Source of the DNA: an uncultured Collinsella sp.
GTDB lineage: Bacteria > Actinomycetota > Coriobacteriia > Coriobacteriales > Coriobacteriaceae
DNA: 64,000 nt
Reading direction: 5' to 3'
Assembly (NCBI GenBank): GCA_902493895.1
Contig: CABUQW010000003.1
Location: forward strand, 13,997-77,996
Shown here: piece after piece, positions 1-64,000 of the stretch
Position numbering within the stretch: position 1 is the stretch's first letter
How the letters are laid out: each line of letters opens with the position of its first letter
Translations under genes and position numbers: made by a program
The notes under the pieces: model-generated
Seen by the model: the letters and a program-made list of their open reading frames with translations, nothing else
Databases searched by the model: none
Told to the model about the DNA's origin: nothing

Positions 1-849
1 CCCGAGGTACAGGCCGTGGCTGATTACGTCGGCGACAGCTTTTACCTGGCAAAGCTTGCCAAGAGCCTGCCGCAGCAGACCATCGTGCTGTGCGGCGTGG
101 AGTTTATGGGCGAGAGCGCCAAGCTGCTCAACCCCACCAAGACCGTGCTGCTGCCCGAGCCGGGCGCGGACTGCCCCATGGCTCACATGGTCAAGCGCGA
201 GACGGTCGACGCCGCCCGCGCCGAGTACGGTGACGACCTTGCCGTGGTCTGCTACGTCAACTCCACGGTCGAGATCAAGAGCTGGAGCGACGTGTGCGTC
301 ACCAGCTCCAACGCCGTTAAGATCGTGTCCGAGCTGCCGCAGCAGCATATCCTGTTCATTCCCGACCAAAACCTGGGCCGCTTCGTAGCCGAACAGGTGC
401 CGCAAAAGCACGTCATCCTCAACAACGGCTACTGTCCGCGCCATCACATCATCACCGTCGAGCAGATCGTCGACGCGACGGAGGCCCACCCCAACGCGCT
501 CGTGCTGGCGCATCCTGAGTGCAAGGCCGACGTCCTGGCCGAGGCCGACTACATCGGCTCCACCGCCGGCATCATCAAGTATGCTGAGGAGTCGGACGCG
601 AGCGAGTTCATTATCGTGACGGTCCGCGGCGTGCTCTACGAGCTCGAGCGCCGCTGCCAGGGCACCGGCAAGAAGTTCTACTTCCCCGCGGTGCAGCCCA
701 CCTGCGTCAACATGGATCTCATCACGCTCGAAAAGCTCGTGCGCTGCCTGGAGACGGGCGAGGGCGAGGTGCGGATCGGTGTGTCGGACGAGGCCGCCGA
801 CCAGGCCAAACTCACGCTCGACCGCATGCTCGAGTACGCGGCGCGCTAA
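1..849 (+). CDS. nadA: Quinolinate synthase NadA, 5' end cut by the window edge
   Basis: The ORF runs in frame from the window start. Translation is NadA-like (LCGVEFMGESAKLL, VCYVNS, HPEC) and is followed by nadB and nadC. Confidence 0.85.
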   Translation, partial: PEVQAVADYVGDSFYLAKLAKSLPQQTIVLCGVEFMGESAKLLNPTKTVLLPEPGADCPMAHMVKRETVDAARAEYGDDLAVVCYVNSTVEIKSWSDVCVTSSNAVKIVSELPQQHILFIPDQNLGRFVAEQVPQKHVILNNGYCPRHHIITVEQIVDATEAHPNALVLAHPECKADVLAEADYIGSTAGIIKYAEESDASEFIIVTVRGVLYELERRCQGTGKKFYFPAVQPTCVNMDLITLEKLVRCLETGEGEVRIGVSDEAADQAKLTLDRMLEYAAR

Positions 850-905
850 AACGATGCGACATGAGGAACAGTCCCTTATGTCGCATTACAAGGGAGAGGA
901 TTCCT

Positions 906-2282
906 GTGGAAACCAAACAATACCCCGACATGGAGTGCGACGTCGTCATTGCCGGCTGCGGCGTGGCGGGCCTGTACGCGGCTCTCAACCTGCCGCCGAG
1001 CACGCGCGTGATCATGCTCTCCAAGGGCACTGTCGACGAGTGCGATTCGATGCTCGCGCAGGGTGGCATCTGCGTGCTGCCCGAAGGCTCGGACTATGAT
1101 GCCTTCTTTGAGGACACCATGCACGCCGGCCACTACGAGAACCGCCGCGAGAGCGTCGACATCATGATCCGCTCGAGCCGCTCGGTCATCAACGACCTGC
1201 TGGCGATGGGCGTGGATTTTGAGCGCAAGGCCGACGGCAGCCTCAACTTTACCCGCGAGGGCGCGCACAGCCGTCCGCGCATTGCCTTCCATGCCGACAT
1301 TACGGGCAAGGAGATCACGACCAAGCTGCTCCAGGCCGTTCGCAAGCTGGGTAACGTGCAGATTTTGGAGCACGTGGCCATGACCGACATCCTGACGGGC
1401 GAGCGTGACGGCGCCACGGTGTGCACCGGTGTCGTCGCCGTTCCCGTGGACGAGGACAACTCGGTTCGTCCCGCCGACGAGCTGGTAAATGCCGTCGAGG
1501 GCGCGCATGCCGGCGAGCCGTTTAAGATCCATGCCCGCCACACGCTGTGGGCAACGGGCGGCATCGGCGGCGTATACGACCATTCGACCAACTACCCGCA
1601 GCTCACGGGCGATGCCTGCTACATCGCTCAGGAGCATGGCATTAAGATGGAGCATCTGGACTACGTGCAGATCCACCCCACGGGACTGTTCTCGCCGCAG
1701 CCGGGCCGCACCTTCTTGATCAGCGAGAGCTGCCGCGGCGAGGGCGCGATTTTGCTCAATGCCGCCGGCGAGCGCTTTACCGATGAGCTCCAGCCGCGTG
1801 ACGTGGTCGCCGCCGCTATTCGCGAGCAGATGAAGCAGGACGGCACCGAGCACGAGTGGCTGAGCTTTGCACCCGTCGAGCGCGACGTGGTGACCGGGCA
1901 CTTTGCCAATATCCGCGCGCGCTGCCTGGAGGACGGCCGCGACATTCTGGACGAGCCCATCCCCGTCACGCCCACGCAGCACTACTTTATGGGCGGCGTA
2001 TGGGTCGACAAGGACGGCCGCACCTCGATGCCCGAGCTCTACGCCGCGGGCGAGACGGCCTGCAACGGTGTTCACGGCAAGAATCGTCTAGCTTCCAACA
2101 GCCTGCTCGAGGCGCTGGTCTGGGGTCGTCGCGCCGCGTGGTACATGCGCACCGGCAAGTCGCTGGCCGTGGAGCAGGCGGGCGATCCCGCGCTCGATGG
2201 CCGTCATCGCGCCCTGAGCGCCGACATCCTGGCAATCGATGATTTGGCCTGTGCCGCCGGCACGCAGGCCGTGGAGGAGTAG
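906..2282 (+). CDS. nadB: L-aspartate oxidase NadB
   Basis: FAD dinucleotide fold DVVIAGCGVAGLYAA and succinate dehydrogenase/fumarate reductase-like flavoprotein body. GTG at 906 follows GGGAGAGGA; the ORF opens at 861 and ATG 930 is an alternative start. Confidence 0.85.
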   Translation: METKQYPDMECDVVIAGCGVAGLYAALNLPPSTRVIMLSKGTVDECDSMLAQGGICVLPEGSDYDAFFEDTMHAGHYENRRESVDIMIRSSRSVINDLLAMGVDFERKADGSLNFTREGAHSRPRIAFHADITGKEITTKLLQAVRKLGNVQILEHVAMTDILTGERDGATVCTGVVAVPVDEDNSVRPADELVNAVEGAHAGEPFKIHARHTLWATGGIGGVYDHSTNYPQLTGDACYIAQEHGIKMEHLDYVQIHPTGLFSPQPGRTFLISESCRGEGAILLNAAGERFTDELQPRDVVAAAIREQMKQDGTEHEWLSFAPVERDVVTGHFANIRARCLEDGRDILDEPIPVTPTQHYFMGGVWVDKDGRTSMPELYAAGETACNGVHGKNRLASNSLLEALVWGRRAAWYMRTGKSLAVEQAGDPALDGRHRALSADILAIDDLACAAGTQAVEE

Positions 2283-2285
2283 ACC

Positions 2286-3146
2286 ATGAATCCCATTACC
2301 ATGAAGCTCGTCGTCGATGATCTGATTCTGCAGGCTCTGCGCGAGGACATCACGTTTGAGGACGTGAGCACGGCGAGCGTGTGCCCCACGGCGCGTCCCG
2401 CTACCGTTGAGCTCATCGCCAAGGCCGACGGCATCATCGCCGGCTTGGATGTGTTTGCCCGCACCTTTGAGCTGCTGGATCCGCAGAGCTCGGTGCTGTT
2501 TGATGTCGTCGATGGCGACGAGGTGCACGCCGGCGACCATGTGGGTCAGGTGCGCGGCGATGCGCGCGTGCTGCTTTCAGGCGAGCGCGTGGCACTCAAC
2601 TACCTGCAGCGCATGAGCGGTATCGCTACCTATACGCACCAGATGGCCGCGGCGCTCGAGGGCACCAAGACCGTGCTCGTCGATACGCGCAAGACCACGC
2701 CGGGCATGCGCGTCTTTGAGAAGGCCGCGGTCGAGATTGGCGGCGGCAGCAACCACCGTTACAACCTGTCGACGGCCGTCATGCTCAAGGACAACCACAT
2801 CGATGCCGCCGGCGGCGTGACGCGTGCAATCGAGATGGCGCGCGCCCATGCATCGTTTACTGCGACGGTCGAGATCGAGTGCGAGAACCTGGACATGGTG
2901 CGCGAGGCCGTGGAAGCCGGTGCCGACATTATCATGCTCGACAATATGACCCATGACGACATGGCGGCCGCTATCGAGCTTATCGCCGGTCGTGCCAAGA
3001 CCGAGTGTTCGGGCAACGTGGACGCCGACAACATTCGCGCCCTGGCCGATCTGGGTGTCGACTATATTAGCTCGGGCGCCCTGACGCACTCTGCGCCGAT
3101 TCTCGACCTCTCGCTTAAGCACCTGCGTCTGCTGGACGGTAAATAA
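2286..3146 (+). CDS. nadC: Nicotinate-nucleotide pyrophosphorylase (quinolinate phosphoribosyltransferase) NadC
   Basis: Typical NadC translation (LSGERVALNYLQRMSGIAT, DTRKTTPG, MLDN). Lies in the nadABC context. Confidence 0.9.
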   Translation: MNPITMKLVVDDLILQALREDITFEDVSTASVCPTARPATVELIAKADGIIAGLDVFARTFELLDPQSSVLFDVVDGDEVHAGDHVGQVRGDARVLLSGERVALNYLQRMSGIATYTHQMAAALEGTKTVLVDTRKTTPGMRVFEKAAVEIGGGSNHRYNLSTAVMLKDNHIDAAGGVTRAIEMARAHASFTATVEIECENLDMVREAVEAGADIIMLDNMTHDDMAAAIELIAGRAKTECSGNVDADNIRALADLGVDYISSGALTHSAPILDLSLKHLRLLDGK

Positions 3147-3691
3147 TGGACGCCCGCGAGCGTCGCCGTGCCATCATGGGCGTGCTCGAGCGAGCCAAGG
3201 GCCCCGTCTCCGGCAGCGCACTTGCTCGTGAGGTGGGTGTGAGCCGCCAGATTGTCGTGCAAGACATCGCCCTGCTGCGCGCCGATGGGCACGATATCGT
3301 GGCGACCAATCGCGGCTACGTGCTGCAGGAGGCCCCCAGCAGCCCCGCTGTGCCCACGCGTCTTGTTAAGGTGCGCCACAGCGTGGAGCAGGCGGGCGAC
3401 GAGCTTACGAGTATCGTCGACGCGGGCGGCGCCGTGCTCAACGTGATCGTCAACCATCGTGTGTACGGCAAGATCACGGCCGACCTGGACATCCGCAATC
3501 GTCGCGATGTTGAGCGCTATCTGCGCGATATCGAGAGCGGCAAGAGCTTTCCGCTGCTAACGGTGACGAGCGGCTATCACTTCCATCGCATTGCGGCGGA
3601 GGACGAACAGACCCTCGACGAGATCGAGGCGATGCTCAAGGAGAAGGGCTACTTGGCGGACCTAATGCCCTACGAAGACGACCTGTCCTAG
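3146..3691 (+). CDS. niaR: NiaR-type NAD-biosynthesis transcriptional repressor (HTH + 3H domain)
   Basis: N-terminal HTH (SGSALAREVGVSRQIVVQDIALLRADG) and a C-terminal domain with spaced His residues. The start overlaps the nadC stop (TAATG). Confidence 0.75.
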   Translation: MDARERRRAIMGVLERAKGPVSGSALAREVGVSRQIVVQDIALLRADGHDIVATNRGYVLQEAPSSPAVPTRLVKVRHSVEQAGDELTSIVDAGGAVLNVIVNHRVYGKITADLDIRNRRDVERYLRDIESGKSFPLLTVTSGYHFHRIAAEDEQTLDEIEAMLKEKGYLADLMPYEDDLS

Positions 3692-3704
3692 TAACGACGA
3701 ATGC

Positions 3705-3744
3705 AAAAGGAGGCCTCCGCGGCGATGCGGAGGCCTCCTTTTTT
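3705..3744. terminator. Bidirectional stem-loop between niaR and the convergent ferredoxin gene
   Basis: AAAAGGAGGCCTCCGC-N6-GCGGAGGCCTCCTTTTTT: a perfect GC-rich stem flanked by an A-run and a T-run. Confidence 0.7.
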
Positions 3745-3783
3745 GTGCACGGTGTACTTTTGAGTGTGCAAGTGGGGGAGTTG

Positions 3784-3969
3784 TTACTCCTCGACGATCT
3801 CGGTGATCGCGCCAGCGGGGCAAGCGTCCTGGCAAGCGCCACAGGCGACGCAGGAGTCCTCGTCAGCGACGGTAGCGACGTCCTGGAGCTCCAGAACGCC
3901 AGCGGGGCAGGAGTCGACGCAAACGCCACAAGCGATGCACTCGTCGGCATCAATTACGGGATGAGCCAT
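3784..3969 (-). CDS. Small 2x[4Fe-4S] ferredoxin
   Basis: Two CxxCxxCxxxCP motifs (CIACGVCVDSCP, CVACGACQDACP). ATG at 3969 is preceded by GAGGAAA; the longer track ORF (to 4035) is probably an over-extension. Confidence 0.8.
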   Translation of the reverse strand: MAHPVIDADECIACGVCVDSCPAGVLELQDVATVADEDSCVACGACQDACPAGAITEIVEE

Positions 3970-4230
3970 GGTAGTTTCCTCTCTGTTGACCGACGCTACA
4001 GGCGATGCGCGCCGGTTTGATTCGGGCAAAAACATACCACGGGAGCGACCGTTTGCAATACCCTCTGGCCGGCATCTTCATACCGTTCGCCGAGTATGCC
4101 AAGGTTTACTAAAAAACGTGCAGGTGGGGCCGTTAAGCTGCGTAAATGTTAGCTAAAGGTGACTTGAAATATTGAGCTATTGAGCACGCCTGCGGAAAGG
4201 GCATCCCGTTATTTGGCCGAAAACCGGGTT

Positions 4231-4353
4231 GCAGTTTCCGGTTGGGCCGTCCGGCGGAAACTGCGATCCGGTATCAGCTCTCAAAACGGGATACGGTTTC
4301 CGGTTGAGCCTTCAGACGGAAACCGCGGCCCGGAATCCACGCTCAAAACGGGA
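4231..4353. repeat. Two tandem ~62 bp units, each containing a hairpin (GCAGTTTCCG..CGGAAACTGC and CGGTTTCCG..CGGAAACCG) and ending CTCAAAACGGGA
   Basis: Read directly from the sequence. A partial third unit follows. No credible ORF is present. Confidence 0.6.
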
Positions 4354-4490
4354 CGAGCTTTCCGCAAGGCAGTCCCAGGCGCCCTCGGACCCAAACCTCA
4401 GCCATCTCTACATAGATCTCGATAGATTTGCCTAGAACTCAAACAGCGCATCTACCTGCGCATTTAAGAACCTAAACTCTCAGCAATAAG

Positions 4491-4517
4491 AAATCTTATA
4501 TGAATTGACTTAGATTT
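4491..4517 (+). promoter_or_regulatory. Candidate HspR operator upstream of dnaK (AAATCT-N15-AGATTT)
   Basis: AAATCTTATAT..GACTTAGATTT is shared almost exactly with the clpB upstream region at 13729-13755. Confidence 0.5.
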
Positions 4518-4626
4518 TGTATATTCCGGCCCATAAGGGGATACACTACATCCTGAAAGACAAGCCGAAACACCGCTCGGCAGACCGCCGAGTCGGTGCA
4601 AACGCACAAGAGAGAGGGAATTTCTA

Positions 4627-6519
<1,893 letters not shown>

Positions 6520-6521
6520 TC

Positions 6522-7364
6522 ATGTCCGCCCGTAAAGCTCGCACGGAGGCGGCTGCCGTTGGTACCGCCCCCGTTGACTCTGAGGAGAAGGACGTGAAGA
6601 TTCCCGTAGAGGCCGTCGACGATACCGAGGCCAACGAGGCCCCGGCCGCCGAGGCTGCCGAGAACCAGGTAGAGGATTCCAACAAGGAGGCGACGATGAC
6701 CGAGGACGAGATGGTGGAAGCCGCTATCCGCGCTGGTGAGGAAGCCGCCGACAACGACTTTAAGCTCAAGTTCGAGCAGGCCCAAAAGGAGCTTGCCGAC
6801 GTGCGTAACGAGCTCGATGCTGCGGCAGAGGCTCAGAAGGCCGCCGAGGATAAGGCAAAGGACGCCACGGAGCGTACCGCCCGTCTGCAGGCCGACTGGG
6901 AGAACTTCCGTCGCCGCACCGCCAATGAGCGTATCGCTGAGCGCGAGCGCGCGACCGAGAAGCTCGTCACTGCGCTGCTGCCGGTGGTCGACGATATCGA
7001 GCGTGCGATCGACCATGCCCGCAGCCAGGAGCTTGCCGACGACTTTAAGCAGTTCGTCGACGGCGTCGACGCGGTGCATGCCAAGCTGCTCGATGTGTTT
7101 GCGCACGAGGGCGTTGAGCCCATCGACCCCAAGGGCGAGGCGTTCGATCCGCTCGAGCACCAGGCTGTGGGTCGCGTCGAGGACGCATCGCAGTATGACG
7201 AGACCGTCAACGACGTGTACCAGAAGGGCTACCGCATGGCGGATCGCATCCTGCGTTCCGCGATGGTGACGGTGACCTACGGCGGCGAGAAGCGCCCCGC
7301 ACCGGAGCCCGAAGCGGCGCCCGAGGATGCTGCGGCCGATACGGCCGAGAGCACCGAGGAGTAA
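6522..7364 (+). CDS. grpE: Nucleotide exchange factor GrpE
   Basis: Starts 3 nt after dnaK. GrpE-like core (RLQADWENFRRRT, GYRMADRILRSAMV) with an acidic N-terminal extension. Confidence 0.9.
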   Translation: MSARKARTEAAAVGTAPVDSEEKDVKIPVEAVDDTEANEAPAAEAAENQVEDSNKEATMTEDEMVEAAIRAGEEAADNDFKLKFEQAQKELADVRNELDAAAEAQKAAEDKAKDATERTARLQADWENFRRRTANERIAERERATEKLVTALLPVVDDIERAIDHARSQELADDFKQFVDGVDAVHAKLLDVFAHEGVEPIDPKGEAFDPLEHQAVGRVEDASQYDETVNDVYQKGYRMADRILRSAMVTVTYGGEKRPAPEPEAAPEDAAADTAESTEE

Positions 7365-7368
7365 TTGA

Positions 7369-7401
7369 GAAGGGCCCCGGGGCAACACCCGGGGCCCTTT
7401 C
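7369..7401 (+). terminator. Stem-loop after grpE
   Basis: GAAGGGCCCCGG-N8-CCGGGGCCCTTTC. Confidence 0.5.
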
Positions 7402-7471
7402 TGGCCTAGTGCCATATGAAAGCATGAGCCGCCGCCCGCTGGGCGGCGGATGAAACAGGAGAGGAGCTACG

Positions 7472-8437
7472 ATGGCTGCAGGCAAAACCTTCTATGACAT
7501 CCTGGGCGTATCCAAGAGCGCCTCCGACAAAGAGATCAAGAGTGCGTTTCGCAAGCTCGCGCAAAAATATCACCCCGATGCCGGCGGCGACGAGGCCAAG
7601 TTCAAGGAGATCAGCGAGGCCTACGAGACGCTTTCGGACGAGAAGAAGCGCAAAGAGTACGACCAGATGCTCATGTTTGGCGGCATGCCGGGCGCAGGCG
7701 GCGCGTATGGCGGCGGCTACGGTGCCGGCGCGGGTGCCAGCGGCTGGGGCGACATCTTCGACAGCATCTTTAGCGGCAACGGCGCCTGGGGCAGCGATTG
7801 GGGCTCGGGCTTTGCCGGGGCTGCGGGCGCTGCCGGTGCCGGCGCGGGCCGCAGCCGCGCTCGCAAGGGCGGCGACCTGTCGCTGACCGTCGATGTGACG
7901 GCCGAGGACGCGTTTCGCGGCGTGACGCACAAGGTCACCTATCGCATTCCCTCGACAGGCGAGCAGCAGACCATTACGGTCTCGGTGCCCGCGGGCGCGG
8001 TCGACGGCGGCAAGCTACGCTACAAACGTCGCGGCGAGTATGGCGTTGCGGGTGGCGAGCGCGGCGACCTGGTCGTGACCACGCATGTGGAAGAGCACCC
8101 GCTGTTTAAGCGCAAAGGCGCCGACGTGACCATGGAGGTACCGGTCTCGGTCTACGAGGCGGCGCTCGGCTGCACGGTGGACGTGCCCACGCCCGGCGGC
8201 GCGACGGTCCGTTTGAAAGTGCCCGCGGGTACCCAGACGGGCAAGAAGTTCCGCTTTAAGGAGATGGGAGCGCCCGACGTTAAGCACCGTGGCCGTACGG
8301 GCGCGCTGCTCGTCGAGATCAAGGTGCAGGTCCCCACGAACCTGTCCGATAACGAGCGCGATGCCATGACCAAGCTGCGCGAGGCCGACACGCGCGATTA
8401 TCGCGAGAAGGTCAACCGTTACAAAGCGACGTACTAG
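7472..8437 (+). CDS. dnaJ: J-domain co-chaperone, class II (CbpA/DnaJ-like, no zinc-finger domain)
   Basis: J domain with HPD ([13 protein letters not shown]), a G/F-rich linker and C-terminal substrate-binding domains. There are no CxxCxGxG repeats and only one Cys in the protein. Confidence 0.85.
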
Positions 8438-8509
8438 GGCGGTCGTGGCGCACACCCGCGCCCGCGGGCTTATGATGGACGATAACGAGACGGAAAGGGG
8501 TCAGGTAGC

Positions 8510-8926
8510 ATGGCCGAGGACAATAGGAACAAACCGCTGTACATGATCAGCGTGGCGGCCGAGCTGACCGGCATGCATCCGCAGACTCTGCGCGTCTACG
8601 AGTCCAAAGGCTTGGTGAATCCCCAGCGCTCGGGCGGCAACACGCGCCTGTACTCGCGTGCCGATATCGAGCGCTTGGAGCTCATCAACCAACTGACCGA
8701 CGAGGGCATCAATCTTGCCGGCGTGGTGCGCATCCTCGATATGAAGGAGCGTGCCGAGGAGCGCGAGCACGAGAACGAAAAGCTCCGTGCTCGCGTGCGC
8801 CAGCTCGAGGACGAGCTGCACGAGTACAAGATGCAGAAGAAGATCACCGCCCTGGCCCCGCGCGACGGCTCAGTTAACCCCGAGCAAGTCATGCGCAAGC
8901 TGCTGGGCGCCGGCGGGGATCTCTAG
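8510..8926 (+). CDS. hspR: MerR-family heat-shock repressor HspR
   Basis: MerR HTH (YMISVAAELTGMHPQTLRVYESKGL). It is the last gene of a dnaK-grpE-dnaJ-hspR arrangement. Confidence 0.85.
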   Translation: MAEDNRNKPLYMISVAAELTGMHPQTLRVYESKGLVNPQRSGGNTRLYSRADIERLELINQLTDEGINLAGVVRILDMKERAEEREHENEKLRARVRQLEDELHEYKMQKKITALAPRDGSVNPEQVMRKLLGAGGDL

Positions 8927-8954
8927 GTTACGCCGTTCTGCCGAACGGCGTAAC
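8927..8954 (+). terminator. Perfect 12 bp stem-loop immediately after hspR
   Basis: GTTACGCCGTTC-TGCC-GAACGGCGTAAC. No T-run follows. Confidence 0.5.
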
Positions 8955-9310
8955 GGCTCGACGCTGCGCGACGTCCAGAGCGACAATTTGTCATTCAAAA
9001 GGCGAGGCATGACCAGAAGGTCTATGCCTTGCCTTTTTCATGCCAACTTGTTCGCTCTGGACGTCGCTCGCTGTCCGTCCTCTACCTGCGGCGTTGCCGG
9101 AGTAGGGTAGTTTGGCACTTGGGGACGTTCCTTTTGTGTCGGCACTTTGGGACACTCCTTGTCCAGAGAGTGATGCAAGGGGCTCGTCCTTTGCTTTACC
9201 GAGATAAAGTGAACGTGTAGATTCGCAACCCACTCGCAACCGTTCTATGGCACGATATTGAACGAATGTATGCTATGCGCCCAAATCTTTTGGGCAGAGT
9301 GGGAGACAGT

Positions 9311-11611
9311 ATGGTCAAGCTGTACGAGGACGGCATCTACCTGCGTAACGGCAGCGAGGTTGTGCCTGTGGCCGAGGCTGCCGAGCGCGGTATTACGCAG
9401 ACGCCCGAGGATGCCAAGCGCGGCACCATCGCGTATTCGATCCTTCAAGCACACAATACGTCCGGCGACCCCGAGGCGCTCAAGATTCGCTTCGACGCCA
9501 TGGCGAGCCACGACATCACCTTTGTCGGCATTATCCAGACGGCGCGCGCCTCGGGCATGGAGCAGTTCCCGCTGCCTTACGTGCTTACCAACTGCCATAA
9601 CTCGCTGTGCGCCGTGGGCGGCACCATCAACGAGGACGACCACGTCTTTGGCCTCTCGGCTGCCAAGAAGTACGGCGGCATCTTCGTTCCGCCGCACATC
9701 GCCGTCATCCACTCCTTTATGCGTGAGAACTTCGCGGGCTGCGGCAAGATGATTCTGGGCTCCGACTCGCACACCCGCTACGGCGCCCTGGGTACCATGG
9801 CCGTGGGCGAGGGCGGCGGCGAGCTGGCAAAGCAGCTGCTGCGCGACACCTACGACGTTGCCTATCCCGGCGTCGTGGCCATCTACCTCACGGGTGCCCC
9901 GCGCCCCGGCGTCGGCCCGCACGATGTGGCGCTTGCCATCATCCGTGCTGTCTTTGCCAAGGGCTACGTTAAGAACAAGGTCATGGAGTTTGTGGGCCCC
10001 GGCATCGCGAGCATGACGACCGACTACCGCAACGGCGTCGATGTCATGACCACCGAGACCACCTGCCTCTCCTCCATTTGGGCTACCGACGAGGACACGC
10101 ACGCGTTTTTGACCATGCACGGTCGCGGCGAGGACTACCGCGAGCTCAAGCCCGCCGATGTTGCCTACTACGACGGCTGCGTCGAGGTCGATCTGTCGAG
10201 CATCAAGCCCATGATCGCGTTGCCGTTCCATCCTTCTAACGGCTTTGAGATCGACGAGCTCAACGAGAACCTCGAGGACATCCTGCATGAGGTGGAGCTC
10301 GAGGCCGCCAAGATCGGCGAGGGCAAGACGCACTTTAGCCTGCTCGACAAGATCGTCGACGGCAAGCTGCACGTGCAGCAGGGCGTTATCGCCGGCTGCT
10401 CGGGCGGCAACTACGACTCCGTGGTCCAGGCTGCTCGCGTGCTCAAGGGCGCTAACACCGGCTGCGGCGAGTTCTCGCTGTCGGTCTATCCCACGAGCCA
10501 GCCCGTGGCACTCGAGCTTACACGCCGCGGCTACATCTACGACCTTATGGAGGCCGGCGCGATTGTGCGCACGGCATTCTGCGGCCCGTGCTTCGGCGCC
10601 GGCGACACGCCTGCCAACAACGGCCTTTCGATCCGCCACACCACGCGCAACTTCCCCAATCGCGAGGGCTCCAAGCCGGGCAACGGTCAGCTGAGCGCCG
10701 TGGCCCTGATGGACGCCCGCTCCATTGCGGCGACGGCTGCCAACGGCGGCGTCCTGACGCCGGCGACCGACCTGCCCGAGGAGACTTGGGACGAGGCCTG
10801 CGAGTACACCTTTGACGACGCGCCGTACAAGAAGCGCGTGTACTGGGGCTTTGGCAAGGCTGAGCCGGCCGACGAGCTGGTCGAGGGCCCCAACATCAAG
10901 CCGTGGCCCGCGATGGAGCCTCTCGGCGACGACATCCTGCTCAAGGTGTGCTCCAAGATCATGGACCCGGTCACTACGACCGACGAGCTCATTCCCTCGG
11001 GCGAGACGAGCTCCTTCCGCTCCAACCCGCTGGGTCTGGCCGAGTTTACGCTCAGCCGTCGCGACCCTGCCTACGTGGGCCGCTCCAAGGAGGTCGACGC
11101 GGTGGAAAAGCGCCGCATTGCCGGCGAGGCAGCGGGCGACCTGGTGGCACTCGATGCCGAGCTTGCCAGCGTGTTTGAGGCGCTGACCGGCGCGGGTGTC
11201 GCGGCCGATGCCAAGGCGACTGAGTACGGCTCCATGCTCTATGCCAAGAAGCCCGGTGACGGTTCTGCCCGCGAGCAGGCCGCGAGCTGCCAGCGCGTAA
11301 TTGGCGGCCTGGCCAACATCGTCCACGAGTACGCCACCAAGCGCTATCGCTCCAACGTGATGAACTGGGGCATGGTGCCCTTCCAGATGGAGGCCGAGCC
11401 CAGCTTTGAGGTGGGCGACTACGTCTTTGTGCCGGGTATCCGCGCCGCGCTCGACGGCGACCTGAAGGACATCGCCGCTTACGTGGTTCGCGCCGATGGT
11501 GCGGTCGAGCAGATTGAGCTCTACATTGCCGATATGACGGCAGAGGAGCGTGCCATCGTCAAGGCCGGCTGCCTGATCAACTACAACAAGTTCAAGGCCG
11601 CTGCCGAGTAA
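9311..11611 (+). CDS. Aconitase-family hydratase (putative aconitate hydratase, ~766 aa type)
   Basis: Aconitase catalytic signatures (GSDSHT, CGPCFG, NFPNREG) plus a swivel domain. ATG 9311 follows GGGAGA. Confidence 0.85.
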
Positions 11612-11627
11612 CGCACTTAATTGTCCG

Positions 11628-11699
11628 CCCGGGGCTTACCCTTTCCCGCCCGCTCACGCGCTTCGCGAGGGTCGCGTTCGGGAAAGGGTAAGCCCCGGG
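11628..11699 (+). terminator. Long hairpin after the hydratase gene
   Basis: CCCGGGGCTTACCCTTTCCCG ... CGGGAAAGGGTAAGCCCCGGG, a 21 bp perfect stem. Confidence 0.6.
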
Positions 11700-11797
11700 C
11701 TACATTTCTGCGTTCTCGTTGGGCCTTGAGGGACGCCAAAAATAGACTTGCTTGATGCCGCCTCTGTTATCGGGGCGGCTTCTTTTTGTCGAAAATC

Positions 11798-11827
11798 GCC
11801 ACAAAGGGACAAGCACCTTTGTGGTGG
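11798..11827. repeat. Palindromic repeat family, copy 1 (inverted orientation, shorter stem)
   Basis: CCACAAAGG-GACAAGCA-CCTTTGTGG. The loop is approximately the reverse complement of the loop in copies 2-4. Confidence 0.7.
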
Positions 11828-11996
11828 TTCTCGGTTTGTCTCGTTCTGTAACAGGTAGACCCTTATTTGCCGAGTAGTTGTTACAGATCTAGATAAACGG
11901 GCACCGCTGAACAATTCATCTCGATCCGTAACATCTGGACCCAAAAACGGCCGCTAGATGTTATGGATTGAGATGGTGAACGCCGGGGCCGAAGAT

Positions 11997-12030
11997 CACC
12001 ACAAAGGCTCCTGTCCCCTTTGTGGTGGTG
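11997..12030. repeat. Palindromic repeat family, copy 2
   Basis: CACCACAAAGG-CTCCTGTCC-CCTTTGTGGTG, followed by a G9 run. Confidence 0.75.
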
Positions 12031-12086
12031 GGGGGGGGCGAGCTCGATGCTGCCGTGCTCGCTGAACGACATTCTAATGAGCGTCT

Positions 12087-12755
12087 CTACAGGATTTCAT
12101 CTGGGCTGGCGGGCTTGGTTGTTTTGGGGATGCCGAGTTTGGATGACGCGAAATCGTCAACATTGTCCTTAATTCCGTCTTTGGTGTAGACAGTGACCAT
12201 ATAGGTGCTGTGTCCGAATTCGCCCTTGTCGCGTGTTGCCCAGGCATCCCAGTAGGCGGCCCCGTTTCGCCCTTTGATTTTTCCGACACGGCGGAGTTCT
12301 GTTCGCTTTAATTTCCGGTTGCTATAGATGGTTCGACCGGCTTCCGCGGTGAGCCCGCACTGTCCAAGCAGCTTGTCGAGGATTTGGTTCATGTGGCGCT
12401 CATCGGTGTTTGGTGCGTAGTCGTAGGCGAGGGTGATGGAGTCGAGTGGCTGGTCGTCGATCAGATAGTTTAGCGCCTGAGGTTCAAGGCAGAAATAGGG
12501 GGAGCATCCGTCGACCTTGCCGAGCAACGGTAACTTGGACTGCCAACTTCCGGTGGGAATTGCATATTCGTAGAACACGCCACGGCAGACAAAGGAGAGC
12601 GAGGTGGCACGCGAGCCGGCGTCGATCATCCCGCAAAGATCGAAGGGCGAGGCGATACCAAAAGAAAAGGGCGTGATGACGATAAGGAAGAGCATCACGA
12701 TGGGTATGGCGAGAATGGCGATGACGTTGCGACCGGTGGAATGAGACGGCTTCAC
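12087..12755 (-). CDS. Hypothetical membrane-anchored protein
   Basis: ORF with an N-terminal TM helix (VIAILAIPIVMLFLIVITPF). GTG 12755 is preceded by GAGGAG; the track start at 12773 is a TTG. I recognise no family. Confidence 0.55.
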   Translation of the reverse strand: MKPSHSTGRNVIAILAIPIVMLFLIVITPFSFGIASPFDLCGMIDAGSRATSLSFVCRGVFYEYAIPTGSWQSKLPLLGKVDGCSPYFCLEPQALNYLIDDQPLDSITLAYDYAPNTDERHMNQILDKLLGQCGLTAEAGRTIYSNRKLKRTELRRVGKIKGRNGAAYWDAWATRDKGEFGHSTYMVTVYTKDGIKDNVDDFASSKLGIPKTTKPASPDEIL

Positions 12756-12865
12756 ATGCGCTCCTCGAGACAAAGATCTGTTGAGGATAGGCAGAAATGG
12801 ATATGTTCAGAGAACAATTCAAGTTTAATCTCATGGCGCGAGATGGTCGACCGTTAGCGTCGAAA

Positions 12866-12900
12866 ACCACCACAAAGGTGCCTGTCCCCTTTGTGGTGGT
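12866..12900. repeat. Palindromic repeat family, copy 3
   Basis: ACCACCACAAAGG-TGCCTGTCC-CCTTTGTGGTGGT. Confidence 0.75.
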
Positions 12901-12950
12901 GAGGAGCGCGCGGCTCCTTTTGGTAATAGTGCTGGCTGGCGGTATCATTA

Positions 12951-13661
12951 GTGCAGGTGGCGAAGGTTTGCATTGTGGGGTGTTTTGCCGTGAGCCGTTT
13001 TGCCCGTATTGGATTGATTGTTTTGGCGCTTGCGATCACCGTGGTTGGCATGGGCGCTGTCGGCATGGCGTTTCTGCCTGCTGCGGTGACGGAGCCGGTG
13101 GTCAAGCCTGTGATTCAATCTGTCGAACTTCTGACCGGCGACGACAAGCCTGAGACCATTACCGTTGATTTTGATGAGCAACCGGCTGCGCTTGGCATTA
13201 GTAATTATCCACATATTCAGCTTGGGGCCATGCGCTATACCACGGATACAAGCCTGATCGATAGGACGTCCGAGCTACTCAAGGGCAAAACATTTAAGCG
13301 TTGGTACGGATATGCGTCCTATCGGGCAAAAGCGAACGACATGGTTGGCGGATGCCACTCTTCTATCGAGCTGGACACTGCAAACGGCGCAAAGTTATGT
13401 GATGTCTCGTACGATCCGGGCTACGAGGGCAATGAGGGTCCGGGCATCTACATCATGGACGGCGATGTCGCCTATGTCATGGAGGGCGACCAGACCGAGC
13501 TCAACGATTTTATGGGTCAGTGTATCCAAGATGCCTATAAACAGACCTGCTTGCCTGACCCGCAGACTGCACGCGATAGTGGGTCTGCCCGTACATGGCT
13601 GTTCGAGGATGAGATGCCCTGGACCGTCGAATCGGGAAGTACGGGTTCGGCGAAGGAGTAG
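12951..13661 (+). CDS. Hypothetical membrane-anchored/secreted protein
   Basis: ORF with an N-terminal hydrophobic anchor (IGLIVLALAITVVGMGAVGMAFL). The start codon is uncertain (GTG 12951 or GTG 12990). I recognise no family. Confidence 0.55.
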   Translation: MQVAKVCIVGCFAVSRFARIGLIVLALAITVVGMGAVGMAFLPAAVTEPVVKPVIQSVELLTGDDKPETITVDFDEQPAALGISNYPHIQLGAMRYTTDTSLIDRTSELLKGKTFKRWYGYASYRAKANDMVGGCHSSIELDTANGAKLCDVSYDPGYEGNEGPGIYIMDGDVAYVMEGDQTELNDFMGQCIQDAYKQTCLPDPQTARDSGSARTWLFEDEMPWTVESGSTGSAKE

Positions 13662-13668
13662 AGACCGC

Positions 13669-13704
13669 GACCACCACAAAGGTGTCTGTCCCCTTTGTGG
13701 TGGT
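13669..13704. repeat. Palindromic repeat family, copy 4
   Basis: GACCACCACAAAGG-TGTCTGTCC-CCTTTGTGGTGGTT, lying 8 nt after the stop of the 12951-13661 gene. Confidence 0.75.
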
Positions 13705-13728
13705 TTGCATGTCGTGGGAACACTCAGA

Positions 13729-13755
13729 AAATCTTATATATAGAGACTTAGATTT
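13729..13755 (+). promoter_or_regulatory. Candidate HspR operator upstream of clpB (AAATCT-N15-AGATTT)
   Basis: AAATCTTATAT..GACTTAGATTT, the same blocks and spacing as upstream of dnaK. Confidence 0.5.
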
Positions 13756-13844
13756 ATGTATAAGATCGCACAAAGCTGGCAACAATACTTCTCGAACAAC
13801 GTGAAGCCGCCCCGTAGGGCGGCCGCCCCAAGAGAGGTGATTCC

Positions 13845-16472
13845 ATGAGAATCGATAAGCTAGCAATGACGTCGCGCGAGGCGTTGCAGACCGCCATGAG
13901 CACGGCTGCCGATGCGCAGGCCGGCGCGGTGGAGCCGATTCACCTGCTGTCTGCCCTGCTCGGTGCCGGCGAGCGCAATATCTCCGTGATCATCGAGCGC
14001 ATCGGCGCTGATCCGGCCCAGCTCGCACGCTCCACGCAGGATGCCGTCGACCGCGCGCCCAAGGTTTCGGGCGAGGGTCAGCAGATGGGCCTGTCCAACG
14101 AGCTCGTCCGCGTCATCGAAAAGGCCGAGAAGAAGGCCACCAAGATGGGCGACAGCTTTGTGGTGACCGAGCATCTGCTGATGGCGCTTGCCGAGGACAA
14201 GGGCGAGGCTGGTCGTGTACTGCGTGACGCTGGCGTGACCAAGGAGCGCATCGAGCAGGTCTACGAGGAGCTGCGTGGCGATGACCGCGTGACGTCTGCC
14301 GAGGACAAGACCCAGTTTGAGGCGTTGGAGCAGTACGGTCGCAACATCTGCGATCTTGCCCGCGCCGGTAAGCTCGACCCGGTCATCGGCCGTACCGACG
14401 AGATCCGCCGTACCATTCAGGTTCTGTCCCGCCGCACCAAGAACAACCCCGTGCTCATCGGTGAGCCGGGCGTCGGTAAAACGGCTATCGTCGAGGGCAT
14501 CGCCCAGCGTATCGTGGCCGGCGATGTGCCGAGCACCCTGCGCGACCGCGACCTCATCGAGCTCGACATGAGCGCGTTGGTCGCCGGCGCCAAGTACCGT
14601 GGTGAGTTCGAGGACCGCTTAAAGGCCGTGCTCAAAGAAGTGCAAAAATCCGAAGGTAAGGTCATCCTGTTCATCGATGAGCTTCACACCATTGTGGGCG
14701 CGGGTGCCACCGAGGGCTCCATGGACGCAGGCAACATCCTCAAGCCGGCGCTCGCCCGTGGCGACCTGCATGCGATCGGCGCGACCACGCTCGACGAATA
14801 CCGCAAGTACATCGAGAAGGACGCGGCGCTCGCCCGTCGTTTCCAGACCGTTATGGTGAGCGAGCCTACCGTCGAGGACACCATCTCGATTCTGCGTGGC
14901 CTCAAGGAGAAGTACGAGATCTTCCACGGCGTGCACATCACCGATAGCGCGCTCGTGGCCGCCGCCGACCTCTCCGATCGCTATATCGCCGACCGCTTCC
15001 TGCCCGACAAGGCCATCGACCTGGTCGATGAGGCGGCAAGCCGCCTGCGCATGGAGCTCGACAGCATGCCGGTCGAGATTGACGCCACCACGCGTCAGCT
15101 CACCCAGCTGCAGATCGAGGAGCAGGCGCTCATGAAGGAGACCGACGACGCCTCCAAGGAGCGTCTGGAGGCCCTGCGTCAGGAGATCGCCGAGGTCCAG
15201 GAAAAACTCAACGTGCAAAAGGCTGGCTGGCTCAACCAGAAGAACGCCATCGACCACGTGCAAGAGCTCAAGGGACAGCTCGACGAGGCCAGGAGCGAAG
15301 AGGAGCGCGCGACGCGCAATGGTGATCTGGGCCGTGCGTCCGAGCTGCGCTACTCCGTGATTCCGGGCCTGCAACAGCAGATTCAGGATTCCGAGGCTGC
15401 GCTCGAGGCGCAAAAGCAGCAGGACGGCGAGGGCCTCAACGAACAGGTGACCTCCGATGAGATCGCCGAGGTCGTGAGTGCCTGGACCGGCGTGCCCGTG
15501 TCCAAGATGATGCAGGGCGAGCTCGACAAGCTGAAGGGCTTGGAGGGTGAGCTGCATAAGCGCGTCATCGGCCAGGACGAGGCCGTCTCCGCCGTCGCCG
15601 CGGCCGTGCGCCGCAGCCGTGCGGGTCTCTCCGATCCGGACAAGCCCATCGGCAGCTTCTTCTTCCTGGGCCCCACCGGCGTGGGCAAGACCGAGCTCGC
15701 CAAGGCGCTTGCCGAGTGCCTGTTCGACGACGAGCGCGCGCTCGTGCGTATCGACATGTCCGAGTACATGGAGAAGTTCAGCGTCCAGCGTCTGATCGGT
15801 GCGCCCCCGGGATACGTGGGTTACGACGAGGGCGGCCAGCTCACCGAGGCCGTGCGCCGTCGCCCCTACTCCGTGATCTTGCTCGACGAGATGGAGAAGG
15901 CCCATCCAGATGTCTTCAACGTGCTGTTGCAGGTGCTTGACGACGGCCGTCTGACCGACGGTCAGGGTCGCCAGGTGTCCTTCAAGAACACGATTATCAT
16001 CATGACGTCTAACGTGGGCTCCAAGGCTATCGCCGAGCTTTCGGGCAAGGACGAGGAGGAGATGCGCCATCAGGTCGACGCGGCCATGGCTCAGACCTTC
16101 CGCCCCGAGTTCCTCAACCGTATCGACGATATCGTGGTGTTCCATCCGCTCGGCATGGCGCAGATCGAGAAGATCGTCGACATCCAGCTCGCCGACGTCC
16201 GCGCGCGTCTGGCCAAGGAGCGCATGACGCTTGCCATCACCCCGGCGGCCAAGCAGATGCTCGCCGTGGGCGGCCTGGACCCGGTCTTTGGCGCCCGTCC
16301 GCTCAAGCGTCTGGTTCAGCGCGAGGTCGTGGATGCCATCGCCGCCGCTATCATCGACGGCACGGTGCGCGAGGGCGATCAGGTGACGGTCGATGCCGAC
16401 AAGGACGGCGGCTTTACCGTCGTGTGCGACAACACGCCGGCGGCCACCTACGAGGTCCCCGACGCCGAGTAG
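13845..16472 (+). CDS. clpB: ATP-dependent chaperone/disaggregase ClpB
   Basis: Two AAA+ modules ([18 protein letters not shown]), a coiled-coil middle domain and a Clp N domain. Confidence 0.97.
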
Positions 16473-16517
16473 GTTTTGGGCCATGCCTTAAAATCTACCA
16501 GCCGTCTCTAAACGCCA

Positions 16518-16554
16518 AGGGCGGCGGATCCAATTGGGTCCGCCGCCCTTTTTC
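16518..16554 (+). terminator. Rho-independent terminator after clpB
   Basis: AGGGCGGCGGATC-CAATTG-GGTCCGCCGCCCT followed by TTTTT. Confidence 0.8.
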
Positions 16555-16597
16555 GTGCGACAATCGATGATATTGAACGGATGCGATGCGAGGAGCT

Positions 16598-16798
16598 ATG
16601 CAGATGAAAGACGAGATCAAGACAAGCGCGCCGGCGACCGATGCCGCACCCGCCGCACCCAAGCCTGTGCCTAAGCCGGCGCCCAAGCCGCGCGACCCCT
16701 ACATCCGTGCCGAGAACGAGGACGACGACGGCTACGACCCCTACAGCGATCGCCGCCCCGAGCGCGAGCCAATGTTCGAAGCCGATCCGTGGCGCTGA
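16598..16798 (+). CDS. Small Pro/Asp-rich hypothetical protein (66 aa)
   Basis: ATG preceded by GAGGAG, with high third-position GC. I recognise no family. Confidence 0.45.
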   Translation: MQMKDEIKTSAPATDAAPAAPKPVPKPAPKPRDPYIRAENEDDDGYDPYSDRRPEREPMFEADPWR

Positions 16799-16823
16799 GT
16801 GCCCACCCAAAAGGCCACCAATA

Positions 16824-16890
16824 AGTTGCGGTGAAATAGGGACTGTTTTGCGGTTTGGCCAGTAAAAACAATCCCTATTTCACCGCAACT
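16824..16890. terminator. Long hairpin (19 bp arms) between convergent genes
   Basis: AGTTGCGGTGAAATAGGGA-N29-TCCCTATTTCACCGCAACT. The left arm recurs at 57046-57064. Confidence 0.6.
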
Positions 16891-16931
16891 GCGTTGGGGA
16901 TGTGGGCGTTGGGCGGCTGTCTTCGGGCCGG

Positions 16932-18428
16932 CTAGTCCTGGGCTTTGATACTCGGCAGGAGAATCTGGGCGAGGTAGTCGGTCTCGAGTTTGGTCGCGGC
17001 GTCGGCTTTGCCGTCTTTGCCGACCAGTACGTTCTTGATCTGGCTATAGGTGTAGCGGTTGCCGGTCGTAAGCTCGACAAGCTCAATGGCCGTGTCCATG
17101 GGGTAGGTCGACACGGGATTCTGCGTCCGCCCGTTGATGGTCTGGGGCACCACGTACGGATAGACGGGGCCGCTGGCGTAGACGGTATAACCGTTGCCTA
17201 GATTGGCCGCACCCAAAACCGTATCGCCCTCATCGGGCGTAAAGCTCTCGCCCTCGCGCACCGCGACGAGCGTCACGATCGGCGTATTGCTGTCGCCGGC
17301 AAGATAGATGCATAGCGTGCTGCCATTCTGCCAAGTCTCGACCTTGCCGTACCACTCGACGGGGATATCGAGCTGGTAAAGGTCGGTTGCCTTGTGACGG
17401 GCGTCGGCATCACGGGCCGCCTGTGCCTTTTGCGCGCTCACGGCATTGACGGCGGCGTCGCGCCGCGCGGTTGCCGCCTGCTGGAGCACCTTGGCGGTGG
17501 CGGCGGAGCTCGCGCCTCCCTCCTCGGCATATTTGGCGGCGGCATCGATCTGGTCGTCGGTTACCGTGTCGGCCGAAGGCACCTTGAGCTTAAAGGTAGC
17601 CTGGGCACTTAAATCCTGTCCATCGCTCTTAACGGTGGCCTGCGTCTTGGTGGTCGGGACGGTATAGATGGTGCCGTCGGCCGCGATGGGGGAGGCAGCG
17701 ATGGAGAGCGCGTAATCGCCGGGCAGCAGTTTGATGCCGCGGCCGTGCTCGTCAACATAGAGCGTTTCGCTCACGGAGGAGCCGTCAGAATCCTGACCGC
17801 TCACCTGTACGGGAATCTTGGAGCCAGTGGAACAGTCGAGGCCCGCGGCATGCACGCCAATCTGCACTGACATCATCGTGTGGGCATTGGCGGCGACAGC
17901 GGCAGCCTGCTCTTGCTGATATCCGTTCCAGGCAGCATAGCCTGCACCGCCGGCGACGAGCGCGACGGCCACGACACCGGCGACCATCAGATTGCGGCGC
18001 TTGGGCGACATCTTGCGATGGCGAACCTCGGCCTCGCGTGCCGAGGGAACGGACGGCAGGGGAATATCGCCCATGGCGATGGTCTCGTCCACGGCTGGTG
18101 CGGAACCCAGGCCAGGAAGCTCGCGGGTCAGCGAATCCTCGGCCGGCAAGCTGTCGAGCAAGACGGTTTCCTCGCCCGTGTCGGATTCGGGCTGGTTGCC
18201 GGCCTCGCTTTCGGTGTCTTCGTGATCTGCCTCATCTTCGGTAGGCTCGACGTCGTCTGCATCCTGATCATCGGACTGCGCCTCGGCTTCCGGCTCATCC
18301 TGCACATCAACGCCCGAATCGTCAAACGCAATCTCATCGAGTGAAATTCGGTCTAAGCTCTCCAAGGCCTCAGCGCAAGCTTCTGCATCTTGGGCCGCAT
18401 CCTCTTGACCCATCGTCTCATCTTTCAT
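16932..18428 (-). CDS. Hypothetical single-pass membrane protein with a highly acidic N-terminal region
   Basis: Long ORF with an acidic cytoplasmic N-terminus, a TM helix (LMVAGVVAVALVAGGAGYAAW) and a large extracytoplasmic part. No family recognised. Confidence 0.6.
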   Translation of the reverse strand: MKDETMGQEDAAQDAEACAEALESLDRISLDEIAFDDSGVDVQDEPEAEAQSDDQDADDVEPTEDEADHEDTESEAGNQPESDTGEETVLLDSLPAEDSLTRELPGLGSAPAVDETIAMGDIPLPSVPSAREAEVRHRKMSPKRRNLMVAGVVAVALVAGGAGYAAWNGYQQEQAAAVAANAHTMMSVQIGVHAAGLDCSTGSKIPVQVSGQDSDGSSVSETLYVDEHGRGIKLLPGDYALSIAASPIAADGTIYTVPTTKTQATVKSDGQDLSAQATFKLKVPSADTVTDDQIDAAAKYAEEGGASSAATAKVLQQAATARRDAAVNAVSAQKAQAARDADARHKATDLYQLDIPVEWYGKVETWQNGSTLCIYLAGDSNTPIVTLVAVREGESFTPDEGDTVLGAANLGNGYTVYASGPVYPYVVPQTINGRTQNPVSTYPMDTAIELVELTTGNRYTYSQIKNVLVGKDGKADAATKLETDYLAQILLPSIKAQD

Positions 18429-18557
18429 ATATCCCCCAAGCTCAATATCGGGACAACAATGTACCCAAAAACAGAGTCATATAGAGCTGTCAGGCGATCG
18501 GAAATCTGATTTTATCTGTGCGAGAGGTTTCGAATATGTGCGTGGATGCGCGCAACA

Positions 18558-18599
18558 ACAAAAAGCCCCCGGAAAGCGGACAAATCGCTTTCCGGGGGC
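18558..18599 (-). terminator. Rho-independent terminator of the 18670-19677 gene
   Basis: On the minus strand: GCCCCCGGAAAGCG-N7-CGCTTTCCGGGGGC followed by TTTTTG. Confidence 0.75.
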
Positions 18600-18669
18600 A
18601 TGCAATACGTTGCATTGCGCGGAGCCGGCCAGGCGGCTTCACATTTAAGCGGCGTTTGCGCCGGGTATG

Positions 18670-19677
18670 TTACTCGGCGTGCGCGTAATCAACCTTGGCG
18701 CGGCGAGCGGTAGCCTTCTCCCAATCGCTGGTGCCCTCAAAGACATCCTGCTTGTAGGGATTGCGGCCGAGCTTCTTGGCGCGGTAGGCGATGTAGATGA
18801 TCGCGGCGACGTTGGCGATCAGTGCGGCGATCGAGACCGCGGTAGCGGCACCGGGGTCGAGCGTGGAGTGGGTCACAAAGATGGACTCCTCCTGGAAGTA
18901 CGGGAACACCTGGGCAAACATGCACCAAATAGCCAGCGTAAAGGCGCGGTTCTGGATCCAGCCGCCCTTGTTCCAGATAAAGGCGGCGACGGTGGGCGCC
19001 AGCAGCAGCGCAAAGCCGCAGAACCAGGAGTGGGTGGGCAGGCAGTTGTAGGTGTAGCAGAAGTTCCAGATATCGTAGGCGATGATGTAGACCCAGGTCA
19101 TGTCGGGCCACAGCATATCGGTCTGATCCTCGGAGGCGTAGACGCTCCACCAACCGGTCATGCAGAAGATGTTGATGATACCGGCGATGCCGTTGAACAC
19201 GTTGTTCCAGCCGGCAAGCTGCGTGGCACCCTCGGAGGTGACCCAGGTGGACTGGCCCAGGACAAAGAAGTGATAGGCGCTCTCGAAGTCGGACACGACG
19301 GCGATCATGATGTTGATGGCGACGATCACAAACGGCCACGCGCGGAACCAATGCGCCTTGCCGATCTTGCCCCACTGGTACTTAATGGCAATGAAGCCCC
19401 AGCAACCGGCCAGAGCCGCGTACACCTTGGCATAGTGGAACCAGCTGTTCTGGTACACATGGGTGGGGTTGGTGAGCGCCCACTCGGCGCCCTGTGAGAC
19501 GCCGATGGCGATGGCGACGCAGTAGATGGTCATGGCCAACGGAGCCACGCCAAAGATGATTGCCGCGCCCAGCTTGGTGCGGCGGCCGACCTCGTTGAGC
19601 ACGATCAGGCCAATAAAGACCATGGCCCAGCCGGCCCAGTGGATAAGGGTATCGCTACCCCAAACATCGAACAGCAT
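18670..19677 (-). CDS. Polytopic integral membrane protein of unknown function (Trp/aromatic-rich)
   Basis: 335 aa ORF with about 9-10 hydrophobic segments. AAAGGAGAG lies upstream of the ATG. Confidence 0.7.
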   Translation of the reverse strand: MLFDVWGSDTLIHWAGWAMVFIGLIVLNEVGRRTKLGAAIIFGVAPLAMTIYCVAIAIGVSQGAEWALTNPTHVYQNSWFHYAKVYAALAGCWGFIAIKYQWGKIGKAHWFRAWPFVIVAINIMIAVVSDFESAYHFFVLGQSTWVTSEGATQLAGWNNVFNGIAGIINIFCMTGWWSVYASEDQTDMLWPDMTWVYIIAYDIWNFCYTYNCLPTHSWFCGFALLLAPTVAAFIWNKGGWIQNRAFTLAIWCMFAQVFPYFQEESIFVTHSTLDPGAATAVSIAALIANVAAIIYIAYRAKKLGRNPYKQDVFEGTSDWEKATARRAKVDYAHAE

Positions 19678-19740
19678 GCTGCTCTCCTTTCACACGCCCG
19701 CGGCCCCTCTTCTGATCGCGGGCAGTTTGGCCAAATGTCG

Positions 19741-20421
19741 TCAGTTCTGGGGCTTGCGTTCCGGATACTTGGCGGTATAGCCCTCGATGTGGAGTGTCGA
19801 GGCGATGATTTCCTTGACCGTCTCGTCGGGCACATCGGGGTGCGTGCGGATATACATCAACAACCCCATGATGAGGGTGTAGAACGTCTCGTAGACATGG
19901 TCGATGCGTAGCTCATGATGGGCGACAAAATCCACCACGGTGGTGTCGCAGATATACTGCGCCACGCGTTGGACCACGTTGTGCAGAAAGCCGCCGTAGA
20001 GCGCACCGCTGCTGGAGGTGAGCGTACTCGGCAGCTCATGGCCGCTGGCGACCAGGCGCTTAAAGAGCGGGGCGACGGTGTCGAGTGCGCCCTCGATATC
20101 GCCGACGGTGCGGTTGGCATTCCACTGCTCGAGCTCGGAGATAAAACCGTCGATTGCCTCGTCCATGACGGCGGTGACGGCGGCGTCCATGTCGGCGAAG
20201 TAGTGGTAGAACAGCGAGCGCGTGCAGCCGGCTCGCTTGGCCACGGCCGATACCGATAGGTGGGACACGCCCAGCTCGGAGCTTACGGTGCGCACGGCGG
20301 CGAGGATCTCGCGACGGCGTTCGTCGCCCGTCAAGCGCTTTGCCGCGCTGTCGGATGCGGGGACGGCATTGACCACAGAGGTATCTGCTGTGTTGTTGCC
20401 CATGCGTTTGCCGCCTTTCAT
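19741..20421 (-). CDS. TetR/AcrR-family transcriptional regulator
   Basis: TetR HTH (REILAAVRTVSSELGVSHLSVSAVAKRAGCTRSLFYHYF). ATG 20403 is an alternative start. Confidence 0.85.
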   Translation of the reverse strand: MKGGKRMGNNTADTSVVNAVPASDSAAKRLTGDERRREILAAVRTVSSELGVSHLSVSAVAKRAGCTRSLFYHYFADMDAAVTAVMDEAIDGFISELEQWNANRTVGDIEGALDTVAPLFKRLVASGHELPSTLTSSSGALYGGFLHNVVQRVAQYICDTTVVDFVAHHELRIDHVYETFYTLIMGLLMYIRTHPDVPDETVKEIIASTLHIEGYTAKYPERKPQN

Positions 20422-20462
20422 CCTCTTTTGCCTGACCGTTCGCCTAACAGTCTTGAATATTG

Positions 20463-20500
20463 TTGACGGTTCGTCAATACTATTTTTGACACAATGTCAA
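20463..20500. promoter_or_regulatory. Two 15 bp perfect palindromes (TTGACG-GTT-CGTCAA and TTGACA-CAA-TGTCAA) in the divergent TetR/oxidoreductase intergenic region
   Basis: Read directly at 20463-20477 and 20486-20500. Confidence 0.55.
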
Positions 20501-20592
20501 CAATGGCGGGTGAACGGCATGGGGGCATGTCCGGCCTGCAAAAATGAGGGGTGCCGCGGTCTCGCCGGGCTGTGGCAAGAGAAGGGACAACC

Positions 20593-23370
20593 ATGATTCT
20601 CAACGGACCGGGGATTAGCTATACCGAGCCCGATATCGGCGCGGAGTTCGTGCCGCCGATACCGGAGCATCCGCGCGAGGCCATCGTCAAGCTGTGCGAG
20701 CACTGCACCAACCGCCTGCTGCATCGCGACGAGCTGCTGGGCTACGAGTACTGGTCGTTTGCCGAGGCCGCGACTGACGAGCAGGCCGAAGTGCTCTGCA
20801 AGATGAAGATGCGCCGTCCCTATACGCTGCCCGAGATGGTCAAGCTCACCGGCATGCCCGAGGGCGATATCGAGAAGATACTCGACGATATGAGCTACAC
20901 GGGCCTGCTCGAGTACAACTGGGAAAACCCCGAGCGCGCCAAGCAGTGGGTTCTGCCCATGCTGGTGCCGGGTTCTGCCGAGTTCCTCAACATGCGCGTG
21001 GGCCAGCTCGAGGAGCATCCGGTCTATGCCAAGTTCTTTGAGCAGGCATCCAAAGGCCCGCTGTCCAAGGCTACGCCGATGGTGCCGCCCGGAGGCGCCG
21101 GTATCGGCATGCACGTCATTCCGGTCGAGAAGGCCATTGACGCCGCGAGCACCTCGGTGCCGATTGAGCATATCGAGCACTGGCTCGACAAATACGAGGG
21201 TAAGTATGCCGCCAGCACCTGCAGCTGCCGCGCGAGCCGTCGCGTGATGGGTGAGGGCTGTGCAGACGACCCGGCCGATTGGTGCATCGCCGTGGGCGAT
21301 ATGGCCGACTACGTGGTCGAGACCGATCGTGGCCATTACGTGACCCGCGACGAGGTTTACGACATCCTGCGCCAGGCCGAGGACAACGGCTTTGTGCACC
21401 AGATCACCAACATCGACGGCGAGAACAAGATCTTCGCCATCTGCAACTGCAACGTCAACGTGTGCTACGCCCTGCGCACCTCGCAGCTGTTCAACACGCC
21501 CAACCTGTCGCGCTCGGCCTATGTCGCCAAGGTCGAAAAGGACAAGTGCGTGGCCTGCGGTCGCTGCGTTGAGGTGTGTCCGGCCGGTGCCGCTAAGCTG
21601 GGCCAGAAGCTCTGCAGCAAAAAGGCCGGCGGACAGGTCCCCGAATATCCGCGCCAGGAGCTGCCCGATGCCACCAAGTGGGATCACACCAAGTGGTCGC
21701 CCAACTACCGCAACGACAACCGTATCGAGACGCACGAGTCCGGCACCGCGCCCTGCAAGACGGCCTGCCCCGCGCATGTCGCCGTTCAGGGCTACTTAAA
21801 GCTCGCGGCGCAGGGTCGCTATGACGAGGCGCTGGCGCTCATCAAGCGCGAGAACCCGCTGCCCGCTATCTGCGGCCGCGTGTGCAATCGCCGCTGCGAG
21901 GATGCCTGCACCCGCGGTCGCGTGGACGAGGCCGTGGCTATCGACGAGGTCAAGAAGTTTATCGCCCAGCGCGATCTGGACGCCGCGACCCGCTATGTCC
22001 CGCCCGTGGTGACCCCGACGCGTGCCGGCGGCTTCGACCAGAAGATCGCCATCATCGGTGCCGGCCCGGCCGGTCTGTCCTGCGCCTTCTATCTGGCTGA
22101 GAAGGGCTACAAGCCCGTCGTATTCGAGAAGAACGAGCGCCCGGGCGGCATGCTCACCTACGGCATTCCCAGCTTTAAGCTGCAGAAGGATGTTATCGAG
22201 GCCGAGGTCGAGGTCATTCGCCTGATGGGCGCCGAGTTCCGCTATGGCGTGGAGGTCGGTCGCGATGTGACACTCGACGAGCTGCGCGAGCAGGGCTTTA
22301 AGGCCTTCTACGTGGCTATTGGCTGCCAGGGCGGCCGCCTCGCCGGTATTCCGGGCGAGGATGCCGAGGACGTGACCGTGGCCGTCGACTTCCTTCGCGA
22401 GGTTAACAGCGGCAAGATTGATACCCTGTCCGGCCGCACCATTGTGGTGGGCGGCGGCAACGTGGCCATCGACGTTGCCCGCAACGCCTGCCGTTTGGGT
22501 TCCGAGCACGTTGAGATGTTCTGCCTGGAGAGCGAGGCCCAGATGCCCGCCAGCGAGGAGGAGCGTCGCGAGGCCGTTGAGGACGGCGCTCACATCAGCT
22601 GCGGCTGGGGCCCCAAGGAGATTCACCTGGACGAGGCCGGTCGTGTGTGCGGTATCACCTTCAAGCGCTGCACGCGTGTCTTTGACGACGAGGGCCGTTT
22701 TGCGCCCGAGTACGACGAGAACGATCTGTGCCGCGTCGATGCCGACCGTGTCATCATGTCGATTGGCCAGTCCATTGTGTGGGGCGACCTGCTGGCTGGC
22801 TCCAAGGTGGAGCTCGGCCGCGGCCAGGGCGCCCTTGCCGATTCCCAGACCTATCAGACTGCCGAGCCCGACATCTTTGTGGGCGGCGACGTTTATACCG
22901 GTCCGAGCTTTGCCATCGATGCCATCGCCGCCGGTCACGAGGCCGCCGTGTCCATCCATCGCTTTGTGCAGCCGGGCTCCACGCTCACCATCGGCCGCAA
23001 CCAGCGCCGCTACACCGCGCTCGACCGCGACGACGTTGTGCTCGAGGGCTACGACAACGCGAGCCGCGAGGTTGCGCATGTGGACCGCGAACGCGAGAAG
23101 GCTGCGCCGTTTAGCGAGTACGTCGAGACCTTTACCGAGGAGCAGGTGCGCGCCGAAACCGCCCGCTGCCTGGGCTGCGGTGCCTCAATCGTCGATCCCA
23201 ACAAGTGCATCGGCTGCGGCCTGTGCACCACCAAGTGCGCGTTTGACGCCATCCATCTGGATCGCGACCGCCCCGAGTGCTCAACGATGGTCAAATACGA
23301 GCAAAAGCTCCCGAGCCTCGGCAAGTATGCTTTAAAGCGTGCCATCAAAATCAAGTTCGGTCGTAAATAG
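20593..23370 (+). CDS. Large Fe-S flavoprotein oxidoreductase (4Fe-4S ferredoxin domains + GltD-like NAD(P)/FAD-binding domains)
   Basis: CVACGRCVEVCPAG and CIGCGLCTTKCAF ferredoxin motifs. GltD-like CGRVCNRRCEDAC plus IAIIGAGPAGLSCA and VVGGGNVAID dinucleotide folds. Confidence 0.8.
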   Translation: MILNGPGISYTEPDIGAEFVPPIPEHPREAIVKLCEHCTNRLLHRDELLGYEYWSFAEAATDEQAEVLCKMKMRRPYTLPEMVKLTGMPEGDIEKILDDMSYTGLLEYNWENPERAKQWVLPMLVPGSAEFLNMRVGQLEEHPVYAKFFEQASKGPLSKATPMVPPGGAGIGMHVIPVEKAIDAASTSVPIEHIEHWLDKYEGKYAASTCSCRASRRVMGEGCADDPADWCIAVGDMADYVVETDRGHYVTRDEVYDILRQAEDNGFVHQITNIDGENKIFAICNCNVNVCYALRTSQLFNTPNLSRSAYVAKVEKDKCVACGRCVEVCPAGAAKLGQKLCSKKAGGQVPEYPRQELPDATKWDHTKWSPNYRNDNRIETHESGTAPCKTACPAHVAVQGYLKLAAQGRYDEALALIKRENPLPAICGRVCNRRCEDACTRGRVDEAVAIDEVKKFIAQRDLDAATRYVPPVVTPTRAGGFDQKIAIIGAGPAGLSCAFYLAEKGYKPVVFEKNERPGGMLTYGIPSFKLQKDVIEAEVEVIRLMGAEFRYGVEVGRDVTLDELREQGFKAFYVAIGCQGGRLAGIPGEDAEDVTVAVDFLREVNSGKIDTLSGRTIVVGGGNVAIDVARNACRLGSEHVEMFCLESEAQMPASEEERREAVEDGAHISCGWGPKEIHLDEAGRVCGITFKRCTRVFDDEGRFAPEYDENDLCRVDADRVIMSIGQSIVWGDLLAGSKVELGRGQGALADSQTYQTAEPDIFVGGDVYTGPSFAIDAIAAGHEAAVSIHRFVQPGSTLTIGRNQRRYTALDRDDVVLEGYDNASREVAHVDREREKAAPFSEYVETFTEEQVRAETARCLGCGASIVDPNKCIGCGLCTTKCAFDAIHLDRDRPECSTMVKYEQKLPSLGKYALKRAIKIKFGRK

Positions 23371-23466
23371 GTAACCATGGCGGGTAAGGGGACGGCGCAG
23401 ACTAGACTTCGCCGTCCCCTTGCTTTGAGTTTGCATCGCATCAACCGTTGTTGAAAGGTTTCTACC

Positions 23467-23895
23467 TTGCATGAATTGGGAATCGTTTATCACATTATTC
23501 GCGATGTTGAGAACGTGGCGCGCGCCAATGGCGTGCGTCGCGTTTCGAGCGTGACGTTGCTACTGGGCGAGGTCTCGGGCGTCGTTCCCGACTTGCTGCT
23601 CGACGCTTGGCGCTGGGCAGCAGATAAAAAGCCTATCACCGAGGGCTCGGAGCTTATCGTGGAGCCCGTCGAGGCCGTGACACATTGCGAGGCGTGCGGC
23701 TGCGACTACGCGACGGTCGAGCACGGCAAGACCTGTCCCCAGTGCGGTAGCGGCGAGACCTATTTGCTGCAGGGTCAAGAGGTAATGATCAAACAGATCG
23801 AGACCCCCGACGAGGACCCGGCAGACGCTGCTCCTGACGGCCTCTCCGACGCCCCCGATGCCGTCGACGCCGCCAACCCACTCCACATCGCCTAA
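23467..23895 (+). CDS. hypA: Hydrogenase nickel-insertion protein HypA family, with an acidic C-terminal tail
   Basis: MHELGIV N-terminus and a CxxC..CPxC zinc motif (CEACG...CPQCG). The start codon is TTG. Confidence 0.7.
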   Translation: MHELGIVYHIIRDVENVARANGVRRVSSVTLLLGEVSGVVPDLLLDAWRWAADKKPITEGSELIVEPVEAVTHCEACGCDYATVEHGKTCPQCGSGETYLLQGQEVMIKQIETPDEDPADAAPDGLSDAPDAVDAANPLHIA

Positions 23896-24232
23896 CATCC
23901 AATGACTACATGGGCTAGAGTTCTAAACATATTTGCTTCGGTTAGTCAAGTCATGTCTGTTTAAACAAAATGGTGGCACGCAGACGCATTGGAATCCACC
24001 TAAAAGAGGTCTTAACGAACAGTGCACCTTTATATGTCTTTGAAAGCAATCAGCAAATCACGTTTTAGCAGGCAATAAGCTGTAAACCGGCAACGTAATC
24101 AATTTGTAACAAACTTAGACGTTTAAACAGATAAACCAACCATTTGCGAATTTAGCTATAATTCCACAATCCAAACAGGTATACTCCTTTCATGTCGTGT
24201 AGGAAATACGTAGACAAAAAGGAGGTTATGTG

Positions 24233-25222
24233 ATGGTAAGTATTGTTCTTGCTAGCCACGGGGACTTGGCAGCTGGAATCAAGCAGACGGGCTCGATGGT
24301 CTTTGGCGATCAGCCGTCTGTTGCCGTGGTCTCGCTCGAGCCGAGCATGGGCCCCGACGACTTCCGTGCCAAGGTCGAGGAAGCAGTCGCTTCCTTCGAG
24401 GACCAGGAGCAGGTGCTCTTCCTCGTTGATCTGTGGGGCGGCACGCCGTTCAACCAGATCAGCGGACTCATCGAGGGCCACGATTCCTGGGCTATCGTCA
24501 CCGGTGTCAACCTGCCTATGCTCATCGAGGCATATTCGCAGCGCTTTGACGCAAAGAACACTGCACATGCGATCGCAAAACATCTCGTGACTGAGGCTAA
24601 GGCTGGCGTGCGTGTCAAGCCCGAGTCTCTGGAGCCCGAGGAGAAGAAGCCGGCTGCGGCCGCCGCTGCTCCTGCAGGCGCCATCCCTCCGGGAACGGTC
24701 ATCGGCGATGGGCACATCAAGATCGCCCACGTCCGTATCGACACCCGTCTGCTTCATGGTCAGGTGGCCACCACGTGGACCAAGCAGATCAACCCCAACC
24801 GCATCATCGTGGTTTCCGACGGCGTTGCTCACGACGAGCTCCGCAAGACCATGATCGAGCAGGCTGCCCCTCCGGGAGTCCATGCCAACGTCGTGCCCAT
24901 CAAGAAGATGGCCGAGGTCGTCAAGGACACGCGCTTTGGTGACACCAAGGCCATGCTGCTCTTCGAGAACCCGCAGGATCTGCTCAGGGCCATCGAGGCC
25001 GGCGTCGACATCAAGGAAGTCAACATCGGTTCCATGGCTCACTCCAAGGGCAAGGTCGTCGTCACCAACGCCGTCGCTATGGGCGATGATGACGTTAAGA
25101 CTCTCGAGGCCCTCAAGGCCAAGGGCGTCAAGTTCGAGGTCCGCAAGGTTCCTTCGGATTCCTCCGAGGATCTCGACGCCATGTTGAAGAAAGCTAAGGC
25201 CGAACTGGCCGCTCAAGCATAG
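24233..25222 (+). CDS. manX: PTS mannose-family EIIAB component
   Basis: EIIA-Man N-terminal domain (IVLASHG), an Ala/Pro linker and an EIIB-Man domain (RIDTRLLHGQV). GGAGG lies 7 nt upstream of the ATG. Confidence 0.9.
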   Translation: MVSIVLASHGDLAAGIKQTGSMVFGDQPSVAVVSLEPSMGPDDFRAKVEEAVASFEDQEQVLFLVDLWGGTPFNQISGLIEGHDSWAIVTGVNLPMLIEAYSQRFDAKNTAHAIAKHLVTEAKAGVRVKPESLEPEEKKPAAAAAAPAGAIPPGTVIGDGHIKIAHVRIDTRLLHGQVATTWTKQINPNRIIVVSDGVAHDELRKTMIEQAAPPGVHANVVPIKKMAEVVKDTRFGDTKAMLLFENPQDLLRAIEAGVDIKEVNIGSMAHSKGKVVVTNAVAMGDDDVKTLEALKAKGVKFEVRKVPSDSSEDLDAMLKKAKAELAAQA

Positions 25223-25240
25223 TAAAGGAGGGTCCGATAC

Positions 25241-26059
25241 ATGTCTGCAATCACTATTCTGCTTGTTGCGATTGTCGCGTTGCTTGCCGGTATGGAAGGC
25301 ATTCTGGATGAGTTCCAGTTCCATCAGCCGCTCGTGGCATGCACGCTTATCGGTCTCGTAACCGGTCACCTTCAGGAGGGCATCCTCCTGGGCGGTTCGC
25401 TCCAGATGATGGCCCTTGGCTGGGCTAACGTCGGCGCCGCCGTCGCGCCTGATGCCGCTCTGGCTTCGGTCGCTTCTTCGATCATCATGGTGCTCGCCCT
25501 CAACGGTGGCGCCACCGATTCGGCCAAGGCCGTTACCGCCGCCATCGCCGTCGCCGTCCCGCTGTCGGTCGCTGGTCTGTTCCTGACCATGATCTGCCGT
25601 ACCCTGGCCACCGCTATCGCTCACGCCATGGACGGTTGCGCCGAGAAGGGCGACTTCTCCGGCATCGAGCGCTGGCAGTACGCTGCCATCCTCATGCAGG
25701 GCCTTCGCATCGCCATCCCGGCAGTACTTCTGTGCATCATCCCGGCCGAGGCCGTTACCAACGCGCTTAACGCTATGCCCGACTGGCTGTCCGGCGGCAT
25801 GGCTGTCGGCGGCGGCATGGTCGCTTCCGTCGGTTACGCCATGGTCATCAACATGATGGCCACCAAGGAGACCTGGCCGTTCTTCATCCTCGGCTTTGTC
25901 CTTGCTGCCATCCCTCAGCTCACGCTGATCGCCCTTGGCCTCATCGGCATCTCCCTTGCCCTCATCTACCTTGGCCTTAAGGATCTGGCCAAGCAGGGTG
26001 GCGGCATGGGCGGTGGCTCCGGTGACCCGCTCGGCGACATTCTGAACGATTACGAGTAG
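25241..26059 (+). CDS. manY: PTS mannose-family EIIC component
   Basis: Polytopic membrane protein with a typical ManY-like translation. Lies in operon context. Confidence 0.9.
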   Translation: MSAITILLVAIVALLAGMEGILDEFQFHQPLVACTLIGLVTGHLQEGILLGGSLQMMALGWANVGAAVAPDAALASVASSIIMVLALNGGATDSAKAVTAAIAVAVPLSVAGLFLTMICRTLATAIAHAMDGCAEKGDFSGIERWQYAAILMQGLRIAIPAVLLCIIPAEAVTNALNAMPDWLSGGMAVGGGMVASVGYAMVINMMATKETWPFFILGFVLAAIPQLTLIALGLIGISLALIYLGLKDLAKQGGGMGGGSGDPLGDILNDYE

Positions 26060-26075
26060 GAGGGGAGTGATACAT

Positions 26076-26996
26076 ATGGCAGAGAACAAGATTCAGCTCA
26101 CCAAGGCTGACCGCAAGAAGGTTTGCTTCCGTCATCAGTTCCTTCAGGGCTCGTGGAACTACGAGCGTATGCAGAACGGCGGCTGGTGCTTCGCAATGAT
26201 CCCTGCGATCAAGAAGCTCTACACCAACAAGGATGACCAGATTGCCGCTCTTAAGCGCCACCTGGAGTTCTATAACACCCATCCCTATGTTTCCGCCCCC
26301 GTCATTGGCGTCACCCTCGCTCTCGAGGAGGAGCGCGCCAACGGTGCCCCGATCGACGACGTCGCCATTCAGGGCGTCAAGGTCGGTATGATGGGCCCGC
26401 TCGCCGGCGTCGGCGACCCCGCCTTCTGGTTCACCCTTCGCCCGATTCTGGGCGCTCTGGGCGCTTCCCTGGCCCTGTCCGGCAGCATCGCCGGTCCGCT
26501 GCTGTTCTTCTTCGCGTGGAACATCATCCGTTACGCCTTCCTGTGGTACACGCAGGAGTTTGGCTACAAGGTCGGCTCCTCCATCGCCAAGGACCTCTCC
26601 GGCGGTCTGATGGGCAAGGTCACCGAGGGTGCTTCCATCCTGGGTATGTTCATCATCGGCGCCCTGGTCGAGCGCTGGGTGTCCATCTCCTTCACCCCGG
26701 TCGTCTCCAAGGTCACGCAGTCTGCTGGCGCCTTTATCGACTGGGCTAACCTGCCCTCCGGTTCTGAGGGTGTCAAGGAAGCACTGACGATGTATAACTC
26801 CATCGGTGCTAACGCTCTTGATCAGGTGAAGGTCACCACGCTTCAGGCCAACCTCGATCAGCTCATCCCCGGTCTTGCCGCCGTGTGCCTGACCCTGCTG
26901 GTCTGCAAGCTCCTCAAGAAGAAGGTCAGCCCGATCGTCATCATCCTGGCTCTCTTCGCCATCGGCATCATCGGTCGCGTCTGCGGCTTCATGTAA
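26076..26996 (+). CDS. manZ: PTS mannose-family EIID component
   Basis: ManZ-like N-terminus (FRHQFLQGSWNYERMQNGGW). Confidence 0.9.
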   Translation: MAENKIQLTKADRKKVCFRHQFLQGSWNYERMQNGGWCFAMIPAIKKLYTNKDDQIAALKRHLEFYNTHPYVSAPVIGVTLALEEERANGAPIDDVAIQGVKVGMMGPLAGVGDPAFWFTLRPILGALGASLALSGSIAGPLLFFFAWNIIRYAFLWYTQEFGYKVGSSIAKDLSGGLMGKVTEGASILGMFIIGALVERWVSISFTPVVSKVTQSAGAFIDWANLPSGSEGVKEALTMYNSIGANALDQVKVTTLQANLDQLIPGLAAVCLTLLVCKLLKKKVSPIVIILALFAIGIIGRVCGFM

Positions 26997-27116
26997 GCAC
27001 GTTTCGGCTTAAGACCGAGAATTGCTAGGCAAGGGCTTTTGAGCCATTGAAACGGACCGCACCCGGTGGGTACACTGGATGCGGTCCGATTGTTTTATTT
27101 GGAGGGCGAGGTGCGC

Positions 27117-27515
27117 ATGGCGCAATCTCAGAACAGCACGGTCGATTTGGCAACGCCGGCAACCTGCCTGATGGGGCTTACCAGTCACGGTAACGTAATG
27201 GTGGGCAATAAGGCGTTCGAGTATTACAACGAGCGCAATCCCGAGGATTATATTCAAATTCCGTGGGACGAGGTCGACTATATTGCCGCCGAGGTTTTGC
27301 GCGGCACCAAGAAGATTACGCGTTTTGCCATCTTCACCAAGGACAACGGTCACTTTACGTTTTCGACGCGCGACGACAAAGAGACGTTGCGCGCGGTCCG
27401 CAAGTACGTCGACGAGGACAAGCTCGTGCGCTCGCCCGACTTTATCGACGTGACCGCCAAGGGTGCCAAGAGCATCCCCTCCGTCATCAAAGGCCTTTTC
27501 CATAAAGGTAACTAG
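27117..27515 (+). CDS. DUF956-family protein (ManO-like), commonly linked to man-PTS operons
   Basis: The translation resembles DUF956 (from memory) and the gene sits directly after manZ. GGAGGG lies upstream of ATG 27117. Confidence 0.7.
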   Translation: MAQSQNSTVDLATPATCLMGLTSHGNVMVGNKAFEYYNERNPEDYIQIPWDEVDYIAAEVLRGTKKITRFAIFTKDNGHFTFSTRDDKETLRAVRKYVDEDKLVRSPDFIDVTAKGAKSIPSVIKGLFHKGN

Positions 27516-27536
27516 TCACCTGCGATAGATGGCGGA

Positions 27537-27584
27537 AAATGCATCCCGGAATTCGTTCTCATTCCGGGATGCATTTTCCTTTTG
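27537..27584 (+). terminator. Terminator of the man-PTS operon
   Basis: AAAATGCATCCCGGAAT-N8-ATTCCGGGATGCATTTT followed by a T-rich tract. Confidence 0.7.
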
Positions 27585-27807
27585 AGCGCCAGTTGGGAAA
27601 GCTTGTCCCATTTTTTAGCCGAATACCGGGATGGAATTTCCCTTACATGTGGTTAGAGGAAACCCCATCCCATTATTTTGCGTTATTCTGGGTTATAATT
27701 TTCCGTTATTGAGAAGGCTCTACGGCGATAATTCGCTGCAGAGCCTTCTTGATGAGTGGCCATGCGCTACATGGCCAAGGGGCAAATCTGCTACACTAGT
27801 ACAACAT

Positions 27808-27883
27808 GCCTCCGTAGCTCAGGGGATAGAGCACCGCTCTCCTAAAGCGGGTGTCGACGGTTCGAATCCGCCCGGGGGCACCA
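27808..27883 (+). tRNA. tRNA-Arg (anticodon CCU)
   Basis: Folded by hand into a cloverleaf of 76 nt with an encoded CCA. Acceptor GCCTCCG/CGGGGGC, D stem GCTC/GAGC, anticodon stem CCGCT/AGCGG with loop CTCCTAA, T loop TTCGAAT. There is one A-C mismatch in the T stem. Confidence 0.9.
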
Positions 27884-27978
27884 GGGAATATGACGGCGTC
27901 GCGGGAGCGGCGCCGTTTCTGGTTTGCGGGGGCCGCCGGCGGATTCGGGCCGTCGACACCCGCGTCACCAATTGCGTC
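27861..27978 (+). repeat. Left direct repeat of the tRNA-Arg islet (tRNA 3' part + ~95 bp downstream)
   Basis: Repeated at 31036-31153. The first 43 nt are identical, and I count about nine mismatches over ~118 nt by manual alignment. Confidence 0.8.
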
Positions 27979-28140
27979 TAGAGCCCTCCGGTAGAGTGTC
28001 CAAGCCCTAAAGCCCAGTTGATGCTACGGGGTTTAGAGGCGGACTGAAGCAAGGGGAAGACATGTCCGCTCGGGGTGATAGACTAACGCTGTGGTAAATA
28101 CAGGACAGTTTGACCGTTTTTCAACCAAGATAGGCGTCCC

Positions 28141-29289
28141 ATGCAACTAAATGCAGCTGATATAGCGCAAAAGAGAATTGACCTCGGCCTCACCCAAAAG
28201 GAGTTCGCCGCCGCCCTTGGTATGGGCTCGTCTGGCGAACGCACCGTTCGGCGCTGGGAGTCTGGGGATACTAGTCCAACGGCGGCTGAATGCGCCTTTA
28301 TCGCATCGCTCGATGCGGGGGCTCCATTTGACCAAGGGGAGCGCAGCGACGCGCCTTTTACCTTCTGCGATCTCTTCGCGGGCATCGGCGGTATACGAAT
28401 GCCGTTCCAGGAGCTTGGCGGTAGGTGCGTCTTCTCTTGCGAGTGGGATAAGTTCGCCCAGAAAACCTACCGGATGAACTATGGAGAGACCCCGGCGGGC
28501 GACATCCGTCAGGTCGCATCAAACGATATACCGGACTTCGATGTCCTGCTCGCAGGCTTTCCTTGTCAGCCATTCTCCCTTGCAGGCGTTTCGAAGAAGC
28601 AATCTTTGGGGAGACCCACCGGCTTTGAGGATAAAACGCAGGGAACCCTCTTTTTCGAGGTCGCTCGCATCATACGCGACAAGCGCCCGAAGGCCTTCTT
28701 GCTTGAGAACGTTAAGAACCTTACGAGTCACGACGGCGGGAAGACCTTCAAGGTCATACGACAGACGCTTGAGGAGGACCTTGGATACCATATTTTCTGG
28801 AAAGTGCTTGATTCAAAAAACTGGACGTGCCAGCACAGGGAGCGCATCTACATCGTGGGGTTCAGGGAGGAAGTTCCCTTCTCGTGGGATGACCTTGAGG
28901 TGCCGGGACCGGGACATACGCTAGGGGAAATCCTCGAAGAGCAACCAAACGAACGCTACACCATTTCGGATAAGCTATGGGCCTATCTGCGCGCCTATCG
29001 CGAAAAGCATGAGGCGGCGGGCCACGGCTTTGGATACTCGATGGTCGGCCCAGAGGACACGACAAGGACGCTTTCCGCCCGGTACCACAAGGATGGCAGC
29101 GAGATTCTGGTCGGGCAGGAAGGAAAAAACCCTCGTAAACTCACTCCCCGCGAATGCGCGCGCCTGCAAGGATTTCCCGATGAGTTCATCATCCCGGTGT
29201 CGGATACTCAGGCATACAGGCAGTTCGGCAACTCCGTGACCGTGCCGGTCGTGCGCTCGGTCGCGAAGTTGATGATGGAGGTGTTCTAG
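28141..29289 (+). CDS. DNA (cytosine-5)-methyltransferase with an N-terminal XRE-type HTH domain
   Basis: C5-MTase motifs (FCDLFAGIGG, GFPCQPFS, ENVKNL, QFGNSV) preceded by the HTH LGLTQKEFAAALGMGSSGERTVRRWESG. Confidence 0.9.
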   Translation: MQLNAADIAQKRIDLGLTQKEFAAALGMGSSGERTVRRWESGDTSPTAAECAFIASLDAGAPFDQGERSDAPFTFCDLFAGIGGIRMPFQELGGRCVFSCEWDKFAQKTYRMNYGETPAGDIRQVASNDIPDFDVLLAGFPCQPFSLAGVSKKQSLGRPTGFEDKTQGTLFFEVARIIRDKRPKAFLLENVKNLTSHDGGKTFKVIRQTLEEDLGYHIFWKVLDSKNWTCQHRERIYIVGFREEVPFSWDDLEVPGPGHTLGEILEEQPNERYTISDKLWAYLRAYREKHEAAGHGFGYSMVGPEDTTRTLSARYHKDGSEILVGQEGKNPRKLTPRECARLQGFPDEFIIPVSDTQAYRQFGNSVTVPVVRSVAKLMMEVF

Positions 29290-29290
29290 G

Positions 29291-30505
29291 ATGGACTATG
29301 GAGTACTTGGCGCGTATTTTGACGGTGCTGTCGCGAAAACCCTCGCGGGCGTTGACATCATGGGGGCCAATAAAAGCCACCAGCACGAATTCAACGGCGT
29401 GGGGCCTTTGCGCGCGCTTTTCGGAGACGATGACATAAAGGGGATGCGAACTACCTTCGCATATCTCGATGATGGTGCAGACCCTATATTCGACCATGGT
29501 TATACCACTTGGTACGACGCCCGCAGGAAGCATCCAACTAGAACTGAGTATAGGCTCTACTACAACGATAATGCTGCCATGGGCATGGCCCGTCCGGGCG
29601 ACCTCATGGTTTTGGCCCTACACGAAGCCAAGGAGGTCGTAATCCTATTTGCCCGAGCGGGGAGTACGGCGGAATCTCAAGTTCGCTGGCTCTTCGCGCT
29701 CGACGGGGTTGGCGAGAAGGGTTTTACGCCCTCTGCTCGGGAGGATACGCGCATCACGTCGATCGCCGCAAGGATTTTGGAGTCCATCGGCATCGAAGTT
29801 AGCATGCCGATCGCAGCGGAGAACTTCCTCGACGGTATGATCGAGAAATTCGGCGAGTCCTTCCCCAAAGGGGCAGACTTCTCAGCCTACTCAGCTTCCA
29901 CCCTTGGAAAGCTCGATTGGACGGGCGACCCGGATGGCTGCTTGGTCGCTTGTTACGAACGCGAAGAGATGCTGTTCCGCGTCTTTGAGCGGCATCTCTT
30001 GGAGCGCGACCTCGCGCCATACCTTGGCTCGGCGCTTGATGTTGATGGCGTGCTGCGCACCACTATGTCGGCCTTCCAGCGCCGCAAGTCCCGTGCGGGG
30101 ACGGCGTTCGAGAATCAACTCTCGATGCTATTCGATGCTAGGGGCATACGCTACTCGGCGCAGAAATACACCGAGGGCAAATCAAAGCCGGATTTCATCT
30201 TTCCCTCTATTGACGATTACCACGACCCCAAGTTCCCTGTCGCTCGACTGACGATGCTCGGTGCCAAGACAACCATCAAGGAGCGTTGGCGTCAGGTGCT
30301 TGATGAGGCTGACAGAATCGAGGACAAGCATCTTGTAACACTTGAGCCCGCCGTAAGTGAGGATTACACACGAGCTATGGCTAAGGACAGGCTCAGCCTC
30401 GTTGTGCCCTCATCGCTGTTCGAAACCTACACGCCCGCGCAAAGGGAATGGCTCATGAGCGTCAACGACTTCTGCAGGCTGGTAGAAGCCCGACAGCACG
30501 AGTAG
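29291..30505 (+). CDS. Type II restriction endonuclease, EcoRII-family catalytic C-terminal domain
   Basis: The C-terminal half matches EcoRII as I remember it (RRKSRAG..E..L, KPDFIFPS, KTTxKERWRQVLDEAD, VVPSSL). Same length as EcoRII (404 aa). Starts 2 nt after the methyltransferase stop. Confidence 0.8.
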   Translation: MDYGVLGAYFDGAVAKTLAGVDIMGANKSHQHEFNGVGPLRALFGDDDIKGMRTTFAYLDDGADPIFDHGYTTWYDARRKHPTRTEYRLYYNDNAAMGMARPGDLMVLALHEAKEVVILFARAGSTAESQVRWLFALDGVGEKGFTPSAREDTRITSIAARILESIGIEVSMPIAAENFLDGMIEKFGESFPKGADFSAYSASTLGKLDWTGDPDGCLVACYEREEMLFRVFERHLLERDLAPYLGSALDVDGVLRTTMSAFQRRKSRAGTAFENQLSMLFDARGIRYSAQKYTEGKSKPDFIFPSIDDYHDPKFPVARLTMLGAKTTIKERWRQVLDEADRIEDKHLVTLEPAVSEDYTRAMAKDRLSLVVPSSLFETYTPAQREWLMSVNDFCRLVEARQHE

Positions 30506-30531
30506 AACCACGAGACGTATTTTAGAAATGA

Positions 30532-30568
30532 GGCCGGAGACCAGTTGAGTCTCCGGTCTTCTTTTTTC
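30532..30568 (+). terminator. Rho-independent terminator after the endonuclease gene
   Basis: CCGGAGAC-N7-GTCTCCGG followed by TCTTCTTTTTT. Confidence 0.75.
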
Positions 30569-30574
30569 ACTCGC

Positions 30575-30742
30575 AACAGATTCGTCGATCACGAGGTGGG
30601 ATTTGTATTTGGACTGCGCAAACTCTTGGGCAAGGGTGCTTTTTCCAACGCGGCGGGCCCCCTCGAGCATGATGGCTCGGGATCCATTGCTCGCTTTCCA
30701 ATCGAGGAGTTTATTGTAGGCCGTACGTCTGAATACTGACAT
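30575..30742 (-). pseudogene. N-terminal fragment of an AAA-type ATPase (Walker A GARRVGKST), truncated
   Basis: MSVFRRTAYNKLLDWKASNGSRAIMLEGARRVGKSTLAQEF... loses protein-like character after about 55 aa and runs into the convergent terminator and endonuclease gene. Confidence 0.5.
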
Positions 30743-30764
30743 GATTGCCCAATCTAGCTGCTGT

Positions 30765-30850
30765 ATACACGAAATGGGAAGTGTGGTTACCTGATTCAAT
30801 ACACGAAATGGGAAGTATATACAGGCCCTTTTCTACACGAAATGGGAAGT
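30765..30850. repeat. Three direct copies of TACACGAAATGGGAAGT with an exact 34 bp period
   Basis: The copies start at about 30766, 30800 and 30834. Confidence 0.8.
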
Positions 30851-31035
30851 GCGGGTACCGCTGGAGCTTGTTGGGATAGATGGAGCGCATGTGTTGCGTC
30901 GCTCAGGTATGCTCATATGTGCCTAGAGTTTCACATGCCGAGAAAGGTTGATGGCTGCCATATCCACATACCAAAACACGGAGCGCTCAGCGCCGTCGAC
31001 ACCCGCGTCACCAATTTCCCCGCGGGGGGGGAGTT

Positions 31036-31153
31036 TTCGAATCCGCCCGGGGGCACCAGGGAATATGACGGCGTCGCGTGAGCGGCGCCGTTTTTGGTTA
31101 GTGGGGGCCGACGGCAGATTCGGGCCGTCGACGCTCGCGTCACCAATCGCGTC
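31036..31153 (+). repeat. Right direct repeat of the tRNA-Arg islet (partial tRNA 3' end, T-loop to CCA, plus downstream sequence)
   Basis: TTCGAATCCGCCCGGGGGCACCAGGGAATATGACGGCGTCGCG is identical to 27861-27903. Confidence 0.8.
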
Positions 31154-31527
31154 ATTCGAATCGGCGCTGGGAATTCAGTGCTTTTCCTCATGCAAGTATC
31201 TTCCATCTTGCGTCGCCGTCAGCCGTGAGCGGTCGATTTTTACCGATAAACGGCAAATTAATTCAGAAAAAATCAGGTAACTTCAAGAATGGTCAAACTT
31301 GATTAACAGCAAAACCACAAGGTAGATGGCTTTATACGGTGAAAAACTCTGACACAATGAGAAAAAGAGTGAAAAATACTGATTGAAAATGAACTTATGT
31401 GGCAGTAATCTACATGTCACAGGGTAAGCCCCGGCGCGCAGGCGGCGGCCCTTATCGAATTACGGATATAGATCAGGTGCTCGAACGGGCAGAAACGATC
31501 AAGGACGAAGGTAAAGGACGTAGAAGC

Positions 31528-32466
31528 ATGAAGCTTGCAACTCGTATCAACTCCTATTTTCGCGATGGCGACAAGAATCTTGATCGCGTGTTCGCGGAGT
31601 TCCAGAGCGTGGGCCTCACGCACGTCGACCTCAACTACCCCGAGCACTGCACAGGTGTCACGGCTGAGGACATGGCCGCCAAGCTCGCAGCTCACGACCT
31701 GCAGCTGAACGGCTGCGCGCTGCGCTTCCGCAACGCCTTCCTCAACGGTGACCTGGGCAATGCCGATGATGCCCTTGCCGCGGAAGCCCTTGAGCTCTGC
31801 TACGAGGCGTGCGACTACTGCCGCACTGCCGGTGGCAACACGGTGACCATCTGGCTCGGCCACGACGGCTTTGACTACAGCTTCCAGATCGCCTACGCTC
31901 GCGTCTTCGACCAGCTCGTAGCCGCATTCCAGAAGGTTTGCGACTACGCGCCCGACCTCAAGATCTCGATTGAGTACAAACCCTACGAGGAGCGCGCGTA
32001 CGCGTTCATCGACTCCATGGGTATGACCGGCATGATTCTCAACGCTGCAGACCGCCCGAACCTGGGCGTCACGCTGGATTACTGCCACATGCTCATGAAG
32101 CACGAGAACCCTGCCATGGCCGCCGACCTGTTCGGCCGCGAGGGCAAGCTCTACGGCATTCACCTAAACGACGGCAACGGTCGCTTCGACGATGGCCTTA
32201 TGATTGGTACGTCCACGCCGGTGAAGACCCTCGAGTTCCTCTACTACGTGAAGAAGCACGGTTACGACAGCGCAATCTACTTCGACACGTTCCCGGTCAT
32301 CGAGCCCGCTGCCGGCGAGGCTGCACAGAACGACCAGATGATCCATCTGCTCAACGACGCCATCGAGGCCGTAAGCATGGAGAAGATCCAATCCGTTATC
32401 GATGCAAACGACGCGATTAAGGCAGCCGAGCTTGTCCGCGAGCTCTTCTGCGCAATGGGGAGGTAA
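31528..32466 (+). CDS. Sugar phosphate isomerase/epimerase (xylose-isomerase-like TIM barrel family)
   Basis: Translation typical of the family (IEYKPYE, DYCHM, IHLNDGNG). ATG 31528 gives about 312 aa; the track ORF opens at 31399. Confidence 0.65.
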   Translation: MKLATRINSYFRDGDKNLDRVFAEFQSVGLTHVDLNYPEHCTGVTAEDMAAKLAAHDLQLNGCALRFRNAFLNGDLGNADDALAAEALELCYEACDYCRTAGGNTVTIWLGHDGFDYSFQIAYARVFDQLVAAFQKVCDYAPDLKISIEYKPYEERAYAFIDSMGMTGMILNAADRPNLGVTLDYCHMLMKHENPAMAADLFGREGKLYGIHLNDGNGRFDDGLMIGTSTPVKTLEFLYYVKKHGYDSAIYFDTFPVIEPAAGEAAQNDQMIHLLNDAIEAVSMEKIQSVIDANDAIKAAELVRELFCAMGR

Positions 32467-32469
32467 CCA

Positions 32470-33846
32470 ATGAAACGCGACTGGAACGCGATGGCTCAGG
32501 GGATTCTGGACGCCGTCGGTGGTCCCGAGAACATCTCGGGCATGACGCACTGCGCGACGCGCCTGCGCCTCAATCTCAAAGACGACGCGGCTTGCGACGA
32601 CGCTGCGGTCAAGGAAGTCGAAGGCGTTGTGAACACGCTGAACAAGGCCGGTCAGTACCAGGTCCTCATCGGCACTGAGGTCCCGAAGCTGTACGAGAAG
32701 TTTGAGCCGCTGGTCAAGGGTTCGGGCGTGGAAATCTCCGCTGCTACCAAGGACGAGGGCGAGAGCATCGTCAGCCAGGTCTTCTCCGCGATCTCCGGCA
32801 TCTTTGCCCCGCTGCTGCCCGCCATGGCCGGCTCCGGTATCCTGCGCGGCTTCGTTATCCTGGCCGCCCAGCTCGGCATCATCGCTGAGGGCACGGGTAC
32901 CTACACCATCCTGTACACCCTGGCCATGAGCGTGTTCTACTTCCTGCCCGTGCTGCTCGGCTTCTCCGCCGGCAAGCGCTTCGGCGCGAGCCCGTACCTG
33001 TCGGCGCTGCTCGGCGCGTGCCTGCTCTACCCGGACTTCATCGCCCTCATGGGCGACGCGGGCAACGGCGCCATGACGGACTTCTTCGGCATCCCCGTGG
33101 TTCTCATGAACTACAACTCCACGGTTATCCCTGCCATCTTGTCTGTCTGGGTCTACTCGTACCTGTACAAGTGGCTCGATGAGCACGTTTCCGAGATGCT
33201 CAAGCTCGTCGTGCTGCCCGCCATCTCCCTGATCGTTATGGTTCCGCTCACCATGCTCGTCATCGGTCCCCTGGGCGTCTACGCTGGTGAGGCCATCGCC
33301 TTCGTGGTCAACTGGCTGATCGAGCGCAGCTCCGTGTTCGCCGGCGTGCTGGTTGGCGGCGGCTGGTCCGTGCTGGTGTCCATGGGCATCCACTGGGCCG
33401 TGAACCCCATCATGATCAACAACATCGCTCAGAACGGCTTCGACTACATCTGCCCCTTCACCTTCGCCTGCAACTTCGCCGTTATCGGCTGCGCCTTCGG
33501 CGTGTTCCTCAAGGCCCGCGACCAGAAGCTCAAGAGCTTCGCGATGACCGGTGTCGTATCGATCGCCCTGTCCGCCATCATCGAGCCCACGCTGTTCGGT
33601 ATGCTCGTGAAGAACAAGAAGGTCTGGCTTGCGCAGATCATCGGCGGTGCCGTCGGCGGCGCGTTCCTCGGTATCATGAAGGTCGTCACCACTGCGTTCA
33701 CCTTCGGTTCCGTCACTACGTTCCCGGCTTTCGTGAGTTCCGACCCCATGAACTTCGCTTGGGCTATGGTCGGCATGCTCATTTCCGCCGTCGTGGCCGG
33801 TGTTCTTGCCTTCGCCTTCACCGGCAAGGAGGATCAGCTCGCCTAA
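32470..33846 (+). CDS. PTS EIIBC component (glucose/sucrose/beta-glucoside superfamily)
   Basis: EIIB active-site context (NISGMTHCATRLRL) followed by a polytopic EIIC domain. Confidence 0.85.
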   Translation: MKRDWNAMAQGILDAVGGPENISGMTHCATRLRLNLKDDAACDDAAVKEVEGVVNTLNKAGQYQVLIGTEVPKLYEKFEPLVKGSGVEISAATKDEGESIVSQVFSAISGIFAPLLPAMAGSGILRGFVILAAQLGIIAEGTGTYTILYTLAMSVFYFLPVLLGFSAGKRFGASPYLSALLGACLLYPDFIALMGDAGNGAMTDFFGIPVVLMNYNSTVIPAILSVWVYSYLYKWLDEHVSEMLKLVVLPAISLIVMVPLTMLVIGPLGVYAGEAIAFVVNWLIERSSVFAGVLVGGGWSVLVSMGIHWAVNPIMINNIAQNGFDYICPFTFACNFAVIGCAFGVFLKARDQKLKSFAMTGVVSIALSAIIEPTLFGMLVKNKKVWLAQIIGGAVGGAFLGIMKVVTTAFTFGSVTTFPAFVSSDPMNFAWAMVGMLISAVVAGVLAFAFTGKEDQLA

Positions 33847-34070
33847 GAGCCCCGGATGCGCCGCCTCTCCTAGGGTCGTTCTCTTCGCTTGAAGAGCGTC
33901 GCGCTTACGCGAGGTGTGTCAACCTCGTTCAAATTGTGAACGAGAGGGTAGGTCAATCGATTAAGCGGTCGTCATCGCAACAGGTGGCGGCCGCTATTCT
34001 GCTTGTGCGTTACACTTTTCGAAAAGAAATGAACGAGCGTGAAGCAGAGTGGTTTGGAGAGGTTCCCAAT

Positions 34071-34814
34071 ATGATTCCGTATGAGCGCCAGGAGCGAATT
34101 GTAGAGTGCCTGCAGAAGTCGGGCCTCGCGAGGATTTCCGAGCTGCAGGAGGAGCTGCCGGGCGTCTCTATTTCGACGCTACGTCGCGACCTCAAGGAGC
34201 TGGAGGCGCTTGGCAAGGTTGAGCATCTTTCGGGCGGCGCGGTGAGGCTCCTCTCGGCTGTCCACGAGGTGAGTATCTCGACGCGTTCGGGCCTACACGG
34301 GAGTGAGAAGGAACAGATTGCCCAAGTCGCCTTGCGTTTTGTTGAGGACGGGGACACGCTCTACTTGGACTCGGGTTCCACCTGCACGGCGCTGCTGCGT
34401 CTGCTGCTCGACCGCGACGTGACAATTTACACGACGGATGCCTCGGCGTGCCTGATTAAGAGCGAGACGCGCGCCCAGCTCATCGTGGTGGGTGGCGAGT
34501 TCAACTATGTGAACTCCTCGTTCTGCGGTTCTATGACCGAATCGATCCTGCGCGATCTGTACTTCGATAAGGCGTTTATCGGGACCAACGCGATTGACGA
34601 GGACCGCGGCGTCATGACGCCCTCCTACGTTGAGGCGGCGAAGAAGCGCATCGTGCGCGAGAATTCGAATAAGGCGTACGTGCTGTGCGACAGCTCGAAG
34701 TTCCATCAGTTCTCGAATGTTCGCGCGTTTGGGTTCGATGGTGTGTCGATTATCGCGGAGTCCTATGACGAGAAGATCGCCCAGTGCGCGCGCCTGATCA
34801 CGCCTGGAGCGTAG
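34071..34814 (+). CDS. DeoR-family transcriptional regulator
   Basis: DeoR HTH (ERQERIVECLQKSGLARISELQEELPGVSISTLRRDLKELE) plus a sugar-binding C-terminal domain. The start is taken at ATG 34071, as the upstream part of the track ORF looks non-coding. Confidence 0.85.
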   Translation: MIPYERQERIVECLQKSGLARISELQEELPGVSISTLRRDLKELEALGKVEHLSGGAVRLLSAVHEVSISTRSGLHGSEKEQIAQVALRFVEDGDTLYLDSGSTCTALLRLLLDRDVTIYTTDASACLIKSETRAQLIVVGGEFNYVNSSFCGSMTESILRDLYFDKAFIGTNAIDEDRGVMTPSYVEAAKKRIVRENSNKAYVLCDSSKFHQFSNVRAFGFDGVSIIAESYDEKIAQCARLITPGA

Positions 34815-34988
34815 GGGGTCCGGGCTCAGGTCTGCGGATTGCGGCCCCTGGCTGCTGCTGTCCGCGTAGCGGGATTTCTTCCTAGGGAATACGACAGCGT
34901 TTCGTGGTGCGGGCTCCTGCATGATACCAGCTAGATAGGCAAATATGGCAACGTTGTGAATCTGGAAAAGCCTGCAGGTTAACAACGT

Positions 34989-35038
34989 GGTTAAACGATT
35001 AATCAGCCAGACTGTAGATAAAGGTTAAACGATTAATT
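34989..35038. promoter_or_regulatory. Two copies of GGTTAAACGATTAAT (LacI-type pseudo-palindromic operator candidates) upstream of the epimerase gene
   Basis: Copies at 34989-35004 and 35023-35038. A related site, GGTTAACAGATTAACC, lies at 37416-37431. Confidence 0.45.
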
Positions 35039-35079
35039 ACCACCGAGTAGATAATCACCGAGCAGATAAGGAGTTCACT

Positions 35080-35733
35080 ATGCTGCTCTGCCCCAGTCTC
35101 ATGTGCGCCGACTACGGCAATCTGCGTGCGACCGTCGAGGATCTCGACGCCGCCGGCATCGACATCTTCCATTGCGACGTGATGGACGGCAGTTTCGTTC
35201 CCAATTTCGCCATGGGTCTCGAAGACATCAAGGCCGTGCGAGCTGCCACCAACAAGCTCGTCGACGTGCACCTTATGGTCGAGAATCCTGCCAGCAAGGT
35301 TGAACTTTTCGCCTCCGCCGGCGCGGACATCATCTATATCCATCCGGAGTCCGAGCGTTACGTGGTCAAGACACTCGCCGCGATTAAGTCCCTCGGCAAG
35401 AGCGCCGGTATCGCCGTGAACCCCGACACCTCTATCTCCGAGATCGAGGAGATGTTGAACCTCTGCGATTACGTGATGGTCATGACGGTGAATCCGGGTT
35501 TTGCCGGTCAGAGCTTTATCGAGTTCACGAACGACAAGGTGCGTCGCCTTGCCGCGCTGAAGGAGCGCTTTGGCTTCAAGCTCATGATCGACGGCGCCTG
35601 CTCGCCCGAGCGCGTGCGCGACCTGTCCGCCATTGGCGCGGACGGATTTATCTTGGGCACCAGTGCGCTGTTTGGCAAGGACGCTGGTTACGAGGAGTGT
35701 CTGCGCCGTTTGCGCGCCGGCGAGGTGTATTAG
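35080..35733 (+). CDS. Ribulose-phosphate 3-epimerase family protein (Rpe/AlsE-like)
   Basis: Family-typical translation (CPSLMCAD, FHCDVMDGSFVPN, VHLMV, MTVNPGFAGQ). Confidence 0.85.
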   Translation: MLLCPSLMCADYGNLRATVEDLDAAGIDIFHCDVMDGSFVPNFAMGLEDIKAVRAATNKLVDVHLMVENPASKVELFASAGADIIYIHPESERYVVKTLAAIKSLGKSAGIAVNPDTSISEIEEMLNLCDYVMVMTVNPGFAGQSFIEFTNDKVRRLAALKERFGFKLMIDGACSPERVRDLSAIGADGFILGTSALFGKDAGYEECLRRLRAGEVY

Positions 35734-35805
35734 AAGCGGAACGGCGAATTAGGACGGATTGAGCGCGCGGCATGCGCGAATGGTTCTTATGGAAAGGGGT
35801 CTCTT

Positions 35806-36282
35806 TTGAAGATCGGTATTGGAAACGACCACGTCGCAGTCGAGTACAAGGAAGCCATCACGGCGTATATCCAGGAGAAGTACGGCTACGAAGTCGTGAA
35901 CTTCGGTACGGACAGCACCGAGCGCTTTGACTATCCCATCGCGGGTGAGGCCGTGGCGGACGCTGTCATGTCCGGCGAGGTTGATCGCGGTATCGTTATC
36001 TGCGGTACGGGTGTGGGCATCTCGCTTGCCGCCAACAAGGTGCGCGGTATCCGTTGCTGCACCTGCTCTGAGCCGTATTCCGCTCGCCTGTCGCGCGAGC
36101 ACAACAACACCAACATGCTCGCATTTGGTGCTCGTGTGGTAGGCATCGAGCTGGCCAAAATGATTGTCGACGCCTGGCTCACCGGCGAGTTCGAGGGCGG
36201 CCGTCACCAGCGACGCATCGATATGATTCGCCAGATCGAGGCTCGTCAGCTCGTACGTGCGGAGGAAGCACGCGGCTGGTAG
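35806..36282 (+). CDS. rpiB: Ribose-5-phosphate isomerase B (RpiB/LacAB family)
   Basis: MKIGIGNDH and GIVICGTGVGISLAANK motifs. The start codon is TTG. Confidence 0.85.
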   Translation: MKIGIGNDHVAVEYKEAITAYIQEKYGYEVVNFGTDSTERFDYPIAGEAVADAVMSGEVDRGIVICGTGVGISLAANKVRGIRCCTCSEPYSARLSREHNNTNMLAFGARVVGIELAKMIVDAWLTGEFEGGRHQRRIDMIRQIEARQLVRAEEARGW

Positions 36283-36285
36283 CGG

Positions 36286-36320
36286 AAAAGCCCGTCACCC
36301 GTGTGGTGGCGGGCTTTTTG
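36286..36320. terminator. Bidirectional stem-loop between rpiB and the convergent LacI gene
   Basis: AAAAGCCCGTCACC-N5-GGTGGCGGGCTTTTT. Confidence 0.7.
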
Positions 36321-36381
36321 CATGTCGCGCGTGGGATAGAGCACATGCGAGAGAAAAACGCGGCTATTCGCTGCCCGCTGT

Positions 36382-37392
36382 CTAGCTGCTCGCGCGTTGC
36401 ACGAGCTTAACGGGGACAAGCGTCTCCATCTCGGGCTCTTCGCCGCGCAGCAGGGCGAGCAGGGCCTGACATCCCTCGTGCGCGAGGCGCTCGGGGAAGC
36501 GGCGGATGGTGCTGATTTGCGGCGTCGGAAGCTGCGCGTAAACCGAATCGTCGAAGCCGATGAGACGGACGTCTTCGGGTACGCGCTTGCCGGCGGCAAC
36601 GAGCGCACGCAGCGCGCCCACGGCTGCGTGGTCGCTATGGGCGAAGACGCCGTCGACGGGGTAGCCCGTGGAGAGGAAGTCGGTCACGAGCTCTTCCGAC
36701 TCGATGATGCTCGGCTGCTTACCCGAGACAAACAGCTGGTAGTCGCGGCGTAGCGGCATTCCGTGCGCGGCGAGCGCCCGCTCGTAGCCCATCTGGCGCT
36801 CGTTGCCGGGGTAGTTGGCGGTAAAACTCGAGATGCTCAGGATGTCCTTGCAGCCGCGCTCGATGAGGTGCTCGGTCGCCATGTAGCCACCGCCGATGTT
36901 GTCGGAGCCCACGTGTGGGAAACCGAGGTCGTTTTCGGGCGCACGGTCGATGCAGACCACGGGGATTCCGTGGGGGACGAACTCGCCGTCGAGCCTGCGC
37001 AGGCCGGAGATACAGATGATACCGTCGGCCTGCTTGCTTGCCAGCGTGCGGAAGTAGTCACGCTCGCGGGCGGGGTCATTGGCGCTGTTGCAAACAAAGA
37101 CCGAGTAGTCCTCGGTTGCCAGCTCGCGCTCCACATGCAGGGCGATCTTGGAAAAGAAGTCGTTGGAGATGTCCGGCACGATCATGCCGATGGTCCGGGA
37201 CTGGGCCATACGGAGGCTCTTCGCCGCCATGTTCGTGACGTAGCCGTATTCCTTTAGGGCGGCTTCCACGCGTTTGCGGGTGTCTTCGGAAAAACGGCCG
37301 CTGCCGTTGATGACGTGGGAGACCGTGGCGACGGATACGCCGGCCGCGACGGCAATCTGGCGCATGGATGGGCGCTTGCCTGGTGTGGGCAT
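36382..37392 (-). CDS. LacI-family transcriptional regulator
   Basis: N-terminal LacI HTH (SMRQIAVAAGVSVATVSHVINGSGRFS) plus a periplasmic-binding-protein-like fold. Confidence 0.9.
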   Translation of the reverse strand: MPTPGKRPSMRQIAVAAGVSVATVSHVINGSGRFSEDTRKRVEAALKEYGYVTNMAAKSLRMAQSRTIGMIVPDISNDFFSKIALHVERELATEDYSVFVCNSANDPARERDYFRTLASKQADGIICISGLRRLDGEFVPHGIPVVCIDRAPENDLGFPHVGSDNIGGGYMATEHLIERGCKDILSISSFTANYPGNERQMGYERALAAHGMPLRRDYQLFVSGKQPSIIESEELVTDFLSTGYPVDGVFAHSDHAAVGALRALVAAGKRVPEDVRLIGFDDSVYAQLPTPQISTIRRFPERLAHEGCQALLALLRGEEPEMETLVPVKLVQRASS

Positions 37393-37415
37393 GGGGCCTC
37401 CTGCTGCTTTCGGGT

Positions 37416-37431
37416 GGTTAACAGATTAACC
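37416..37431. promoter_or_regulatory. Pseudo-palindrome GGTTAACAGATTAACC 24 bp upstream of the LacI-family gene start
   Basis: Related to the two sites at 34989-35038. Confidence 0.4.
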
Positions 37432-37444
37432 GAGATTGTAGCGC

Positions 37445-37642
37445 ATGCGCGATGCCGTAATGGGTCGCTTCGAAGTCGTTTTGTCGCGCTCGGTCTGCAC
37501 CTTGGATAAGAAGGAGTTCGTCGAGCACTCCGATCCGGAGCGCACGCGCGCCAACATCCCGCTGTTCCAGCAGGGCATCATGATACAGCAGCTCAACTCC
37601 GAGAAGCTCGTGGTCGAGACCATGGTGAAGTTCTGCGGCTAG
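37445..37642 (+). other. Short orphan frame with genome-typical third-position GC bias, possibly a C-terminal gene remnant
   Basis: 65 aa frame (..IPLFQQGIMIQQLNSEKLVVETMVKFCG) with no convincing RBS. I recognise no family. Confidence 0.25.
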
Positions 37643-37729
37643 TAATTACTGCATTACATATTCTGTTGTCACCTGGGAGGCTTGTTTTTGCGGGCCTCTT
37701 TGTGTTGCTATGGAGCCCTGGCCTGTCGA

Positions 37730-37770
37730 TAAACAAAGCGCCCGCTTGCCGGGGAGCAAGCGGGCGCTTC
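37730..37770 (-). terminator. Terminator downstream of pknB (minus strand)
   Basis: AAGCGCCCGCTTGC-N6-GCAAGCGGGCGCTT, with TTGTTTAT following on the minus strand. Confidence 0.65.
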
Positions 37771-37819
37771 TGAGCGAATATGTTTGCGGCGAGAGCCGTA
37801 ATGAGCGGTGAGGTGGCGA

Positions 37820-39796
37820 CTAGTTGGTCGTACCGGAATCGTCGCCCGTGCCCGTGCCCGTGCCCGAGCCCGAGCCAGAAAGTGCGACCGTCAGCGTAAT
37901 CGTGCTGTCGGTGGACTGCTTGCCGGTGGGGGAGACGCCCGTAACGGTGGCATCCTCGTTACCGCTTACGGGATTGCCGTTCTGGTCACAGAAGCCGATG
38001 TTATAGAAACCGGCGTTGTTGAGCGCGGTGACGGCGGCGGAGATGCTCTTGCCGTACAGGTTGCCCGGAACACTGGCCTTGCCGGACTTCTTGGCAATGA
38101 CGACGGTAATCGTGGCGCCGGGCTTCTGCTTGCCGCTGGGGTTCCAGCTGATCACGGTGCCCTCGGTAACCGAGTCGTTCTCCTGGTAGCTCACGTCGAC
38201 GCCAAAGCCTGCCATATCGAGGGCGTTGCGCGCCTGGGCCTCGGTCATGTCGGTCAGGTCGGGGACGGACGTGGTATCCGGGCCGCCCGAGACCTTGTAC
38301 GAGATGGTCGTGCCTTTCTCGACTTCCTTACCGGCTCCGGTGCCCTGCTCAAAGACCTGGCCCTCATCGGCCTCATTGGCCTCCTCGGAGGCGTTGCCCT
38401 TCAGGCCAACGCTTGCCAGCGCGGCCTCGGCCTGGTCTTTGGTCAGGCCGACAAGCTGGGGAACCTCAACCTTCTCGGAGGGCTTGGGGCCCTTGGAGAT
38501 TACCAGGTTCACCTTGGTTCCCTTGGCCTTCTTGGTGTTGCCGTTGGGCGTCTGCTCGGCGACCTTGCCCTCGTCGACATCGTCGTTGTAGCTTTGGTCG
38601 ATGGTGCCGACCTCGAGGCCGGCTTCCTTGATCAGCTCGACGGCAGTCTGCTGGTCCTTGCCCAGCACATCGGGCACGGTGACCTGCTCGCCGCCAAAGA
38701 GTCCTGTGGCAAAGGCCACCACGATGCCGATGACGGCAACGGCTGCCACCACGGCGGCGATGATCTTGTTCTTGTTGGATTTGGGCTTTTCGACCTCGTA
38801 GGAGCCGGTGGAGCCCGAAACCGAGCTACGGGCGGTATTTTGGCCGCTCACGCCCGAGACGGGACGCACCATGGCGCGCGTCTGATCGGAAAGCTCGCGA
38901 GTCTTGGTGGCGCCCAGCTCACCGGGGGCACCGATGATGCGCGTGGGCTCCGAGACGTTGACGGCACGGCCCGACAGGTAGCTGTTGAGCACCTGACGCA
39001 GCTCGTCGGCGGTCTGGAAGCGGTTTGCCGGGTCTTTCTCCATGCACTTGAGGATGATGCGCTCAAGGTCGGCGTCGACACCGGAGTTGATCTGGCTCGG
39101 CGGAATAGGCAGCTCGTTGACCTGCTTGAGTGCGACCGAGATAGCGTCGTCACCGTCAAAGGGAACGCGGCCGGTGGCGCACTCGTACATCACGACGCCC
39201 AGCGAGTAGATATCCGAGGTGGGGCCGAGGTCCTGACCGCGGGTCTGCTCGGGGCTGACGTAGTGAGCGGTTCCCAGCACGTTGTTGTCTTGCGTGAGGT
39301 GGCTGTTCTTGGCGCGCGCGATGCCAAAGTCCATCACCTTGATGTTGCCGTCGGGCAGCACCATGATGTTCTGCGGCTTAATGTCGCGGTGGATGATCTC
39401 GTGCTTGTGGGCGACCGAAAGCGCGGAGCTAATCTGCGAGCCGATCTGGGCGACCTTCTTGGGGTCGAGGGCGCCGTGGCTCTTGATGCCGCTCTTAAGG
39501 TCGGTGCCGCGCAGGTACTCCATGACGATGTAATAGGTGTCGCCGTCCTTGCCCCAATCGTAGACGCCCACGATATAGGGGGAGGAGAGACCGGCTGCTG
39601 CCTGGGCCTCCTGCTTAAAGCGTGCGGCGAAGGTTGCGTCGCCAGCATACTGCGGCAGCATAATCTTGACGGCTACCGTGCGGTCGAGGACCTGGTCCTG
39701 TGCACGGTAGACGGTCGCCATGCCGCCTGTCCCCACCTTATCCTTGAGGAGGTATCTTCCCCCGAGGACCCTCTGTTCCATTCCTGCTCCTAACAT
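37820..39796 (-). CDS. pknB: Ser/Thr protein kinase PknB with extracellular PASTA repeats
   Basis: Hanks kinase motifs (GTGGMATVY, VAVKIM, HRDIKPQN, DFGIA, SPEQ), a TM helix, then four PASTA-like repeats. ATG 39781 is an alternative start. Confidence 0.9.
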   Translation of the reverse strand: MLGAGMEQRVLGGRYLLKDKVGTGGMATVYRAQDQVLDRTVAVKIMLPQYAGDATFAARFKQEAQAAAGLSSPYIVGVYDWGKDGDTYYIVMEYLRGTDLKSGIKSHGALDPKKVAQIGSQISSALSVAHKHEIIHRDIKPQNIMVLPDGNIKVMDFGIARAKNSHLTQDNNVLGTAHYVSPEQTRGQDLGPTSDIYSLGVVMYECATGRVPFDGDDAISVALKQVNELPIPPSQINSGVDADLERIILKCMEKDPANRFQTADELRQVLNSYLSGRAVNVSEPTRIIGAPGELGATKTRELSDQTRAMVRPVSGVSGQNTARSSVSGSTGSYEVEKPKSNKNKIIAAVVAAVAVIGIVVAFATGLFGGEQVTVPDVLGKDQQTAVELIKEAGLEVGTIDQSYNDDVDEGKVAEQTPNGNTKKAKGTKVNLVISKGPKPSEKVEVPQLVGLTKDQAEAALASVGLKGNASEEANEADEGQVFEQGTGAGKEVEKGTTISYKVSGGPDTTSVPDLTDMTEAQARNALDMAGFGVDVSYQENDSVTEGTVISWNPSGKQKPGATITVVIAKKSGKASVPGNLYGKSISAAVTALNNAGFYNIGFCDQNGNPVSGNEDATVTGVSPTGKQSTDSTITLTVALSGSGSGTGTGTGDDSGTTN

Positions 39797-39913
39797 AACT
39801 ATTCGCTCAACGATGTGTGTAGTACCTACGATGTGGCCGCTGGGGCCGTGTGGCGCGTTGCCGCTAACTCTTCGGCCGCGGCGCGCCTCGGGTGTCCGAT
39901 TCGATCATGGGCA

Positions 39914-42793
39914 TCACGCTCCCTGTGCGGCAAGCGCCGCGGTCAGGACGATGCCGGCGATCTTGGCGGCCTTGACGTCATGCTTGTCGTAATCCTCTAA
40001 GGCCACCGAGATGGCGACTGTGGGTGAATCGTAAGGTGCAAAGCCAACGAACATCGAATTGACGTTGGTGCCGCCAATCTCGGCCGAGCCGGTCTTGCCG
40101 GCGACCTTGACGCCGGGGATCTGGGCATCGGTGCCGGTGCCGGACTGGACGACGGCAAGCATGGCCTGCTTGACCTGGTCGGCCGTGGCGGAGCTGACGG
40201 CCTGACCCAGCGAGCGGGACTGCGTGGTCTTGACCACGGTTCCGTCCGGGGCGAGTACCTGGGCTACAAAGTACGGGTCCATGACCACGCCGCTGTTAGC
40301 GATGGCGGCGGCAATCACGGCGTTTTGCATGACGGTGGTCTGCGGGCCGGGCGTGTGGTCCATGCCGACAGGCTGGCCGGCGCCGGCCCAGGCGGTCTCC
40401 CACTCGGTCATGAGCGACGGGTCGGCCATGATGGAGGCCGCGGAGGTCAGGTCCTGGCCGAGCTTTTGGCCATAGCCAAAGGCGTTGGCAAACTGCACGA
40501 GCGTGTTTGCGCCAACTTCGTTTGCCACCTGGCCAAAGACGACGTTGGAGGACACGGCAAAGGCCTGCTGCAGGCTGATGGTGCCGTAGCTCTCGTTGGC
40601 ATAGTTGGTGACCGGTGCGTTGCCGATGTCCATGGAGCCGGGCGCCTGGTAGGTGCTGGTAAGGCTGGCGGTACCGGTCTCGAGTGCCGCGGAAAGCGTA
40701 ACGACCTTAAACGTTGAGCCCGGCGTGTACAGCGCGTCCATGGCGCGATTGTACATGGAGCCGTCCTCGCCGCCGCCCGTCTGCAGCAGAGCATCGATGT
40801 TGGTGTTGTCGTATGTGGGCGAGCTGGCACATGCGAGAACCGCGCCGGTACGCGGGTCGATGACCACTACAGCGCCCTTAAAGCCCTTGAGTGCCTGCTC
40901 GGCCGCCGTCTGGATGCGCGAGTCGATGGTGAGCTTGGCGGTGTTGCCCGGCTGGGTCTGGCCCGCGAGCGACGCGATGGCGTTGTTCCAGCTGGAGTAG
41001 TCCTTAGAACCGGTGAGCGTGTCGTTCATGACGCTCTCGATGGCGGTGGTGCCATACTGCTGGCTCACGTAGCCAACCACGTGTGCTGCCAGGTTACCGT
41101 TGGGGTAGGAGCGTACGTAGGTGCCGTCCTCCTGCTGCAGCGACTCGGCCAGCGTCACGCCGTCGGACGTGATGATGGAGCCGCGCTGGATGTACTTGGA
41201 GCGGGCGATGGTGTGGTTGTTGGTCGGCATGTCTTGATAGTCCTTGGCCTTAATGACCTGGACATAGGTGAGGTTGCCGATAAGGATGGCGAACAGCGCC
41301 GTAAAGGCGAGCACCGCGCGGGTTAGACGGTTGGCGAGCGCCACGCGGCCGAGCACACCGGATTCAGGCGTGTCGAGCAGGCGACGGCGCATGCGCGAGC
41401 CGACGGAATGGCTGCCGCTGCCGTAGGAAGACGAGGTGGCAAAGCGCGTGCCCGTCGGGGCGGCGGCAGATGCGACCTGATCATCGGTGATGGCGGCCAT
41501 GGTGCCGGTGCCGGTAAGCTCGGCCTCGCGTCCGGTCGCCTCGTCACCGGCGCGCAGCAGGAGCGCGACGATGATAAAGCTCGCCAGCAAAGAGGAGCCG
41601 CCCTGGCTCATAAAGGGCAGGGTGACGCCGGTCAGCGGGATTAGGCGGGTTACGCCGCCAACGATCAAGAAGGCCTGGAAGCTGATGGCTGCCGTAAGAC
41701 CGGTGGCGCTAAAGGCGGCAAGGTCGGACTTTGCGCGGGCAGCTGTGGTCAGGCCGCGAACGGCAAAGAGCATAAACAGGATGAGCACGGCGCCGCCGCC
41801 CAAAAGGCCCATCTCCTCGCCGATAGCCGAGAAGATAAAGTCGGACTCGACGACAGGGATGTTGTTGGCCATGCCGTTGCCGATGCCAACACCGACCAGA
41901 CCGCCATCGGCAAGCGAGAAGAGCGACTGGACGATCTGGTAGCCCTGGCCCTGGGCGTCCTTAAACGGATCGAGCCAAACCTGGAAACGCACCTGAACGT
42001 GAGACAGGAACTTGTAGGCGCCCACGGCTCCAACGGCTAAGAGCGCAAGGCCGATAACGACATACGAAAAGCGCCCCGTGGCAACGTAGAGCATCAGCAA
42101 GAAGATGGTGTAGAACAGCACGGCCGAACCCAGGTCGCGTTCGAAGACGACGACGAGCAGGCACACACCCCACACGGCAAACAGCGGCAGCAGCAGTCGC
42201 AGGCGAGGGATCTTAAAGCCCAGGATCTTGCGGTTGGAGATGGAGAGCAGCTCGCGGTTCTCGGCCAGGTACCCGGCCAGGAACAGCACGATAAAGACCT
42301 TGGCGAACTCGCCGGGCTGGATGGTAAAGCCCGCGATGCGAATCCACAGCTTGGAGCCCGAGATCGTGGTGCCGATAAAGATAGGCAGCATCAGCAGAAT
42401 GATGCCGATGATGCCAAAGGTGTACTTGTAGCGCATGACTACGTCGAGGTTTTTGACCAGTGCGAGCGTTCCCACCATGAGCGCCACCGAGACAAACAGG
42501 ATGATGAGCTGTGAGATGGCGAGAGCGGGGGCGAGACGCGTCACGAACGTGATGCCGATGCCCGAAAGTATAAATACGATGGGTAGGATGGCGGGGTCGG
42601 CGCCGGGCGCCAAGATGCGCACGGCGATATGTGCCGCAGCGAAGGCGGCAAAGAGGCCGATCGGCACGGCGAGCGTCTCAAAGGAGATGGCGGCGCCCGC
42701 GGTGAGCACGTACATCGCATACAGCAGGATGACGGGGAACGCCGAGGCGATGAGCAAGAGCAGCTCGGTGTTGCGGCGACTCATAAGCGGCAC
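39914..42793 (-). CDS. Fused SEDS glycosyltransferase (RodA/FtsW family) and class B penicillin-binding protein (PbpA-like transpeptidase)
   Basis: A single 959 aa frame. The N-terminal ~420 aa are polytopic FtsW/RodA-like (PFMSQGGSS). The C-terminal part has a TM anchor plus STFK, SSN and KTGS(A) transpeptidase motifs. ATG 42784 is an alternative start. Confidence 0.85.
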   Translation of the reverse strand: MPLMSRRNTELLLLIASAFPVILLYAMYVLTAGAAISFETLAVPIGLFAAFAAAHIAVRILAPGADPAILPIVFILSGIGITFVTRLAPALAISQLIILFVSVALMVGTLALVKNLDVVMRYKYTFGIIGIILLMLPIFIGTTISGSKLWIRIAGFTIQPGEFAKVFIVLFLAGYLAENRELLSISNRKILGFKIPRLRLLLPLFAVWGVCLLVVVFERDLGSAVLFYTIFLLMLYVATGRFSYVVIGLALLAVGAVGAYKFLSHVQVRFQVWLDPFKDAQGQGYQIVQSLFSLADGGLVGVGIGNGMANNIPVVESDFIFSAIGEEMGLLGGGAVLILFMLFAVRGLTTAARAKSDLAAFSATGLTAAISFQAFLIVGGVTRLIPLTGVTLPFMSQGGSSLLASFIIVALLLRAGDEATGREAELTGTGTMAAITDDQVASAAAPTGTRFATSSSYGSGSHSVGSRMRRRLLDTPESGVLGRVALANRLTRAVLAFTALFAILIGNLTYVQVIKAKDYQDMPTNNHTIARSKYIQRGSIITSDGVTLAESLQQEDGTYVRSYPNGNLAAHVVGYVSQQYGTTAIESVMNDTLTGSKDYSSWNNAIASLAGQTQPGNTAKLTIDSRIQTAAEQALKGFKGAVVVIDPRTGAVLACASSPTYDNTNIDALLQTGGGEDGSMYNRAMDALYTPGSTFKVVTLSAALETGTASLTSTYQAPGSMDIGNAPVTNYANESYGTISLQQAFAVSSNVVFGQVANEVGANTLVQFANAFGYGQKLGQDLTSAASIMADPSLMTEWETAWAGAGQPVGMDHTPGPQTTVMQNAVIAAAIANSGVVMDPYFVAQVLAPDGTVVKTTQSRSLGQAVSSATADQVKQAMLAVVQSGTGTDAQIPGVKVAGKTGSAEIGGTNVNSMFVGFAPYDSPTVAISVALEDYDKHDVKAAKIAGIVLTAALAAQGA

Positions 42794-42800
42794 TCCCTTT

Positions 42801-44600
42801 CTAGTTCTTTTCGGAGGCTTCGGCCTCGGCGGACTGTTCGGCGGTTTTCTCGGAATCTGATTCGGAGGTCGATCCCTGATTGGTGTTGTCGCGAATCGTT
42901 TGCGCGTCGATCACCTGGCGGGTCTGCTCCTCGTCGATCTGGTGGCGGTACTTGGATATCGTGTCCTGCGCATCGTCGACACTTGTTTGCGGAATGCCCG
43001 CCTTGAGTCGGTTTTGCGTGTCTTCGGGCAGGTCGGACAGCTTGATGCTGGTTTCGCTTTCGAGCCAGTGGAGCTTGAGTCCGAGCGGCTTGCCGGGCAG
43101 GCCGCGCCAGACGGCGACATTGCCCTGGTAGGTACCCAGGTAGTACGAGCCGGTGACACCCGTGTAGGCCCAGACGCCAGCTGCCAGCACAAAGACGAGG
43201 GCCAGGATGGCGGCGATAGTAATGTTGCGGCGACGCACGCGTTGCGCCTCGCGCATAACGCCATCGTCAACCAGGTCAACGACTACTACGGTCACGTTGT
43301 CGTGGCCGCCGGCGGCAAGCGCCGCGTCCACTAGGTTGTCGACGCAGATTTGCGCGGTTGAGGACTGCGTGGCGATGTTCTCGATATCGCTATCGGGAAT
43401 CATGCTCGAAAGGCCGTCGGAGCACAGGATCAGACGGTCGCCTTCCTCGATATGCAGAGTGAAGTGGTCGGCATACATAGCGGGGTCCGAGCCCAGCGCG
43501 CGGGTGATGACCGAACGGTTGGGGTGGACGCGAGCCTCATCTGCCGTGATCTCGCCGGCGTCCACGAGCTCCTCCACGTAGGAGTGGTCGCGGGTCACGC
43601 GGATGAGCGTGCCCTCGTGGAGCAGGTAGGCGCGAGAGTCACCCACGTGGGCGATGGCGAGCGTGTCGTTTTCGATATAGGCGCAAGTGGCTGTGCAGCC
43701 CATGCCGGGCTTGCCCAGGCCGTTCAAGGCGGCCTCGATTACGGCGGCGTTAGCAGCCTCGACGGCTGCCGCCAGGCGTGCGGCGTCGGCAGACTGAGGA
43801 GCTGTCTTGGCGATGGTCTCGACAGCGATAGAAGAGGCTACCTCGCCGGCGGCGTGACCGCCCATGCCGTCGCATACGCAAAAGAGCGGCGACTGCACCA
43901 GGTAGGAATCCTCATTGTGCGGGCGCACGCAGCCAACGTCAGAGCGGGCGCCCCACATGAGTTGCGTGGTGGTGCCGGCATCATAGGTCGAGTCGGTCTC
44001 GATGCGTTCCTCGGTCAGGGGCTCAAAGCTCATGGTCGACCCGGGGTCTTTGAGCTTGGCCTCAACGGCGGCAACGTCGATCTCTGCTGTGTCACCGGGA
44101 GAGACGGTGTCGGTCTCGGCGTTTGATTCAGAATCGCCGGTGTCCGGGGAGCCGGGCTCCTCGGACACGCGGGCGGTCGACTCGTCGTCTTGCGGGCTGA
44201 CGTCTATAGGCTCGGGCGCCGGCGTAGACGCGGGCGCAACCTCGGATGCCGGGGCTATGGGAAACGCCGGCGCGGCGGGCTCGGGTGCTGCAAACACCGC
44301 AGCGCTCTCGTTGATTGCCACGGCGACGGGCTCTGCAAAGTGAGCCGGCGCCGGGGTTGCTTCGGGCGCTGTGGGCTGCTCCGCAGCATGTGCGCCGATG
44401 GGCGCCGCTACGGCATCCCCTTCGTCCTCGTTATCGGCGAGATCCGAAATATCATGCGTTACATGCGAAAGAGGCAGGGAGAACACGGTGTCCTCGGGTT
44501 CCACGGGTGCGGAGCCCGCCGGAGCGGCGTGGGCCGGCGCAGCTGTGGTGGCGGCCGGTGCCTCGGTCATAGTTGCGGACTTGTTCTCCTCGTCGATCAT
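42801..44600 (-). CDS. pstP: PP2C-family Ser/Thr phosphatase PstP-like, with an Ala/Pro-rich acidic N-terminal extension and a C-terminal TM + extracytoplasmic segment
   Basis: PP2C motifs (NEDSY, FCVCDGMGGHAAGEVAS, LCSDGL, GGHDNVT). ATGA overlap with fhaB. An internal start cannot be excluded. Confidence 0.8.
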   Translation of the reverse strand: MIDEENKSATMTEAPAATTAAPAHAAPAGSAPVEPEDTVFSLPLSHVTHDISDLADNEDEGDAVAAPIGAHAAEQPTAPEATPAPAHFAEPVAVAINESAAVFAAPEPAAPAFPIAPASEVAPASTPAPEPIDVSPQDDESTARVSEEPGSPDTGDSESNAETDTVSPGDTAEIDVAAVEAKLKDPGSTMSFEPLTEERIETDSTYDAGTTTQLMWGARSDVGCVRPHNEDSYLVQSPLFCVCDGMGGHAAGEVASSIAVETIAKTAPQSADAARLAAAVEAANAAVIEAALNGLGKPGMGCTATCAYIENDTLAIAHVGDSRAYLLHEGTLIRVTRDHSYVEELVDAGEITADEARVHPNRSVITRALGSDPAMYADHFTLHIEEGDRLILCSDGLSSMIPDSDIENIATQSSTAQICVDNLVDAALAAGGHDNVTVVVVDLVDDGVMREAQRVRRRNITIAAILALVFVLAAGVWAYTGVTGSYYLGTYQGNVAVWRGLPGKPLGLKLHWLESETSIKLSDLPEDTQNRLKAGIPQTSVDDAQDTISKYRHQIDEEQTRQVIDAQTIRDNTNQGSTSESDSEKTAEQSAEAEASEKN

Positions 44601-45013
44601 CGACGGTTCACCTTCATGACCACGTCGCCAATCTGGACTTCGTCGCCCTCGCGCAGCGTTGCGGGCTCCACGAGCTGGCGGCCGTTGACGAGCGTGCCGT
44701 TAAGCGAGTTGAGGTCCTCGATGATGAGCGCCGGGCCCTGTAGCGAAAAGCGCGCATGCGAGGCCGAGACGAACGGTTCGTTGATGCAGATGTCCGAAGA
44801 TGGCGAGCGACCGACGATGACGGGGCCGAGCATGTCTACGTGGATGCCGCGGATACCGCGCGGACCCTTGTCCACATCGATCGTCCAGATAGCCGAGTCG
44901 CGGCGCTGTCCACGCACAAGTCCCACGCCGGTCTTCATGACGGCGAACAGAAAGATATAGAGCAGGGCGACCAGGACGATGCGGCCTGCAAAAAGGACGA
45001 TATCGATGTTCAT
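44597..45013 (-). CDS. fhaB: Small membrane-anchored FHA-domain protein (FhaB/FipA-like)
   Basis: N-terminal TM helix plus a C-terminal FHA domain (GRSPSSDICI..SASHARF..EDLNSLNGTLVNG). Synteny with pstP. Confidence 0.8.
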   Translation of the reverse strand: MNIDIVLFAGRIVLVALLYIFLFAVMKTGVGLVRGQRRDSAIWTIDVDKGPRGIRGIHVDMLGPVIVGRSPSSDICINEPFVSASHARFSLQGPALIIEDLNSLNGTLVNGRQLVEPATLREGDEVQIGDVVMKVNRR

Positions 45014-45019
45014 AAGCGA

Positions 45020-46030
45020 CTATCCCCTAAATTCAAAGGTACTCAGGCCAAACGTCAGCAGATCGCCGTTGCGCAGCGGGCAGCGCGTAATGCGGCGGTT
45101 GTTGACGAGCGTGCCGTTGGTGGAATTGAGATCCTCGATCGACCAATCCGAGCCCGTAAAGGTGAGCTGGGCGTGGCGGCGCGACACGTTGGGGTCGCGC
45201 AGGGCAATGTCGGAAACTGAGCGCTCGCGACCGATGGTCACCTGTGCGGAGGTGATGCTATGGCTCTCGCCGCTCACGACGTCGACGAGCTGGGCGAGCG
45301 GGCGCTGCGGGGCGCGAGTGCTCGCCATGTTGGAGGCGATACCGGCTGCGGCGCCTAGGCCCACGGCGGCACCGGTCGCGGCGGCTCCGCCCATGCCGGC
45401 AAGCGCGTCACGCGAGACGGTCTGCGGCACCGGGATGGGAGCGGCGGGGTCGGGGACGCTAGGCGCGAAGGGGTCTGCCACGGCAAGCGGGTCGGGAGCG
45501 GCGGCGCGAGGCGTCGGCTGCTGCTGGGGCATGGCGGCGGGGCGCTGCTGCTGCGGGGCGGCAAACTGCTGCTGGCCGGCGCGCGGGGCGCTGGCGGCAC
45601 GGCTTGCCGCGGAGTTGTTCTGGCCCAGGCCGTTTTGATAGGCGCGCTCTTCTTCGTACAGGCGGCCGAGCGTGGGGGCATCGACGTTCTCGGCAAAGAC
45701 CGAGAACTTGCCGGCACGCAGCTGCGGATCGATCATAAAGCGCACGAGGGGCTCGCCGACAAACACATAGCGGCGCTTTTCGGCCTGTGCCTTCACAAAC
45801 TCGCGGACCTCGCGCGAAAGCTCGGGGTAGAACGGGGCGAGCATGGGATCGTCGTCGGCGGCGATAAGGATGGTATAGAGTGCCGGCGCCGTGTTGACGC
45901 CGTTGATCACCAGAGTCTGATCCTCCATGTCGCGAGCGGCCTGCTTGGCAAGCTTCTTAAAGGAGAACGGGGCACGGGTGGCACCGAAGATGCCGGCCAC
46001 GTGGTCCTCGAAGATGTTCAGGAAGTTCAC
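45020..46030 (-). CDS. fhaA: FhaA-like protein (N-terminal DUF3662-type domain, Gln/Pro/Ala-rich linker, C-terminal FHA domain)
   Basis: C-terminal FHA (GRERSVSDIAL..VSRRHAQL..IEDLNSTNGTLVNN). The position upstream of fhaB-pstP matches the conserved actinobacterial cluster. Confidence 0.8.
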   Translation of the reverse strand: MNFLNIFEDHVAGIFGATRAPFSFKKLAKQAARDMEDQTLVINGVNTAPALYTILIAADDDPMLAPFYPELSREVREFVKAQAEKRRYVFVGEPLVRFMIDPQLRAGKFSVFAENVDAPTLGRLYEEERAYQNGLGQNNSAASRAASAPRAGQQQFAAPQQQRPAAMPQQQPTPRAAAPDPLAVADPFAPSVPDPAAPIPVPQTVSRDALAGMGGAAATGAAVGLGAAAGIASNMASTRAPQRPLAQLVDVVSGESHSITSAQVTIGRERSVSDIALRDPNVSRRHAQLTFTGSDWSIEDLNSTNGTLVNNRRITRCPLRNGDLLTFGLSTFEFRG

Positions 46031-47880
46031 GAAAGATCACTCTCCGTATAGGTTCTTTGGTATCCGAGCAAATATAGGCATATCCCAACGATTATAGAGG
46101 ATAGGATTCCCGCAACCGCCGCCTTGGCGATGACCGCGGCTGCAAGGCCGGCAATTTCCATATGGTGTGCAAGACAGGACGCCGCCGCGCAGCCGATGCC
46201 GGTGACAGCGATGGCGGCGATTGCGGCAAGGTTTGAGCCCTGATCGGCACGCTTGGCATGGGCATTGAGCAGCGCGGATGACGCTGCGGCAGTTGCCGCG
46301 ACCAGCACAAAGGCAGCCCAAAGGAGCGGGTCTCCCAGCGCTGCGGCAACGTTACCGAGCCCCAGCACGCCTCCGGCTGAAAGCGCGACCGTGGCCAGAC
46401 GGGCAAAAAGCTCGCCCATGCCCGTTGCCGCGGCGGCGCTTGCCGGGCCGAGCCAAAATGACGCGACGCCGGCGGCGACCCCAGCTGCCAGGAAGGTATT
46501 GCCGGTCAGACAGCCAAGCGCGAGTGCACAGGTGAGCGCGGCGCTCGCGGCAGCCTCGGTGCGACCCCAGGCGATCCACCAACCGGACATGGCGGCGGCA
46601 AAGATCACCGCGACGGGCAGCATCGACAGGATGCCCTGCGCCTGCATGGTGGCGTTGGCCATGAGCACCAAAAAGCCCACAGCCGAGATGGCCGAGCCAA
46701 TCTGGGGGGCCAGGCCAGCCGCCACTCCGATCGCGATGGCCGCAATGACCAGGCCGGGAAGCGCCGCGACCCCGGCCGTTTGCATCAGCAAAAAGCTAAA
46801 GGTGCCGCACGTTAGCGCCGAGATAGTGCGCATGGTGTAGTCGCGCGCATGGCTCCAGCGCGTGCCCGCCCAGCCGAGTGCGGGGTCGACCTCGATGGCG
46901 TCGTCCTCGTAGTGCGACGGCTCGATATCGTCGAGCTCCTGCTCGTCATCCGAAAGTTCGCCAACCATTTGCTCCAGGCTGCGACGGCCTTCGCGCACGC
47001 TGCCCAGACCGGCAAGGAGCTGGTCGCAAAATGTCTCGACGCTGCTGGGGCGGTCCTGCGGCATGGGGGAGAGCGCGCTCATGAGCGCGGCCTCGGCTCC
47101 CGGGGGAAAGTGTGGTATCAGCTCGCTGGGATAGGTGGCGCCGCCGATGATGCGGTCGAGCGAGTCGGCGGGCGTGGCCGCCATAAAGGGAGCGCTGCCG
47201 CACAGGCCCTCATAGATTACACAGGCGAGGGCAAAGACATCGGCGCGCTCATCGACCGTGCCGGTCTCGATATCGAGCTGCTCGGGCGGCATGTAGCCGA
47301 TGGTGCCGCCGCGCGAGCCGCCAAAGCCACCGGCGGACGACAGTCGCGCCATGCCAAAGTCGGTGAGCTTTACATTGCCCGAGTGGTCGATGAGCACGTT
47401 GGCGGGCTTAATGTCCAGGTGGAGTACGCCATTACTATGGGCGAAGGTGAGCGCCTGGCCTAGGGCATCGGCAATGGCCGCGGCCTCGTCAAAGGTAAGT
47501 GAGTGACCGTCCACGCGGTGCAAAAACTCGGCCAGCGACATGCCATCGACATATTCCATAACTAGGTAGGCATAGGCTGTGTCGTGCGTAAAGTCGATGA
47601 CCTGCACGATGTTGGGATGTTGAAGCATGGCGGCAGTGTGCGCCTCGCGCAGGACATCCATGATGTCGCTGGCGGGCATGCCGACACCGTTAATAAGGGG
47701 GATGCGCTTAATGGCGACGCGGCGGCGCAGGTGCGTGTCGCGGCAGATCTCGATGGAGCCAAAACCGCCGGTCGCAAGTGTCTCGAGCGGCTGGTACCGC
47801 TTGAGCAGCTCGCGAGAGCTGGTGCCCTCCAAAGGAACGTCCGGCGAGAACCGGGCGGTATGTTGCGAGAAAAGCGGCAT
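46027..47880 (-). CDS. Ser/Thr protein kinase fused to a large Ala/Gly-rich polytopic membrane domain
   Basis: Kinase motifs (ATGGFGSIE, VAIKRI, HLDIKPANV, DFGMA, PPEQ), then ~300 aa with many hydrophobic segments. GTGA overlap with fhaA. ATG 47880 is preceded by GAGGG. Confidence 0.8.
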   Translation of the reverse strand: MPLFSQHTARFSPDVPLEGTSSRELLKRYQPLETLATGGFGSIEICRDTHLRRRVAIKRIPLINGVGMPASDIMDVLREAHTAAMLQHPNIVQVIDFTHDTAYAYLVMEYVDGMSLAEFLHRVDGHSLTFDEAAAIADALGQALTFAHSNGVLHLDIKPANVLIDHSGNVKLTDFGMARLSSAGGFGGSRGGTIGYMPPEQLDIETGTVDERADVFALACVIYEGLCGSAPFMAATPADSLDRIIGGATYPSELIPHFPPGAEAALMSALSPMPQDRPSSVETFCDQLLAGLGSVREGRRSLEQMVGELSDDEQELDDIEPSHYEDDAIEVDPALGWAGTRWSHARDYTMRTISALTCGTFSFLLMQTAGVAALPGLVIAAIAIGVAAGLAPQIGSAISAVGFLVLMANATMQAQGILSMLPVAVIFAAAMSGWWIAWGRTEAAASAALTCALALGCLTGNTFLAAGVAAGVASFWLGPASAAAATGMGELFARLATVALSAGGVLGLGNVAAALGDPLLWAAFVLVAATAAASSALLNAHAKRADQGSNLAAIAAIAVTGIGCAAASCLAHHMEIAGLAAAVIAKAAVAGILSSIIVGICLYLLGYQRTYTESDLS

Positions 47881-48024
47881 GGCCAACCCTCGTGCGTTTA
47901 AAGTTCGTTTGCGAGCGGCGGGCGCGGGGCCGAGCCGTTCGCGGTGGCATAGATGCTGCTAGTGTAGCACGCTCGGGTGCATGGGGAGGATAGCGGGATG
48001 CGAGGCTGCCTGCCTGGCTTGGCC

Positions 48025-48741
48025 TTAGCGCTTCTTCTTGTTCTTCTTCTGCTTGCGCTGCTTGCCCTTGGTCTCCTGGGGCTTGTCGCCCTGTTTGGCT
48101 TCGGCAGCGGCCTTTTCTGCCTTCATCTTCTTGCGCTTGGTCTCGATGCGGAGTTTTTTGTTGATGCGCGCCTTAAGGAAGGGACCGAACTGCTCGGCAT
48201 CGCCGCGGACAAAGGTGTCCTTAGGGATCGTCACGCCCTGGTCGGCGAACATGGCCACAAAGATGCGCTCGCCGTCGAGCACGTGGTCGAGCTTTTCAAA
48301 CGGGAAGAACTGTGACTTGCCGCTCTTGCCCCAAACCATCAGGCCGTCCTCGTTGGCGGCGACGCGGCGATAGCGGCCACCCATGGACTCGTCGGCCTCA
48401 ACGGCGTCGATAAAGTCGCGGGCGAGGGTGTGGTGCAGGTTTTTGCTCCACCAGGCCAAAAAGGTGCCGAACACGATCAGGACGACGCCAAACTTGATCC
48501 AGTTGCCGCCGGCCACCAGCATGCCGATGCCGATGAGCGCGGCAACTGCCGCGGCGACATACAGCGAGCCGCGACGCCTGGGCGAGGCGACCAGGCGGGC
48601 GAAGTCGGTGACCAGGTCGTTTTCGTACTGGTACTCGTTGAGGTACAGGATGCCGTCATCGGCTGCGGCCTGCTCCTCGAGCGCGACCTCGACCTGGTCG
48701 GCTGCTTCGGAGGGAACGAGGTTGCTCTCTGCGTCTGCCAT
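48025..48741 (-). CDS. Hypothetical two-TM membrane protein (YcxB-like domain suspected) with a Lys-rich C-terminal tail
   Basis: ORF with a TM hairpin (LYVAAAVAALIGIGMLVAGG / FGVVLIVFGTFLAWW). The family assignment is tentative. Confidence 0.55.
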   Translation of the reverse strand: MADAESNLVPSEAADQVEVALEEQAAADDGILYLNEYQYENDLVTDFARLVASPRRRGSLYVAAAVAALIGIGMLVAGGNWIKFGVVLIVFGTFLAWWSKNLHHTLARDFIDAVEADESMGGRYRRVAANEDGLMVWGKSGKSQFFPFEKLDHVLDGERIFVAMFADQGVTIPKDTFVRGDAEQFGPFLKARINKKLRIETKRKKMKAEKAAAEAKQGDKPQETKGKQRKQKKNKKKR

Positions 48742-48857
48742 GCTCTTTGGACTCCTATCGCGGCGGGCTCGCCGTACGGGTTATTATGGAATGCAGTATG
48801 CCGTGCGACCGCATGGCCGCCGCGGCAACAAGACTCAGTATACCCGGGGGAGCACCC

Positions 48858-51335
48858 ATGGAATCGTTGTACCGAAAGTATCGCCCGCTCACCTTTGACT
48901 CCGTGGTGGGCCAGCAGCATATCGTCTCGACGCTCGAGCACGCCATCACCGAGGGGCGCCTGTCCCACGCCTACCTGTTCTGCGGACCGCGCGGCACGGG
49001 CAAGACCACCATGGCGCGCATTCTGGCCAAGGCGCTGCTGTGCCGCAATGCCGAGGCGGCGCGCGCCGAGGGTGCAAGCGGCTGCATGCCCGACGGTACT
49101 TGCGAGGAGTGCGAGCTCATTGCCGAGGGTAACCACCCCGATGTCTACGAGCTCGATGCCGCAAGCCGTACCGGCGTGGACAACGTGCGCGAGGAGATCA
49201 TCAACTCCGTCAACTTTGCCCCAGTGCGCGGCAAGTACAAGATTTATATCATCGACGAGGTCCACATGCTCACGACGGCGGCGTTCAACGCGCTGCTCAA
49301 GACGCTTGAGGAGCCGCCGGCACACGTGATCTTTGTGCTGTGCACCACCGACCCGCAAAAGATTCTGGAGACCATTCTCTCACGCTGCCAGCGCTTCGAT
49401 TTCCACCGCATCGGCAACGAGGATATCGAGCATCGCCTGTCTTACGTGTGCGAGCAGGAGGGCTTCGATTACGACGACGAGGCACTCGCCATTGTGGCGC
49501 GCCATGCCAAGGGCGGTATGCGCGACGCGCTTTCCACGCTGGAGCAGCTGAGCGTCTTTGGCAACGGTTCTGTGCATGCGGACGACGCCCGCTCGCTTTT
49601 GGGCGAGGTTTCGGACCAGATTCTGGGCGAGTTTTCCCGCGCCATTGCCGATCGCGATGTTGCCGAGCTCTATGGACTGATCCGTGCGCAGGTCGAGGAG
49701 GGCAATGACCTGCTGGAGCTGACGCGCGACCTGGTGGCGCATGTGCGCGACGTGTACGTTGCCTGCGTTGCCGGTGCCCGTGCCGAGCTGTTTGAGGGCG
49801 GCTCCGAGCAGGCCGAGGCGCTTGCTGCCGAGGCCGCTGCCTTTGGCGAGCATCCTGCCGACCGCCTGGCCCGCGTGCTGACGGTGCTCGACGATGCCGC
49901 ACTGGAGATGAGGGGCGCGAGCGACGTGCGCCTGGTGCTCGAGATTGCCTGCACGCGTCTGGCGCGTCCCGAGGCCGATTTAACGATTGAGGCATTGGCC
50001 GAGCGCGTGGCACGCCTGGAGGCCATGATTGCCAACGGCGCCGTGCCGGCGAGCGTGGCTGCTGCTCAGGCCGCCGCGCCTGCAGCATCCGTACCCGCTG
50101 CTGCCCAACAGCCGACGCTCATTTCGGGCGCTCGTGCTGCCGCTCCGGCGGCATCCGCTGCCCCCGCTGCTACGTCCGCGCGCCAGGGCGGTATGCCTTG
50201 GGACCGCGGCGCTGCTGTTCCGGCTGCCCAGCCTGCGACCAAGTCCGCGGCTCCTGCGCCGGCGCCCAGACCTGTAACGCCTGCACCTCAGCCCGTTGCG
50301 GCTCCGGCTTCCGCGCCTGCTGCATCGACCGTGTCGGTGTCCAAGCCCAACAACGCCGCCCAGGTTGCCGCCGCCGGTGCTGCCGAGACCCCCGCGGTTG
50401 AGGACGCCGGCGAGCTCCAGCGCAAATGGGCCGAGGTCGTCGAGCGCGTCAAGGCTCGTCAGGCCTCCTACGCAGGGCTTTTGCTCAACGCCCGCGCCAC
50501 GGCCGACGACGGCTCCGAGCTCACGGTCTCGTTCCCCGCGGGTTCGACTTTTGCCATCAAGATGCTCGGTCGCGCCGATACGCAGTCGGTGGTCCTGCCG
50601 ACGGTCTGCGCGGTCTTCGGTCGTCGTACCGTCGACTATGTCCTGGATGGGGGTGGCGCGCCGGCTCCTCAACATGAGGAGCATTCTCCATCTGCACGGG
50701 CTGCGGTATCTGCGGACCCGCAACCCGTGTCCTCGGTGCCCCCTGCATCCTCGAGCGCCAGCGCGACGCAGCCAAAAGCGGCGCCGGTAGCGGCACCGAC
50801 CCCGTCGGCGCCTGAACCCGCTGCGCCCAAACCGGCTGCTCCGATCCCCGCGCCCAAGTCCGCTGCCGCGCCTGCGCCCAAGTCATCCGACCTGGCCAAG
50901 GCCCCTTGGCTGCGCTCCGACAACCCTGCCGGTGCTCCTGCCACGGGCAAGCTCCCGACCGAGCCCGCGCCCCGAGCGCCCGAGCGCGCGTCCGTCCCCA
51001 TGGCTCAGCCGCCTGCGCAGGCTGCGCCATGGGAATCCGAGCAGGTGCCCTACGACGATGCTATGGTCGGTGGTTTTGCTGCCGATGCCGGCGGGGACGA
51101 TCTGCCCCCGTTCGACGTGCCGGGTGCGGCGTCCGCGACCAAGGCCGCTGCTGTGGCACCCGCAGCCTCTGCAAACGACGACGTCCCCGCCGCTCCCTGG
51201 GAATCCAATCCCGGTGCTGGCAGCCCCTTCGGCCATCAGGGCGCAGCCCCGAGCATCCCGCAGACCGAGGACGAGGCCAAGGCCCTCATCCGCAGCGTCT
51301 TTGGCCAGGCCACCATCTTCAAGCCGGTGGAGTAG
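48858..51335 (+). CDS. dnaX: DNA polymerase III subunit gamma/tau DnaX with a long Ala/Pro-rich C-terminal region
   Basis: MESLYRKYRPLTFDSVVGQ, GPRGTGKTT, IIDEVHML and SRCQRF motifs. ATG 48858 is chosen over the track start. Confidence 0.9.
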   Translation: MESLYRKYRPLTFDSVVGQQHIVSTLEHAITEGRLSHAYLFCGPRGTGKTTMARILAKALLCRNAEAARAEGASGCMPDGTCEECELIAEGNHPDVYELDAASRTGVDNVREEIINSVNFAPVRGKYKIYIIDEVHMLTTAAFNALLKTLEEPPAHVIFVLCTTDPQKILETILSRCQRFDFHRIGNEDIEHRLSYVCEQEGFDYDDEALAIVARHAKGGMRDALSTLEQLSVFGNGSVHADDARSLLGEVSDQILGEFSRAIADRDVAELYGLIRAQVEEGNDLLELTRDLVAHVRDVYVACVAGARAELFEGGSEQAEALAAEAAAFGEHPADRLARVLTVLDDAALEMRGASDVRLVLEIACTRLARPEADLTIEALAERVARLEAMIANGAVPASVAAAQAAAPAASVPAAAQQPTLISGARAAAPAASAAPAATSARQGGMPWDRGAAVPAAQPATKSAAPAPAPRPVTPAPQPVAAPASAPAASTVSVSKPNNAAQVAAAGAAETPAVEDAGELQRKWAEVVERVKARQASYAGLLLNARATADDGSELTVSFPAGSTFAIKMLGRADTQSVVLPTVCAVFGRRTVDYVLDGGGAPAPQHEEHSPSARAAVSADPQPVSSVPPASSSASATQPKAAPVAAPTPSAPEPAAPKPAAPIPAPKSAAAPAPKSSDLAKAPWLRSDNPAGAPATGKLPTEPAPRAPERASVPMAQPPAQAAPWESEQVPYDDAMVGGFAADAGGDDLPPFDVPGAASATKAAAVAPAASANDDVPAAPWESNPGAGSPFGHQGAAPSIPQTEDEAKALIRSVFGQATIFKPVE

Positions 51336-51356
51336 CTGCGCAGGCGGGTATACTGC

Positions 51357-51830
51357 TCAAGAAGAGGACCCCTTGTCCGGGCGCATCTGTATTTCGGACA
51401 TGTGTAGTGTGGTGCCGCGTATGTCGCATTTGAGCAGACAGGTGCGTGACGGTCGGCCTAGGATGCTGAGGTCGATACGATACGTCGCATGGCTGTCCGT
51501 GTACTCGACTTGCTCGGCGTTAATGGTTGCTCCGATTGCCAAATAAACGCCTAGCTCGGCATCGACAATCTTGAAGTCCTTTATCTTGACCTTGAACTCT
51601 TGATAGAGGGACGGGCTGTTGTAGTAGACGGTTCGGGTTCCGTCGGTGCACTCATCGGTCGTCTCCCATTTGACGACGGGCTGGTCCGAGCTGGCTATCA
51701 GCAGTTCTGCTCCAAAAGCTATGGCATGGGTGATGACAACCAGCAATGCCCAGCCGACAAAGAGATAGAGAACCACATATGCAACGGGGTGTTTTGAGCG
51801 GATGTTTTGGAGCGCGTTGGGGGCATTCAT
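51357..51830 (-). CDS. Hypothetical membrane-anchored protein
   Basis: ORF in an AT-richer patch with one N-terminal TM helix (VAYVVLYLFVGWALLVVITHAIAF). No family recognised. Confidence 0.5.
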   Translation of the reverse strand: MNAPNALQNIRSKHPVAYVVLYLFVGWALLVVITHAIAFGAELLIASSDQPVVKWETTDECTDGTRTVYYNSPSLYQEFKVKIKDFKIVDAELGVYLAIGATINAEQVEYTDSHATYRIDLSILGRPSRTCLLKCDIRGTTLHMSEIQMRPDKGSSS

Positions 51831-52169
51831 GGGGCACCTCCAAATTACTATCTATGGCAATCAAATTATACCCTGCCGCCATGTGCGCCGCCTCGAGCAG
51901 CGGTTCGGCATTTAGCTATTTAGTGGCGCACATGAAATGCCGGATTCGGCTCTACTAGATTGAGTGTGCGATATTATGCAACCTTGCATAATTCGACCTT
52001 GCATAATCTTTGAGTGCGGTTTGTATTGGAGGACATGTATATCGACTGAGGTAACACGTCCGCCCCGCTCTCTCGCCGCGCGCCGTGGTACGATTTTTGA
52101 GTTTGAAAGTCCCGCCGTGCTCCGGCTGCCCTTGCAGCTCGGCGTGCGGCCGCACGTAAAGGAGCCATC

Positions 52170-52490
52170 ATGGCCGGTATGAACATACAGCAGATGATGA
52201 AGCAGGCTCGCAAGATGCAGGAGCAGCTTGCCGCCGCGCAGGAGAACCTCAAGTCCCAGACCGTCGACGCCTCTGCCGGCGGCGGCATGGTCAAGGTGAC
52301 CGTTAACGGCGAGATGGAGCTCGTCAACCTCACCATCGATCCCGATGCCCTCGATCCCGAGGACGTCGATATGCTGCAGGATATGATCATGGCTGCCGTC
52401 AACGAGGCCGTCCGCGGCGTCAACGAGCTCGCCAACAAGCAGATGGGCGCCATCACCGGCGGCCTCAACATCCCGGGCATGCCGTTCTAA
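52170..52490 (+). CDS. ybaB: Nucleoid-associated protein YbaB/EbfC
   Basis: Typical translation ([27 protein letters not shown]). dnaX-ybaB-recR synteny. Confidence 0.9.
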
Positions 52491-52503
52491 GACACGCATA
52501 TAT

Positions 52504-53100
52504 ATGAGTGCGAATCACAGTCTGCAAAAACTGCTCGATGAGCTGGGCCGTCTGCCGGGCATTGGTCCCAAGTCGGCCCAGCGCATCGCCTATTACCTGC
52601 TCGAGGCCGATGCCGAGGAGGCCCGCCGCTTGGCCGAGGCCATCTTGGAGGTTAAGCAGGAGGTTCACTTTTGCAGCCGCTGCTTTAACTACGCCACGGC
52701 CGACGAGTGCTCCATCTGCCAGGACTCGATGCGCGATACCACTCGCATTTGCGTGGTGGGCGAGCCGCGCGACGTCCAGGCAATCGAGCGCACGGGCAGC
52801 TACCATGGCCTGTACCATGTGCTGGGCGGCGTGATCAGCCCCATGGACAAGATTGGTCCCGAGCAGTTGCACATCCGCGAGCTGCTGGCGCGTCTGGGCC
52901 ACGAGGATATCCATGAGGTCATCATCGCCACCAACCCCAATATTGAGGGCGAGACCACGGCGAGCTACCTGGCCCGCACTATCAAGCCGCTGGGCGTCGA
53001 GGTGTCGCGTCTGGCGAGCGGCCTGCCCGTGGGCGGCGACCTGGAGTATGCCGACGAGCTTACGCTTGGCCGCGCCATTGAGGCCCGTCGCGCGATTTAG
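52504..53100 (+). CDS. recR: Recombination protein RecR
   Basis: [13 protein letters not shown] helix-hairpin-helix, a Cys4 zinc finger (CSRCFN..CSIC) and a Toprim domain. Confidence 0.95.
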
Positions 53101-53345
53101 GTGGCGAGCCTGCCCCTGCCGTATGTTTTCCTCGCGACGCACGGGGTAGTCATAATTTCCCCGAGCGACTGTGGGTTTGTTGTGCAACAAAGATGCTTCG
53201 TATCCGCTTATCGCATGGATGCTTCCGCTCGCATCCTTAATTTGCCCATTCGTTGCGCAACCTTTTGGGTTCGCTGATACACTCAAATATGGATTCGAAT
53301 GAATGCGCCGCTCCCGAGCGGCGTGTTTTTGTTGGAGGAGAACGC

Positions 53346-54251
53346 ATGCGGCCCGGTGGCACTCAGACAAAGCGCGGCGCCGCGGTGCGCATGCGACGCC
53401 GGCTGGGCCTGGCGCCTCGGGCGTACGCGCTGCTGTCGTGCTCGCTGGTGCTGGTCATAGCTGGCGTTTCTGCCTATGGCATGACCGTGCCGTCCATGAT
53501 GCAAGCGCATGCCGCACGCGAACCGCGCGTGGGGCATGAGGTCAAAAGTGACCTAGGTACCACGACTGGATATGCTTGGGCAAGTGTGGTCGCGCATATT
53601 GTGTTTGGCACCGACGACGCGGACGGCGCCGAGGCCCCGGACAACGAAGTCACGCTTGCCAATGGCAAAACCATCGTGCTCACCAACACCAAGATCATCG
53701 ATCGGTTGTCCAACAATAGCGTGGCGGCAACGGTGAATAAAGTCGAGCAGCAAAAGGAGCAGGACGCCCAGCAGTCCGGAAAGCCCGGTAGCTCGGATAC
53801 TTCTGGCTCCGGCTCGGATTCATCGAGTTCGGGCGGCGGCTCTGGGGCGGGTTCCTCTACCGGAGGGTCTGGAAACGGCGGCTCGACGGGCGGCAACACT
53901 GACAACGATGCAAACTCCGGTGGCCTTTCCGCTGCTGAGGAAGAGAGCATTCACAGTTGGCTTGTGACCAAGTACAACATGCTCGACGGCTATGTTTCTC
54001 GTGCCAATGACGTGGTCTCGACCTATAACTCTACGGGAGATCCCAGGCCGTGCGACAGCCTGGTCGGGGAGATGTTTGTCATTCGAGCCGAGTTCGGTCG
54101 TCAGACATTCTCGCCCCGGTCAAAGTGGTATCAGCAGTATGCCAATCTGTGGGGCTGTTACACCAACCTATGCCAATGGGTCGGCCATTACGGCGATGAT
54201 GACGTCGCGCTCGGTAACTTCAACAATAACGTGGCGGCGCTTGCCCTATGA
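53346..54251 (+). CDS. Hypothetical membrane-anchored/secreted protein with a Gly/Ser-rich linker
   Basis: ATG 53346 is preceded by GGAGGAG. It has a signal-anchor (ALLSCSLVLVIAGVSAYG), and its stop overlaps the kinase start (ATGA). Confidence 0.55.
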   Translation: MRPGGTQTKRGAAVRMRRRLGLAPRAYALLSCSLVLVIAGVSAYGMTVPSMMQAHAAREPRVGHEVKSDLGTTTGYAWASVVAHIVFGTDDADGAEAPDNEVTLANGKTIVLTNTKIIDRLSNNSVAATVNKVEQQKEQDAQQSGKPGSSDTSGSGSDSSSSGGGSGAGSSTGGSGNGGSTGGNTDNDANSGGLSAAEEESIHSWLVTKYNMLDGYVSRANDVVSTYNSTGDPRPCDSLVGEMFVIRAEFGRQTFSPRSKWYQQYANLWGCYTNLCQWVGHYGDDDVALGNFNNNVAALAL

Positions 54252-56092
54252 TGACCGATCTTGCATCCACCACACCACAATCGCTCGGTCGCGATCCCAT
54301 GGTCGGCCTGCGCCTGGCGCGTGTCGACGGGTTTGAGCCGGCCATTGCGCTCGGTCAGGACGAGCTGCCTGCCTATCTGCGTCGTTTTACGATGCTGTTT
54401 GCCGACGATGCCACCATGCGCCGTGGCGGTATCGGCCGCGTGACGCGTGCCGTCAACGCCCAAGGCGAGGCCGTGGCACTCAAGCAGCTCATCTTGCCGA
54501 CGCGCGATGAGTTTGACGACGATGCCGCTCACGAGGCGCTGGTCGCCAAGTTCAAGGCGGCGTTTCGCGAGGAATACGAATGCCATCGCGCCCTTTCGGG
54601 CCTTAAGGGCTTTCCCCGCCTCTATGGCTGGGGCGAGGTCGACGGTGTGCCTGCAATTGTCATGGAATGGGTCGAGGGCGAGACGCTTGCCCGCTTGCGT
54701 TCGCGACTTGCCGTGGACGATGCCGGACGCCTGTCGCCGCTTGTGGCGGCGCGTCTGGGTCGCGACCTGTTCGATCTGCTCTGCCGTATGAGCCTGGTGG
54801 GCGAGGGCTTTGTCCATCGCGATATCTCGCCCGCTAATATTATGGTGCGCACGGCGCGTCTACCGCTTGACCGGCAGCTTGCCGAGGGCACCTTTGACCT
54901 GTGCCTGATCGACTTTGGCTCGTCACTGGCGCTTGAGCCTGCGTCGGCCGTGGTTAGTACCGGCGGCAAGGCGTCGTTTACGGAGCGTTATGCCACGCTG
55001 CGTCGCGCGACGGTTGCCTACGCCCCGCCCGAGATGCTCACCGACGATATTCCCGACCTGCGCGCTTTGCGTATGTCGCCGGCGATTGACGTTTATGCCG
55101 CGGCAAGCACGGTTTACGAGCTCATTGCCGGCGTCGTGCCATACGAAGCCGCGCCGAGCACTTCGGGCACCTCGGGTTCGCGCAAAAAGACGCGCGACAT
55201 CGCGAGCCCCTACCGTCTCAAGATGGACATGCGGCCCGACTATCCCATTGGTGCCCATGCGCCCGGTTGCGATTTGACTCAGCTGCTTCGTCGTGAGCCC
55301 GATGTGGCGCTCGCCGCGGCCGAGCAGGCCCAGCAGCTAGGGCTTGAGCCGGATTCCGAAGAGCTACGCGATGCGCTGGCGTTTGTCGATACCCAGCTGT
55401 TCGACGTGGTGATGGCCTGTCTGTCCAGCCATCAAAAAGATCGTCCCGAGCCGGCGGCGGTCGAGGCGGCGCTCTCGGCGTTTTGTGACCACTATGCGCA
55501 AAATGTCGGCCGTTCGCTCCGCGGCGAGCCGCTCACGCCGTGCCCCATGGATGCGTCTGGCCGCGCGGTTCGTCGCGCGCTGATGGTCGGCGCGACGGTC
55601 GTCTGTGGCGTGGTTTGGGCTGTGATCGTGGTTTCGGCCGCGCTGCTGGCGTCGGGCGCTCGCGTGACGGCGACTTTGGGATCGCTCGTGTGGTCTGGGT
55701 CGCTACCGGGTATTATTGCCGCACTGGCGTTGGCGCTGCCAGGCATAGCCGGCGTTGCCGCGGGGGCGCTTGCGCGCGATCGGCGCTCGGGCTTCCTGCA
55801 GGGTGTGCTTGCGCTTTCTGCCTGCGAGGTTCCGGTGCTGGTTGTGGCTGCATGTAGCGTATTTTCCCAACGCGCCGTGATGGGCGGCCTTGTTGCCGCT
55901 CTGGTTGCAACCTATACGCTTACGTGGTTTTTGCTTGCGATGGGCTTTGCCTTTGAACTTCCCGTTTCGGCACCACGACGCACAAAAGCCCAGATGGCGA
56001 CTCCGCTTGCCGGTGGAGCCGCAGCTGCCCGTACTTTTGGCGGACCTGTCGAAGTATCGTCCGATTCTATTTCTACGACCAAGGAGGCCTAG
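54248..56092 (+). CDS. Ser/Thr protein kinase with C-terminal multi-TM region
   Basis: Kinase motifs (GGIGRVTRAV, VALKQL, HRDISPANIM, DFGSS, APPE) followed by about 4-5 hydrophobic helices. Confidence 0.8.
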   Translation: MMTDLASTTPQSLGRDPMVGLRLARVDGFEPAIALGQDELPAYLRRFTMLFADDATMRRGGIGRVTRAVNAQGEAVALKQLILPTRDEFDDDAAHEALVAKFKAAFREEYECHRALSGLKGFPRLYGWGEVDGVPAIVMEWVEGETLARLRSRLAVDDAGRLSPLVAARLGRDLFDLLCRMSLVGEGFVHRDISPANIMVRTARLPLDRQLAEGTFDLCLIDFGSSLALEPASAVVSTGGKASFTERYATLRRATVAYAPPEMLTDDIPDLRALRMSPAIDVYAAASTVYELIAGVVPYEAAPSTSGTSGSRKKTRDIASPYRLKMDMRPDYPIGAHAPGCDLTQLLRREPDVALAAAEQAQQLGLEPDSEELRDALAFVDTQLFDVVMACLSSHQKDRPEPAAVEAALSAFCDHYAQNVGRSLRGEPLTPCPMDASGRAVRRALMVGATVVCGVVWAVIVVSAALLASGARVTATLGSLVWSGSLPGIIAALALALPGIAGVAAGALARDRRSGFLQGVLALSACEVPVLVVAACSVFSQRAVMGGLVAALVATYTLTWFLLAMGFAFELPVSAPRRTKAQMATPLAGGAAAARTFGGPVEVSSDSISTTKEA

Positions 56093-56095
56093 GTC

Positions 56096-57034
56096 ATGGC
56101 ATCTCAAGTTGAGCTCACCCCATGCGGGGCTATGTTTGACATCTTTAAGCGCGCGGCGCATCTGAGCCATATCGAGCTGTGCGGCTTGGTGCTTTCGTCC
56201 CGTCCGCTCGCCGACGGCCGCAGCCCGCAGAGCCGAGCCGCCGATCGCTCTTGGGTTTCCCGCTTTATCGTTCGCGCGCCGGTCGGCACGCTTCAGCAGC
56301 GCTACTTTGCCGAATACGGTACCTCGGCTGCGCGCATTATGTCGCAACTGGCCCTGCGCCAGCGAAATCCCATGGACTCCACGGCTGTGATCAATATGGT
56401 GTGCGGTCCTGCAGGTGAACCGATGGTACGCGCGCTCGAAGAGTGCCACCAGGACACGAATCTCTATCGCAACGCGCTCGATCGCCTGTCCCAGGCGGCG
56501 GAACTCATGCCCGCCGAGCGCGCCGAGGCCGTGCTGGTGCTGTTTGTCGCCGTCGGTTGTTCGGCGGATGTGCGGTCCTCGGTGAACTATGCCATCGACT
56601 ACGCACACGCGACCTGTGGCGGAGGCACATCCACGCCGCGTTCGCTTGGCATGTCGCTGACTGCGGGCGAACGCGAACCCGCCCCGGCGCACCCCTTGGG
56701 CTTGCTGCGCGTGCAAAACAGTTTTGTCGTGAGCGCCCCGCGCTGGATTCAGCCGAGTGAGCAGGGTGTTGAGATTGGCGCGCTGGCCACTGGTGAGGGC
56801 GATATTACCGACGTCGGCGACGATGTCTCGGCCCGCCATGCCCATATCTGGTGCGATGCTCAAAATATCTGGCACGTCGAGGACTTGTCGTCCACCAACG
56901 GAACCGTGGTGGTAAACGGGGCCACGAGTGTGTGTATTCAAGTAGAGCCCGGCCGCTCCGCCCAGCTCAACCCCGGCGACGAGCTCAAACTCGGCGAATC
57001 CACCACCTACGCCATCCTCTTCGGTGCTCTCTAG
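56096..57034 (+). CDS. FHA-domain protein with an unrecognised ~200 aa N-terminal domain
   Basis: C-terminal FHA (SARHAHIW..WHVEDLSSTNGTVVNG). AAGGAGG lies upstream, and the gene starts 4 nt after the kinase stop. Confidence 0.8.
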   Translation: MASQVELTPCGAMFDIFKRAAHLSHIELCGLVLSSRPLADGRSPQSRAADRSWVSRFIVRAPVGTLQQRYFAEYGTSAARIMSQLALRQRNPMDSTAVINMVCGPAGEPMVRALEECHQDTNLYRNALDRLSQAAELMPAERAEAVLVLFVAVGCSADVRSSVNYAIDYAHATCGGGTSTPRSLGMSLTAGEREPAPAHPLGLLRVQNSFVVSAPRWIQPSEQGVEIGALATGEGDITDVGDDVSARHAHIWCDAQNIWHVEDLSSTNGTVVVNGATSVCIQVEPGRSAQLNPGDELKLGESTTYAILFGAL

Positions 57035-57164
57035 CCAACCCCTCGATAAGTTGCGGTGAAATAGTTCTTGTTTAAGGCTGCGAACAGCAAAAAGGCGACA
57101 AAAGGCAAAGGATTTGGTGGGTGTAAAACGAGGTCGTTTGCGGGCGGACGCTCCAATCTATTGT

Positions 57165-57208
57165 GGCAATCGGGCGGTTGAAAAAGATATTTCAACCGCC
57201 CGATTGCC
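57165..57208. terminator. Perfect 19 bp-arm hairpin downstream of the FHA gene
   Basis: GGCAATCGGGCGGTTGAAA-N6-TTTCAACCGCCCGATTGCC. Confidence 0.55.
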
Positions 57209-57353
57209 AGATTCGTCGGAGGAGATGTCCGATTCCGACTCTCTTGTAGGAAGAACTTGAGATCGTATTGGCCCAAGGCAATCTAAAGCAGTCTCATTGG
57301 CAAATCTTCGCTCCTGTTGTGTTGAGGTGTAAGGTATCAGTGATTGATGTTTT

Positions 57354-59006
57354 GTGGCGGGTAGATTGGGGCCTTCCTTGATTCGATGCGTTCTCTCGAG
57401 GTTCATCAGAGCAAAAGGGGCTTTCGTCTTCATTGCTATCACGGTGATTGGAACCGCTCTCTCCTATGCCATGCCATACGTGAACGGGAAATTCTTAGAT
57501 TTTCTTCTTGGTAACCGCAGCGAAAGAGACGCCGTACTCTTCGCGCTCCTGGTTGCGTCAATAGGAGTTTTCTCCACCCTCTTTACTTATTTTGCAGGAA
57601 CACTTTCCATTCGCATAACCACGAGACTTTCCTTTGATCTTCTCAGGGAGGCCGTCTTGCGTTTTGAAAGAGACGATTACTTGGTGAGTCGGACCATCGA
57701 TCCAGCCTATACAACGCAACGGATTATTTCCGACTCCAGCGTGGTCTCATCCTTCGTTTTGGCGAATTTTATCAGTGCGCCGCTGTCCATTGTAGCCATT
57801 CCCATCGTATTGCTTATCATATGGTCAATTGATTCAACTCTCGCGGTGTTTTCCATCATTCTCCTCATCGTGTATTTCTGTGTAATTACTGGGTTGAGGA
57901 AACTTTTGTATAGGGTCACGTATGAGAAGAAAGAGGCGGACAGCGCCTTTTACGCCGCAATTGCATCGCAGCTTAATCAGATTCTCAACATTCAACTGAC
58001 ATCTTCGTACGGCAAGAGCGAACAAGCGCTCGACGCTGGGTTTAAGAGCTATTTTCCCAAAGTTTTGCGCTCCGGAAAGCTATCATATTCTCTGACATCG
58101 CTCGATGGTCTTTTCGCAGCGTTGTTTCAAGCGGTGATACTTGTTGTTTCCGGAGTACGAATCATTAACGGAACTATGTCAATAGGCGAGTACACTATCA
58201 TCGGTACATACTTCGCGGTTCTCTTTAAGACTTTGAAAAGTATGATGTCATTGTTCAAATCCTATCAAGATGCCAAAGCATCATGGGATAGGACGGCTAT
58301 CGCGACGAGAGAAAAGGAGAGATCGGGGTGGAATCGGACCGATTTAGCTAAACTCGATGAAATAAATGACATTTCGGTATCTGATTTGGAATTCTCGGTT
58401 GCCCTTCCAGACGGATCTGTCCGAGAGGTCCTCGGCGGGTTTTCTTTCAAGTTTTCCGGTCCTGGTACATATTGCATAGTTGGGGAAAACGGAAGAGGCA
58501 AGACGTCACTTCTTTACTTGATGCTCGGGCTATACTCATCGAAAGGCAAAGTAAAATACAACGGTGTGCCAATCGAAGAATGCGACTTGGATTACATACG
58601 TGCGAGAGAGATATCGTGCTGCCCACAGTCGTGCTTCGCGCCGGACGAAACGGTGAAAGAGCTGTTAGAGTATTTCGACACGCCCTTTTCTTCCTATCAC
58701 CGGGGTGTAGATGGCCTACTTTCGCTGGAAAACAGCGTGAAGGAGTTGCTCGGGAAACGTTGCTCCGCGCTTTCGGGCGGTGAGCTGCGCCGAGTGTACT
58801 TATGGTCGGCGATTTCACGCAAGTCGTCAGTTTTGGTACTCGACGAGCCCACGACTGGGTTAGACGCTGTAAGCCGCGCCGAGCTTGCGGCCTATGTTAA
58901 GCGCAACAAGCAAAGCCAGCTGATCATCGTTGTCTCTCACGATGAAGAGATAGTCGGCGCGGTAGAAGGGGTAGTGGATTTAGACAGCATGTACCAGGGT
59001 AAATGA
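57354..59006 (+). CDS. ABC exporter, fused permease + ATPase (no recognisable peptidase domain)
   Basis: Low-GC ORF with an N-terminal 5-6 TM domain, then Walker A GENGRGKTS, signature LSGGE and Walker B VLVLDEPT. The start codon is uncertain. Confidence 0.8.
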   Translation: MAGRLGPSLIRCVLSRFIRAKGAFVFIAITVIGTALSYAMPYVNGKFLDFLLGNRSERDAVLFALLVASIGVFSTLFTYFAGTLSIRITTRLSFDLLREAVLRFERDDYLVSRTIDPAYTTQRIISDSSVVSSFVLANFISAPLSIVAIPIVLLIIWSIDSTLAVFSIILLIVYFCVITGLRKLLYRVTYEKKEADSAFYAAIASQLNQILNIQLTSSYGKSEQALDAGFKSYFPKVLRSGKLSYSLTSLDGLFAALFQAVILVVSGVRIINGTMSIGEYTIIGTYFAVLFKTLKSMMSLFKSYQDAKASWDRTAIATREKERSGWNRTDLAKLDEINDISVSDLEFSVALPDGSVREVLGGFSFKFSGPGTYCIVGENGRGKTSLLYLMLGLYSSKGKVKYNGVPIEECDLDYIRAREISCCPQSCFAPDETVKELLEYFDTPFSSYHRGVDGLLSLENSVKELLGKRCSALSGGELRRVYLWSAISRKSSVLVLDEPTTGLDAVSRAELAAYVKRNKQSQLIIVVSHDEEIVGAVEGVVDLDSMYQGK

Positions 59007-59690
59007 TGACAAGTGTAGTGCTACCCAACTGGCAGAGATAACAAAAAGGCGATGCAGATGCACGTAGCATTCAGGCGGTTCGGACTCGGTGCCTTCACGC
59101 CATCGCAACGCTTTCAGATATAGTTCTCGTTCTCTTACTAAAGGAAACTTTAGTCTACGTCATCTTGTCGAGACAGAGGTGAAGCGAAGTGTTGTCGCGA
59201 CGTATCTTATTCCAGGTGGCTCAGTATCAGCGTGAGAATCGCACCAAAGTGTACTTACGATTCTCGTGTCCCACGGACAACATGAGCTGAGCATTGAGGT
59301 TCCACCCTTTGCTGCAACTACACGGGGTTGGACGGCAATGAATATGCCGGGCCGCATACCACGCGCAGCGGGGGTCCATGTCCCAGTATGTTGCCTACAG
59401 CAGCCTCGATGTCCACGCACACATCATCTCTGCCTTCGCGTTCAATCCATTTGCCGGAGAGTGCGAGGGTTGCCAGGCCGTAGAATTCGAGCCGAACAAA
59501 TGAAATGCGGTATCAGCGCATAGGATTAAACTGACGATTGCTTTGCACTGAGAATACGCTTGGAAAGCCGCTATGGGTGGCGGCCCAGGTTAAATAGAGA
59601 AGCCCGTCCGATCACTTTCATGTGGCGAGCGGTCGGGCTTCTTATTCCACTTGCCAATGCTCGGCTCATATTGGAAGAAAGCTACGCTAA

Positions 59691-60992
59691 TGGGGGGTGC
59701 GGACAGAAAGTTGGACCGCGGGGCGGTCCGGACTGGAGGTTCGCATGTACAGCAGGGAGAAGGTCGAGCTCTTCCTCCTGGCGACGGAGGACGGCATGGG
59801 GCCGACCGCCGCCGCGGAGTTCGCGGGGGTCTCGGTGGGCGCGGCCAAGAAGTGGGCGACGGGGCGCCTCCCGCACAGCTACACCGGGGCGCGCTGTAGA
59901 ATCGGGGCGAGGAAACCGCCACGGAAGGAGGCCAGCTTGGGCCCCGACAAGTCGATCTACGCCCCGCCGGCGACCGGCCCGCTCGCCGGGCTCAACGAGG
60001 ACCAGATAGAGAACCTGCTGCTCAGGGCGGTGTTGGCCGACCTAAAAGCGGAAGGGTGGGACCCGGCTTCGATCTCGAACAGGAGCAAGTGCGAGCTCGG
60101 CGAGAGATTGAGGCGGGCGACCGCCCTGCCCCTCCGCTCGATCACAGGTTTCTTGAGGATATCGAAGAGCTCCTATGAGTACTGGAGGCCCCGCGTCGCC
60201 GCGCCGCGCGACCGCGACGCCGACATACGCGACCGCGTGGTGCGCATCTTCCGCGAGGGCTCGGGGTGCTGGGGGTACCGCACCGTCTGGGCGCGCCTGC
60301 GCCGCGAGGGCGTCCGGGCCAGCGAGAAGCGCGTGGCCCGCGTGATGCGCGAGGAGGGCCTCGAGGTCGTCTACAACAAGAGGCGCGCCCGGGGCTACAG
60401 CTCCTACGCCGGCGAGGTCTCCAAGGCGCCGGAGAACCTCGTGAACAGGAGGTTCCGCGCCGACGAGCCCAACCGGCTGTGGCTCACCGACATCACCGAG
60501 TTCAGGCTCCCGGGCGGCGAGAAGGTCTACCTGAGCCCGATCGTCGACTGCTTCGACGGGATGCCCGTCGCCTGGTCGATCGGGCTGCACCCCGACAAGC
60601 GCCTCGCGAACTCGAGCCTGCTCAAGGCCTGCGCGGCGAGGCCGGCGGGGGTGCGCACGACGATCCACTCGGACCGGGGCGGCCACTACCGCTGGCCGGA
60701 GTGGATCGGGATCTGCGAGGAGAACGGCCTGGTCAGGAGCATGTCCGCGAAGGGCTGCAGCCCGGACAACTCGGCCTGCGAGGGCTTCTTCGGGCGCCTC
60801 AAGAACGAGTTCTTCCACTACAGGGACTGGGAGGGCGTGACGGCCGAGGAGTTCATGGGAAGGCTCGAGGCCTACCTCGTGTACTATCGTGAGGAGCGGA
60901 TCAAGAAGTCCCTCGGGTGGCTGAGCCCGATGGAGTACCGCAGGAAGCTTGGATACGCCTAGGCGCGGTCCAAGAAATCGTCCGCACCCCCA
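59691..60992 (+). mobile_element. IS3-family insertion sequence (~1.3 kb)
   Basis: Imperfect terminal inverted repeats TGGGGG(G)TGCGGAC..TTGGACCGCG at both ends, with TG...CA termini. It is markedly GC-rich relative to its AT-rich flanks. I could not identify a target-site duplication. Confidence 0.8.
59745..60962 (+). CDS. IS3-family transposase (HTH + rve/DDE integrase core in one frame)
   Basis: rve-type core (WLTDITEF, SDRGGHY, CSPDNSACEGFFGRLKNE) and an N-terminal HTH region. ATG 59745 is preceded by GGAGG. Confidence 0.9.
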   Translation: MYSREKVELFLLATEDGMGPTAAAEFAGVSVGAAKKWATGRLPHSYTGARCRIGARKPPRKEASLGPDKSIYAPPATGPLAGLNEDQIENLLLRAVLADLKAEGWDPASISNRSKCELGERLRRATALPLRSITGFLRISKSSYEYWRPRVAAPRDRDADIRDRVVRIFREGSGCWGYRTVWARLRREGVRASEKRVARVMREEGLEVVYNKRRARGYSSYAGEVSKAPENLVNRRFRADEPNRLWLTDITEFRLPGGEKVYLSPIVDCFDGMPVAWSIGLHPDKRLANSSLLKACAARPAGVRTTIHSDRGGHYRWPEWIGICEENGLVRSMSAKGCSPDNSACEGFFGRLKNEFFHYRDWEGVTAEEFMGRLEAYLVYYREERIKKSLGWLSPMEYRRKLGYA

Positions 60993-61008
60993 TGTTTGCG
61001 TGACACTC

Positions 61009-61116
61009 CTATTTTCTCCGAAGAAAGAGTCGGATAATGAAGAATAGAATTAAAAAAGGTGCCAGATATAACGCAAGTATAAAGGCTAATCCAACGAGAC
61101 CTTGCAATAATGGCAT
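61009..61116 (-). CDS. Possible 35 aa hydrophobic peptide (MPLLQGLVGLAFILALYLAPFLILFFIIRLFLRRK)
   Basis: Own translation. ATG is preceded by GGGAGGAG. It has a single TM-like segment with a basic tail and lies downstream of the precursor genes. It is below the ORF-track cutoff. Confidence 0.35.
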   Translation of the reverse strand: MPLLQGLVGLAFILALYLAPFLILFFIIRLFLRRK

Positions 61117-61194
61117 AACTCCTCCCAGACACGAGATTTTGGTATTTGTTCCCATCTTATTCTGAATTGGACCAAATAGTTCCTAGCCACAAAA

Positions 61195-61374
61195 CTACTC
61201 GTCAACTGGATCGCACCAATCTGCTGGCAAAACACAGCTTGATTCTTTATCGACATAGCACCAATCCGCAACAGGGCACTCGGCGATGTCGTAAAAATTG
61301 CATATATCAACTCCAAGACAACAAGGCTCAACGGGAGGATGTTCATTTGAGCCAACAGGATGGATATGCTTCAT
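61195..61374 (-). CDS. RiPP precursor peptide A (59 aa): MKHIHPVGSNEHPPVEPCCLGVDICNFYDIAECPVADWCYVDKESSCVLPADWCDPVDE
   Basis: Own translation. ATG is preceded by AAGGTGAGGAG. It shares the MKHIHP N-terminus and the C.LG..DIC..YD block with peptide B and lies next to the rSAM/SPASM gene. It is not in the ORF track (under 60 aa), and the overlapping 89 aa track ORF is in another frame. Confidence 0.65.
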   Translation of the reverse strand: MKHIHPVGSNEHPPVEPCCLGVDICNFYDIAECPVADWCYVDKESSCVLPADWCDPVDE

Positions 61375-61404
61375 AACAGCTCCTCACCTTAATCCAATTA
61401 GAGA

Positions 61405-61608
61405 CTACGTTTGATCAATGCCACAGTGATCTACAACGCAGATGCTGCCGCCATCCATGTCATAGTCGCAGTAATCGTATGCACCACAGCCATCTGCTTT
61501 ATCATAAACAGTACAGATGTCAGTAATGCCCAAGAGGCAGTCAAAAGACATCGGCTTCACGCCTGCCTCGTCGCCACTTCCTGGATTAATCGGATGAATA
61601 TGCTTCAC
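61405..61608 (-). CDS. RiPP precursor peptide B (67 aa): (M)KHIHPINPGSGDEAGVKPMSFDCLLGITDICTVYDKADGCGAYDYCDYDMDGGSICVVDHCGIDQT
   Basis: GTG 61608 is preceded by AGGGAGG with 5 nt spacing. The track ORF (to 61656) is probably over-extended. Paralogous to peptide A. Confidence 0.65.
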   Translation of the reverse strand: MKHIHPINPGSGDEAGVKPMSFDCLLGITDICTVYDKADGCGAYDYCDYDMDGGSICVVDHCGIDQT

Positions 61609-61777
61609 GACTACCTCCCTTTGAGTGCAGAAAAACCTCAATATTGTGTATAACAAACCAAGATGTCTAGTTCACCATATTTCTAGAATGGTTTCGGCGA
61701 ACGTAGCAATAAGCTTTGCAGACGGTAATCAGAAGAACGAACACCTCCACAATGGTGACAGCAATGCGCTGAACCGC

Positions 61778-62353
61778 TTATTCCGATACAGTAGCTTCTC
61801 GTTGATTTTTCTCCTGCGAAGATGAGTGGCGGGAAATAAGGTCAAAAGCCATCTCGTAGCACATTTTTCTATATTCACATGATGCAGGGTGTAGACTCTT
61901 GGGCAAGTAGCCGTGCTCGTCTGCAGCCTCCCAGCTACAGCCCCCACCACAGAAAGACCGAGCCCAACAGTCCGTACAGTCAATTCTTTTTTCGACACCC
62001 TGACTCCAGTTTTCAATATACCTAGTTTCGTCAATTCCGGTGACGATGTTGCCCATTTTGAATCGCATCATCCCGACAAACCTGTGACAGGGGTATACGT
62101 CCCCTTCGGGAGTCACGGAAATAAAACGCCTGCCAGCCCCGCATCCGACAAAGGCGATCCTGTTGCTCATAATCAAATCAACTGCAGTTTTCAATGTTCT
62201 AAACAAGGGCTTTTCCCCTTGATCAATCTGTTTGAGATATTGATCCGCCAAATCTATTAGGCCCGCCCTGATTTTGTTTAATGAGTGTTCGTCGAGTTTG
62301 ATATTCTCATCGAATGAGCTCACGGGCGAGAAGTAAATCCTTCTGAAGCCCAT
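61778..62353 (-). CDS. C-terminal (SPASM) part of a radical-SAM peptide maturase, separated from the N-terminal part by an in-frame TAA
   Basis: CGAGRRFISVTPEGDVYPC and the CTDCWARSFCGGGC (Cx2Cx5Cx3C) SPASM motifs. It is in the same reading frame as 62357-63166. Confidence 0.8.
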   Translation of the reverse strand: MGFRRIYFSPVSSFDENIKLDEHSLNKIRAGLIDLADQYLKQIDQGEKPLFRTLKTAVDLIMSNRIAFVGCGAGRRFISVTPEGDVYPCHRFVGMMRFKMGNIVTGIDETRYIENWSQGVEKRIDCTDCWARSFCGGGCSWEAADEHGYLPKSLHPASCEYRKMCYEMAFDLISRHSSSQEKNQREATVSE

Positions 62354-62356
62354 CTC

Positions 62357-63166
62357 TTAAAACTGAAGATAGTCTTCAACAAGGTTACAGTTATTATTTG
62401 TTAAGGTCGCTCTTGCGCCGAAGGGGAACGACTCGGAAAAACGACGAACGTTTTTGTCGATATCGGAGAAAGAGCCGCCTCCCGTCTTGTACGGGCGCGA
62501 TGCATCGTGCTTGCATCCTGTACCATCGAGACTAATCAGAACAGAAAACCCGTGCTCCTTGAAAGAATTCACAGCAGTGTCATTCAAAAGCGTTCCGTTG
62601 GTCGTAATAGAATAGGTAAAGTTTCTATTGGGGTATATTCTTTTTGAATAGTCGACCGTTTTCCATATCAGCGGCTCGTTAATCATGGGTTCCCCACCAA
62701 AAAAGACGATCGCAAGCGTTTCGTTTTCCGATGAACTTGCGACGAGGTAGTCGACCGCCTTGAAGGCTATCTCGTCTGTCATCAGCAGAGGAGACGTTCC
62801 ATAATCTCCTTTACCGGCAAAACAGTAACTACAACCAAGGTTGCATGCATGTGAAACGTGGAGTTCGATGGATCTAAGTTTTCGAGGCGTGTCTTTTGTT
62901 AAGAAAGTCCGCTCAGACAATCGTTGATACTCATCAATGTCGTCTTCAAGTTCTGCTATGGTCGTTTGGTCGTAGCCTTTCGCAGCAAGTGACTTTGTTA
63001 GCAACTTCGAGTTGACCGTTCTTCCCGATGCTTCAAATATGCGAAGCGCATCTTCTGATGCTTGGTCAACCTGAAAGCAATTGCGAGTGACCTCATCGAA
63101 GCAGTAACGACGATCACTTACTGAGAAAAAATGCATACGTTCCTCAATTTCATGCTGGACTGGCAC
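62357..63166 (-). CDS. N-terminal part of a radical-SAM peptide maturase (RRE-like leader-binding region + CxxxCxxC core)
   Basis: HVSHACNLGCSYCFA (Cx3Cx2C) and a GGEP motif, with ~90 aa before the cluster as in RiPP rSAM enzymes. It ends ..VEDYLQF-TAA-E-MGFRR.., which continues in frame into 61778-62353. Confidence 0.8.
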   Translation of the reverse strand: MPVQHEIEERMHFFSVSDRRYCFDEVTRNCFQVDQASEDALRIFEASGRTVNSKLLTKSLAAKGYDQTTIAELEDDIDEYQRLSERTFLTKDTPRKLRSIELHVSHACNLGCSYCFAGKGDYGTSPLLMTDEIAFKAVDYLVASSSENETLAIVFFGGEPMINEPLIWKTVDYSKRIYPNRNFTYSITTNGTLLNDTAVNSFKEHGFSVLISLDGTGCKHDASRPYKTGGGSFSDIDKNVRRFSESFPFGARATLTNNNCNLVEDYLQF

Positions 63167-63652
63167 TAACCTTGTTTATTGTTGCGCAGCTATAAAAAAC
63201 CACCAGCGGGGATTCGGTGTGCGGCCCAATCGGACTCCCAAAAGGTTCTATTTGAGACTGGCAAGCTTTGTGTTGTTGGCACTTCGACAGCGCTCTTTAT
63301 TCCAACATGGAGCCTCGCAGTTTGAGTCGACTTGCCTCTGGAAGGTCCGATCTTAACTTGATTTAGGATGAAAACAGATTACAGGCGCGCTCCTCTAGAA
63401 AGAAAGGAAACCAATCGCCGCCTTTCACCAGGAAAGTTTTTATAGCCCACCTCGAGCAAAATGAAAGATGCGAGAGCGATTGGGGAACAACGCGAATCTC
63501 CCCTTTTGGGTGGGAGCGAGCCTTCAGCCACCGGCGAACGACTCGCCCTGGTCAGAATCTGGAAGTGGTGCCGGGCCGCTTGGGCCTTCCCGGTGACTTC
63601 GTGGGGCTTACCTGCCTGACGTCGAGGAGTACATCCGCAAGATTCGTTCCCT

Positions 63653-64000
63653 ATGCCGTTTGCTCTCACGCCCGCCTTAGTTCCAAGTCGGGCGAGCCGC
63701 CGCGCTCATGCGACCCGTGGCGGCGACACGTCGACGCCGCGCTCGCTGAGCACATCTTCGGTCGCGGGCGAGCACGAGGTCGCGCCGGCGCATCCGCTGG
63801 GACTGCTGTGCGTGCAAAACGGCTACGTGGTGAGCGTCCCGCGCTGGATTCAGCCGAGTGAGGAAGGCGTTGAGATCGGCGCGCTGGCAACGGGGGAGGG
63901 CGGCATCACCGACGACGTCGGCGACGATGTCTCGGCCCGCCATGCCCATATCTGGTGCGATGCTCAAAATATCTGGCACGTCGAGGACTTGTCGTCCACC
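63653..64000 (+). pseudogene. Truncated second copy of the FHA-protein gene 3' region (runs off the window)
   Basis: The frame translates to ..HATRGGDTSTPRSL..APAHPLGLLCVQNGYVVSVPRWIQPSEEGVEIGALATGEG..DVGDDVSARHAHIWCDAQNIWHVEDLSST, paralleling residues ~180-267 of the 56096-57034 product. The last 87 nt are identical to 56810-56896. The frame is closed upstream by TGA at 63617. Confidence 0.6.

What the first reader, a model, noticed from the sequence alone, without database searches (positions are those of the whole stretch)
61009..63166. Radical-SAM/SPASM RiPP cluster with two hidden Cys/Asp-rich precursor genes inside a low-GC island
On the minus strand a ~462 aa radical-SAM enzyme carries an N-terminal RRE-like region, Cx3Cx2C and a SPASM Cx2Cx5Cx3C motif. 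It is followed by two short ORFs with strong Shine-Dalgarno sites (59 and 67 aa). These share the leader start MKHIHP and a conserved C.LG..DIC..YD block. A possible 35 aa hydrophobic peptide comes next. An ABC exporter lies convergently on the other side of an IS element. Neither precursor is properly represented in the ORF track: A is under 60 aa and masked by a spurious out-of-frame ORF, and B is over-extended. This architecture is that of sactipeptide/ranthipeptide-type RiPPs. The peptide sequences are not ones I recognise, and such clusters are not a well-known feature of high-GC Coriobacteriia-like genomes. This is my best candidate for an undescribed system in the window.
Basis: partly seen in the sequence, partly recalled or inferred. 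Interest (0 to 1): 0.85.

Follow-up and report, generated by a model that had tools for sequence, protein, structure and literature searches.

The report
Broken thioether-peptide gene cluster in Collinsella
This is a real but uncharacterised gene cluster for two cysteine/aspartate-rich peptides that a radical-SAM enzyme probably cross-links; it is common in the human-gut bacterium Collinsella, but in this genome a stop codon breaks the enzyme gene.

Summary
On the minus strand lie:
- a radical-SAM/SPASM maturase (63136..61778, 452 aa if read through);
- two precursor genes, B (67 aa) and A (59 aa);
- a 35-aa membrane ORF.
A leaderless-type ABC exporter lies convergent to them. All sit in a 45-50% GC island in a ~63% GC Collinsella genome.

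The maturase has an RRE-like N-domain, CX3CX2C and a 7-Cys SPASM region. Its model superposes full-length on the ranthipeptide maturase CteB, better than on anSME. The precursors are real genes: they keep their synteny down to 33% maturase identity and have pN/pS of 0.10-0.24. They belong to a small unnamed family in which only six Cys and six Asp are conserved.

My best reading is a freyrasin-like ranthipeptide with six Cys-Asp thioethers per peptide. It falls below the curated PapB, SCIFF and QhpD cut-offs, and its precursors miss the freyrasin-like model.

The island is >98% identical in 80+ Collinsella genomes, where the peptides are annotated "hypothetical protein". This window's copy carries a K260* nonsense allele, also seen in independent metagenomes, plus a private IS insertion, so it is probably inactive.

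Verdict: a new member of a known kind, of moderate interest.

The parts
61778..63136 (-). Radical-SAM/SPASM peptide maturase. It is 452 aa if read through, and here it is interrupted by an in-frame stop.
   Evidence: Pfam finds Radical_SAM, Fer4_12 and SPASM. NCBIfam best hits are PapB, SCIFF, nif11 and QhpD, all below their cut-offs. CteB scores 2e-64. The AF2 model has pLDDT 93.5 and TM 0.83 to CteB. The intact allele P0001 has the same 452-aa length and is near-identical to the read-through translation (reported as 100%, but differing at least at Ile/Met167 and at the stop).
62357..62359 (-). In-frame TAA (K260*) that splits the maturase into 259-aa and 191-aa ORFs.
   Evidence: The sequence shows it. 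Intact alleles have AAA/Lys. All 80 genome-collection loci are intact (81 of the 83 related loci fetched; the other two, fetched through frameshift variant P0003, are frameshifted). The same split allele is found in independent metagenome assemblies L095 and L097.
62879..63136 (-). N-terminal RRE-like leader-binding domain of the maturase, about residues 1-86.
   Evidence: The model has strands at 2-6, 9-14 and 19-23 and helices at 25-36, 43-52 and 57-71. Domain-only Foldseek ranks the CteB N-domain first (rmsd 2.3-2.5 A over 73 columns), then TbiB1, PqqD, ThcOx and McbB, all with E>0.05. The PapB RRE is residues 1-86 (PMC12715619).
61405..61608 (-). Precursor peptide B: 67 aa, GTG start, six Cys each followed by an Asp.
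   Evidence: SD AAGGGAGG. The core is almost invariant in the 83 related loci. Orthologues sit next to maturases of 73% and 67% identity. pN/pS is 0.13-0.24.
61195..61374 (-). Precursor peptide A: 59 aa, with six conserved Cys-Xn-Asp units plus one extra Cys.
   Evidence: SD GGTGAGGAG. It is conserved across loci, and most of the variation falls in the leader. pN/pS is 0.10-0.19. Family alignments are A1, A3 and A4.
61009..61116 (-). 35-aa single-pass membrane ORF with a basic C-terminus. It may be an immunity or accessory peptide.
   Evidence: SD GGGAGGAG. It was found intact in 82 of the 83 related loci, with mostly conservative substitutions; in the remaining locus the search pattern did not match. 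Positional equivalents exist in L084 and L085. pN/pS is 0.33 against L084.
57354..59006 (+). ABC exporter: a fused permease-ATPase of 550 aa with no peptidase domain, convergent to the peptide operon.
   Evidence: Pfam finds ABC_membrane and ABC_tran. NCBIfam aligns only the non-peptidase part of the bacteriocin-type exporter models. Orthologues of 72% and 47% identity sit beside the homologous maturases in L084 and L085.
59693..60991 (+). IS element with an rve-type transposase (59697..60962), inserted between the membrane ORF and the exporter.
   Evidence: It has 28-nt inverted repeats and Pfam rve/HTH_21/rve_2. All 83 related loci lack it, with a 3-bp duplication (ATG) at the empty site.
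57000..63550 (.). Low-GC island (42-51% GC, IS excluded) that carries the cluster.
   Evidence: Composition profiles show it. It is 98-99.9% identical in 80+ Collinsella genomes. Homologous clusters are also low-GC islands at other sites in the high-GC hosts L084, L085 and L093, but match their flanks in the low-GC hosts L092 and L101.

Best explanation
This is a five-gene RiPP cluster acquired horizontally by Collinsella. It holds a maturase, precursor B, precursor A, a 35-aa membrane peptide, and a convergent ABC exporter.

Proposed mechanism
1. The two precursors are translated with a short conserved leader, MKH(I/V)x(P/L)(I/L/V)(N/G)....
2. The N-terminal RRE of the radical-SAM/SPASM maturase binds that leader.
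3. The enzyme cleaves SAM at its CX3CX2C cluster. The 5'-deoxyadenosyl radical abstracts a side-chain hydrogen from an Asp.
4. The carbon radical is captured by the thiolate of the Cys lying 2-6 residues upstream. That Cys is presumably held on an auxiliary [4Fe-4S] cluster of the SPASM domain.
5. This happens six times per peptide. The products are two strongly acidic, hexacyclic, in-line thioether peptides (net charge about -9), that is, freyrasin-like ranthipeptides.
6. The ABC transporter exports them. The small membrane peptide may give self-protection or assist export. No leader protease is encoded in the island.

Status of each step
- Shown: gene content; enzyme fold and cluster motifs; the RRE-like fold; precursor conservation, synteny and purifying selection; the invariant 6 Cys + 6 Asp pattern.
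- Inferred: the Cys-to-Asp (beta-carbon) thioether chemistry, the ring topology, export, and the biological role (bacteriocin or signal).

In this genome the maturase carries the K260* nonsense allele, so the cluster is most likely inactive here. The IS insertion is intergenic.

How likely each layer is (my estimates): a radical-SAM-dependent RiPP cluster acting on these two precursors, about 0.9; Cys-Asp thioether chemistry specifically, about 0.6; this window's copy being non-functional, about 0.85. The overall confidence of 0.6 refers to the full statement.
For: Enzyme
- Pfam finds Radical_SAM, Fer4_12 and SPASM.
- C98/C102/C105 and seven SPASM-region Cys (C332, C350, C387, C390, C396, C400, C420) are invariant in 62 homologues.
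- The closest curated models are the thioether-forming maturases PapB, ScfB, nif11-type and QhpD.
- CteB scores 2e-64 by sequence. The full-length structural match has TM 0.83 and includes the N-domain.
- The top neighbours of the N-domain alone are mostly RREs.

Precursors
- Both have SD sites.
- In the 83 related loci the cores are almost invariant, while most of the variation falls in the leaders.
- Pairs or triplets of homologous peptides lie next to homologous maturases in L084, L085, L092, L093 and L101.
- Core pN/pS is 0.10-0.24, with synonymous sites saturated.
- In the 36-member family alignment the only invariant or near-invariant core residues are Cys and Asp: C19, D23, C25, C33, D37, C39, D42, D52, C54 and D58 in peptide A numbering.
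- The Cys-then-Asp ordering is non-random.

Precedent
- The PapA leader LKQINVIAGVKEPIRAYG-C (PMC10739248) resembles leaders of this family, such as MKHVVLIAGQ...AC.

Pairing direction (inference)
- C-Xn-D pairing uses all six Cys and all six Asp.
- The alternative D-x-C pairing would leave the first Cys and the last Asp unpaired.

Inactivation
- TAA sits at codon 260, against Lys in P0001 and intact genes in all 80 genome-collection loci.
- The same allele recurs in independent samples.
Against: - No chemistry has been observed. The thioether type and the acceptor atom are inferred from analogy.
- The maturase is below every curated NCBIfam cut-off: PapB 272 against 340, SCIFF 266 against 425.
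- The PapB model does not discriminate. True SCIFF maturases score as high on it (P0028, 294 bits).
- The precursors do not match NCBIfam 'freyrasin_like' NF037957. Only 1 of 36 family members matched, at E=0.15.
- Ring spacings are irregular (n = 2-5) rather than uniform CX3D.
- Some family members have Asn in place of the second Asp.
- The cluster has no protease, regulator or recognisable immunity protein.
- No PqqD Pfam hit was found at sequence level.
- The domain-only Foldseek E-values are all >0.05.
Confidence: 0.6

Rival explanations
1. The peptides are sactipeptides. The same enzyme class would link each Cys sulfur to an alpha-carbon of an acceptor residue, giving hairpin or in-line sactionine bridges.
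For: Sactipeptide maturases share the RRE + rSAM + SPASM architecture. RumMC, SkfB and StsB models give weak hits. CteB itself was first described under 'sactipeptides' (PDB title).
Against: The best-scoring relatives are all non-alpha thioether enzymes (PapB, ScfB/CteB, QhpD). Sactisynthase models score far lower (RumMC 120 bits, StsB 64). The strictly conserved acceptor candidates are Asp, which is the PapB/QhpD acceptor (PMC9413430, PMC8172795).
Confidence: 0.1
2. It is a RiPP cluster with a different radical-SAM modification, such as C-C or C-O cross-links or epimerisation. The Cys would form ordinary disulfides or bind metal, and the Asp would serve charge or metal binding.
For: SPASM maturases catalyse many chemistries, and the enzyme falls outside all curated equivalog families. 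The products would be Cys/Asp-rich and very acidic, which is compatible with metal binding.
Against: There is a one-to-one, ordered pairing of six invariant Cys with six invariant Asp. Aromatic residues, the usual partners for C-C and C-O links, are not conserved. The nearest enzymes are thioether formers.
Confidence: 0.12
3. The enzyme is not a natural-product system. It would be a protein-maturation enzyme of the QhpD or anSME type acting on another protein, and the short ORFs would be incidental.
For: QhpD and anSME models give significant hits (240 and 113 bits). anSME is the second structural neighbour.
Against: Both scores are far below their cut-offs (453 and 349). No qhp or sulfatase genes lie nearby. 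The enzyme has an RRE-like domain that anSME lacks. The short ORFs co-vary in position with the enzyme across distant homologues and are under purifying selection.
Confidence: 0.02
4. The split maturase is still functional in this genome, either by stop-codon read-through or by re-initiation at the ATG 3 nt after the TAA. In that case the cluster here would be active.
For: An ATG follows the stop directly (TAA GAG ATG). The allele persists in several independent samples. Precursors, membrane ORF and exporter are all intact.
Against: The break lies inside the radical-SAM barrel, between helix 252-262 and strand 266-271 of the model. No SD precedes the internal ATG. All 80 species-representative genomes keep one ORF. 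Other alleles with frameshifts (P0003, P0007, P0013, P0014) suggest recurrent loss rather than a designed split.
Confidence: 0.1

Closest known systems
[quoted passage not shown]
   Same: - The precursor is a short leader followed by six Cys, each with a downstream Asp.
- The leaders are similar: PapA is LKQINVIAG...G-C (PMC10739248) and this family has, for example, MKHVVLIAG...AC.
- The maturase has an approximately 86-residue N-terminal RRE, an rSAM core and SPASM (PapB RRE 1-86, PMC12715619).
- PapB is nominally the top NCBIfam hit.
   Different: - The score is below the PapB cut-off (272 against 340), and SCIFF maturases score as well on that model.
- The precursors do not hit the freyrasin_like HMM.
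- Spacings are mixed (C-X2-5-D), not uniform CX3D.
- There are two to three different precursors per cluster.
- The host is a high-GC gut actinobacterium.
SCIFF/thermocellin system (ScfA/ScfB; CteA/CteB, PDB 5WGG)
   Same: - CteB is the best solved-structure relative: 2e-64 by sequence and TM 0.83 over the full length, including the RRE.
- Both have a six-Cys precursor and the same cluster ligands.
   Different: - The score is 266 bits against the TIGR03974 cut-off of 425. True ScfB proteins score 600-720.
- The peptides do not match any SCIFF precursor model.
- The conserved acceptor here is Asp, not Thr.
- A dedicated ABC exporter is present.
QhpD (thioether maturase of the quinohemoprotein amine dehydrogenase gamma subunit)
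   Same: QhpD makes Cys-Asp/Glu thioethers (PMC8172795), and the two enzymes share homologous rSAM/SPASM regions (240 bits).
   Different: The score is below the cut-off of 453. There are no qhpA/B/C genes. The substrate here is a small leader-bearing peptide with an exporter, not an enzyme subunit.
Cys-rich rSAM RiPP families in NCBIfam (CcpM, CefA/CefB 'Cys-every-fifth', CXXX-repeat)
   Same: All are Cys-rich short precursors next to an rSAM/SPASM maturase.
   Different: The scores are low: CcpM 188 against 500, CefB 104 against 600, CXXX-repeat 102 against 350. CefA matched only 1 of 36 family members, at E=0.13.

Membership tests
Ranthipeptide-type rSAM/SPASM RiPP cluster (class level) | Radical-SAM core with a CX3CX2C cluster motif | tested here: met
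   The motif is CNLGCSYC at C98/C102/C105, invariant in 62 homologues. Pfam Radical_SAM scores 1.8e-14.
Ranthipeptide-type rSAM/SPASM RiPP cluster (class level) | C-terminal SPASM domain with the Cys ligands for two auxiliary [4Fe-4S] clusters | tested here: met
   Pfam SPASM is found. Seven Cys are invariant: C332, C350, C387, C390, C396, C400 and C420.
Ranthipeptide-type rSAM/SPASM RiPP cluster (class level) | RiPP recognition element (PqqD-like beta3-alpha3 domain) | tested here: met
   The AF2 topology is beta3-alpha3 at residues 2-71. The full-length model superposes on CteB, N-domain included. The domain alone is closest to the CteB N-domain, TbiB1, PqqD, ThcOx and McbB, but each has E>0.05. 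There is no PqqD Pfam hit.
Ranthipeptide-type rSAM/SPASM RiPP cluster (class level) | Adjacent, conserved, Cys-containing precursor peptide(s) with leader and core | tested here: met
   Two precursors are conserved with the maturase at 73%, 67%, 44% and 40% identity, and three homologous precursors accompany the 33%-identity maturase. pN/pS is 0.10-0.24.
Ranthipeptide-type rSAM/SPASM RiPP cluster (class level) | Thioether from Cys sulfur to a non-alpha carbon of the acceptor | not testable with these tools
   This needs MS/MS and NMR on the modified peptide.
PapB / freyrasin family | Maturase reaches the NCBIfam NF047865 (rSAM_PapB) cut-off of 340 bits | tested here: not met
   It scores 272 bits. 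Relatives score 258-307, and true SCIFF maturases score 274-294 on the same model.
PapB / freyrasin family | Precursor matches NCBIfam NF037957 (freyrasin family ranthipeptide) | tested here: not met
   Peptides A and B give no hit at E<=0.1. Only 1 of 36 family members matched, at E=0.15.
PapB / freyrasin family | Six Cys-Xn-Asp units in the core (CX3D in PapA) | tested here: met
   There are six conserved Cys, each with its own downstream Asp. In A, n = 3, 3, 3, 2, 4 and 3; in B, n = 5, 3, 3, 2, 2 and 2. PapB accepts n = 0-6 (PMC9413430).
SCIFF (ScfA/ScfB) | Maturase reaches the TIGR03974 cut-off (425 bits) and a SCIFF-type precursor is present | tested here: not met
   It scores 266 bits, and the peptides match no NCBIfam model. 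Genuine ScfB proteins score 608-721.
QhpD | TIGR03906 cut-off of 453 bits, with neighbouring qhpA/B/C genes | tested here: not met
   It scores 240 bits. The island contains only the maturase, two peptides, a membrane ORF, an exporter and an IS.
Anaerobic sulfatase-maturating enzyme | TIGR03942 cut-off of 349 bits, no RRE, and a sulfatase partner | tested here: not met
   It scores 113 bits. TM is 0.65 over about 375 columns that exclude the N-domain. No sulfatase gene lies nearby.

The most novel reading that the evidence does not exclude
A previously unrecognised ranthipeptide family pairs two or more precursors and makes six Cys-Asp thioether rings of mixed size. The family moved from low-GC Firmicutes into Coriobacteriia. 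It is now carried by a large share of human-gut Collinsella as a near-identical 5.3-kb island, and natural null alleles (K260*, frameshifts) segregate in the population. This would be an uncharacterised secreted, highly anionic peptide pair (a bacteriocin, signal or metal-binding factor) from one of the most prevalent gut actinobacteria, and it would come with ready-made natural knock-outs.
Probability: 0.5. Interest if true: 0.55.

Novelty: new member of a known kind. Interest (0 to 1): 0.4.

Why it matters
- Collinsella is a prevalent human-gut genus that is often linked to host phenotypes, and almost nothing is known about its secreted peptides.
- The island is >98% identical across 80+ species-level Collinsella genomes. 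It would give two defined candidate products and an enzyme whose substrate rings vary in size (C-X2-5-D).
- That variation is relevant because PapB-type enzymes are being developed as peptide-macrocyclisation catalysts.
- Segregating null alleles such as the one in this window offer natural controls for testing function.
- For genome annotation, the case shows that precursors under 60 aa and nonsense-split maturases are missed by simple ORF tracks.
- The cluster follows the canonical ranthipeptide blueprint, so it extends a known class rather than revealing new biology.

Tried and rejected
- Rfam scan of 56800-64000 at E<=0.1 found nothing, so there is no riboswitch or known leader RNA.
- The promoter and terminator scan found no more sites than shuffles do. 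A weak -35/-10 site at 61669-61640 upstream of precursor B is not significant.
- At sequence level no PqqD/RRE Pfam domain was found. The RRE call rests on structure only.
- NCBIfam precursor models (freyrasin_like, CefA, SCIFF) gave no meaningful match.
- I rejected using the PapB HMM as evidence of specific PapB kinship, because true SCIFF maturases score equally on it.
- Six literature searches found no paper on this cluster. They covered Collinsella + ranthipeptide, Collinsella + radical SAM + RiPP, the peptide strings, the leader strings, and ranthipeptide + human gut. The two Collinsella/ranthipeptide papers I opened mention ranthipeptides only in BGC surveys and do not describe this cluster.
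- I considered the idea that the island is much more conserved than its flanks, which would point to a recent sweep. The difference is only modest, 99.2-99.8% against about 97.7%, so I make no claim.
- Sequencing error as the cause of the stop codon is rejected, because the same allele occurs in independent samples.
- The tblastn comparison of the window's ABC exporter with the exporters in L092 and L093 gave no hit at 1e-10. Those clusters use different transport and immunity genes.


Full report
**1. Observation**

- A radical-SAM gene runs from 63136 to 61778. ATG is the start used by all homologues; the upstream GTG at 63166 would give 462 codons.
- An in-frame TAA interrupts it at 62359-62357 (...DYLQF*EMGF...).
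- It carries CNLGCSYC (CX3CX2C) and CTDCWARSFCGGGC (CX2CX5CX3C).
- Pfam finds Radical_SAM, Fer4_12 and SPASM.

Three short ORFs follow, each behind a strong Shine-Dalgarno site:

| ORF | Coordinates | Length | Notes |
|---|---|---|---|
| Precursor B | 61608..61405 | 67 aa | GTG start |
| Precursor A | 61374..61195 | 59 aa | |
| Hydrophobic ORF | 61116..61009 | 35 aa | |

The surroundings also match the description.

- A 1299-bp IS lies at 59693-60991. It has 28-nt inverted repeats and an rve transposase.
- The IS separates these ORFs from a convergent ABC exporter at 57354..59006, which has no peptidase domain.
- GC is 42-51% over about 57000-63500, IS excluded, against about 63% elsewhere.

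**2. Provenance and population context**

A scan of species-representative genomes gave 391 tblastn-confirmed matches. The best 80 were kept, and all are Collinsella or Coriobacteriaceae.

- In every one of them the island is contiguous and 98-99.9% identical to the window. None carries the IS.
- A 3-bp duplication (ATG) marks the insertion site, so the IS is private to this genome.
- The maturase is an intact 452-aa ORF in all 80.
- The wild-type codon at the stop is AAA (Lys260; P0001).
- The same split allele (259 + 191 aa) occurs in independent metagenome assemblies L095 and L097.
- Several other contigs carrying the 259-aa product end exactly at the variable site, which I take as a hint of an assembly bubble there.

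The nonsense mutation is therefore a real segregating allele and not a sequencing error. Other disrupted alleles (frameshifts P0003, P0007, P0013, P0014) also exist.

Public annotation already calls both peptides 'hypothetical protein [Collinsella]' and the enzyme 'radical SAM/SPASM domain-containing protein'.

**3. The enzyme**

- Against NCBIfam the joined protein scores best on thioether-forming peptide maturases: PapB 272 bits, SCIFF maturase 266, nif11-type 258 and QhpD 240. anSME scores only 113. None reaches its curated cut-off.
- The same is true for all clade members I tested. Genuine SCIFF maturases score 600-720 on their own model and about 290 on the PapB model. The PapB 'top hit' is therefore not diagnostic.
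- The best solved relative is CteB (5WGG, 2e-64).
- An AlphaFold model built on 62 homologues has pLDDT 93.5. It superposes on CteB over about 450 columns with TM 0.83. For anSME the TM is 0.65 and the N-domain is not covered.
- Residues 2-71 form three strands followed by three helices, which is the RRE topology.
- Modelled alone, this domain's nearest structures are the CteB N-domain (rmsd 2.3-2.5 A), TbiB1, PqqD, ThcOx and McbB. All are RRE-bearing proteins, although each E-value is above 0.05.
- Three rSAM Cys and seven SPASM-region Cys are invariant.

**4. The precursors**

Homologous maturases bring the same kind of peptides with them.

| Locus | Maturase identity | Gene content |
|---|---|---|
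| L084 | 73% | Full set: B-type, A-type, small membrane ORF, ABC exporter |
| L085 | 67% | Same full set |
| L092 | 44% | Two related precursors, ABC-2 transporter, Rce1-like protein, exporter |
| L093 | 40% | Same as L092 |
| L101 | 33% | Three precursors starting MKHIKLLN |

- Core pN/pS between Collinsella-type orthologues is 0.10-0.24, with synonymous sites saturated.
- Within the 83 related loci fetched, most of the variation falls in the leaders.
- An exhaustive HMMER search of 1.84 billion representatives found only 43 family members at E<=1e-3. None carries a functional name.
- In the 36-sequence alignment the only invariant or near-invariant core residues are six Cys and six Asp, in strict alternation. 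The sixth Cys, C47 in peptide A, falls in alignment columns that are not fully resolved.
- Shuffling the cores rarely reproduces this ordering: 15 and 62 of 20000 trials.
- The predicted cores are very acidic, about -9.

**5. Mechanism**

The closest precedent is freyrasin.

- PapB installs six Cys-S to Asp-C(beta) thioethers in CX3D motifs of PapA. It tolerates C-Xn-D with n = 0-6 and has an RRE at residues 1-86 (PMC9413430, PMC8172795, PMC12715619).
- The PapA leader LKQINVIAGVKEPIRAYG-C (PMC10739248) resembles leaders of this family, for example MKHVVLIAGQ...AC.
- I therefore infer leader binding by the RRE, hydrogen abstraction at Asp, and capture by the upstream Cys, six times per peptide. 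ABC export would follow.
- Pairing Cys with the downstream Asp uses all twelve conserved residues. The alternative D-x-C pairing leaves two unused.

These steps are inferred, not shown. No leader protease, regulator or recognisable immunity gene lies in the island. The conserved 35-aa membrane ORF is the only candidate accessory.

**6. Membership**

- Class-level features are met: rSAM, SPASM, RRE-like domain and conserved Cys-rich precursors.
- The maturase fails the curated PapB, SCIFF, QhpD and anSME thresholds.
- The precursors fail the freyrasin-like and CefA models.

It works like a freyrasin-type ranthipeptide system but is not a member of the curated PapA/PapB family. It is an unassigned clade within the ScfB/PapB/QhpD group.

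**7. Origin**

- Homologous clusters are 46-50% GC islands at three different chromosomal sites in 62-66% GC hosts (L084, L085, L093).
- In the low-GC hosts L092 and L101 they match the GC of their flanks.

This is consistent with transfer from Firmicutes-like donors. In the Collinsella aerofaciens group the island always sits between two paralogous FHA-domain genes.

**8. Literature**

No paper in the held library describes this cluster or these peptide sequences. The two Collinsella/ranthipeptide papers I opened mention ranthipeptides only in BGC surveys and do not describe this cluster.

**9. Verdict**

It can be refined to a freyrasin-like Cys-Asp ranthipeptide cluster with two precursors.
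- The cluster is widespread in gut Collinsella and uncharacterised.
- In this window it is very probably dead, because of K260*.
- It is a new member of a known kind, with interest 0.4.

Noticed in passing
window 59693-60991: This is a 1299-bp IS with 28-nt inverted repeats, a single 421-aa rve/HTH_21 transposase ORF and a 3-bp target duplication (ATG). It occurs once in the window and is absent from all 83 related loci, so it is a recent, private insertion.
   Followed up: yes
window 56602-56896 and 63703-64000: The island is bracketed by paralogous FHA-domain genes. One is the 312-aa gene at 56096-57034, and the other is a copy that runs off the window end. Of the repeat, 88 nt are 100% identical while the adjacent 222 nt are only 78% identical. 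This looks like a gene-conversion tract or an integration scar.
   Followed up: partly
window 57164-57209: A perfect 20-nt inverted repeat with a 6-nt loop sits at the left edge of the low-GC island, between the FHA gene stop and the ABC exporter start. It could be a terminator, an operator or an island end.
   Followed up: no
window 59007-59692: An ORF-poor spacer of about 690 nt and intermediate GC (48-54%) lies between the exporter stop and the IS. It is conserved in the C. aerofaciens group. In L085 the corresponding gap between the membrane ORF and the exporter is only 25 nt. Its content is unexplained.
   Followed up: no
proteins P0003, P0007, P0013, P0014 (loci L082, L083): Public assemblies hold several independent frameshift alleles of the same maturase. 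One cluster of truncated products has 550 member sequences. Together with K260*, this suggests recurrent loss of function in the Collinsella population.
   Followed up: partly
L090 4357-6301 and L091: In a relative with a 48%-identity maturase, a second and different rSAM/SPASM enzyme (416-444 aa) sits next to a B-type precursor and a Mutator-type transposase. This hints at a two-maturase version of the system.
   Followed up: no
L092, L093, L101: Distant versions of the cluster add an ABC-2 ATPase and permease pair and an Rce1-like CPBP protein. In bacteriocin loci these are typical immunity modules. The Collinsella island lacks them.
   Followed up: partly
window 54248-57034: A Ser/Thr protein kinase (614 aa) and an FHA-domain protein (312 aa) lie immediately upstream of the island. 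They are syntenic in other Collinsella genomes, next to recR/ybaB. They are not part of the low-GC island.
   Followed up: no
window 50001-51000: This stretch has a local GC spike (71.8%) inside a long ORF at 48747-51335. I did not examine it.
   Followed up: no

What the first reader, a model, noticed from the sequence alone, without database searches (positions are those of the whole stretch)
61195..61608. Every Cys in both precursor cores is followed by Asp at +3 to +6 (Cx2-5D repeats), resembling a freyrasin-type Cys-Asp thioether code
Peptide A contains CLGVD, CNFYD, CPVAD, CYVD, CVLPAD and CDPVD. Peptide B contains CLLGITD, CTVYD, CGAYD, CDYD, CVVD and CGID. That gives six such units per peptide, with CxxxD the most frequent spacing. 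From memory, the ranthipeptide freyrasin (PapA/PapB, Paenibacillus) has six CX3D motifs that the rSAM enzyme PapB crosslinks from Cys sulfur to the Asp beta-carbon. The pattern here suggests an analogous multi-ring thioether peptide. It differs in having variable ring sizes, a very short leader (~17-22 aa) and an extremely acidic core.
Basis: partly seen in the sequence, partly recalled or inferred. Interest (0 to 1): 0.8.

Follow-up and report, generated by a model that had tools for sequence, protein, structure and literature searches.

The report
Collinsella Cys–Asp ranthipeptide precursor pair
Two small genes of a human-gut Collinsella encode acidic peptides whose six cysteines are each paired with a conserved aspartate, most likely to be stapled into thioether rings by the neighbouring radical-SAM enzyme as in the known peptide freyrasin, although in this genome that enzyme gene carries a premature stop.

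Summary
Two minus-strand ORFs (pepB 61608-61405, pepA 61374-61195) encode paralogous peptides with six C-x(2-5)-D units each.

They are real genes. They have Shine-Dalgarno sites, pN/pS of 0.10-0.24 against saturated synonymous change, and cores almost invariant in about 75 Collinsella loci. Across relatives down to about 30% identity, the only invariant core residues are Cys and their Asp partners.

The upstream gene is a radical-SAM/SPASM maturase with an N-terminal peptide-recognition (RRE) fold. Its closest solved structure is CteB and its best NCBIfam model is PapB, but it is below every curated cutoff. It forms its own clade (200/200 bootstraps). It has Arg at the position of PapB Arg372, the proposed carboxylate binder, where SCIFF enzymes have Gln. 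The leader (MKHI...) is SCIFF-like and the core is freyrasin-like.

So the freyrasin-type Cys-Asp ranthipeptide reading is well supported by computation, as a new subfamily of a known class. The chemistry is untested.

Caveat for this window: the maturase has an in-frame TAA (Lys260 in 60/60 gap-free homologous loci) before the SPASM domain. An IS3 element sits beside the operon. This strain probably makes no mature product.

The parts
61405..61608 (-). pepB precursor gene (67 aa, GTG start). Leader MKHIHPINPGSGDEAGVKPMSFD. Core has six conserved Cys, each followed by a conserved Asp: CLLGITD, CTVYD, CGAYD, CDYD, CVVD, CGID.
   Evidence: SD GGGAGG lies at 61619-61614. The core is identical in 73 of 76 copies from other Collinsella-type loci, counting the one ending at CGID, with variation in the leader. 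pN/pS is 0.12-0.24.
61195..61374 (-). pepA precursor gene (59 aa, ATG start), a paralogue of pepB. Leader MKHIHPVGSNEHPPVEP. Core has six conserved Cys-Asp units: CLGVD, CNFYD, CPVAD, CYVD, CVLPAD, CDPVD. There is one extra non-conserved Cys (C18).
   Evidence: pN/pS is 0.10-0.18 with synonymous sites saturated. The exact sequence is on at least 1000 public contigs, annotated 'hypothetical protein'.
62357..63136 (-). Maturase gene, N-terminal part. It holds the RRE-like domain (res 1-71) and the radical-SAM core with CNLGCSYC (C98/C102/C105). It ends at an in-frame TAA (62359-62357) where homologues have Lys260.
   Evidence: The exact 259-aa truncated product is found on 13 other contigs.
62357..62359 (-). 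Premature stop codon TAA in the maturase (AAA = Lys in 60 of 60 gap-free homologous loci).
61778..62356 (-). Maturase gene, C-terminal part in the same frame. It holds the bridging region and the SPASM domain with the seven auxiliary-cluster Cys (C332, C350, C387, C390, C396, C400, C420) and the invariant Arg352 (PCHRFVG).
63126..63131 (-). T6 tract directly after the maturase ATG. T7 and T5 variants exist in other genomes.
61009..61155 (-). Small single-pass membrane ORF after pepA (48 aa). The conserved part runs from Met14, 61116-61009: MPLLQGLVGLAFILALYLAPFLILFFIIRLFLRRK. It is a possible immunity or accessory protein.
   Evidence: Positional and sequence counterparts occur in L003 and L084/85. 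It has no family hit.
57354..59006 (+). ABC half-transporter (transmembrane domain plus ATPase, 550 aa, no peptidase domain), convergent with the operon. It is the likely exporter.
   Evidence: An equivalent ABC gene is adjacent in all three orthologous clusters despite rearrangement.
59693..60991 (+). IS3-family insertion sequence (70% GC) with a 3-bp target duplication, inserted 17 bp downstream of the small membrane ORF. It is absent from other Collinsella loci.
61640..61669 (-). Promoter-like hexamer pair (TAGACA-18-AATATT) in the 170-bp gap between the maturase and pepB. This is a consensus match only.
   Evidence: 3 such sites found, 3.2 expected by chance, so weak.

Best explanation
**What it is.** The two ORFs are genuine, translated precursor genes of a RiPP operon. 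The gene order is maturase, pepB, pepA, small membrane protein, with a convergent ABC exporter. The operon lies on a roughly 6.6-kb low-GC island of a Collinsella (Coriobacteriaceae, human gut) genome.

**Proposed mechanism (inferred).**
1. The maturase's N-terminal RRE domain binds the SCIFF-like MKHI... leader.
2. Each core Cys thiolate binds auxiliary cluster 1.
3. Arg352 holds the side-chain carboxylate of the Asp 3-6 residues downstream.
4. The 5'-deoxyadenosyl radical abstracts a beta-hydrogen of that Asp.
5. The carbon radical couples to the Cys sulfur.
6. Repeating this six times gives six small in-line thioether rings (2-5 residues between Cys and Asp) per peptide. The products are two hyper-acidic, freyrasin-like ranthipeptides, which the ABC transporter exports.

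Leader removal and biological role are unknown.

**Shown here:** gene reality, operon structure, enzyme class and fold, conservation of the Cys/Asp pairs, and the Arg.

**Inferred:** the linkage chemistry, ring topology and export.

**In this window.** The maturase is cut by a nonsense codon (Lys260 to TAA) ahead of the SPASM domain. This strain is most likely a natural null that encodes the precursors but cannot cross-link them.
For: **Coding and selection**
- SD sites are present.
- pN/pS is 0.10-0.24, with Cys and Asp kept through TGT/TGC and GAT/GAC switches.
- Core changes occur in only 3 of 75 pepA and 3 of 76 pepB copies, against 17 and 9 with leader changes.

**Cys/Asp pairs**
- They are the only invariant core columns.
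- The same six-unit plan occurs in 23 family peptides.
- Every family precursor whose surroundings were retrieved sits next to a same-type rSAM plus ABC genes.

**Enzyme**
- NCBIfam scores are PapB 272, SCIFF 266, nif11 259 and QhpD 240 bits.
- CteB is the best PDB match by sequence at 1.8e-64.
- The AF2 model has pLDDT 94.3 with a beta3-alpha3 N-terminal RRE. It matches CteB with TM 0.83-0.89.
- All ten cluster Cys are conserved, with nearly the same spacing as PapB C119/123/126, C352/370/421 and C408/411/417/440; two gaps differ by one residue. This places PapB Arg372 at Arg352.
- Arg is invariant in the family and in maturases beside distant CxnD precursors. 77 SCIFF-type enzymes have Gln.
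- The Arg-type versus Gln-type split was recovered in 200/200 bootstraps.
- A bona fide PapB-family enzyme (P0071, 398 bits) sits by a CxxxD/E precursor. A SCIFF enzyme sits by a SCIFF precursor.

**PapB chemistry and tolerance** of n = 0-6 come from PMC9413430 and PMC12373016.

**Null allele**
- TAA here versus AAA in 60/60 gap-free homologous loci.
- The truncated product is seen on 13 other contigs.
- PapB lacking auxiliary cluster 1 makes no cross-link (PMC10470005).
Against: - No chemistry was observed. The linkage position (C-beta versus C-alpha or other) and the pairing of each Cys with the nearest downstream Asp are inferred by analogy.
- The maturase is below the curated cutoff of every NCBIfam family and is not inside the PapB clade.
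- The Arg372 equivalence rests on spacing from published Cys numbers, not on an alignment with the PapB sequence, which I could not obtain.
- Five of 23 distant family peptides have Asn instead of Asp at the second acceptor, so carboxylate recognition cannot be the whole rule.
- The shuffle test on the two peptides alone is only moderately significant.
- No leader peptidase is in the island.
- In this window the maturase is interrupted.
Confidence: 0.7

Rival explanations
1. The locus is a decaying or switched-off copy. The chemistry above applies to the family, but nothing is matured in this genome because the maturase is a pseudogene. The precursor genes persist only because the inactivation is recent. 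This is compatible with the best explanation for the family. It is a rival only for function in this window.
For: - There is an in-frame TAA at Lys260, upstream of all auxiliary-cluster Cys.
- The same truncated product occurs on 13 other contigs.
- 13 of 73 full-length copies in other Collinsella genomes carry frameshifts.
- A 550-member cluster of truncated N-terminal fragments exists.
- An IS3 insertion is adjacent.
- A PapB variant lacking auxiliary cluster 1 is inactive.
Against: - pepA, pepB, the membrane ORF and the ABC gene are all intact here.
- An ATG lies 4 nt after the stop (62353). Reinitiation and assembly of two half-enzymes cannot be excluded.
- A single-base assembly error in this record cannot be excluded, although the allele is seen elsewhere.
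Confidence: 0.6
2. The maturase makes thioethers, but not in the simple Cys-to-nearest-Asp C-beta pattern. Alternatives are alpha-carbon (sactionine) links, links to the residue before Asp (often Tyr), nested topology, or fewer than six rings.
For: - Linkage assignment in this enzyme clade has been revised before (CteA Thr37 versus Thr34, C-alpha versus C-gamma; PMC8172795).
- The enzyme is in none of the curated families.
- Tyr often precedes the Asp, and Asn replaces the second Asp in some relatives.
Against: - Only Asp and Cys are invariant. The residue before Asp varies (Y, V, A, T, I, L).
- The Arg372 equivalent is present.
- Sactisynthase models score far lower (RumMC 120 bits against a cutoff of 720).
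- Repeated in-line units are unlike the hairpin layout of sactipeptides.
Confidence: 0.15
3. The peptides are Cys/Asp-rich metal-binding or disulfide peptides, and their conservation is unrelated to the radical-SAM enzyme.
For: Six Cys and many carboxylates could chelate metals or form three disulfides. There is no direct evidence for modification.
Against: - Strict co-localisation of every family precursor whose surroundings were retrieved with an RRE-containing rSAM/SPASM enzyme across distant taxa.
- The leader/core pattern of variation.
- The host is an anaerobic cytoplasm.
Confidence: 0.04
4. The ORFs are chance reading frames, not genes.
For: They are short ORFs with no Pfam or NCBIfam hit.
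Against: - pN/pS is 0.1-0.2 with saturated synonymous change.
- SD sites are present.
- Homologues exist across genera.
Confidence: 0.01

Closest known systems
[quoted passage not shown]
   Same: - Six Cys-x(n)-Asp units in line in an acidic core.
- A single rSAM/SPASM maturase with three [4Fe-4S] clusters.
- The PapB model is the best NCBIfam hit.
- The Arg372 equivalent is conserved.
- The unit C-x3-D-hydrophobic-C aligns with a PapB-family precursor.
- An ABC exporter is nearby.
   Different: - The maturase scores 272 bits against a cutoff of 340. It is about 30% identical to a bona fide PapB-family enzyme and lies in a separate clade.
- The leader is MKHI..., not the Asn-containing PapA type.
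- Ring spacing is mixed (2-5) rather than uniform CX3D.
- There are two paralogous precursors per maturase.
- The host is an actinobacterial gut commensal.
SCIFF peptides and thermocellin (CteA/CteB; TIGR03973/TIGR03974, PF13165)
   Same: - Leader N-terminus MKHI(K/H)...
- Six conserved Cys in a core of about 45 residues.
- The maturase has the same domain order, and CteB is the closest solved structure.
   Different: - The core is unrelated (no SCIFF model hit).
- Acceptors are Asp rather than Thr.
- The maturase has Arg, not Gln, after the second AC1 cysteine.
- It scores 266 bits against a cutoff of 425.
- It lies on the other side of a 200/200 bipartition.
QhpD/QhpC (quinohemoprotein amine dehydrogenase gamma subunit maturation)
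   Same: - Cys to Asp/Glu methylene thioethers made by an rSAM/SPASM enzyme (PMC8172795).
- QhpD-like enzymes are the nearest (weakly supported) neighbours in the NJ tree and are also Arg-type.
   Different: - The substrate there is an enzyme subunit with a CTQ cofactor in a qhp operon. No such genes are present here.
- The score is 240 bits against a cutoff of 453.
Thuricin CD (two-peptide sactibiotic)
   Same: Two related precursors are encoded side by side and presumably act together.
   Different: - Thuricin CD has alpha-carbon links, a hairpin topology and two rSAM enzymes (PMC12093266, listed).
- Here there is one maturase and in-line rings.

Membership tests
Ranthipeptides (radical non-alpha thioether RiPPs) | rSAM/SPASM maturase of the CteB/PapB/QhpD type with an N-terminal RRE | tested here: met
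   All ten cluster Cys are present. The N-terminus has a beta3-alpha3 fold. TM to CteB is 0.83-0.89.
Ranthipeptides (radical non-alpha thioether RiPPs) | Short Cys-rich precursor with leader and core encoded next to the maturase | tested here: met
Ranthipeptides (radical non-alpha thioether RiPPs) | Thioether from Cys sulfur to a beta or gamma carbon | not testable with these tools
   This needs MS/MS and NMR of the modified peptide.
PapB/freyrasin family (NCBIfam NF047865) | Maturase scores above the curated cutoff (340 bits) | tested here: not met
   The score is 272.1 bits. A true member in hand (P0071) scores 398 and falls in a different clade.
PapB/freyrasin family (NCBIfam NF047865) | Arg equivalent to PapB Arg372 (needed for activity; proposed carboxylate contact) | tested here: met
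   Arg352 is two residues after the second AC1 Cys, the same offset as C370 to R372 in PapB. This was mapped by spacing, not by direct alignment.
PapB/freyrasin family (NCBIfam NF047865) | Six Cys-X3-Asp motifs in the core | tested here: inconclusive
   Six Cys-Xn-Asp units are present per peptide, but only 6 of 12 have n = 3 and the others have n = 2, 4 or 5. PapB accepts n = 0-6 in vitro.
PapB/freyrasin family (NCBIfam NF047865) | PapA-type leader (conserved Asn motif) | tested here: not met
   The leader is MKHIHP.... A PapB-family precursor has MLDPINKSAKV.... Profile comparison aligns only a 7-residue core unit.
SCIFF (PF13165 / TIGR03973 precursors, TIGR03974 maturase) | Precursor matches the SCIFF model | tested here: not met
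   There is no hit even at E = 10. Only the first 13 leader residues align with a real SCIFF peptide.
SCIFF (PF13165 / TIGR03973 precursors, TIGR03974 maturase) | Maturase above the curated cutoff (425 bits) | tested here: not met
   The score is 265.9 bits. The enzyme has Arg, not the Gln of 77 SCIFF-type enzymes.
QhpD (TIGR03906) | Maturase above the cutoff (453 bits) and a qhp operon context | tested here: not met
   The score is 240.3 bits. No dehydrogenase subunit genes are in the island.
Sactipeptides | Sactisynthase-type maturase and hairpin donor/acceptor layout | tested here: not met
   Sactisynthase models score 64-120 bits against cutoffs of 625-720. Donors and acceptors alternate in line.

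The most novel reading that the evidence does not exclude
**Possible new subclass.** This may be a very prevalent human-gut two-peptide ranthipeptide system. It would represent a distinct evolutionary hybrid: a SCIFF-type leader and RRE, with a Gln-to-Arg switch in the active site that retargets cross-linking to Asp. It would produce twelve-ring polycarboxylate peptides with a role not yet seen for RiPPs, such as cation binding or host or community signalling.

**Possible population-level on/off switching.** Production may be toggled within Collinsella populations by recurrent maturase inactivation. The routes seen are slippage in the T6 tract at the start codon, the Lys260 nonsense allele, and several frameshifts.
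Probability: 0.2. Interest if true: 0.6.

Novelty: new member of a known kind. Interest (0 to 1): 0.4.

Why it matters
- **Prevalence.** If the prediction holds, one of the most common Collinsella loci in human gut metagenomes encodes a pair of six-ring thioether peptides. The exact peptide sequences are each on at least 1000 public contigs, and the maturase cluster has 4315 members. Their products and role are unknown, and public records call them only 'hypothetical protein' and 'radical SAM/SPASM domain-containing protein'.
- **Acceptor choice.** The family links the two best-studied ranthipeptide types (SCIFF leader, freyrasin core). It offers a simple sequence marker for acceptor choice: CHR versus CHQ after the second auxiliary-cluster cysteine.
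- **Enzyme tool.** The maturase handles ring sizes of 2 to 5 residues between Cys and Asp in its native substrates. That is of practical interest, because PapB is being developed as a peptide-stapling tool.
- **Limits.** Thousands of such clusters have been predicted by genome mining, and the chemistry proposed here is not new.

Tried and rejected
- **PapB sequence.** The original PapB specificity paper could not be read by DOI or PMC id. The supplement of the ranthipeptide catalogue paper is not held. A direct PapB alignment, and a check of whether this family is already listed there, were therefore not possible. I used published PapB Cys numbering instead.
- **Text search.** A full-text search for the leader string 'MKHIK' returned only unrelated papers. 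A real SCIFF precursor was taken from a contig instead.
- **Literature.** Two papers holding both 'Collinsella' and 'ranthipeptide' were read. Neither links the two: one gives a general BGC screening remark, the other lists ranthipeptide BGCs in other taxa.
- **Missing precursors.** Contigs of three mid-distance maturases (P0015-P0017) begin just upstream of the enzyme. No precursor could be read beside it; the P0017 contig holds only a truncated family peptide about 4.5 kb downstream.
- **Peptide family scans.** Pfam and NCBIfam gave no meaningful hit. The results were Saposin A at E = 0.006, below its cutoff, and CefA at E = 0.13.
- **Other scans.** Rfam found nothing in the island. The 690-bp spacer between the ABC gene and the IS holds no convincing ORF.
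- **Tree.** The first tree attempt timed out and was redone with a faster distance routine. Deep branching among Arg-type clades is unresolved, so no sister group is claimed.
- **Rejected readings.** Selenocysteine or stop-codon reassignment was rejected for the in-frame stop. The codon is TAA, and homologues have Lys.

Full report
**1. What is at the coordinates**

- The region 61195-61608 holds two minus-strand ORFs.
  - pepB, 61608-61405: GTG start, GGGAGG six bases upstream, 67 aa.
  - pepA, 61374-61195: ATG start, GGTGAGGAG upstream, 59 aa.
- Every Cys has an Asp at +3 to +6. pepA has 7 Cys and pepB has 6. Both cores have net charge -9.
- Spacings are 6 CxxxD, 4 CxxD, 1 Cx4D and 1 Cx5D.
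- Composition-preserving shuffles of each core reach the observed pattern in 0.6% (A) and 4.3% (B) of 100,000 trials. On these two sequences alone the pattern is suggestive, not overwhelming.

**2. Surroundings**

- The peptides lie in a 45% GC island, about 57.1-63.7 kb, inside a 62% GC genome.
- Directly upstream on the same strand is a radical-SAM/SPASM gene (63136-61778).
- Directly downstream is a 48-aa single-pass membrane ORF (61155-61009).
- Convergent with the operon is a 550-aa ABC half-transporter without a peptidase domain (57354-59006).
- Between the membrane ORF and the ABC gene sits a 70% GC IS3 element (59693-60991). It has a 3-bp target duplication and is absent from homologous loci.
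- The island is bracketed by direct repeats, 56602-56896 and 63703-64000. These are 3' parts of FHA-domain genes.

**3. Organism and spread**

- A scan of one genome per GTDB species returned 80 or more loci, almost all Collinsella or Coriobacteriaceae from the human gut. Their maturases are 95-100% identical to this one.
- The exact pepA and pepB sequences are each recorded on at least 1000 contigs. The maturase's 90% cluster has 4315 members.
- Public names are only 'hypothetical protein' and 'radical SAM/SPASM domain-containing protein'.
- Diverged orthologous clusters exist.
  - The 73% and 67% (Collinsella intestinalis type) maturase relatives each have both peptides, the small membrane ORF and an adjacent ABC gene.
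  - The 39% relative (Actinobacteria bacterium UBA7524) has a single precursor upstream of the maturase.

**4. Are the peptides real genes?**

- Between the three orthologous clusters, synonymous differences are saturated (0.9-1.05 per site). Non-synonymous differences are 0.11-0.24 per site, so pN/pS is 0.10-0.24.
- The Cys and Asp codons switch freely between TGT/TGC and GAT/GAC while the residues stay.
- Among about 75 copies from Collinsella loci, variation is concentrated in leader positions 8-14. Most cores are identical. This is the classical leader/core signature.

**5. Is the Cys-Asp pairing meaningful?**

- Seven paralogues and orthologues were aligned, down to 32% identity. After M1 and H3, the only invariant columns are Cys and the Asp that follows each of them (repeated).
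- The extra first Cys of pepA ('CC') is Tyr in orthologues, so each peptide has six conserved Cys and six conserved Asp partners.
- An exhaustive profile search of 1.84 billion representatives found 36 hits. About 20 are further short peptides with an MKH[IF]K.LN-type leader and the same six C-x(1-4)-D units.
- Some have eight or eleven units. In five of 23 the second acceptor is Asn.
- Where contigs allow, each such peptide lies beside an rSAM/SPASM gene plus ABC genes, sometimes with a CPBP/Rce1-like protease.
- No Pfam or NCBIfam model covers the peptides.

**6. The maturase**

- *Family scores.* The best NCBIfam models are listed below. All are below the curated cutoffs.

| NCBIfam model | Score (bits) | Curated cutoff (bits) |
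|---|---|---|
| PapB | 272 | 340 |
| SCIFF maturase | 266 | 425 |
| nif11-type | 259 | 518.7 |
| QhpD | 240 | 453 |

- *Structure.*
  - The closest solved structure by sequence is CteB (1.8e-64).
  - An AlphaFold model from a 71-sequence alignment has pLDDT 94.3. It shows three strands and three helices at the N-terminus, the RRE arrangement.
  - The model matches CteB over its full length with TM 0.83-0.89.
- *Clusters.* All ten cluster cysteines are conserved.
- *Arg372 equivalence.*
  - Published PapB numbering is RS C119/123/126, AC1 C352/370/421 and AC2 C408/411/417/440 (PMC10470005). The spacing is nearly the same as here (C98/102/105, C332/350/400, C387/390/396/420); two gaps differ by one residue.
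  - PapB Arg372 is essential for activity and is proposed to contact the acceptor carboxylate (PMC9413430).
  - By spacing, it corresponds to Arg352 in the motif PCHRFVG.
- *Arg versus Gln.* Arg is invariant in the family and in the maturases next to distant CxnD precursors. 77 SCIFF-type enzymes, and CteB, have Gln.
- *Tree.* In a neighbour-joining tree with 200 bootstraps:
  - the Collinsella family is a clade in 200/200 replicates;
  - it never joins the PapB family;
  - the Arg-type versus Gln-type split is recovered in 200/200 replicates.
- *Controls from data.*
  - A bona fide PapB-family enzyme (398 bits) sits by a CxxxD/E precursor with a different leader.
  - A SCIFF enzyme sits by MKHIKTLTGK...GGCGECQTSCQSACKTSCTVGNQKCENTENK.
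- *Profile comparison.* The family aligns with the SCIFF peptide only in the leader, and with the PapB-family peptide only in one C-x3-D-x-C unit.
- The system therefore combines a SCIFF-like leader with a freyrasin-like core and an Arg-type enzyme.

**7. Mechanism proposed**

- The proposal is by analogy with PapB. That enzyme abstracts hydrogen from the carbon next to the side-chain carboxylate, and the Cys is bound to auxiliary cluster 1 (PMC12373016).
- The maturase would make six in-line S-C-beta(Asp) rings per peptide.
- Mixed ring sizes are within PapB's demonstrated tolerance, n = 0-6.
- Export by the ABC transporter and a role for the small membrane protein are inferred from conserved adjacency.
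- No leader peptidase was found in the island.
- The biological role is unknown.

**8. The state of this particular copy**

- The maturase reading frame contains TAA at 62359-62357. All 60 gap-free homologous loci have AAA (Lys260).
- The stop precedes every auxiliary-cluster cysteine. A PapB variant lacking auxiliary cluster 1 makes no cross-link.
- The exact 259-aa truncated product is on 13 other contigs, so the allele is real rather than a one-off error.
- Thirteen of 73 other full-length copies carry indels. Seven of these are in the T6 tract right after the start codon.
  - T7 shifts the start to an upstream ATG.
  - T5 leaves no start.
- Recurrent loss of the maturase while the precursors stay intact is unexplained.

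**9. Verdict**

- Four corrections apply.
  - The system is not a PapB-family member but a separate subfamily.
  - The leader length is ordinary.
  - Variable spacing is not mechanistically new.
  - The copy in this window is probably inactive.
- The kind (Cys-Asp ranthipeptide) is known, so novelty is that of a new, uncharacterised member family. Its interest comes mainly from its prevalence in the human gut and from the CHR/CHQ marker.

Noticed in passing
window 62357-62359 (minus strand): There is an in-frame TAA in the maturase where 60 of 60 gap-free homologous loci have AAA (Lys260). The identical 259-aa truncated product is recorded on 13 other contigs. A 550-member cluster of other truncated N-terminal fragments also exists.
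   Followed up: yes
window 63126-63131 (T6 tract), upstream ATG at 63153-63151: A homopolymer lies directly after the maturase start codon. Five other Collinsella loci have T7, which brings an upstream ATG into frame (MKLRNVCIFFSV...). Two have T5, which leaves no start codon. This could be slipped-strand on/off switching or assembly noise.
   Followed up: partly
window 59693-60991: An IS3-family element (70% GC, 421-aa transposase ORF) has a 3-bp target duplication. It is inserted 17 bp after the small membrane ORF and is absent from L001, L006 and L035.
   Followed up: yes
window 56602-56896 and 63703-64000: Direct repeats bracket the 45% GC island. They are 78-100% identical, with the last 88 nt identical, and are spaced 7.1 kb apart. 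They are 3' portions of FHA-domain genes, which suggests the island sits between duplicated FHA gene segments.
   Followed up: partly
window 61009-61155; L003 10408-10581; L084 about 6990-7110: A small hydrophobic single-pass ORF with a basic tail is conserved in position and sequence after pepA in three orthologous clusters. It has no family hit and may be an immunity or accessory protein.
   Followed up: partly
proteins P0151, P0163, P0165, P0169 and L091 1653-1868: In distant family members the second acceptor position is Asn instead of Asp (CTRKN, CHISN, CYKNN, CRYVN). Either that ring is skipped or those enzymes also accept a carboxamide.
   Followed up: no
L091 254-4442; L093 993-4343: Groundwater and other metagenome contigs carry two precursor-maturase pairs of this family in tandem. 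L091 and L094 also carry a CPBP/Rce1-like membrane protease that the Collinsella island lacks.
   Followed up: partly
L089 6041-6298: A family precursor (MNHISAVGG...CDYDMDGG) is truncated or frameshifted next to a transposase gene. The same contig carries a second, unrelated rSAM/SPASM gene.
   Followed up: no
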